DNA from: Catajapyx aquilonaris
Lineage: Eukaryota
Assembly (NCBI GenBank): GCA_000934665.2
Contig: KZ538932.1
Span: 1 to 39,664 of the forward strand
Reading direction: 5' to 3'
Length of the DNA: 39,664 bases
The translations under genes and the position numbers were made by a program. Shown here piece by piece: positions 1-39,664 of this stretch; position 1 is the stretch's first letter, and each line of letters starts with the position of its first letter. The notes below the pieces were generated by a model that had not been told where the DNA came from, searched no databases, and worked only from the letters and a program-made list of their open reading frames with translations.

Positions 1-131
1 CGATGTGGGTTTCACATATATATTTTTCAAAAAAATCGATGACTATGACCTGACACCTTTTTTCACTCACTGGCTGATCTGAAATGGAACCACCCTATGG
101 TAAGTTTTATCTAGATCAAAACTTTAGTTAA

Positions 132-410
132 CCCTTAACTGGTGACCTGGGGTCTTTTAAGACCCCAGGTGCAATTTTTTTGTTATGAAAATATTGCATG
201 GTTAGGTATATGATTTTTTTAATTCTGTTATACGGCAGCTAGAGAGTTGAAAATTAAACCAAATTGTAGAAAACAATTGCAGGTGTTGTGTAAAAGGATT
301 AAAAAGCAAATATTTATCATTAAAGGCAATTTATATTTAAAATCCCCTGGGGTCTTAAAAGACCCCAGGTCACCGTGAGTGTTAGGATTTTCCAGGTCAC
401 TAGTTAAGTG
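132..410. mobile_element. piggyBac-like MITE
   Basis: TTAA at 128-131 and 411-414; TIRs CCCTTAACTGGTGACCTGG / CCAGGTCACTAGTTAAGTG; repeated internal palindrome CCTGGGGTCTT..AAGACCCCAGG. Confidence 0.8.
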
Positions 411-414
411 TTAA

Positions 415-1295
415 CCCTGTAGCGGGCATTGTTGCCTGAGGGCAACAATTAATTTGCGCAGGCGCCATAAGCTTCAACATTGGTCCTGGAAACAACAGTG
501 TGGCTTGATGTCCCAATTAGTTTGTTAGCTTCCGCTGGATGACATGCAATGTCGACAATGTTACGATCGGGATAAGATATGAAGCGGAGAGGAGCCAAGG
601 TCGTTGAAAATGGCGCGAAATTTGAATTTGCTGAAGCATCAATTGTTTCTGGAGCTGATTAGATATAGGTGCAGATATTAAATATCGAATTGCATGTGTA
701 ACACTGCAAGAGTAGCTCTCTCGTCGCCATTTGAGGCCATTCTAATTTTGCCAGCACAATTTCATCACAATTTTTTGGCGGCGCAGGCGCAATATTGCTT
801 GAGGCTTGAGTCCCAAGTCATTGTACTATTTTTATTCAAAAACCGAAACATTTACAGATATGACCATTACTACGTTTTTAAGGTCCGGCGATTACAATTT
901 CATCTGATAAATAGATGGCCCCGAGATCTCAAGGGGAGCCGGTAAACGAAAGGGGATCGTGACCCCCCACCCCAAGCTGCATGAGACGGTGGAAGGGTGG
1001 GGGTTATGATCGCCTTTAGTTTTCTGGTCCCCTTTGCGATATGGATGCCATCTATTTATCAGATGAAATTGTGATCGCCAGACCTTCAAAACTTAGCAAA
1101 GGTCATCTCTGTATGTGTTACCATTTTTGAATTAAAAAATACTCGCCATGACTTTTGACTCACCCGGTGTAACTTCAAAGTCATTGGGTCAGAGATGACC
1201 AAAACATAATAAAAACCATCCTTATGTCGCATATGATGAGAAAAAGGCGTTAGAATTTTTTTCTTCCCACAATCCTAAATGTGTGCAGTACAGGG
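415..1295. mobile_element. piggyBac-like non-autonomous element containing a palindromic MITE (~808-1150)
   Basis: TTAA at 411-414 and 1296-1299; CCCTGTA...TACAGGG termini; right half recurs at ~22725-23041. Confidence 0.7.
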
Positions 1296-1874
1296 TTAAA
1301 GCAGCATACACTATGTATAGCAGTACATTAAAAACCTGTGAATAACTCATTTATATAGTTTCTATGACCATTTTCGGATTATCCGGCAACACCTGTGCAT
1401 TCATTAGCCCGTACAATCAGAAATAAAGTGTACTTGAAACATCCTGTATAATTACTAAGAAAATTACACGGTTGAGGCAACCCAGGATCTAGTGCGACCT
1501 GCACACATACAAAAAAAACAAAAAAAAAGGATTGAGTGTTACTCAACTCTGACCCTATGACTGAAACCTATACTTTCCATGAAGAAATACCATCATACCT
1601 CTATACCCCTCTGTGGGGTGTCCCTGCTTCTCAAAGGAATCTTTATGAGGTTGTACCACACCTGGCAACAAACCTCAGAGATTTCAGTGATCTCAACCCT
1701 GGCTGGCAGTTAACCATTGTCAGGCAGACTTGACTCCATGTACAACTCGACAATGTGGGTCAGGATCGAATTACCATTATGTATACAAATAGGAAGTCAA
1801 CCTTCTGTCAACCCATGTCAACCCTGACCAGGATTCCAAAATTAATTATGTCAACATGCCTTAATTGCTCAGTA

Positions 1875-2338
1875 CAGTGGTGCCTCATTCTTCGAATTAG
1901 TTCTAGGAGGCCAGTCAAACTCTTTTAAAATTGTTCGAAATCCAAATCAGTTTCCCCATTAGAAATAATGCAAAGTGCATTAATCCATTTCGATAAACTT
2001 AAACAGCAAATACCCAATTAATGTAAATTAATTAAAAGTAACAATTAAATGCCCTAAATAATAAATTAAAACATGACAATAAAATACGTTTAAATACTGT
2101 CAATAAAGTGAAAGAAACTCGGAAAACACATGAGCATAACGTAAGCCATGCTTTCACAGCCACAGCGAGAAACGACTTGGGTTTGCAACAAATGGCGTTT
2201 ACGCAGCGAGTGCATTTTTTCACTGCAAGCGCAGTTCGAACTTAGGAGCATCGTTCGTACTCCACACACACACACATCGAATATCTCTCGAATTTAACAT
2301 TCAAACTTAAGAGTCTTTTGAAGTATGAGGTTCCACTG
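1875..2338. mobile_element. pogo/Tigger-like MITE
   Basis: TA TSD; termini CAGTGGTGCCTCA...TGAGGTTCCACTG. Confidence 0.7.
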
Positions 2339-2911
2339 TACTTTCAACCCTGAACAAAGGTTCAATGAACTAGGTCATCTGAGTGCAATCAACCTTGCCC
2401 TGTAAAACAAACTTGCATACCATGTCTACATGTTTATAAGAGGCTGAGCCATGTTCAGAATTCTAACCAGTTTGCCCCCAGGTATCAATTTCAAACCCTG
2501 GTGAAGCTTCAATTGGGGTTAAGTTTCTTGTCGAGAGATAATATAGCTTTATGCGAACTTTAAAACATGCAACCTACAACCCCTACTTGCAAAAATGGGC
2601 CTAAGATCGACTGTCTATTGTGAAGCAGATATTGTCCACTAAATTCCCACAAAGGCAAACGTAATGCATCATTCTCAGCCATTTCACAGGGTGCACGTTC
2701 ACGCACCTATTAGAGACCATGTGTTTATCCCCCTTCTCCCCCCCAAATCCTGTGCTTTCTCAACCATGGCCCCCTACCCACATTTTTGAATGCATGGGTG
2801 CACCTCCTTGCATGTCATTAAACTTTTCTTGGCTGATGCCATCACATCCTTTGACTTCCCCATAATACCAAGCCCTGCCAGCCCATCATCCCATTAAAGC
2901 AAGTGCATTAC

Positions 2912-3017
2912 CGATGACGACCCTGAGATGCTTGAATCTGGTGGCCGTGTCCTTCTTAGGGTCAAGAATCTTTTGGGTGGACTTCTTGACATCTGCATGC
3001 GGCTTCTTGCTGAACAT
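2912..3017 (-). CDS. RALGAPA1: Ral GTPase-activating protein alpha subunit, first coding exon (gene continues beyond window start)
   Basis: Minus strand reads [35 protein letters not shown] then phase-1 donor G|GTAATG; closely matches recalled RALGAPA1 N-terminus [23 protein letters not shown]. Confidence 0.93.
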
Positions 3018-3480
3018 TTCGACTTGCAGGCCAACCTCAACGGCTGGACAGTCTTGGCGGCTAAGTCACTATTCCTCTATTAGAATGGCCTCTTCACAAC
3101 CGACCGACTGACGTCTCAACCCATAGGCGAAAAGAACGTTGGGAAGGCGATTTGCCACACTCACTTCCCAGTAACACTCGTAATCAGTTTGATGACAGGT
3201 AGTATGAGACAGTGCTACACCGGAGAGGGGACCAGGTACAGGTAGGGGGACAGAGGGGAAGAAGGGAGGGAGACAGGAAAGATGAACACTACTGCCGCTC
3301 CGACATTCGCCTTTCCGTACACTACGCCATCTTGGAAAAGTTGTCCGGAGGGAAGGGAGGATGAGGGAGGAGGGGAAAGAGGAGGTGGAGGGGGGAAGCA
3401 GGAGTTGCCAGTTGTAGGTGAGGGATGCTGGATTGCCAGATGGTGACGTCACTTTGCCGCCGCCTTTCAAACTAATACCT
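3018..3480 (-). promoter_or_regulatory. RalGAP alpha 5' UTR / proximal promoter
   Basis: GC/CpG-richer than flanks; YY1/Pho-type AAGATGGCG on minus strand (3325-3333); full CRE palindrome GTGACGTCAC (3443-3452). Confidence 0.55.
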
Positions 3481-4444
3481 TATTTTTATTTTTACTGTTA
3501 AAAATCGTGAATACGTTCTCGTATATTCGATGGACCAAAATAGCAAATAGGATATGAAATTTGTCGAAATTGCTTCGTGTATATGCTTGAGGTTTTGTCT
3601 GCGTACAAAAGATATGAGTGTCGATTTAGAAGTCTACTCTGCCAACAACATGCAATAGACATGGTCAGAAGTGTGGACTATGAATTGGGCACAAAGATGG
3701 GAAAATATCATAACAAGTCGTAGGATATATACTTTGTCAGCAGATGGCCAGATATGATGAACATCTGCAGGGGATGAACCATGATGCAGATCTGTGGTTT
3801 TCCAACATGATGTTTAAATATAACAAACAATGGATTAGCCATTGACGTAAAATTTGTGGATTTTCAAAGCATTCGTTTGGGATCTGCTACTACAGGTTTA
3901 ACGTTTCCTGTAGGCCTACAGCAGCACAACACGTGCTTTCAGAAACATTTATTTACCGCGAAGTACTTGAGGCTGACCTTACCAGTTACCAGCTACAAAA
4001 GCACTCGCCCACATTCATATGAACATATCGCCATCACTGACTTTGGATTACTTGATGCAAAAGATGAAAGAAACCCTTCCTTACGCAGTTATTGTATTTA
4101 TGTCATTCGCTATGCCCAGCATGCAACTAATCGATGGAGACCCAAAGATGCTCCAGAAAAAATGCTTGAAGTAAGTATCAAAAATGATCATTCCATACAA
4201 GTATATAGCATTATAGGCCTACCGGTAACACAAACTCTGTTGGCGAGTCGTGATACGTTCTAATGAATACCATGTAAGAAACAGTTAGAAGAAACTCTAA
4301 GGGACCCCAGAAATCAGCATACACTAATATATTATCCTATAAGCTATAACTGATGGTGTTTCCTTTATGCAGAACAAATCGCCACTTTTGCAACAACTAT
4401 GCATACTGTCTTGCCCACTCGGCAAGGGAAAGCTGCAACATTAA

Positions 4445-4830
4445 CCCTTTGATGATACGGACATCATATGATGTCCGAGCTTACATTGCTTGAGGGCCTA
4501 CGGACATCACATGATGACTTGAGATTTGCCCTAACAACTTGGGACATTTTTCAACTCGTAAAATTCCAACCTCACCGATTTTCTTGAAATTCGGTGCATT
4601 GGTAGCCCACCCCAAGGGATGAAAACGCACTTCTAATTACCTGCTCGAAATGATCCTGTGATCCGTATTGGAGGGGGACATAATTATGTCAATGCACCGA
4701 ATTTCAAGAAAATCAGCGAGGTCGGAATTTTACCTCTGCCCTCATCAAAAATGGGTCACATGGTCATTTTGATCAGGTAACTATAGGTGCGTTTGTCATC
4801 CCTTGAGGTGGGCTACCAATGCACCGAATG
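4445..4830. mobile_element. piggyBac-like left end plus rearranged inverted-repeat remnant
   Basis: TTAA-CCCTTT start at 4441; 4558-4670 has inverted copies at 4690-4733 and 4748-4829. Confidence 0.45.
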
Positions 4831-5167
4831 GTCTGCAGATTTTTATTCTTTTCCATGCCTTCTATTCCTCAAGGGCACAAAAAGGTCAAATCTCTAACAA
4901 ATTAATACAAGGTCAGGGATACCTGCTGAAGAATCTCAGTTGGTTTTCAACTTCTTGCCCAGAGGTGAAGGATGAAAATACAGCTTCTCAAATGTAGACA
5001 GGTGGCCATGTTAGTTTTGCTCCTCATGCAAACCTATGCCATTTCATTAAGGCATGAAAAACCACAAGGGTTCTCACATATGTACATTATTATACTGTAT
5101 TTCAATTTTCCAACATATGGAATGCAGAAAGCTTTAAAAAATCCCTCTCACTACCTCTACAGTTATA

Positions 5168-5392
5168 CAGGGTGGTCCTGGTAACTCTGGCAAAAATCAC
5201 AGGGTGGGAAGAGGCCCCATAGGCAAGTATTTTGAGCTTATAGGTACCAATGTCCGGAAATGCCCTGTACGTGGAAATGCCCATACCCCCGTACGGGAGC
5301 ATTCCCGGACATGGGTACCTAATCTCAAAATACTTGCCTATGGTGACTCTACCGACCCTATGATTTTTGCCAGAGTTACCGGGACCACCCTG
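5168..5392. mobile_element. Tc1/mariner-type palindromic MITE
   Basis: TA TSD; CAGGGTGGTCC...GGACCACCCTG; nearly the whole element is an inverted repeat. Confidence 0.85.
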
Positions 5393-5613
5393 TAGATCGA
5401 TCAACATAAGAACACAACCGAGTGTGCATCGTCGTAGCGCACAGGATGCAATACTGGAATCAGAAGTGATCTGTACGGCCGTGCCAGTGTCAGAACTCAG
5501 AAATAAGTGTAACCTACAACAGATCATATCGTGCTTATGCACAGATCACTTCTCATTCCAGGATTGCATCCTCTGCACCACACTCGGTTGTGTTCTTATG
5601 TTGACCAATCTAT
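5393..5613. mobile_element. palindromic MITE abutting the previous element
   Basis: TCAACATAAGAACACAACCGAGTGTG / CACACTCGGTTGTGTTCTTATGTTGA arms extending inward. Confidence 0.8.
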
Positions 5614-5782
5614 AGTGCAATTCCCTAAATAGACTTTTCCAAAGGTGCATGTACAGTACAAGGTCCATTCAAATTCATGCCATTATTGGTGTGTCTAGCT
5701 TCAATAGGGCTAGTGAGAATAAGAAGCATTATATGCAAATATCCACTTGGAAATATATATGGTGATCAACACTCCACCAGTA

Positions 5783-6512
5783 GGGGAGACTGGGGCTAGA
5801 TGGCACACTTTTTACATTTCATTTTTTTCTGAGGCCAGTTAAGACTAATTCACTGTAATTTTTATACTGACTTGTTAATCCCCACACCTTAATACAGACT
5901 TTAATAGATAATTCACTTCAATTAGATCATCTCGCATATGAGAAATCAGCTAGATATTCATATTACAAGGACTATGCCAATGGACTCATCCCTGCCCCGT
6001 ATTTGCAGTTTAATTTACTAATTGAAATAACAAGGTTAGTAATAAACCTACGAAACAAATCAGATGGCTTCAGTATTAGGACAAGTCGGATAAACTTCAA
6101 TGAAGATGACTATTGTTCTTTATGTTCCATACAAAATCCTACATCCTTGCATCACTTAGGCCTACTATACGAATACAGTTTTATTTTGGGTGCTAGGCGC
6201 AACTATTTAATGGATATCCCGAAAGTCCCACCTGATTTGATACATAACTATTTTTTGCGATCTAACGAAAATGAACATTTATTCCCTTCACCATCTCGTT
6301 TTGACTCTCCATCATTTACTCAAATGGTCAAAAATCGAAAAATATCGGTACTGCTGCTGACAGTCTTTTGCGATTGAATTGAAAATAGGATGTAATGTGG
6401 AGCATGTCTATCTGCACCTACCACATAAGCATCATGTCCGTGAACCTAATATTCTCTTGAAAAATTTGACTGTGCCATTGTAGCCCTGTAGCCATCGTGC
6501 CCTGGTCTCACC
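5783..6512. mobile_element. pogo/Fot1-like non-autonomous element
   Basis: TA TSD; GGGGAGACTGGGGCTAGATGGC ... GCCATCGTGCCCTGGTCTCACC. Confidence 0.65.
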
Positions 6513-6992
6513 TAACACAAGAATGTTCATATATCTCATTTCTTGACATTCGAAAACTTGATTGTGAAATTTTAAAGTAACTCCATTGACTGATTCTTGT
6601 TTACTGAATTTAACTTGTTGCTTGGTGTTATGTAGGCCCACTGTCACACATAAACTTGACATTTAGAGGGCATTGATAAATGGGCAAAATCTACTGTTCA
6701 GTGAAGAACATTAACTTCCTGTTCACTGAACATTCATGTGTTACTCGGGCCCTTGTCCATTTCAATTAGCAATTTTTGAACAATGCTCCTTATTATGAAG
6801 CAATATATTAGTCAAATCAATGTCAAGAGTTATCACGATATTAGCAGGGAATATTATGTGTACTTACACATGCCATCATTTTTAACCAGTGCAGGGGGGG
6901 AGAGAGGATTATTCAGGTCAGATTTGTTGAGTCTTTGCCCTCATGGTAATGGGTCATTCACAATGTTTTACACTTGGAACTCCATTGCTATT

Positions 6993-7343
6993 GGGGAGGT
7001 GTAGTGGCTGAGATGGTAACATCTCGGCTTGCTGAATGAAAGGTCCCAGGTTCGATCCCTGGCTGGGAGCTCCCTTTCACCTGCGTCGGGAGGGTCTCTG
7101 ACCTACACCTCAGAGGTGTCTGGCAACCTAACCTCCAGGGGGACTGCACATGGCCCAAACGTTTAAGACATTGTACCTGCACAAGTGTCCCCTCCCCAAC
7201 AAATCCCTATCCCTACCCTACATCCTGATGTCCTTGCACGGTGATTGAAGAAAAACAAGTTTGTAAACTGATGGTGGTGTGCCAGCCCCCTATAACGACT
7301 TATAGTTGTATCACGAGGTAAAAATAAATAAATAAATAAATAA
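6993..7343 (+). mobile_element. tRNA-derived SINE
   Basis: Pol III A box and B box (GGTTCGATCCC); (AAAT)n tail; 15-bp TSD AACTCCATTGCTATT at 6978-6992 and 7344-7358. Confidence 0.92.
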
Positions 7344-7702
7344 AACTCCATTGCTATTCATGGCCCACAGGCAGTGGAGGAACTAGGCAAGAAAGCCCTA
7401 TTTCTGGGACATCATGAGGCTCCTTCCTCCTCTTCACTTTTTGCATACCAGTTGGGTAACGCAAAAATCTTTATTGTGTATAATATTATCTTGATTATAC
7501 TCTTGCCTAAAAATGGTATCACTAGGTAAAAATCATTCTGCTTGTATGCATGACACAATTCACCAGGCCTTACATCCAAGATGACAACTTCATCAGATGC
7601 ACAATGGATTTCCCCAGATCTGGATCTGATGTAACATAATTCTGACTATCCTGCATATAATGTTGAAAGTGAAAATATGAAAGGGTACCCTCTAGTCTAA
7701 TC

Positions 7703-8367
7703 CAATGGTTTCCAACCTTTCTCAAATTGTGACCCCCTTTTATAATAGCCAAGTAACCTGTGACCTCCCCCCCATTTTGCATAAAAAAGGCATTTTTATA
7801 GTGGAAAGAAAACAAAATATTTTCATAACATGATTATTGCCTAATATTGGGGAGGCGGAGTGGTGCTGCGGTAACGTATGCGCCCACGGATGTTAAGGTC
7901 TCTGGTTCGATCCCAGCCCGGGGACACCCCCTTCATCTCGTGCAGAGTTCAGGGTTACCTCTGGCTTCGTCTCGGGTGGTATTTCCACAGACTAAACCAC
8001 CTGGGGGAGTTCACTAAAAATGGCCACATTAAGACATTGCACTGCACCTTGCACATCCCCTCCTGTCATCCTGCCTGTGGGCCCGGGCGCTTCGTCAAAG
8101 GTTCCAATTGTGTACGTTGTACAAGTTAGTAAATAAAGGTCCATGCAATACCCCAAGAGGGGTCCAAGCACTATCCGGATTTATAATATTTATTATAATA
8201 ATAATATTATTATTGCCTAATATTTAATTAACCCAACATTTAACGAGATGGTTGCACTGCATCAGGCAAACAACTGCATAATTCACAGCTGAGTGTTTCT
8301 TAATGTCAAAAAACACCCTCGGCACACCCCAGAAAACCCTTTACGACCCACAGGTTGGGAACCACTG
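7703..8367. mobile_element. hAT (Charlie/Buster-like) MITE interrupted by a SINE
   Basis: CAATGGTTTCCAACC...GGTTGGGAACCACTG TIRs; nTCTA-type flanks GTCTAATC / CTCTAGTT. Confidence 0.7.
7849..8208 (+). mobile_element. tRNA-derived SINE
   Basis: A/B boxes (GGTTCGATCCC); AT-rich tail; 16-bp TSD ATTATTGCCTAATATT at 7833-7848 and 8209-8224. Confidence 0.92.
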
Positions 8368-9723
8368 CTCTAGTTTATGTAGATATTGCTTCTCATGATG
8401 CACCTGGAAAATGTCACAGGTAAAATGATTCACTAGGTAGTCAGTTTCAGTGAGGTGTATTTTTTCATCACAACACAACAATGTAAGCAAAACAACAACC
8501 GATAAAGACCACTGACCCAATCTAAACATCTGGACACAGATATTCCAAAAGATCTGTGCTTACTATAAGCACAAATGCTCATTTTCCATCACCTGAAAAT
8601 CACTGTAATTTAAGCATACAACTTCACATTAAATAATTTGGACAACATCAAATGGAAAGTCTTATTGGCATTATATCAGTCCACCACCACCCATTACATT
8701 AATACTGACATCACCTGTCCACCAATCAGTCCAGTGACTATTGTTGGAAGCTAAGGATTTATTACTTCGAAGTATTACTCCTACATGTGTGGCCACAAGC
8801 AATTTTTGATTAACTTTGAGCTCTTGCAACAACGAGAAAATTTCATATTGCTGAACACATGTATATACTGCACAAACTTAACTAGTAGCTCTGAAAACAG
8901 AAACAAATAAATACCAAAAACTTACATCTACAAATTGACTGTCCTTCATAAATATTCATATACTGAAAAATGCACAGCATGATATGTAAATCATTTAATA
9001 GATGCATCGTTGTAGTAGGATAAAACATAAGTTTACTCATAATGGCCAGAAATGCAATTAACGGAATAAAATGAAACAATGCAATCTTGTCTTCAGGGAT
9101 TCAAGAGATGACAATGGCGAGTTGAATATATCGTTGATTATCGGCTTAACATAAACTAATTGTAGCAATGCATCCCAAATGTGTATAAGCTAACATTCCT
9201 GGAAAGTAAAAAAAAGAGTACACAAGTTTTTGTTCTGAAAAGGGCACAGCTGCCAATGAATTGCAATCAAGTTATTGGCAGATGTGCTACAACTGATATT
9301 ATGCTAAATAGGAATATTGCTTCAAATCATTCAAAACTATCAAAACTCCTCATTAGATTGGCTGAAGAAGCTGTACACCCAAAGGACTCATTTACGATTG
9401 ACTTCTCCATAATAGCCTGTAAGTGTCCATCTACATGAATAGGAGGTATCCTTGTGGAACTCATTGCTTGTCACCTTATCATTCCCCATCTACCCTTCCA
9501 TCTACTGTATACAACTTGTTCTCTGTTGAGAGTCCAGACTACTCCATACTCTGGCTAAGGAAGAAAGCCTACATGTAAACAGCTTAACGCCACCTGACCT
9601 TTATGCTCTCATATACCAGATGCAGTGAGAAAATGTAACCAAAACAGCCCAAACATAACTAATGGTCTCATAAGGTTTCACAAGGCTGCCGGAGAGGCAC
9701 TACCTATATACAGTATATACATA

Positions 9724-10445
9724 CAGGGTGGGGCAAAAGTCATGGGTGGGTTTAAACGACGCAGCATGGCGTAAGTAACGAACGATTATATTTTAAAATA
9801 ATTACACTACACAGAGAAAGATATGCCATTTATGGATCAAGGTCCAAAAAAGTCACTTCTTGAACACAATACCTCCATATTCCTCCAAACGCCAGACGAA
9901 ACCCTTCATAAAGCGCAACAGCATGTCCAGGGAAATGTTTCTCACGGCGTGTCTTATCTGATCCTTAAGATCAGCCAATGACTGAGGACGTGTGGCGAAC
10001 ACCAAACTCTTCAGGTAACCCCACAAGCTGCCCACAAGAAGAAGTCGGGGGTGGTCAAATCCGGCGACTGCGACGGCCAAGGAATGTCCCCAAATCTCGA
10101 AATGACCCTCCCATGAAACACTTGACTTTTAATTTGTTCGGTGTTCACCACACGTCCTCAGTCATTGGCTGATCTTAAGGATCAGATAAGACACGCCGTG
10201 AGAAACATTTCCCTGGACATGCTGGAACGCGTTATGAAGGGTTTCGTCCGGTGTTTGGAGGAATATGTGTTGCCCGCAAAGGTGGACATCTATCCGGTAT
10301 TGTTTTCAAGAAGTGACTTTTTTGGACCTTGATCCATAAATGGCATATCTTTCTCTGTGTAGTGCAATTTTTTAAAAATATAATCGTTCGTTACTTATGC
10401 CATGCTGCGTCGTTTAAACCCGCCCATGACTTTTGCCCCACCCTG
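9724..10445. mobile_element. Tc1/mariner foldback made of two transposon right ends with transposase C-terminal remnants
   Basis: TA TSD; ~270-bp arms; minus strand encodes GRVISRFGDIPWPSQSPDLTTPDFFLW then (frameshift) WGYLKSLVFATRPQSLADLKDQIR. Confidence 0.9.
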
Positions 10446-10591
10446 TATATATAATATAGGTGAATGCAGGGGTTGAAATATTCAGATGCAAAGGTGCAAC
10501 TTTCACTCCAAAAGTGTCATGTGCACTCCAAACTGAGCCTTGGAGTGCAAAGTTTGCACTCCAGTTGGTCCTGCTTTTTAACATACCTTAA

Positions 10592-11005
10592 AGGGGCACT
10601 CCACTCAAAAAACAAGTTTGGCTCTAAAAATCGGGCAAAAAATCCTGAGTCCGACGGTGCAATTAGTTTTTCGCTACGCGGAACGGTAATCCCAGGGCGA
10701 GGCGTCAAAGTGTGTCGTCTGCTAATGAGCAGCGCCGCCACACGGGGAATAGGGGAACTGGAGGGCTGCACCGCTCTGGGATGGGCCTAAGCGCGCGGGC
10801 AGGCGGGAGCAGCCCTCCAATTTCCAAGGTCCCGAGGGCGTCGCTGGCAGACGGCCAGCTTCTAGTGCACTATTTGAATTTCCCCACTTTGACCCCTCGA
10901 CCTGGGATTACCGTTATGCGTAGCGAAAAACGGATTGCACCTTCGGATTCAGGATTCTTTGCCTGATTTTTAGAGCCAAACTTGTTTTTTGAGTGGAGTG
11001 TCCCT
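10592..11005. mobile_element. Kolobok-like MITE
   Basis: TTAA TSD (10588-10591, 11006-11009); AGGGGCACTCCACTC...GAGTGGAGTGTCCCT; ~120-bp TIRs; lies inside an older TGCACTCC-rich repeat (~10467-11100). Confidence 0.8.
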
Positions 11006-12936
11006 TTAACACAGTAATTAAATATTAAGCACTCCAAGTAAGCAATTTGCACTCCAGATGAAAGTCAGGAGTGCAAACTTTGCACCTGGACAAAAAAATT
11101 AAAACTAGTCTCCTATAGGTAGGAAAAGTTAAACAGGACCTTATAAATTTCCAAGCATTGAATGCCATTCAACCCTTCCCGAAGATCCACAGCATACCCT
11201 GGCAAACATACTAGACTATATTTTAGACAACTGCCCTTGTAAGTAAACCTACTTCAGCAACACATTGCCATATGACCAGCATATAGTGACCCCCTTATAC
11301 TGAAGGGATTTTGAAATGAACAGTGCTTGAATGAATGGAACCAATCAAGAGTGGAATCATGACACTTTGAATTAGAATATAAAATGAATATCCCATACAC
11401 CATAACAGGCAGGGTTGCATGGCATTGTCATTAGTACTGAACCAGAGCTGTAAATTTCACCCAGAAATGCTGGATTAAATTGTCCAGATTAATGATACTT
11501 GACAATTTTTCTAATTTTATTGCTTTAAATTTTTTGGGAATGCTAAGAAAATAACAGTAAGGTTGATTATCCTTGATTGATGTTAATTTCATTTTAACCA
11601 CAAGTTGACTTGTACAGTTTTGGGATGCATCACTTCAATTTACCCTTTGTACCTGGGAATTCTTTAAAAAATATATAACTCCACCAACAAAAATAAATAA
11701 TCTGCTTTTTGCCACCTAATTTACTACATAATCTCTGAGCTACAGGAGAACACAATAGATTGTGAGTACTCTCCACATGTCTTAGTTAGGCACTGGCTAA
11801 CTTGCAATAGTCTGTGAAGCTTTAGTAGTTTCCGCTTGAAAAATAGTCATGCAGAAGAGAAACTTGACTGTCTGAGGCAACATTGTGTTGCATCTCATAA
11901 GGATTATATTGCTTATTTGTTTCTGCTACAAGTTCTGTAGAATGCTTGTTAACAAGTGCAGAGTTGCAACTGGGACTAGGATATACAGGATTACATCTCA
12001 TATTTGGCAGTGCAGAAAACCCCAGATACCTAATGCGCTCTTACACAGAACAAGAGATATCCAAGATTTGACTGACATGCATATATTTGTCACCTGTGAC
12101 TATTGAGCCCATTATTCGGAAATTCCATTAAGTCGGTGATCTCCAACGTCTCTACACTGAGTGGGCTACAATCACCGTCAATGGTTACACTGCAGTCATG
12201 CTCTTGCCCAATAACATGAGTTAGCAATAATAACCTGGGGTCCATTTCATTCCTTCCCTCATTTCGTAATGAGGCAGAAATTCTTATGGATAAAAAGAAA
12301 TTTTACAGAATAGGGGTAGCAGACTGCACAAATTCATTCGACAGATTGGAGACCACTTCTGTAAACAATGCCTAAGTCTCTTTGCTAATTCTTGCAAACT
12401 TTCTCTCAACCTTGTGATAATCTTGATCATACATCATATAGTCCATTAGTTTATCAGCCGGTGTAGTATAAGGGGTAGTGAAAGTGGCATGATGTAAGGT
12501 GGTGTACGAAAGCCCTAGGCCATAAACAAATGCTCTGAGCAAGTTTTGTATAGCAAGATGGCTGAACTTGGTGGCACCAAGGTTGCGTGATACTTGTGGA
12601 TCCTGTGCTTCACAGATCCAGTTCTGGAATGCCAATTTTAATTTATAAAAGGGATAGGTGCCATCATGTTTGCCCTACTTATCAAGGACGCTCCAAACAC
12701 AATCACACCCATCAAATCAACAGATGAGTTCATTATATTTGAACACACACTCAGCATTATTTTGCAGAGGCACCATTGTGCTAGTCAGATTTATTCGCAA
12801 ACTATAATATATTATGCTTCAAAATGTGGCACAAGTTCCAGCACCTGCAAACTGGCACACCTAAAGTCTGTACACTCTATGCTGTGGCATCCTTCAATGC
12901 AAAGGAAGCTGATAGCTGAGTATCCGCTCATATCAC

Positions 12937-12982
12937 CTGCATGTCGCTGGATGATTCTAATTCTTCATCGCTGACCTCACAA
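12937..12982 (-). CDS. possible downstream TTLL5 exon (CEVSDEELESSSDMQ)
   Basis: TTTTAG acceptor, CAG|GTGATA donor; start phase fits the 15586 donor; no recognisable homology. Confidence 0.3.
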
Positions 12983-14293
12983 CTAAAATGTGCCAAGACT
13001 ATTGCAGGCACTGATACAGGTGTTGAAATTTGCAAATAACTTTCTATTACTATGTAACTACTAATCTCTTTCTCAATATTGCCAGGACGGGGCAGGGACA
13101 AGCATACCCCCAAGCTACACCCAAGGGGCCGGGGATGGTACGATATCACAATTCAAACTTTCCACTCCTGCACCCACCATTCCCCTTCCTTCCCCGTGTT
13201 TACCCTACATCTGCCTCAAATGTTGGATTCTGAGTGTGCAGCCAGAGCTGCCCTGGCATAACACCTTACACTCGAATCAAGGAATGCAATGTAGCTAAGT
13301 TCTACCCTGTTCTAAGCCCCTGCACCAACATATATGACTGCAGTGCTTGCACTGACATTACACCTGGGCTACACCGGTGATAAATGTATAGACACTTGGA
13401 CAACGCAAGTATCATTGCTCGAGAAGGAAGGAATGTTAAGACGGACAATAAGTAGATGGTTGGAATGCATTTTGGTGCAGTGATAACTCCAAATAAAAAC
13501 CTGCCATAATGACTAGGACATATGTTGCTGTTAGCATCTTGTCAAAAATAAACTCTGCCCTTAGCATGCTATATCTGGCTGCACACCATCACAGGGATGT
13601 TATAGAAAAACAAGGCAAAAAATAACATGTGCGTTTTATGTTATTCGTTGAGCTTGCATTGCAGCTGGATCTGCGAATTGTCATAGGTCCAGCAGTGATT
13701 TAAGAACTACATAAAATAATAAATTTTGCTTAACACTTACAGCTGATTCTCGATAATGTAGCTGGGACATAATGATCATTGGACAAGACCTGCTATATTT
13801 TGCTTTTGATGGTATTGGTCAAGAAGGATTGTAATGGAACAAATTAAAGCATATCCGAATTTTGAGTCTAGATGTTCAATAGATGACATGCAATGTCACA
13901 AAAAAACATCTAGTAATGAACAATGTGGTGTTATTATTGTCTCATATCTTCGTTTGTAATCACTTGACTGTTATACATCAGTTGCCTTGATATTGTGTCA
14001 GGCAGGCATATATTGAACGAGAGGTTTTTGAATGCCTTTTTGATGAAGCTGGCCCAACTTGTAGGGTATATGGACACCAGAAAATGATCCCCTACGAAGC
14101 CAAAACAGCTAAGCAGGTAATACTACACCCAGGTAGGGCATTGCACTGGAATGTATATCTCAAAAACATAAAAGAGTTATTATCATGGTCTTAGTAGTCT
14201 GTGTATTTATTTCATAAATTTAGGGCACATTCAATAAAGAAGATCAGTGCCACATATTTCATCTTTAAAAATGTTTTGGTTTCTGTCTTTTAA

Positions 14294-15131
14294 GAGGGCA
14301 CTACAGTCAAAATCAAGGGTTTTGTAAAAAAATCGCTTAAAAAAAGAGACAAGAAGTTGGGACTTCATTTTCATGAATGTACATAAGTCAAAGACCTATT
14401 AGCGCCTATATTCGAATCACGTCCGTGTGTTGAAGGGCCTCCAGGGCCATGTGACGTCACGCCACTGTCGACACGATTTAGGACACTGGGGTCAACCTAC
14501 AACCGTCAGATTTTACCTCAGGCTTCCTTGAGCATGTAGTTTTCATTAGACCTAGAATTATAATTTTTGAAATCGTTTTAGTATTTTTTTGACGATTTCA
14601 GAAAGATAACTACAGTTTTGAAAAACATTTAACTAAAGTAAAAATAGAAGTAGTTCGGGCAGGCTAATTCTTTTAGGCCGAATGATAGCGCCATGTTTGA
14701 GGATAAATCTGGTGAAGTGGGAAGTCCGTAGCTAAATTTTCGTGGCCTGGGCGATGTCGACAGTGTCCAAATCCGGCAAGCTGAGAAAAACGCGTTTAAA
14801 GTTAAAAGTAGGGTAACGTAACAGAGCGATAATGCGATTCAAAAAATACGTTAGTGTCACACAGACGTGCTGTTGCCATCAGGACCGGCGCAGTGCGCCT
14901 GAGGGGGAGCAGCACCTGATGGCGCTCATGCCAGCGGGTAGGTGGGGAGAGGAGGGGGAACAGAAGGTCGTTGCCAGGCATCCGCTCCTGACGCGCCATT
15001 TTAAAAAATTTCGGGACGCGGTTTGCCGTGTTCAACGCAGGAAAAGACGCTTGATTCCCCCCCNNNNNNNNNNNNNNNNNNNAAAAAAAAAAACGCAAAA
15101 AAAATTGAAGAGCGATGACTGTAGTGCCCCC
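14294..15131. mobile_element. Kolobok-like non-autonomous element
   Basis: TTAA TSD; GAGGGCACTACAGTCA...TGACTGTAGTGCCCCC termini; contains N gap at 15064-15082. Confidence 0.75.
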
Positions 15132-15585
15132 TTAAAACCTTGCTAATGCAATATCTGCCTTCCCATTATATACTCAAGTTAACGAACATAATTATGCAAC
15201 ATCCCAATCAATTAATTACTTGTGATATGAGCAAATAAGAACATGTGAATTTCCTTAACTTTTGAAAACGACATTATATGCAACTAGTTGAACTTCAAGC
15301 CCAAAAATTTGAGGCTTCTTTCTTGCCATTACAACTCTCCATGCCAAATTTCTTTCAACTCATAAATTAGTAGATGTTATTTTCAATAATTACTGATATA
15401 GAACAGTCCCAGAATTGTCCTCCAAAAAAACAACAAATAAATGCTGCACAAACACATCCTGAGTCCTCAGAAACTGCACAAAAACCCTTCCTCTTGTTTG
15501 ATCAGCTCCAAAAATATATCATGTGCTATCATACTTTATTGGAGAGTTTTAGTTTGCTATAACTCCTGAATTTCCTAAGTCTCAC

Positions 15586-15921
15586 CCCATGGCTGAGCCA
15601 TTACTAGCCTTGGATGTTTCCTCACTTTCCAATCCATGTCTCTGAGCAGTAGTAGGTTGTCCAAAGAGGTATGAATCGTACATGATAATAAGATTCCACA
15701 CATCCCAACAGTCCTCTTCGTCAGACTGGTGGCCCAGAGAGTTAGAAGACCGAAATAGTGATCGACGAGAGAACTTGTGTGGGCTGCGAGGTAGGGTCAT
15801 GGAGACTGCCTTTTTGCGGGACGAAGCCAAAGAAGTACCATACAAAGTGAGGTTCTTCTCATCTGGTGAGATGTTGGACCTTGTCTTTTGGTACTCTAGA
15901 ACTTCTCTAATGTCCCCAGGG
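15586..15921 (-). CDS. TTLL5: TTLL5 exon (PGDIREVLEYQ...GSAMG)
   Basis: TTTGTAG acceptor in phase with the 21206 donor; DIREVLEY aligns to recalled TTLL5 ELEEVLTFY; ends at GG|GTGAGA donor or in-frame TGA at 15582-15584. Confidence 0.7.
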
Positions 15922-16074
15922 CTACAAAGAAAATGAATGTGTGACAAGATGCTAAGAGAATAAAGGGAGAAAATAGCACTAACAGTTGTTCCAAAACTAA
16001 GAGAAGGCTTAATGCTGATACTTGCACATTGAGTTTCGAAGTAATATTGCACATCTGTTGGGATACCTTGCTTA

Positions 16075-16607
16075 CATGGTGTGGCTAAAAAGATGGATGA
16101 ATGTTTGGATATCTCAAATGCAATGGATGAGACAAGCTTGAGCATGTGCATGAATATCCAGGGACATGTCTAGAAGCATGGCCACACATGTACTGCCAAC
16201 ACAGTCATTCGAGTGCAACCCATGTAAGAAGTGGCATCACAGCAATGGAGCAATGACATATCATTAAGTTCTGCTTCAAATTGGGGTAAACAGCAACAGA
16301 GACGCATGAAATGCTCATCAAAGTGTACAGGAAGGACAGTGTAACTAGAAACTGTGTATGACTGATTTACCACAATTTGAATCAGAAGTAATGTTTCGTC
16401 GTTGCTCTGTTGATGTGATGCCACTTCTCACACAGACTGTGCTCAAATGACTGTGGTGACAGTACACTTGTGGCCTTGCTTACTCCACCTAGACTTCTAG
16501 ACATGCTTCTAGATATGCCCCTGGATATTCGTGCACATGCTCAAGCTTGTCGCATCCAATGCATTCGAGATATTCGAACATTCACCAAACTTTTTAGCCA
16601 CACCATG
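16075..16607 (+). mobile_element. mariner-derived MITE with decayed transposase N-terminus
   Basis: ~100-bp TIRs CATGGTGTGGCTAAAAAG; from 16245 MEQ*HIIKFCFKLG*TATETHEMLIKVY resembles a mariner HTH. Confidence 0.8.
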
Positions 16608-16734
16608 TGTATCACCCTTCATTCCTCTCCTTCACCATCTTCTACACCCATGGCACCAAATTAAGTCACATTCATCAGACATATAGAATGTAGTGGAAAA
16701 AGGCAGAGGAGGTTGGTACACTTCTCAGTTGACT

Positions 16735-16751
16735 AGTAAGTAGTAAGTAGT

Positions 16752-16794
<43 letters not shown>
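16735..16794 (+). repeat. (TAG)n microsatellite
   Basis: direct tandem TAG units with a few TAAG variants. Confidence 0.95.
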
Positions 16795-16856
16795 CCAGCT
16801 GCTGTAATAATTGTCATCGCTGCTCTGCTCCATTAAAATGAATAAGTGTAAAAACT

Positions 16857-17109
16857 GAGGCGTCGGCGGAAAAAACCCCATATGTCCAAAATATTCATTT
16901 TCGGGATAAAATACCAGCTGGAGAGTGCAGCCATCTAGCTACAGGAACATATGATTGTCAACAGGAAAATCCCCATACGTACAACGCCTAAAAATAAATG
17001 CTGAAAATAAAGAGTTTCCATAAAAACCCCTTATGTATCCAAGAAGTTTTCCGTATTTTTCTCAAAACTACCTCGATGTGACTAATGGGGTTTTTGCCGC
17101 CGACACCTC
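16857..17109. mobile_element. Sola-like MITE
   Basis: 4-bp TSD AACT; 25-bp TIR GAGGCGTCGGCGGAAAAAACCCCAT with 2 mismatches. Confidence 0.75.
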
Positions 17110-18302
17110 AACTATTCTGACAACCTGAGGGAACTACTTGCTGCACTGATCTACAAATCTGAAGAGGTTGTAACAATAATTCCCACTCATATAGCCATAG
17201 GCAACACTAACTACACCTTAGTACAACTTTTCTGTGCCCATTTAATGCGGTTATTGTAAACTATGCATTTTGTGTAGCAATGTGGAATGACCTTGCAGGG
17301 TCAGCAAGGAGTGAATTGTTCAGTGAATCAAAATAATGGATAGAATAGGCCTACTCATAATGGTTGAAACTTAGCATTTAATTATTTTTGTACATTCTCT
17401 GCCCATTTTACATTCTTTAACTCTCAACTTGAACATGTGCTCAGGCATTAGCGTAAACATCATAATATTATAAAAATATAATGATTATATTATGCACTGC
17501 GTCCTGATCCATAAATTTGATTCACTGGACAAGTCACTCCCTGCTGATCTTGCAAGATCATTCCACACTGGTACACAAAATGCGCATAGTTTATAAACAC
17601 AATATGAAATGAGCACTGAGTGCAGAAAAGCAGTTTCAATCTGCTAAGATTCTACCACAATGAGTGTCTCCTATGGCTATACAATAGGAAAATATGGTAT
17701 ACAACCTCTTCAGATATAGTAGATCAGTGCACTCTCAGGGGGGATGAGTGCAGGGCCTGCATGAGACCTTGTCCTTACTAGTTGTGTAGATAGGGTTTTT
17801 TCTCCTTGAGGCAGCAGTGCAGCCAAGTTGTTCCATCAAGATGCCAGAATAGTTTTTTCACTGATTCATTTAATGAAGCAGAGCATCTATGACAGTGGCT
17901 ACAGCCACGGCTATGAGGACTCCTTGGGTTGCCGAACTTTTTCAGCCGACTCTCCAGCTGTGAAGCATAACCAACCTCATTGACTTATCACTACATTCTA
18001 GATGCCTGATGCACTGCACCTTCACTGGGCATCACATATGCAATAATGATGATGGAGAAGAGTGAAGCATGTATATTATGCAGTTGAATGAATGGTGCAA
18101 GTGTGGGGTGGGGAGAGGGCCCCTACCCATCACACAATAATGGACTTCAATCAGACCCGCATACTTTTTTATCTTAATTTTTGTAGATGCTGAGACTAGA
18201 TCTCCAGAAACTTTATGCCCTTGTTTTCCTCTTTATGAGGGAACCAAGAGATGTGTAATTTTGAAATTCCCATAACATGGCTCCATATGGGAAAGACTAA
18301 CC

Positions 18303-18520
18303 CTTACTGGCGTGCGGGACGCGGCAGGGGGGGTGGTGGCTGGGGGCAGCTTGGCTATGTCGCAAAGGCAGATTGATTTTTTGGATTATGGAAGGGGTAT
18401 GGTGTACCAACCTAACCTAACCAAGCCTAACCTTCCTTCCTTGCGGATACAGACCTATCTTAGCCACACAGCCCGCTGCCCCACCAACTACTACCCTCCC
18501 GCCTTCGGGACGCCAGTAAG
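18303..18520. mobile_element. small TIR element with internal CCTAA repeats
   Basis: CTTACTGGCGT...ACGCCAGTAAG; AACCTAACCTAACC at ~18409-18433. Confidence 0.55.
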
Positions 18521-18555
18521 AGCAAGTACAGCCTCCATATGGGGTTATGTGGTTA

Positions 18556-18621
18556 AAATTTTGTATGTCAACATGTGTGTATAACAGAGCTGTTCGACAC
18601 ACATGTTGACATACAAAATTT
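18556..18621. repeat. perfect 25-bp-arm hairpin
   Basis: AAATTTTGTATGTCAACATGTGTGT / ACACACATGTTGACATACAAAATTT. Confidence 0.85.
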
Positions 18622-19307
18622 GATCTCTATCAATTGCAATTATTGGTCTCATCAAGGATTACAATTATGCACTTAAACTCTGCTGTGTCAAACACAAAAG
18701 TGCAAAAATATGGTGCAACTAATATTAGTGACTGCATCATGGACAGGCAGTACCTGTTTTATGCAGCTTCACTTTAAGCAGATTCACATTAATGCCAGTT
18801 ACATAATAATCCTTGAAAATGTTTTAAATTTGAAAATGTTGAAAATAACAAATCAAAATAAACATCAACACATCCCTGAAACACTTGTGAGTCCATACAC
18901 ACTACAGTATAGGTGCTTATTTTGTATTTTGTGTTGCATTGTTGCATGGTCTATAGATATTATAATTATAGAGTACTGTATTATTGGTCACACGTACACT
19001 CCCCAAAGTACTGTAGCTTTTGCTACAGTACGCTACATGTACTGCAGTTCTTGCCAAAGAAGGGAAAGGAATGCTCAGAACCTGATGACCCTCAACCTGG
19101 AACCTCCAATTAAACATGTGTATTAAATTTTTCAGATACTCAGCATCAAAAACAGCTATATTAGTACTGTGTAGGGGAAAATTTTGGAAATTTTAGAACT
19201 ATTTCATTCACTGCCATTATTATTTTGTCTTGTTGTACACCAATTCACTTTATGCACTTGATGTATTTCTTTCCTACATTCAACTTGACCCCTTTTCCCC
19301 TGCATAA

Positions 19308-19460
19308 AGCTGCATTTACATGTGAGAAATTTGATCAGCAATGAATCCAATTGTTGCGGACGAAAGTAACAATCATGGTAACAATCGATTTTCGCCCCAA
19401 ACATTGGATTAATCGCTCAGCGATAACAGCTGATCAAATAGCTCACGTGTAAATGTGGCT
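19308..19460. mobile_element. PIF/Harbinger-like MITE
   Basis: TAA TSD; AGCTGCATTTACATGTGAG...CTCACGTGTAAATGTGGCT; related to 33267-33418. Confidence 0.7.
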
Positions 19461-19504
19461 TAAATGTTAAAAGGATTGGGTTCAATATATCATTGAGCAC
19501 ATTA

Positions 19505-20291
19505 CATGGGTTGATTCATAAGTCATGGCGCAAATATTTTTTTATTCAAAAACGGTAGCACATACAGAGATGTCCTTTGCTGAGTTTTGAAGCTCCGGCA
19601 ATTACAATATAATCTGCCATATAGGTGCCGCCCATATCGCATGGGGGGCCAGAAAACAAAAGGGGATCGTGGCTCCCTCACCACACCATCGCCCCAAGAC
19701 AGACTGAGCCTGATGTGCTTGGAGCTGTTGGACGCTGCATGCAGGACACTCGGAGATGGACAACACAGGAGCTTGCTTTCGTGTGTGGGACAAGTGAGAG
19801 CACTATGATCTGAGCCATGTGTCATCCATCACCACAAAATTTTTTAAAAACCGAAGCAGTTTGGTGGAGTGGATAAGGCGTCCGACTGCTAATACTCGGG
19901 AGGTCCTGGATTCTAGTCCTGGGGCTGGCAATCCTAACCGTGGTTTTCTGTGGTTTCCCACGGTCCACCCAGGAGAATTCCGGGGTTGCTTCCTAAATAA
20001 CAGGCCACAGCCGATTCCTTCCCTTCCTATCCTTGTCCCGTCCATGAGGAGGTGCGGTGTCGGTGGGGGATTTCTGACATGCACCTAGGCGGGAATTTTG
20101 TAGCTTGGCCCCCTGGGGGACTGCACACTACCCCCAATTTGAGACATCGCACTTACACCCGTATCCCCCCCACAAATCCCTATCCTTACCCCTGCACCGG
20201 AGAGAAAAAAAAGCGAGAAGAAATATCGTAAGAAAAAATGTTGGTAATCCAACCCCCTAAAAGGGCTCTGTTCCCTCTAATGGGGTAAAGC

Positions 20292-20371
<80 letters not shown>

Positions 20372-20820
20372 CATCACCCTCAATGCGTTAGAGTTCCAAG
20401 TGAGGGCAAAATGGTGGCACTTTTGCACCTCAAAGAGATGGCAAGGAACCAGTGAGGATGCCAACTTCCTGAGACCTTACAGTCTTTCAGAGTCCTAAGC
20501 ATACTGCTCTGAATTGTCCCACACTCGAAATCAAGCTCCTGTGTTGTCCATCGCCAAGTGTACAGCAGGCAGCGTCCAACAGCTCCAACGTCAGGCTCAG
20601 GCCGTCTTAGGGCGATGGTGCAGTAGGGGTGGGAGGGGGGGGGAGGGGGGGGGGGTGACATACCCCCTTTATTTCTCTGCCCCTCACGTGATATGGACGA
20701 CATCTATATGCCAGATAAAATTGTAATCCCCGGATCTTCAAAATTCAGCAAAGGTCATCTCTGTATGTGCTACCGTTTTTGAATTAAAAAATATGCTCCA
20801 TGACTTATGAATCAACCAAC
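19505..20820. mobile_element. long-TIR foldback MITE (same family as 808-1150) with a SINE in its spacer
   Basis: ~300-bp inverted arms GGTTGATTCATAAGTCATGG / CCATGACTTATGAATCAACC. Confidence 0.8.
19850..20369 (+). mobile_element. tRNA(Ser)-like-headed SINE with (TAA)n tail
   Basis: GTGGATAAGGCGTCCGACTGCTAAT head, degenerate B box; central domain shared with 30410; (TAA)n at 20292-20369. Confidence 0.85.
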
Positions 20821-21205
20821 GCACAAGCCAAATGATCCCAAAGTGAGAAGTGAAATAGAGTTATTGCCTCTCTGTGGATCACTTACTCTTGAGAAAGTAC
20901 CTGCTTGATATCCCTGTGAAATTATTGTGTGACATGGTAATGAATGTTATATCGCATTGTGCAGATTCTTGCATTGAACTCTGTGCTAATGCTATCATGT
21001 TAGTTTAGAAAGTGATCTAGATTTTTTTTCTGCAAGATTTGTGAATGCAATTTGTTACACACTAAAAATGGCATATTCGAAAAGGAAACAATGTGGCATG
21101 TAAAATTGGAAGGACTTTAAACTGATTCATAAGTCATGATGTTTCCAGATAATCCAAACTTCAGGTCTGGTAAGGGAGAAAGGTTCAGAGAAAGCATTGT
21201 CTTAC

Positions 21206-21372
21206 GTAGCTATGGAGAGAAAATCCTTGAATAGGGCTGTTGGGATGGCATTACAATGGGGTTCGATGGGCAACATATCCTCTGTCTCCTTCCCATAGAC
21301 ATGTATGAAGTCATGAAGCTGCTTTGCAATGATAGCTGCTCGGTCTTTTCTGGACACAGAGTCGTCTAAAGC
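21206..21372 (-). CDS. TTLL5: TTLL5 exon (ALDDSVSRKDRAAIIAKQLHDFIHVYGKETE...)
   Basis: AG/GTAAG sites, phase 0 to 2; matches recalled TTLL5 [20 protein letters not shown]. Confidence 0.9.
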
Positions 21373-21448
21373 CTGAAACACATGCTAGGTTAGGAATTTC
21401 TGGAGCATTCTATATTAGTCTGATGCTGCAATGGACACTGGAGCTAAC

Positions 21449-21602
21449 CTGGATTACACCTGGCTCCCTGACTGTCATAGCTGCCCTCTGGACAAACTGA
21501 CCAATCCGGTCCTGCTTTTGTGTGTCATCCACATCAAATGTTCTCATGTCCATAAGAGCATATTGCAAATTCTGTCCAAAGCACTTGCGCAACTGGTACT
21601 TA
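21449..21602 (-). CDS. TTLL5: TTLL5 exon (KYQLRKCFGQNLQ...FVQRAA)
   Basis: phase 2 to 0; matches recalled SKMQARIAFSAYLQ...RFLKRAS. Confidence 0.85.
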
Positions 21603-21673
21603 CTGATTAAGTGAGAAAGAAATTTTAAAAAGGTGTTACTTAGTTATTAAATTAATTCATTTCTGTTTCTTAC

Positions 21674-21746
21674 TTGAGGTTAGTACCATGCCTAATGTAG
21701 TCCAACATGCTCTTCTTTATGCCCATCCTTTCACTGTCATATGACC
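21674..21746 (-). CDS. TTLL5: TTLL5 exon (SYDSERMGIKKSMLDYIRHGTNL)
   Basis: GCAG/GTAAGA sites; phase 1 to 2 bridges both neighbours; GTNLNK resembles GNLSK. Confidence 0.8.
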
Positions 21747-21846
21747 CTGCCAAAAAACATACATGATAAGGGACTTTCTCACTTGCATCATCATCAAGGA
21801 TTCATTAATCAAGATTCATTAGTCAAGGATTGTATGACGATATATA

Positions 21847-22176
21847 CACTGTACTCCCGATTTTCCGGGTGTAGATTATCCATGCATCATCAAAAAATAA
21901 CGTTAGAAATGAAAGTCCAAAAAAATGTCAATACGTCTGGCAAAGAAATGTAGCAGACTTTTTCTAGAAGACAAACTAAAAATCTATGGTAAGTTTTATT
22001 ATTTTCATTAAACCTTATTTAAAGCAGCATACACTATGTACAGTAGTACATTAAAAACCCGTGAACAGCTCATTTTTACCGTATCTAGGACCATTTTTCG
22101 ACTATCCATGTTTTCCGATTATCTGGCGACACCGTGCATTCATTAGCATGTCGGTAGCATAATCGGGAGTACAATG
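21847..22176. mobile_element. pogo/Tigger-like MITE
   Basis: TA TSD; CACTGTACTCCCGATT...AATCGGGAGTACAATG; internal sequence matches 96-131 plus 1296-1420. Confidence 0.75.
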
Positions 22177-22233
22177 TACATTTGTAAATGAAATTGACAT
22201 TTCAACTGGAACACACAGTATGATCCACATTAC

Positions 22234-22684
22234 CTTTATTGTGGTGTAGTGAAAAGATGTTGCAAGTGACATCATAATCCCGATGACATCCTTTCAGTGC
22301 AGGTGTGTGTGGATACCTCTTCCTTGAAAGCCTCTGCACCTGTGGGAACCACATGCTGTCCTCTTGCTGCTGAAGTGCTATCTCTAATGCCCTGGCCAAT
22401 CCTCCCTCTGAATCCTCAGGGCCTGGTCGTCTACCACTACCTCCAGATTTTATGGTGAAGAAATCCCCAAACAGGAGCTCCTGTAGTATTAAGTTACGCT
22501 CCGCTGATGTGTCCAAGAAGTCTTTATATTTTGACCAAGCATCAGGGGCAGGAAAGATCAGGACATAACCTCCTCGCCGCTCCAATTCCTCCTTAACAGC
22601 TTGAGCTGTGCGAATATCTTCAGTAGTGGCTGGGACTTGGTTGCCAGACAACGAGCAAGCATCAAGAGATACAGACCGCCGACC
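22234..22684 (-). CDS. TTLL5: TTLL5 exon (GRRSVS...KEELERRGGYVLIFP...)
   Basis: TGCAG acceptor, AAG|GTAATG donor; matches recalled KEENDRRGGFIRIFP motif. Confidence 0.88.
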
Positions 22685-22702
22685 CTGCAATGTACAGGTT
22701 AA

Positions 22703-23037
22703 ATACGTGATAGGAATTCTCACAGTGACACCCCACCCCACCATTGTGATAGTTGGGGGGGGGGGGGGGGGGGGGTCACGATTCCCTTTTGTTTACCAGC
22801 TCCCCTTGCAATATGAGCGACATCTATATACCAGATCAAATTGTAATCGCCGGGAGTTTCAAAACTTAGTAAAGGTCATCTCTGTACATGTTGGCATTTT
22901 TAAATTACAAAATATGTGCAATTAAGTCATTGGGTAAGAGATGACCAAAACATGATAAAAACCATCCTTACGTCACCTATGGTAAGGAAAAGGAGTTAAA
23001 TTTTTTTATTCTCAATATCCTATAGCGGAGTACAGGG
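22703..23037. mobile_element. truncated copy of the composite element at 415-1295
   Basis: colinear with ~960-1299; ends TACAGGG-TTAA. Confidence 0.7.
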
Positions 23038-23170
23038 TTAAACCTAATCTTTCGAAAATTGAAATGTTTTTCTGGTTCCTTGGAGATTCAAGTTATAGGT
23101 TACCACTGCATTACTATATTTTGTTTTCAGTGGAGTCAAGATGCTATCAGGGCTCTAAAACAATACTGAC

Positions 23171-23403
23171 CAGACTGACTTTCTTTGCATTCTTATTCTT
23201 GGATGGTGACTTTTCTAAGGTTGACATCCGTCGAAGCACAGGATCAACAGCTGGGACACCAACCAATGTCAGAAGGTCAGTAATCATACATGCTTTAACC
23301 TTCACATCAAGGGGAGCATCACAACCCAGGGATGGGGATAGGTTCACTTCTAGTAGCCATGGCTTCAAGTTTGCATCTATGAGGATGTCAAACCCATACA
23401 ACT
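23171..23403 (-). CDS. TTLL5: TTLL5 exon ([10 protein letters not shown]...LEVNLSPSL...)
   Basis: TTL catalytic motifs; phase-1 acceptor; two in-frame GTCAGT donors after 23180 and 23171. Confidence 0.95.
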
Positions 23404-23517
23404 CTGGAAACGAAAATATATAACATTTTGCTAACAGGTACCAAGAGTTTCATCCTAAATATAAACCAGTATGACATTATTTTGGAATATATCAATACAC
23501 CTCATTTCCTTTCTTAA

Positions 23518-24257
23518 CCCCTTCACTACCAGATAGGCCCAACCAATGTAGATTTTGACTTAAGCGTACTCCGAAGATGCGGACAAGATATTTTACAAAT
23601 AATAACGGCTATACTTACCACGTGCAGGGAAAACACTATGAATGAGTCTGGAACAATTTTGCTCATCTAGAAGTCCCTAAATTAATTTCCAAAAGCAGGC
23701 TATAAAATCTGGAAATTCAGGTACTGCCGACCAACTGTTTGGCTGATTAAATTATGAAATGCGTGAAAATATGTGGAATAACAACCTTGAGAACCATGCC
23801 ATACGAATTTTCTGAACTCATCGTACTTTGCGAGAAATAAATTAGTTCTTATTTGCGACTTTCAGGCACTTCGGAAAACAGCAAATAAATTTAGGGGTTT
23901 TCCGAAGTGCCAGAAAGCCGCAAATAAGTATGAATTTATTTCTCGCAAAGTACGATGAGTTCAGAAAATTCGTCTGGCATGGTTCTCAAGGTTGTTATTC
24001 CGCATATTTTCACGCATTTCATAATTTAATCAGCCAAACAGTTGGTCGGCAGTACTCGAATTTCCAGTTTTTATAGCCTTTTTTGGAAATTAATTTAGGG
24101 ATGTCTGGACGAGTAAAATTGTTTCAGACTCATTCATAGTGTTTTCTCTGAACATAGCAAGTATAGCTGTTATTATTTGTAAAATATCTTTTTTGTATCT
24201 TCGGATTACGCGTAATACAAAATCTACGTGGTTCGGGCCCATCCTGTAGCGAAGGGG
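23518..24257. mobile_element. piggyBac-like palindromic MITE
   Basis: TTAA TSD (23514-23517, 24258-24261); CCCCTTC...GAAGGGG; ~360-bp arms with a short spacer. Confidence 0.88.
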
Positions 24258-24342
24258 TTAAGGTGGTTAAAAGGAGGAAAGAATTTAAAAAAGTTAAAAT
24301 ATTTATGTCTCATTGTTGCCATTAAAATTATCAAATACTGAC

Positions 24343-24542
24343 CAAAACAGTTCTTCCGGTGAGGCACAAACATCTTTGTAGCACTAATAATTGGCCTGGA
24401 AGCAGATATGATGGCCTTGATTACTATGTCCTTCACAGCCTCAAGTAGTTTTGATGTGTCCTTTCCCATCTTCTGGAGGTGGCGCAGCAAGGCACTGAAG
24501 CTCCATTTGTGTCCCATGTCCTCTGAATTGGTATCCTCACAC
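24343..24542 (-). CDS. TTLL5: TTLL5 exon (CEDTNSEDMGHKWSFSALLRHL...KNCF)
   Basis: phase 2 to 1, 200 nt; matches recalled GNKWSMSAMLRYL. Confidence 0.95.
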
Positions 24543-24837
24543 CTAAGTATTCATAAGAAAAATGCCCTTTCAAATTCCAATGTTTTGCTTTCCAAGAATG
24601 TGACCCTGAACAATTTCTAAGCCATTTAAAGGTCAGCAGGGTTATGTGGGGCATGATTTCATGAATGTGAATGCAGCTTTATGCATATTTCACATGAAAC
24701 ATCACTTACATTTCCCATTTGCTTGTTGAGCTGTTTTTGGGAGGCATACAATGGCAAAGGGCTATTTCACTATACATATTGTTTGCCTAACTGCAGGACC
24801 AGCCCCCGGACACTTATACTACGTTCTGGTGTTATCA

Positions 24838-25139
24838 CCTGTCGAGGCATTTTGCAGCGGGTGCTCACCTGAGAGCGCCATGAGACATTTAGGGGGCCAC
24901 AGTAAGTAGCGACCCTACTGGACTAGGCTGAACTTTATAGGTACGAAAGGGGAGGGCTACATTGGGGGGGCCAACATGGCCTCCGGCGGCCATGTTGGGC
25001 CAGCATGTAGCCCGATGTAGCCCTCCCCTTTCGTACCTATAACGTTCAGTCTAGTCCAGTAGGGTCGCCACTTACTGTGGCCCCCTAAATGTCTCATGGC
25101 GCTCTCAGGTGAGCACCCGCTGCAAAATGCCTTGACAGG
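24838..25139. repeat. near-perfect ~300-bp palindrome (young foldback element)
   Basis: arms match almost base for base; no TSD seen. Confidence 0.85.
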
Positions 25140-25406
25140 GGGTGGGTGGGAGTGACCAGACCTTACTTATATGACCATGTGCAGGACCTAAAAGTTGTCT
25201 GTTTCAGCCTTACTATATCCAACAAAAAAACAAGGGAAATCCTCTCGGACCTTTCCTTATTTGCATATTTTTTTTGAAAAAATGCATATGGCTGGTGTAG
25301 TCCCACATGGAAGCATATGCTCATCCCTGTGAAAATGGGTCACTCAGATGATCATGGATGACTGTGTTTGGGGGCATGCCCATAAATTCAGCCCTGCACA
25401 AGAGCT

Positions 25407-25466
25407 CTGCTAACTCCCAATAAGCTCATCATTGCTAGCAATGATGAGCTTATTGGGAGTTAGCAG
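25407..25466. repeat. perfect 60-bp palindrome with no spacer
   Basis: CTGCTAACTCCCAATAAGCTCATCATTGCT|AGCAATGATGAGCTTATTGGGAGTTAGCAG. Confidence 0.95.
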
Positions 25467-25500
25467 TGCGGAATGTGTATTGCTCTGTCACCACGGGAAC

Positions 25501-26309
25501 GGAAAGTCTATCGTTTATCCGCACCTAGCGACACGGCGGGATTGGCAGGGCGTCGTGTGCTCCAAACATGTTGGCTACGCGTCGCAAACAACCGGTTGCC
25601 GGGAGAGCATAACAAAGAGCATCTTCTTACCCCTGCCACGCGAACCGTTCAGGCGAGTGCTAGGACCACAGTATTTATGAAGGAGGTGGGAAATATGAAA
25701 GCCATGATAGTTGCTGCAGTCCGTTAACCCAGAGAACGACATGATGTCACACCAGCCATGTTTTCTGAGCGTGTGCAGTAGTACGCCTGCAGAGTGAGTC
25801 GTGGGCATAATTGAAGGGGAGAGCCGGATGGAGGTGGGCGGAACTTGGCGTCATGTAGTTCGTTGGTTTAACGGACTGTGTGAAGGTGTACTTCGCTCTT
25901 GGCAAAGCCACAATAACGTTCGTTGGCCTGCGGACAGTAAATGTTGTGGATACAGAAACCCACAATAAGCGCCCAGCTCCGCTGTCGCTCCGCAAAACCT
26001 AAAAATATCACGCACAGGCGACGTACCGTGCCTGGCAGGGCCACAACCATGTACAGTACTGTTGCAGTAACAAAAAGCCATACAGCAACACCACGACAAA
26101 GGGCTATTCCATCCACTTAATCACCTCAAAATCCCGAATTGAATCCCCGAAAGCCCGAAAAGAAGAATAAAGCAGAGTTCCATGTAACCATGCAGCAGTA
26201 TCAATAGGCACCCGATTGTTTGCGACGCAACGTAGCCAACCGTCGGGAGGCCACCAGCCCGCCTAACACCAACCGTGTTGTTAAGGTGCGAATAAACAAT
26301 AGTTTATCC
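25501..26309. mobile_element. Merlin- or Mutator-like non-autonomous element
   Basis: 8-bp TSD ACGGGAAC (25493-25500, 26310-26317); GG...CC termini; imperfect ~100-bp TIRs. Confidence 0.65.
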
Positions 26310-26555
26310 ACGGGAACCACTGTTAAAAACATGACAGCAATGAATTCTGCTCATGGGGCCCATGGTACTCGAGCCCAAACTCTCCGGTTATTGGACTGCT
26401 TGATATCACCACCATGAATGGAAACATAAGATAACACCTAAATATGGGTAGATGCTTGCATAGCAGCCCAGGAGTAGTAAGGGCTAGAACCCCATTGTTG
26501 ACTAATTGCAAGCAATCATCTCATGTCATTTTGATAACACTGGTGAGTTATAATT

Positions 26556-27321
26556 GTGGAGTGACCAATCAAAACGCAACAAACGCAAACAAAGCCATTT
26601 CGAGATATTCAACAAAAACCTATTGCTCCCAAATGGAATGTGACCAAGAAACAAAATGTGCAGTACATTATGCCTATATGCAGAGGTGGTTAATGGTGTA
26701 TGTTAATGAAATCAGGAATTGTCTAGTCACGAGAAAAAAATTAATCAAAATTTGACTTATTGCGTTTTGATTGGGTACATGTGTCAAATGTTGCGTTTTG
26801 ATTGATTATTATCATTGGCCGTATTATTAAACTGTGATAAATTCTTAGTATCTTCTATCAGCAGGAACCATGATACCATATCCTTGACACTAATTATTAT
26901 CTAAACACAATGCTAATCATGAGAACATTATTAGCTATTAGTCTTCAAATTTTATTACTTATACACCCCTCGGGGTTGGAGCGAGTCGATGAGAACAACA
27001 TACGTACTACTGTAGTACTGTGTGGGTTGGTTAGCTTACTCTATGGGGTTGGTAAGATATCGGCGCCCATTTGTAACACTTGCGCATCGCACTCTCCCAT
27101 TGGCTGCTTGGCGCATGTTGCATTTTGAAGGCGCCGGTATGGGTCACATATTGCGTTTTGAAGCAACACTCCATTTTCCAGCCCTTATAACACGGTAGAT
27201 ATTGCATTTAGAAATGTCACAATCTAACACACATGTAGACCTGAGCCTCAAGGACGTGCTACCACCTATAACTCGATTTTGAAAATTTTGGCGTTTGTTG
27301 CGTTTTGATTGGTCACTCCAC
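26556..27321. mobile_element. Sola-like non-autonomous element
   Basis: AATT on both flanks; perfect 31-bp TIR GTGGAGTGACCAATCAAAACGCAACAAACGC; internal TTGCGTTTTGA subrepeats. Confidence 0.75.
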
Positions 27322-27686
27322 AATTCTTCATGGTGATGAGCAAATGGGTCCAGCAGGCAATACAATTTGATCTACCACTAGTTGGGGTGGGTGGGCGGGA
27401 TGTGCGTGTGTGGGGTGTGGGTGTGGGTGGTGTGTGCTTGGCTCTGTGTTCTTGTTTGTCCAGAAAAGCCTGTAATAATAATTTCAATCCAAAATACTGC
27501 ATGGATGCAATACACCAACTTTCAGTTGCAGCTATATTCTGCACAGGAAGAGGCAATAGTCAATTGACCAGTGTTATGGCAGTTATTTTTAAGAATTTCA
27601 AGCAACTCAGCCTTCCATGTACAATGAATTAAAAATAACAAAGCTGTCATGAGTTACACTAACCTGACTCGTTCTATAATATCTTA

Positions 27687-28422
27687 CCATATTACCTCAC
27701 TTAAAGCGGCATGCCGGTGTAGTCGAGGTCAACCAGTTATTAGAAATGCACGATCTGGTGGCTATACCGGCATGCCGGTCTCAGCGAGGTATGCCGATAT
27801 AAGGCGAGGTTTCCTTACGATCTCCATGAAAATTATTATTACTCAAAGGAATGCATTACACCATGTTCTACGGTACAGACACAGCCCAGGATACTTCTCT
27901 CGCCTAACACATCCCATAAGATCGTTCGTTAAATTCAAATTTTACGGCAACATTTTCAATTAAAAGTGCAGGGCTGCTAGAAGGGAAGCATACCTACCAG
28001 GATATTTCATGTGTTTGGTTTGAATTTTATTATCTGAGTAACGAGGCTTCTCAGACAAATTGACACCACTACACAAAGTGATCTCATTGCTAACGAGATC
28101 TGCGACCAGCGAACTATTGATAGCAAAACAAAGGACTGAAGGAATTTGTGTTGATCCTTTGCAGATCCTTTATAATGTTTAGGGGGGTTCCCCTCTCAGA
28201 GCAGGCTGACAGTCAGATTTGTCACACTCTATGCCCTGTGCAACAGATGAACTTCCATATTCTCACAGCCCTGTACTTGCACATTTTTCACCGTAACATG
28301 ATTTTAGTTGCATTCCAAAAAAATTGAGAAGGATCAAGATTATGGAAATCTACCCTGGGTACTGCGGTATGCCGGCCAGCCACGGGTTATACAGGCATGC
28401 CACTTTAAGTGAGGTAATATGG
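27687..28422. mobile_element. pogo/Tigger-like non-autonomous element
   Basis: TA TSD; CCATATTACCTCACTTAAAGCGGCATGCC / GGCATGCCACTTTAAGTGAGGTAATATGG. Confidence 0.8.
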
Positions 28423-28553
28423 TACAATTTTTGATACCTTCAAACACCACTATGGTTTCAAATAATTGGCCATTGGCAGAAAAATTTTAACCACGTAATG
28501 GATTTTTCAAGTGATTTTCTAAGCAAGACTTTAAGCTATATTATGTAACTCAC

Positions 28554-28810
28554 CTGATATAATCAGAGTGGTACTTGTTGATACTATAGTTGCACAAATG
28601 CATACAGGGATTCCATAAGTTCTTCCTAGAATAGTCATACTTAACAGTTGCTATTCTGACCAGGCCCTCCTCATACATGTATATGACTAGTGGTTCATAT
28701 GATGTAACAGCCACATAGAGGCGCAAGTCACACTTGTGGCCATCGACCAACAGAGGGTTTGAAATGTACTTTGCCACGACCACCTGATCATCAGCTGGCA
28801 CTTCATCTGG
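28554..28810 (-). CDS. TTLL5: TTLL5 exon (PDEV...KCDLRLYV...MHLCNYSINKYHSDYI)
   Basis: TTL-domain motifs; phase 0 to 2; AG|GTGAGT donor. Confidence 0.96.
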
Positions 28811-28876
28811 CTGTATTGGAAACAAAACAGCAGTTGTGACACCCGGTATGCTTGAAGCAAATCCCAGTTAACTCAC

Positions 28877-29090
28877 ATGATTAACAATGTAAATCCCTCT
28901 TCCTTGTGACGAGGCAACAGGCTTCACTATCCAAGGGCCTCGAACCCGATTGTGTGCTGAACATAAGCTCCCAAAGTCAGATGGTATCAAAAAAGTCATT
29001 GGGATAAAGTTAAAATGCTTCATTCCACGAGTATGTTGCATCTTCTCGATATTCTTGTACAGACGATCCTTCCTGGTCAGCTCATACGAC
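28877..29090 (-). CDS. TTLL5: TTLL5 exon (SYELTRKDRLYKNI...WIVKPVASSQGRGIYIVNH)
   Basis: very close to recalled TTLL5 sequence; phase 2 to 0. Confidence 0.96.
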
Positions 29091-29153
29091 CTAGAAGGTT
29101 GTGTGATATACAGTAATTTCCAAGGCATTTTTCTACCTAATAGAAAAACATAC

Positions 29154-29260
29154 CTGGGAAAGTGATTTATCCTTTGATGAGCCATCAATTCTTGCAAATG
29201 GTTTGGCTTTGGGTGAATGCCTGCCCACACTAAGTTGTACTCTAGGGCAGTGGGATGAAC
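29154..29260 (-). CDS. TTLL5: TTLL5 exon (VHPTALEYNLVWAG...INHFP)
   Basis: matches recalled VHPSSTDYNLMWTG...VNHFPR; CCAG/GTATGT sites. Confidence 0.93.
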
Positions 29261-29821
29261 CTGGCAGAAATAGCATCAGTCATAAGATCTTCAATGTGAC
29301 TTAATTCAACCAACATAAGCTAAGGCCTTATAAGTGTTGCATAATTCTAAAGGAGAGGAGTTGCACAAAAACACAAGTCCGTAATGGAAAAAATAACAAA
29401 ATTATACATTGCATATTCAGTTTTTAGTTTCAAACCTCCTAAGAATTTCAATTTACTTTTTCCCATCTTCCCATTGGCTCCTAGTTGAGTGAATGACCTC
29501 TTAGTGGGAAGTATCTTTAGTCTCATATCTGCAATGAGTATATGATGCAAAATTTTACATTAAACGTGTCACTTACTGAGTATGGCAGTCTACATACTAA
29601 ATCTGGGCAGAGATACCGGGAGAACCATTAACACAATGAATATACAAAGTATACTCTTCATGATTGCTTTGGTGCAGAATGGTCTTTCTTACCTTGACAT
29701 CCCAATATCGTTCTGCCTGCTGTATGACTTTAATGCCCACTGCTGTAACTTATACTGATTTATGAAACTATCCACAAAAATGCAAGATTATTGTGCCCAT
29801 AAAATACTCATGGGAAGGTGA

Positions 29822-29948
29822 GGGATGGGGAGAGAGAGGGGGGAGCCCAAGAGAGAGGGAGAGGGGGAGAAAGGGGGNGGGAGAGGGAGAGAGAGGGAGA
29901 GGGAGAGAGAGGGAGAGGGAGAGAGAGCGAGAGAGAGAGAGAGAGAGG
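29822..29948 (+). repeat. GA-rich simple repeat
   Basis: (GA)n/(GGGA)n tract. Confidence 0.9.
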
Positions 29949-30409
29949 CCTTATGGAAGTATGCCGAGACCAGCCTTTCAAATGCTTCGGCTCTTAGGAT
30001 TGCTGAGGCTCTTATATACAGAGGTGTCTATAACACATAATGCAACACAAGTGCATTGCCATCTTGATGATACCTCTGCAACAAATGCGTCTCTTGTACT
30101 TTGTCTTTGTCATTTTGTGTCCAACTGTTCAGAACTGAATGATTTTTATCATTACTTGCTACAATATTAATAATAGTTTAATGAGGGAAAGGGGCTCTTA
30201 AAATATGGCATGTATTTGTGCACCAATTCTCTGATTGACCTTGACATGTACTGGAGTTTGGAGATTCTATTATTCCATAAATCACAATTCCCAAGGATAA
30301 GTCACTTGAAAGAGCAGCAGTATTTAAAGAATGCCTCTAAACTGAACCTGTTTAAGAGGGAACTGACATTGAAACAAATAAAACAATAGCTACTAATCAC
30401 ATCATCTAT

Positions 30410-30703
30410 ACCGAAGCAGGTTGGCATAGTGGATAAGGCGTCCGACTGCTAATTGGGAGGTCCTGGGTTCGAATCCCGGGGCCGGCAACTCTGACCGTGG
30501 CTTTCTGTGGTTTCCCACGGTCCTTCCAGGAAAATTCCGGAGTTGCTTCCGTAATTAATAGGCCACAGCCGCTTCCTTCCGTCCCTATCCTATCCCAAAA
30601 AGCACAGTAAAATGAAAGCAAAGAGTTCCAGGCAAAACAAAACTTCCCCCCTAAAGAGCCGACAGGCTGATAACGGGGTATGCATTATGCATTATTATTA
30701 TTA
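30410..30703 (+). mobile_element. tRNA(Ser)-like-headed SINE
   Basis: A box, B box GGTTCGAATCC; (ATT)n tail; likely TSD TAATCACATCAT / TAATCACGTCAT. Confidence 0.88.
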
Positions 30704-32565
30704 TAATCACGTCATGATTTGCAGACCACTGCCTATGATAAGAATGCTGCTGACAAAGGGATAATGAATTATAGTAATGATGAGAGCACAGCAGGTGAGT
30801 ACATCTGCTCGTTTCAGCCGATTTTATGCATCAGTTACTCTTCCCTGGCTACATTTGCAGCAATAGTTTATCATCACTTGTGTGTCATAGTAATATTATG
30901 TCATGCTAATTATGTAATGTTTTGTTAACCAGGAGGGGGCCAGGCTGGGCCACTTGAGAAGTGGGGAAGTTGCCTGACTGGAAAATTCCACCCCGTCCTA
31001 CCAGATCTCAATTATTTATGGTCACCAAGGTTGATATGTAAGCATGGAAAAGAGTGGCACAGGAGTATCTCCCGTACTTTCATTTTGCTCACAACATGCA
31101 GTGTGTTCAATTTGCCCCCCTCCCCCCCCCCTCGAAAAATAAAACCAAATATTTGAAAATTGTGGCAATCCACAACAAGGCCAGTACTCATCGACACATT
31201 TACCAAACTGACTTGGCTCTGTACTGAATATGCTGGCCACATTTCACATTCAAGTTTGACAATATTATTGATCCTCCCAGGGTGTGCAGTGCAGCTCCAC
31301 ATCGTCAAAGCGTTCCCATTACGTGAGGGCAGCAACAAGATATTAAACGCGATGGTTGAATGTGCATAAACGTAAACAATGAGAACGTCACGAATAAGCG
31401 TGCTGGCCTTGCGCAGCATGCATCACATGCTAGTACTGGGTGCGAAAATGCGCCAAAACATGCTTCTCCGCAACGGGATTTGAACGCCCCTCCTATCCTG
31501 GCGCGAGCGCCGCGCCGCCGCACGCGCCAGCTGCACTGCGCAAAATCGGGGTCAAGGTCATGGCCACACACCACACAAGCCCTCACTCATAACACCTTTT
31601 TTGCCCCAAAATTCCGCAATCATGCCCCATCCAATCAAGTCCGTCTAGACGTCCATTCAAATAGGATATCAAAATAGAGCCACGCCATCTGGCAACCCTG
31701 CACAACAGCTGAACGCACCTCGTCTACTACCCCCCAGCCACCACCTTCGCTTTCCCCTTCTATACACCCTACTTTCTGCCGGACGTTGCCTCTTTTTTCC
31801 AAAAATACTTTAAATTTATGGCCATGACAAGTCGCAGTTAAAGTACCAGTAGCTGTGAGGGCTGCACTATGTAGTGCTGCAGCAAGGCTCATACTATTTG
31901 GCCCAATTGATCCCATCCTGCTGCTATCGTCATCCTAGGAATCAGCTGACTTACTTCAAAAGCATGTGTTTGCTTCCTACACAGTGAACTTCTGGCTCCT
32001 GTTCTTTCAGTGAGTGTGTACTACATAGATGTGTGTGTGTATGTACGTGTGTATGCACGCATGCGTATGTTTCGGCAGTAAAACGTTCCAGTCCAATGCT
32101 GACATGTTTTCGGATTCCTTTCGGGTGCCCCCTTTTCCATGATTTGTTGAAATAATTTGCATTCCAGATAATGGCTCAACTATCCATTGAACAATATTAC
32201 TAATGCCCTTACAACAAAATTTTTTGAAAACTACTTCAAGGACCTATTAATCCAGTTCACTAAAGTGCAGTAATTAATTTATCAAAATAGTTGATCATGT
32301 GTTTAATAAATTCTAGATCTAACCTTTCGACTGAGAGAGTATTCGGTGCATTTGTAGGATGCCACTAATTGCACTGAATAGCAAGGGGTTAATAACCCCA
32401 GTGAAGTTTTCATTATATTTATCTCATTTTTTTGGCACGAAGATGCTTATTTTTCAGCAGGTCCTTTTTCAACAGCAACTTTTAATGATTATTATTAGTA
32501 CTAGTTGGTAATGTTAGGTTGTCCCAGCCCCCTGACACATCCAGCCTAGCCCTGTGTTGACGGAA

Positions 32566-32798
32566 GTTTAATATAAAAGTCTCCGCCATGCGGGGAATTT
32601 GGTGCTGGTGCGCCTCCACAGGCATTTACTGGGGGGTTGCTTCGAGTTGGCCGCCTTCCGAACCAACCCAAACCGTTCTTTCCTCGGAGGACGTTTGCAG
32701 ACTAGGATTCGGATGGCTGGCAGCGGTATATGACTGTGGGACCGCATATTCCCCAAATTCGCCAAATTCCCCGCATGGCGGAGACTTTTATATTAAAC
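32566..32798. mobile_element. MITE with ~38-bp perfect TIRs
   Basis: GTTTAATATAAAAGTCTCCGCCATGCGGGGAATTTGG and its reverse complement. Confidence 0.8.
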
Positions 32799-33266
32799 AA
32801 CCGTATAGTATGTGTTGGGTTGTCCAGACCCATCTTTTTTAAAGGCCTGCAATAATATCTGTGAACTGACTCTGACAAATTAATGCTGTCACAAGGTCAC
32901 TCCGCAAAACTGCGAAATTAACAACCCCCTCGTATATTCTACAAAACAAGTTCAATCTTGCATCATGTTATCATTTCTTAGCCAATGAATTTGTCTTCAA
33001 AATAAGTTACATATTTTCCTTTCCTCGCAATTACGCCTGTCGCTGTTAAGGAAAGTAATCAGAAGAGGTGCCAACAATACTCACAGTTTGCAAACTTGGA
33101 ATGTTACCCCCAACAATGAGCGAGGTGTGGGAGCATTCACAGCCATCTACTGGCGCTGGTTTTAGTCAAAAACTTAAAATAATAGTGGCCTGAGAATGTA
33201 AACCCTGATTTGTCACAAGTCACCCCTCCTTAATGGTAATCAGTAGAAGTAATCACTCCTACATAA

Positions 33267-33418
33267 AGATGCATTTACATGTGAGCGATTTGACGAGCGA
33301 AATCTTCGCCGAGGGTAAGTAACCCATGTAACCAATATTGTTTGAGGCAAAAATCGATTGTTAATTTCAGCCTCGGCGAAGATTTCGCTTGTCAAATCGC
33401 TCACATGTAAATGCACCT
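33267..33418. mobile_element. PIF/Harbinger-like MITE
   Basis: TAA TSD; ~48-bp TIRs. Confidence 0.8.
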
Positions 33419-33656
33419 TAACTTCTTAAAAATAAGCAGCTTATAGGATAATAAATAGCCAACTAAAACTGATATTTCAATAGGAATACCCTGCATATTT
33501 ACCAGGGAAGGGCTCATTGAACATCTATAATAAGACTCAACCTCCACCATTTCCTGACCTGTATCTTTCTACTAAAAGGCTGAGTCTTTCTATTACCTAT
33601 AAGGGAAAACTTCACTTCACTAATGGCAAGAGCTAATGGTAACGGGAGTCTAATCA

Positions 33657-33815
33657 GCAGCACGGGGGTGTAGTGGCACAGGCCAATTCTTTTTACTTCT
33701 GAGGTCCCAAGTTTGATTCCCATGACAAGCATAAGATTTCTGACATGGAAATTGTTTTGATGAGCTAGCTTTGAGCTCACATGGATTGTCTTGGGGTTCT
33801 CCCATTTCCTCCCAG
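33657..33815 (+). mobile_element. degenerate tRNA-derived SINE
   Basis: GGTGTAGTGG A box, AGTTTGATTCCC B box remnant. Confidence 0.45.
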
Positions 33816-34042
33816 TCTCAAAGCCCATCAACAGGGAGGCAGTTAATAAAATTGAATATATTTCAAAAGATACTCTCAGATTTCAATGAAAATCAAACAC
33901 CTATTAAAGAGGTGCCTCCAAACACCTACTTCAGGGCAAGTATTGAACATTAATAGGAAACTTCACAAGTTGTCAGTCACAGTAATCCAAAGAACAATGT
34001 TCAACATGCTCTTTGTACCTCTCTTGCTCACAGTTGAAAACA

Positions 34043-35680
34043 ATGGCCCCACGCAAGCAGCCCACATCTCTGCACATCCTATGCCAAACATCAGCTGCGC
34101 TGCACCTGTCTACAGCCTGTGACACTCTCCTGCAGGCTGCACAGGAGACATCTACTGCACATGTTCTCCAGCGGCTCTCCTCTACCTGGCGACCCTACTA
34201 CGAGAATGTCCTTCCTCCATCTGAGCGAGCTGCCTTGATTAATATGTGCTCACAGTCTCTCTCCAAGAAGACCTCTCTTTATGGCACAGATGATACTGCT
34301 GGACGGACACTTCTTTTTGTGTTATCGGTGCTTCTGGACCCAGGGATACGAGACTTGCGAGTAGTCCTATGTTGCTATTATGGCTGTAGTGATCAGGAAC
34401 GCATGTTGCATTTGCTGAGGAGGCATGGCAGTGGCCTTCAGCAACTGCAATTCTGCCGCTCATCATTACTAAGGCTGGATCGTGATTTGTTTGCAGATGT
34501 GCTGTCTAATGCATCTGGGTTGCAGGAACTTTCTATGCGAAACATTGCAACGGATTCTGTCCTTGATACAATTGGAAGATGTTGCCAATTACTCCGTAAA
34601 TTGGATGTTTCACATTCAAAGCAAGTAACAGATGCAGGTGTAGAGGAACTGTGCCTGCGCATACATTTTGAGGATAATGATTCTAAAGAAACACCTCGTT
34701 CATGTTGTTGGTCATGGGTAAGGCGTCGGAGTCCCGAGGATGTATTGTTGCGTGTTGTCAATGATCGTAATCCCCTGTGCAACTCATTGCTAGAACTTCA
34801 CTTGTGTGAAACATCTGTGACACATCTTGGGTTGCGGGTTGCCTTGATAGAATTGCCAAAACTAGAAACGTTTGGTGGGTGTTCAGATGTTGCATCAGTC
34901 ATATACACAACTGTCACAAAGCATCCTTTGGTTTTATCACTTGTGAATGTGACAGCAGTCAAATCACCAATTGAATACATTGAGGCAGTACTGCAACACT
35001 GCCCACACCTACGCCGCTTGTCAGTTGTCGAGCCACGATTCTTATTTGGTCTCCTTCCAAACGTACCTGCCTTAACATCATTCAAAGCAACAGCAATTCC
35101 ACCACACCCACGCGTTGTCACAGACCTGACCCATTACATCTTGCAAATGGACAGGATGTACGAATTAGAACTTGACTTTGCATCTGATGTGCTCCTGCCA
35201 CCCCTTAACATATTGGAACTGTCTCTACCAAAGCTGTCATTACTGCGGATTTCCAATGCAAGCCTGTTTGCTAGCCCTCCTCCTGAGCAGACCTGCCAAC
35301 TGACACATGTTCATCTGGGGCACACTGTTCGCAATGAGGTCTTGTCACACTTGTTATATTGTGCTCCATCACTCCGGTCCTTACATCTACGCAGCTGCCC
35401 AAACCTGACTGACCATGTGCTTGCTCAAGCATTAACCCTCAGGCCACATCACCAACTCCGCTGCTTTTATGTGTATGAGGCCCCATCACTGTCTCTGGCA
35501 TCACTATATGCTGTACTGAGTGACCTGCCTGAAATTATGGGAGTAGGAAACCTGCGTAAATGGGGTGGGGTGGACTGTGAGGACGTAAGGAGATTTGCAC
35601 AGGATGTTGTCAAAGGCCAAAACCTCAATGTGGAACTGCTTTCTGGAGCACACTGGTACTCTTATAATTGCTTTGACTAG
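34043..35680 (+). CDS. 545-aa leucine-rich-repeat protein (FBXL/AMN1-type LRRs) with BC-box-like N-terminus; single coding exon
   Basis: 1638-nt ORF from ATG 34043; LRRs such as CQLLRKLDVSHSKQVTDAGV and APSLRSLHLRSCPNLTD; pyrimidine tract and CAG acceptor ending 34033; AATAAA at 35929. Confidence 0.9.
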   Translation: MAPRKQPTSLHILCQTSAALHLSTACDTLLQAAQETSTAHVLQRLSSTWRPYYENVLPPSERAALINMCSQSLSKKTSLYGTDDTAGRTLLFVLSVLLDPGIRDLRVVLCCYYGCSDQERMLHLLRRHGSGLQQLQFCRSSLLRLDRDLFADVLSNASGLQELSMRNIATDSVLDTIGRCCQLLRKLDVSHSKQVTDAGVEELCLRIHFEDNDSKETPRSCCWSWVRRRSPEDVLLRVVNDRNPLCNSLLELHLCETSVTHLGLRVALIELPKLETFGGCSDVASVIYTTVTKHPLVLSLVNVTAVKSPIEYIEAVLQHCPHLRRLSVVEPRFLFGLLPNVPALTSFKATAIPPHPRVVTDLTHYILQMDRMYELELDFASDVLLPPLNILELSLPKLSLLRISNASLFASPPPEQTCQLTHVHLGHTVRNEVLSHLLYCAPSLRSLHLRSCPNLTDHVLAQALTLRPHHQLRCFYVYEAPSLSLASLYAVLSDLPEIMGVGNLRKWGGVDCEDVRRFAQDVVKGQNLNVELLSGAHWYSYNCFD

Positions 35681-36372
35681 GATAACTTGCTTCTGCAAAT
35701 GTTTTCTAGGATGCAACAAGCCTTTTTCTGAGCCTGTCATTACACTCTTATTTCCTAACTACATCAAAAATCATGGTAAGATTTATGAAAAAAGTCTAGC
35801 TCTTAAAGATGTGTCAATCTGGTTAAGATTTGAACCAAACAATGCAGTACAAATGTCTTGAAAATGTCAACTGCTTTCCGCAGTTGTAGTGCCATGTACC
35901 AAGCATTTTTTTAAATGTCCTACTTGTGAATAAAAGTGTGGTTTTATTAGGAAACTGAGTATTTTCAGGGCTGATGACTTCTCTGCTCATTTAATGAAAA
36001 ACTCATATTGGCTTTTAATATGTAACACAAGGTTAACACTGATGCAATGTTGAAAGCATTAACAGTGCCCTTCAGGGTGATAATTGCAAAGTAATTCAAG
36101 ACTCTGCCTGCCAGTTTCATTTAGTTTTGCTTACATGCTTACCATCTTCTTAAGGCCAGTTAGCTCTGGAGAAGTGAGCCCCTGATTGATCAACACAAGA
36201 CTCAAGTCCCCTCTCAAGTTTCCACAACTACATCAACTTGATTCTTGCCTGACCCCTTTCTAGTTTCATATATTTCTGACATTTTTATTTATTTCTTTGG
36301 AATGCCGGACATTTTAAAATGATGGTGTATGTTGTGTGTGATGAGCACACTCACACAGATTAACCATCGATC

Positions 36373-36524
36373 TAGTCCTTAAACCAAAGAACGATATGAC
36401 GTCACGGCCCCACCAGGCTCTTCCCTCCTATCATGTCCCTGAATTGCTCTGCAAGCATACTGCTGCACATGCTCATAAAACACGGCTGGTGTGACGTCAT
36501 ATTGTTCTTTGGTTTAAAGGACTG
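36373..36524. mobile_element. small MITE
   Basis: AGTCCTTAAACCAAAGAACGATATGACGTCAC arm and inverted copy. Confidence 0.7.
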
Positions 36525-36670
36525 TAGTGTCGACATTCTAGGAGTGATGATCTAATTGGAATTAGATTCAAGCTCCCTTCCCAGAGAAGCAAGGGAGACA
36601 TTACGTAAAAATATGATACTAGTACAGTTGAATCCAATATAGAAGTGTCTGCTATAAGCAACTCTCAGTT

Positions 36671-37267
36671 GGACAGTGTTATGCAACAAGGAACCAACCC
36701 TCATTTTTTCAAGATTTCCATATTGTGCATTGCTGACCAGCTAACAGCTTCACACATGTCCTGCAATAAAGAACCAAGCCTGCCCTGCATGGCGCTGCCC
36801 TCTAGGGGGGCACGAACCAAGCCACACCACTGTGGTTGACTATAACACGTACTGCAACAAGGAACCAACACATTCAAAATACCGGTAGTACAGGCCTGGT
36901 TCCTTTTTGCACATCGTAGACCGTTTGACCTACATGAACATAATCGTAGAAACATACGTCAATGCAGGATATTATGGAATGCTGTATGGTGTTCACAATA
37001 CTATTGACATAGTTAGTAATATGACTTCCAGACATGTTACATTAAAGAAATGAGAACCAATCCTCATTTTGGGGGTTTACCGTTACCTACTAGAATGGTC
37101 TTATATTTCTCAAACACCTTCATTTAAGTTGTAATGATACCTATGTTCTACACTGAGGCCTTTATGAATATTTTAATCCCCCCCTTTTTAAAGACAAGTT
37201 AAACTTAACTGTACTTTCTGGACAATCATACTTCTGTTGGTTGGTTCCTTGTTGCATAACACCGTCC
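36671..37267. mobile_element. Sola-like non-autonomous element
   Basis: 4-bp TSD AGTT; 29-bp TIR with 1 mismatch; internal GCAACAAGGAACCAA subrepeats. Confidence 0.75.
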
Positions 37268-37859
37268 AGTTACAGCCACCTCAAAAGGCTGCTCCTGGCA
37301 TACTTCCATATAATTATGGCCTGTGTATTTAGTTATAGGAAACCACGGTCATAGGATACTGATTGCCGCTCGTGAAGTCTCTTATATCCCAAGTTTACTT
37401 AATCATGTATCTGCTATCAACTTTTTTTTTAAAATCGAAATGAAGTTTTTTTAAGTAAATATGTCTAGGGGGGGGGGGGGNGGGGTCAAGTGGAGGAAGT
37501 CTGATCTGGAGGGATTAAAAAATGACCCAAATGCTGCAGTGTGGATATCGTTTGTGTAACGGCCACACAAACCACACCAAACTTAATATACAATGTTCAC
37601 TCTTTGTTCACATGGGTTTTCTCTTGGTTCTCCTGTTCCTTCCCACTTTCAAAATCCATCAGCAAGGCAGTGACTCATAAAGTTTGGTAATCCGTAAGAG
37701 GGCACACCAGTCATGGTGTAGCCATTGCAACTACAAGATACCCTCTACCTTAGTGCGCAGTACATTGCCAAGGATGATCAATCCATCAACTCTTTCCTGA
37801 CACCCCTCTTAGGATTGTCAACTTGAGTACACACTGTATATTCACTCCTTTTTAAAAAA

Positions 37860-38100
37860 TACCCTGTGATGGGGCCTTGGGGCCTTTTCAGGGGGGAGTT
37901 CCCAAGGGAGTGCGCTCTTAATTTGTTTCTGGTCATTTCTGACCCTCTTAAACACCAGACCTTTTCTCTGGGCCCTGGGCAGAGAAGGGAGTGCAATTCT
38001 GCCCGGACATGTCAGGTGAAAAGCGGAAAAAGACCAGACCAGCAAAGATGACGGGGACGAGATTTGAACTCCGGACCTCCCGCTTGGCTGGCCAGTAGCA
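37860..38100 (-). mobile_element. probable SINE remnant
   Basis: minus-strand tRNA-like head with B-box-like GAGTTCAAATCTC at ~38059-38071. Confidence 0.4.
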
Positions 38101-38299
38101 CAGCCCCCCCCCCCCCTCTGTACATTCACCTATTAATTAGCAATTGTCAAATATAATTTGTCACCTAATGTCAGGTAGTTCATTTTCACTCATTCACTTG
38201 AAATTCACAGAACTCGGGAAGTCACGGAAATCCAATATTCAGTACTGAACATTCACTGCACATTCATGTGTTTCTGGGAGAAGTATTGCAATATTGGTG

Positions 38300-38866
38300 T
38301 AGAAAGGACATGGTGAGGTTCTTTAGGAAAAGTTGGGTCAGTTGATAAACCTTGACCTTAGCGTCAATTGCTCCAAAGGTCAAAGAAAATATACCTGCCA
38401 TTGGCTGCTTGAGACCGTCAAGGTCAGACTTTCAGGTGGCTCCCATTGGGCTCATTTTCATGTATGCTGTCCAGTTTCACGAGCTGAGTTGGATGCACCA
38501 TGTGGTAATTTTCTGTGACAAACCATTTGGCTGCTAGACGTACAACTGAATAAGTCAACATCAGACCTTGAACTGGGATTGTAACTGGGATTATAAGTGC
38601 CACACAACACTACCTGCCAAATCACAGAATCGCCATATGACGCATTCAACTCAGTTTGAGAAACTATGCAACATGTGTGAAATTTAGCCCCACAGGAACC
38701 ACCTGAAAGTCCCAACTTTGAGCACCTTTAACAACCAAAGAGCATGGGTAGATTTTCTTTAGCCTTCAAACAAGTGACCCTAAGGTCAAGGTCTATCAAC
38801 TGGCCTAGTTTCAGCCTAATCCATCTTACCCAACTTTTCCCATAAGGACCCCACCATGTTCTTTAC
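38300..38866. repeat. old diverged foldback element
   Basis: 38300-38530 is inverted-similar to 38613-38866. Confidence 0.7.
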
Positions 38867-39664
38867 TGTATGCAAAACTACATTCAATATTAATGTCATA
38901 TGCAGCAGATTTTACAAAAAAATAAGTCATCCTTTTTAGACCAGCAAGTAGCCAAAAAATGACCAGGTACAGTGTGTTTCCATTGAAGTTTTCCAAGTAC
39001 AGATAGCCCCTGTTTTACAATGTTTCACATTATTGACTTCTCAAAACGTTAATGCAAACTACAAGTTAGTCTCCAAGGAAACAATAGAAATATCAATGGA
39101 AACTAGATCTGTTGTTTGCTTATCTTTCATTCATACAACTTGTTCTTTTTCAGTTAAAATCAACATTTTTATTTTCTTTGAGGAAAGATATCTTCCAGGA
39201 TTGATTTTGTTGTGAGGCACATTAATCTCGAATTGAAAGTGGCTCCTAATAATATTAGATGAAAAAGTGAAACTCAGTTTTTAAATAAATGTTCTTTGAA
39301 TGGTGAAAAGCTGGGCTTGAAAGTTGAGAATTTGCAATTTTTTGCATTTGAAATGGCAACAGAAGGTGCTAGGAACCTGCCAAAATTTTATTTTCATTTT
39401 TATGACAATCGTAAGTGATGGCCGATTTTTTCAGTCACATATTGTTCACTGAAACATATATTTAAGAAAATCAATGATGGTTGAACAGTGTTGCAACACT
39501 TCAAAGGTGTATTACTACAGGCATTCTGGATGGTGATATTGCCCTTGCAATTACTTCAGATGTCTGGTACAGTGCTGGACACAATAGCATATAACAAGTG
39601 TAAACAACGACTTTGGCGTTACCTGGCAACTGGTCGTGTTCGGACATCGTCATGTGGAGAGTGC

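Follow-up and report, generated by a model that had tools for sequence, protein, structure and literature searches.

The window, by which we mean the whole analysed stretch of 39,664 nucleotides from Catajapyx aquilonaris (contig KZ538932.1), carries on its minus strand a multi-exon gene that homology identifies as TTLL5. Insect, copepod, and malacostracan TTLL5 queries (tblastn) matched collinear minus-strand blocks between 29269 and 21205 that are free of stops and frameshifts, and the core joined from its exons comprises 328 residues, likewise with no stop. The features of the gene are listed below; in splice-site and junction strings, a slash marks the splice point.

29154..29260, minus: exon a, VHPTALEYNLVWAGIHPKPNHLQELMAHQRINHFP-R; acceptor CAG/GTT, donor AG/GTATGT; boundaries predicted from the sequence
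28877..29090, minus: exon b; Pfam TTL, 9e-16; contains the Gln site and TRKDR, whose Lys contacts ATP
28924-28895, minus: loop motif KPVASSQGRG (KPVASSRGRG in relatives), from translation and homologue comparison
28906-28904, minus: Gln codon CAA, equivalent in position to TTLL6 Q180, mouse TTLL5 R188, and Drosophila TTLL5 R339
28554..28810, minus: exon c (P0001 region), with DLRLYV; Pfam TTL, 1.8e-33; 3' junction to exon d contained in a contig of run X5
24343..24542, minus: exon d, CEDTNSEDMGHKWSF...PHRKNCF
23186..23403, minus: exon e, placed by homology alignment; 3' end not fixed
23353-23333, minus: LEVNLSP, its second Leu (23341-23339) aligned to TTLL6 H362; catalytic Glu and Asn retained
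22415..22684, minus: further TTLL5 block downstream, ERRGGYVLIFPAPDAW...; limits from tblastn, approximate
~21440-21643 and ~21205-21375, minus: two TTLL5-specific C-terminal blocks, KDRAAIIAKQLHDFIHVYGKETE...; approximate tblastn limits

The TTLL5 gene and its surroundings

Exon b, which lies between an AG acceptor and a GTGAGT donor, reads ...GPWIVKPVASSQGRGIYIVNH; its translation (71 codons from 29089, minus strand) is SYELTRKDRLYKNIEKMQHTRGMKHFNFIPMTFLIPSDFGSLCSAHNRVRGPWIVKPVASSQGRGIYIVNH. Exons b and c both exceed the gathering score of the TTL ATP-grasp domain (Pfam PF03133), and the catalytic motifs TRKDR, DLRLYV, and LLEVNLSP are all intact. Every catalytic residue of TTLL5 listed in the available text of Bao et al. 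(mouse K131, R225, E366, and N368; PMC10335831) is kept, and the loop Arg of TTLL5 (mouse R188/Drosophila R339, beta6-7 loop) is replaced by Gln. This Arg is a conserved functional residue rather than a defining criterion for the TTLL5 orthologue group.

An RNA-like contig of 391 nt from run X5, which stems from another sample and another study, covers 28551-28698 and then continues with window letters from 24539 downward. It joins exon c to exon d (...YIR/CEDTNSEDMGH...), from which we conclude that the TTLL5 gene is transcribed and spliced; the contig ends at 28698, short of the Gln codon. At the other end of the gene, neither tblastn nor an HMM of 106 N-terminal segments gave a match upstream of 29260 in the window for homologue residues before ~128-129, and the corresponding exons may be too diverged or located beyond the window.

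Word-indexed protein searches with exon c and exon b as queries returned 451 and 1848 proteins, respectively, and the best 120 of each were examined; because the exon c query does not contain the switch site, the sample that it draws is unbiased there. Named matches in these best 120 of each are nearly all insect or copepod TTLL5 or TTLL5-like proteins, with identities of up to 84%, and a few dipteran and moth proteins carry other automatic names ('ttll-4', 'beta-tubulin polyglutamylase'). The top identity anywhere, across three word-indexed searches and a full HMMER search of protein collections, was 80-84%.

We placed the gene using an IQ-TREE quick tree of 70 rows of TTLL5-like proteins (332 columns, switch-site column removed), which covers TTLL5-like diversity only and leaves out named TTLL4, TTLL2, TTLL6, and TTLL9 outgroups. 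The window row groups with insects, two copepods, and Artemia in a set of 20 rows (SH-aLRT 98), and the enclosing 24-row set (SH-aLRT 96) adds a barnacle and three malacostracans. The TTLL5 names of the best matches, the supported clade with insect and copepod TTLL5, and the collinear C-terminal blocks all identify the gene as a TTLL5 orthologue, in agreement with an earlier annotation made from the DNA letters only (hereafter the sequence-only reading).

The rest of the gene is closely similar to that of its relatives. Arg-type arthropod TTLL5s (n = 125) define 128 columns of ≥98% conservation, at 5 of which the window deviates, namely by the Gln itself, the conservative changes D>E, L>F, and M>L, and, as the fourth of the other changes, E>K. 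The same count is 10 in the barnacle, 22 in Artemia, 16-32 in malacostracans, and 0-3 in 40 randomly chosen members. By this measure, the TTLL5 of the window is slowly evolving and constrained, and Gln stands out from the alignment as the sole radical change within the catalytic pocket. This pattern argues against a decaying gene.

Several other elements accompany the gene. Upstream of exon a, an Rfam tRNA match lies on the plus strand at 30416-30487 (36.4 bits, above the gathering score); since its translated flanks have the look of a repeat derived from a tRNA, this may be a SINE and not a functional tRNA gene. Also on the plus strand, opposite to TTLL5, an intronless open frame of 564 codons occupies 33986-35680. 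In Pfam it gives no more than a leucine-rich repeat match below threshold (LRR_6, 16.9 bits, where the cut-off is 23.4). The frame may represent a gene of its own, which could be nested within, or adjoin, the undetected 5' part of TTLL5. The long intron between exons c and d holds an inverted repeat pair (27678-27721/28388-28431; 44 nt, 86% complementary, 666 nt apart) that resembles small transposon ends, with related palindromic copies at 27693-27791. Contigs of three DNA runs (X1, X2, and X4) all stop near 28395, consistent with a repeat at that place. A GA/GAGA microsatellite at ~29800-29950 holds the run of N in the window, and it is at this microsatellite, near 29863, that the run contigs stop.

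Glutamine at the switch position and its distribution

The exon b translation confirms the loop KPVASSQGRG with CAA at 28906-28904, as described by the sequence-only reading, which had also placed this Gln at the residue that separates branch-initiating from chain-elongating glutamylases. That placement is upheld by phmmer alignment to PDB chains, in which the Gln falls on TTLL6 Q180 (8t42_N numbering) and the engineered Q180R chain 6vzq has Arg, and by the role given to Q180 in the available part of the preprint by Mahalingan et al. (bioRxiv 10.1101/2020.06.07.139295). The second determinant had been called initiase-like, and the PDB-chain alignment agrees: the TTLL6 motif around H362 reads LEVNHSP in the wild type and LEVNISP in the mutant, whereas the gene has LEVNLSP, with a Leu opposite H362 that is not elongase-like. 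Elongases of the TTLL6/13 type would be expected to carry His or some other neutralising side chain there or nearby.

Among close relatives, Arg at this position is invariant. The best-120 lists of the exon c and exon b searches together gave 182 proteins, 165 of which contain KPxxxxXGxG, with Arg at X in 165/165; in the other 17 the models are truncated at the N-terminus or the motif is otherwise absent. Short fragments (n = 73) comprised 59 with Arg, 7 with Gln, and 7 in which the motif is absent. When the full HMMER search (1.84 billion representatives) was considered, its best 150 matches comprised 120 with Arg, 23 with Gln, 1 with Cys, 1 with Asn, and 5 in which the motif is missing. The top 84 of this set are 83 Arg-type proteins and one fragment without the motif, and Gln starts at rank 85, at identities of ≤63%.

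Cluster look-up identified Gln bearers in three malacostracan orders (Oratosquilla oratoria 'TTLL5-like', Hyalella azteca 'TTLL5', and Meganyctiphanes norvegica 'TTLL5'), in the land snail Bradybaena similaris, in the chytrid Chytridium lagenaria, and in further lineages. Arg bearers include the barnacle Pollicipes, Artemia, amphioxus, and the snail Bulinus, which is the sister of the Gln-bearing snail in the tree. Changes between Arg and Gln number at least 5 on the 70-row tree. Gln was not seen in insect, copepod, branchiopod (Artemia), or barnacle TTLL5, and is present in 3/3 malacostracan TTLL5s. This patchy distribution indicates that Gln-type TTLL5 is a recurrent natural variant and no one-off. 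The natural hybrid proposed in the sequence-only reading is therefore weakened as a singular case: Gln is absent from insects, copepods, brine shrimp, and the barnacle, and present in the three malacostracans and the other lineages. The related question of whether Gln is common in arthropod TTLL5s receives a similarly divided answer (no in 165/165 close relatives, yes in all 3 malacostracans).

Two further observations concern the diversity of TTLL5-like sequences. Fragments P0240, P0242-P0246, and P0248 (metagenome, Logan) represent two TTLL5-like exon lineages with Gln, KPVASSQGKGIFLINH and KPPASSQGRGIYLINH. Besides canonical TTLL5, the gastropods Candidula (P0345) and Bulinus (P0366) have another paralogue that bears the TTLL5 name but is diverged, its loop reading KPV(S/G)LSRGRGV; it follows that TTLL5 was duplicated in molluscs.

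Reality and possible consequences of the replacement

Logan contigs of runs X1, X2, and X4 (word depths 26.8, 22.7, and 17.1, respectively) match the window with 0 differences over 28400-29400, and all three carry CAA and none CGA. These runs represent one sample (S1), probably the source of the assembly, and hence are not independent of it; five runs cover the stretch in part, and the site itself is covered by this one sample only. In the DNA of that sample, CAA is a genuine germ-line Arg-to-Gln replacement, an assembly slip being ruled out by the agreement of the three runs. A sequencing or assembly error hiding a true CGA could draw on the draft state of the assembly and the 21 N in the window, but with three separately assembled run contigs in full agreement it is exceedingly improbable. 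Alternatively, Gln might be a deleterious allele that is private to the sequenced individual or line, or polymorphic, and has not reached fixation in the species. Such an allele would suit the facts that S1 supplies all DNA evidence at the site, that the contig of the second sample stops before it, and that the nearest protein in the collections is only 80-84% identical. Against it, the three run contigs carry the A with no variant listed, although contigs lose minor alleles and a heterozygous or rare second allele is compatible with them, and the fixation of the same change over three malacostracan orders makes a fixed state plausible; we consider a private allele unlikely.

The ancestral Arg could also be restored, fully or in some tissues, by A-to-I editing of CAA to CIA in the mRNA, for which one A-to-G change suffices, CIA being read as Arg. 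The stable imperfect duplex expected of an ADAR Q/R site was not found in the local fold, among inverted repeats, or in a 5-kb duplex scan. Around the site, 291 nt fold no more stably than their shuffles (z = +0.47), and the 22 inverted repeats in 27400-30400 all lie clear of 28895-28925. The best duplex of the site with 5 kb of pre-mRNA reaches -30.9 kcal/mol, falling short of the mean for 60 control adenosines (-33.9 kcal/mol), 65% of which do as well or better. The Q/R editing switch floated in the sequence-only reading thus lacks structural support, and we regard it as very unlikely.

What the residue does is best described for TTLL6. According to the available sections of Mahalingan et al. 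(bioRxiv 10.1101/2020.06.07.139295), TTLL6 regioselectivity is determined above all by Q180, whose equivalent in human glutamylases is Arg in the presumed initiases TTLL2, 4, 5, and 12 and Gln in the elongases TTLL1, 6, 9, 11, and 13, class lists that agree with the rule as it had been stated for this locus; glycylases split likewise into Arg and Gln types. In the initiation geometry reported there, Arg reaches the carbonyl group on the acceptor glutamate to form a hydrogen bond and Gln is too short (5.7 vs 3.2 A), and the TTLL6 double mutant Q180R/H362I is an initiase nearly equal to the triple mutant. The accessible text of a later paper on TTLL11 (PMC12366701) again names Q180 as the primary determinant. 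For TTLL5 itself, the available text of Bao et al. (PMC10335831) equates Drosophila R339 with mouse R188, within KPAASSRGRG/KPVASSRGRG, and reports for the CRISPR allele R339A that both the glutamylation of alpha-tubulin and the refinement of Staufen localisation are impaired in vivo. A search of full-text literature, in which few subscription-journal papers are covered, found no mention of an R-to-Q TTLL5 variant or of a crustacean TTLL5.

In the window, an acceptor-positioning loop residue of a transcribed TTLL5 orthologue has changed from Arg to Gln with the catalytic core otherwise kept; had the earlier codon been CGA, one CpG-type transition would account for CAA. Gln would be expected to stabilise the gamma-linked (branch-initiating) intermediate less, and the alpha-linked (elongating) one should fit better, so the predicted enzyme would be poorer at starting branches and relatively better at extending existing chains. 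Because the position of TTLL6 H362 still holds a hydrophobic Leu, as in initiases, the shift would be only partial, toward chain extension, or the enzyme would simply be a slower initiase. We put the probability that Gln brings about a real functional shift of TTLL5 at roughly 0.5.

The main competing view is that the replacement is real but near-neutral or merely weakening, yielding a slower branch initiator that other TTLLs buffer, with the division of labour unchanged. The at least 5 origins of Gln on the 70-row tree suggest that the site tolerates change, the second determinant remains initiase-like, and R339A flies are viable with impaired glutamylation (available text of PMC10335831). 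On the other hand, Arg in all 165 motif-carrying close relatives and in 83 of ranks 1-84 points to strong constraint under normal circumstances, and the replacements in the HMMER best 150 are dominated by the elongase residue (23 Gln vs 1 Cys and 1 Asn), so that we find a near-neutral change possible but somewhat unlikely. Even a change with an effect may amount to a plain hypomorph with unchanged selectivity, since the only in vivo datum in that text, R339A, mainly lowers activity. A lone change in the direction opposite to the TTLL6 engineering could also do little, because the engineered switch, as given in the available sections of the preprint, needed the second residue too (Q180R/H362I).

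Returning to a functional shift, a broader scenario would connect the Gln-type proteins of Malacostraca, this arthropod, the land snail, and others: recurrent Arg-to-Gln flips would have turned TTLL5 into, or toward, a chain extender, leaving initiation to TTLL4/TTLL2-type enzymes. We hold this scenario to be rather doubtful; if true, it would amount to a natural rewiring of the division of labour in tubulin glutamylation. The residue is presented in the available structural work as the main determinant of starting versus extending both glutamate and glycine chains, cleanly split between the classes, and Gln-type TTLL5 orthologues offer a natural, engineering-free test of this Arg/Gln rule. 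Elongation by these orthologues would mean that the rule predicts function from sequence and that the role of TTLL5 varies among arthropod groups; persistent initiation would make the rule context-dependent.

Comparison with known TTLL5 and TTLL6 enzymes

The gene shares with insect and copepod TTLL5 (Drosophila CG31108; also mouse and human TTLL5) the same TTL ATP-grasp core, the motifs TRKDR, DLRLYV, and LLEVNLSP, and the collinear C-terminal blocks, and is 75% identical to Blattella TTLL5 over 266 tree columns. It differs from them at the switch, where they have Arg (Drosophila R339, mouse R188) and the window has Gln.

Malacostracan TTLL5 (Hyalella azteca XP_018026863.1, Oratosquilla oratoria XP_076045386.1, and Meganyctiphanes norvegica CAL4124144.1) has Gln at the same position, and two of the three proteins have LEVNLSP, as here. 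These proteins are far more diverged, with 16-32 mismatches over 129 conserved columns compared to 5/128 in the window, and two of the three read QGKG where the window reads QGRG. The quick tree sets the window row apart from the malacostracan clade, but an AU test did not reject a single clade of the window and the three malacostracans (p-AU 0.418, lnL difference 3.5). None of the other four conserved-column changes of the window is common with malacostracans, which is weak evidence for independent origins of Gln; one origin and two are both compatible with the sequences.

TTLL6 (mouse; PDB 6vzt, 8t42), a structurally defined alpha-chain elongase, has Gln at 180 in ...QGRGI..., as does the gene described here. 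It belongs to a different subfamily, its identity to exons b and e is low (E about 1e-7 to 1e-11), and it has H362 where the window encodes Leu. Of the elongase-type (TTLL6/13) features, the TTLL5 of the window therefore combines a Gln at the Q180 position with a Leu in place of the His at the H362 position.
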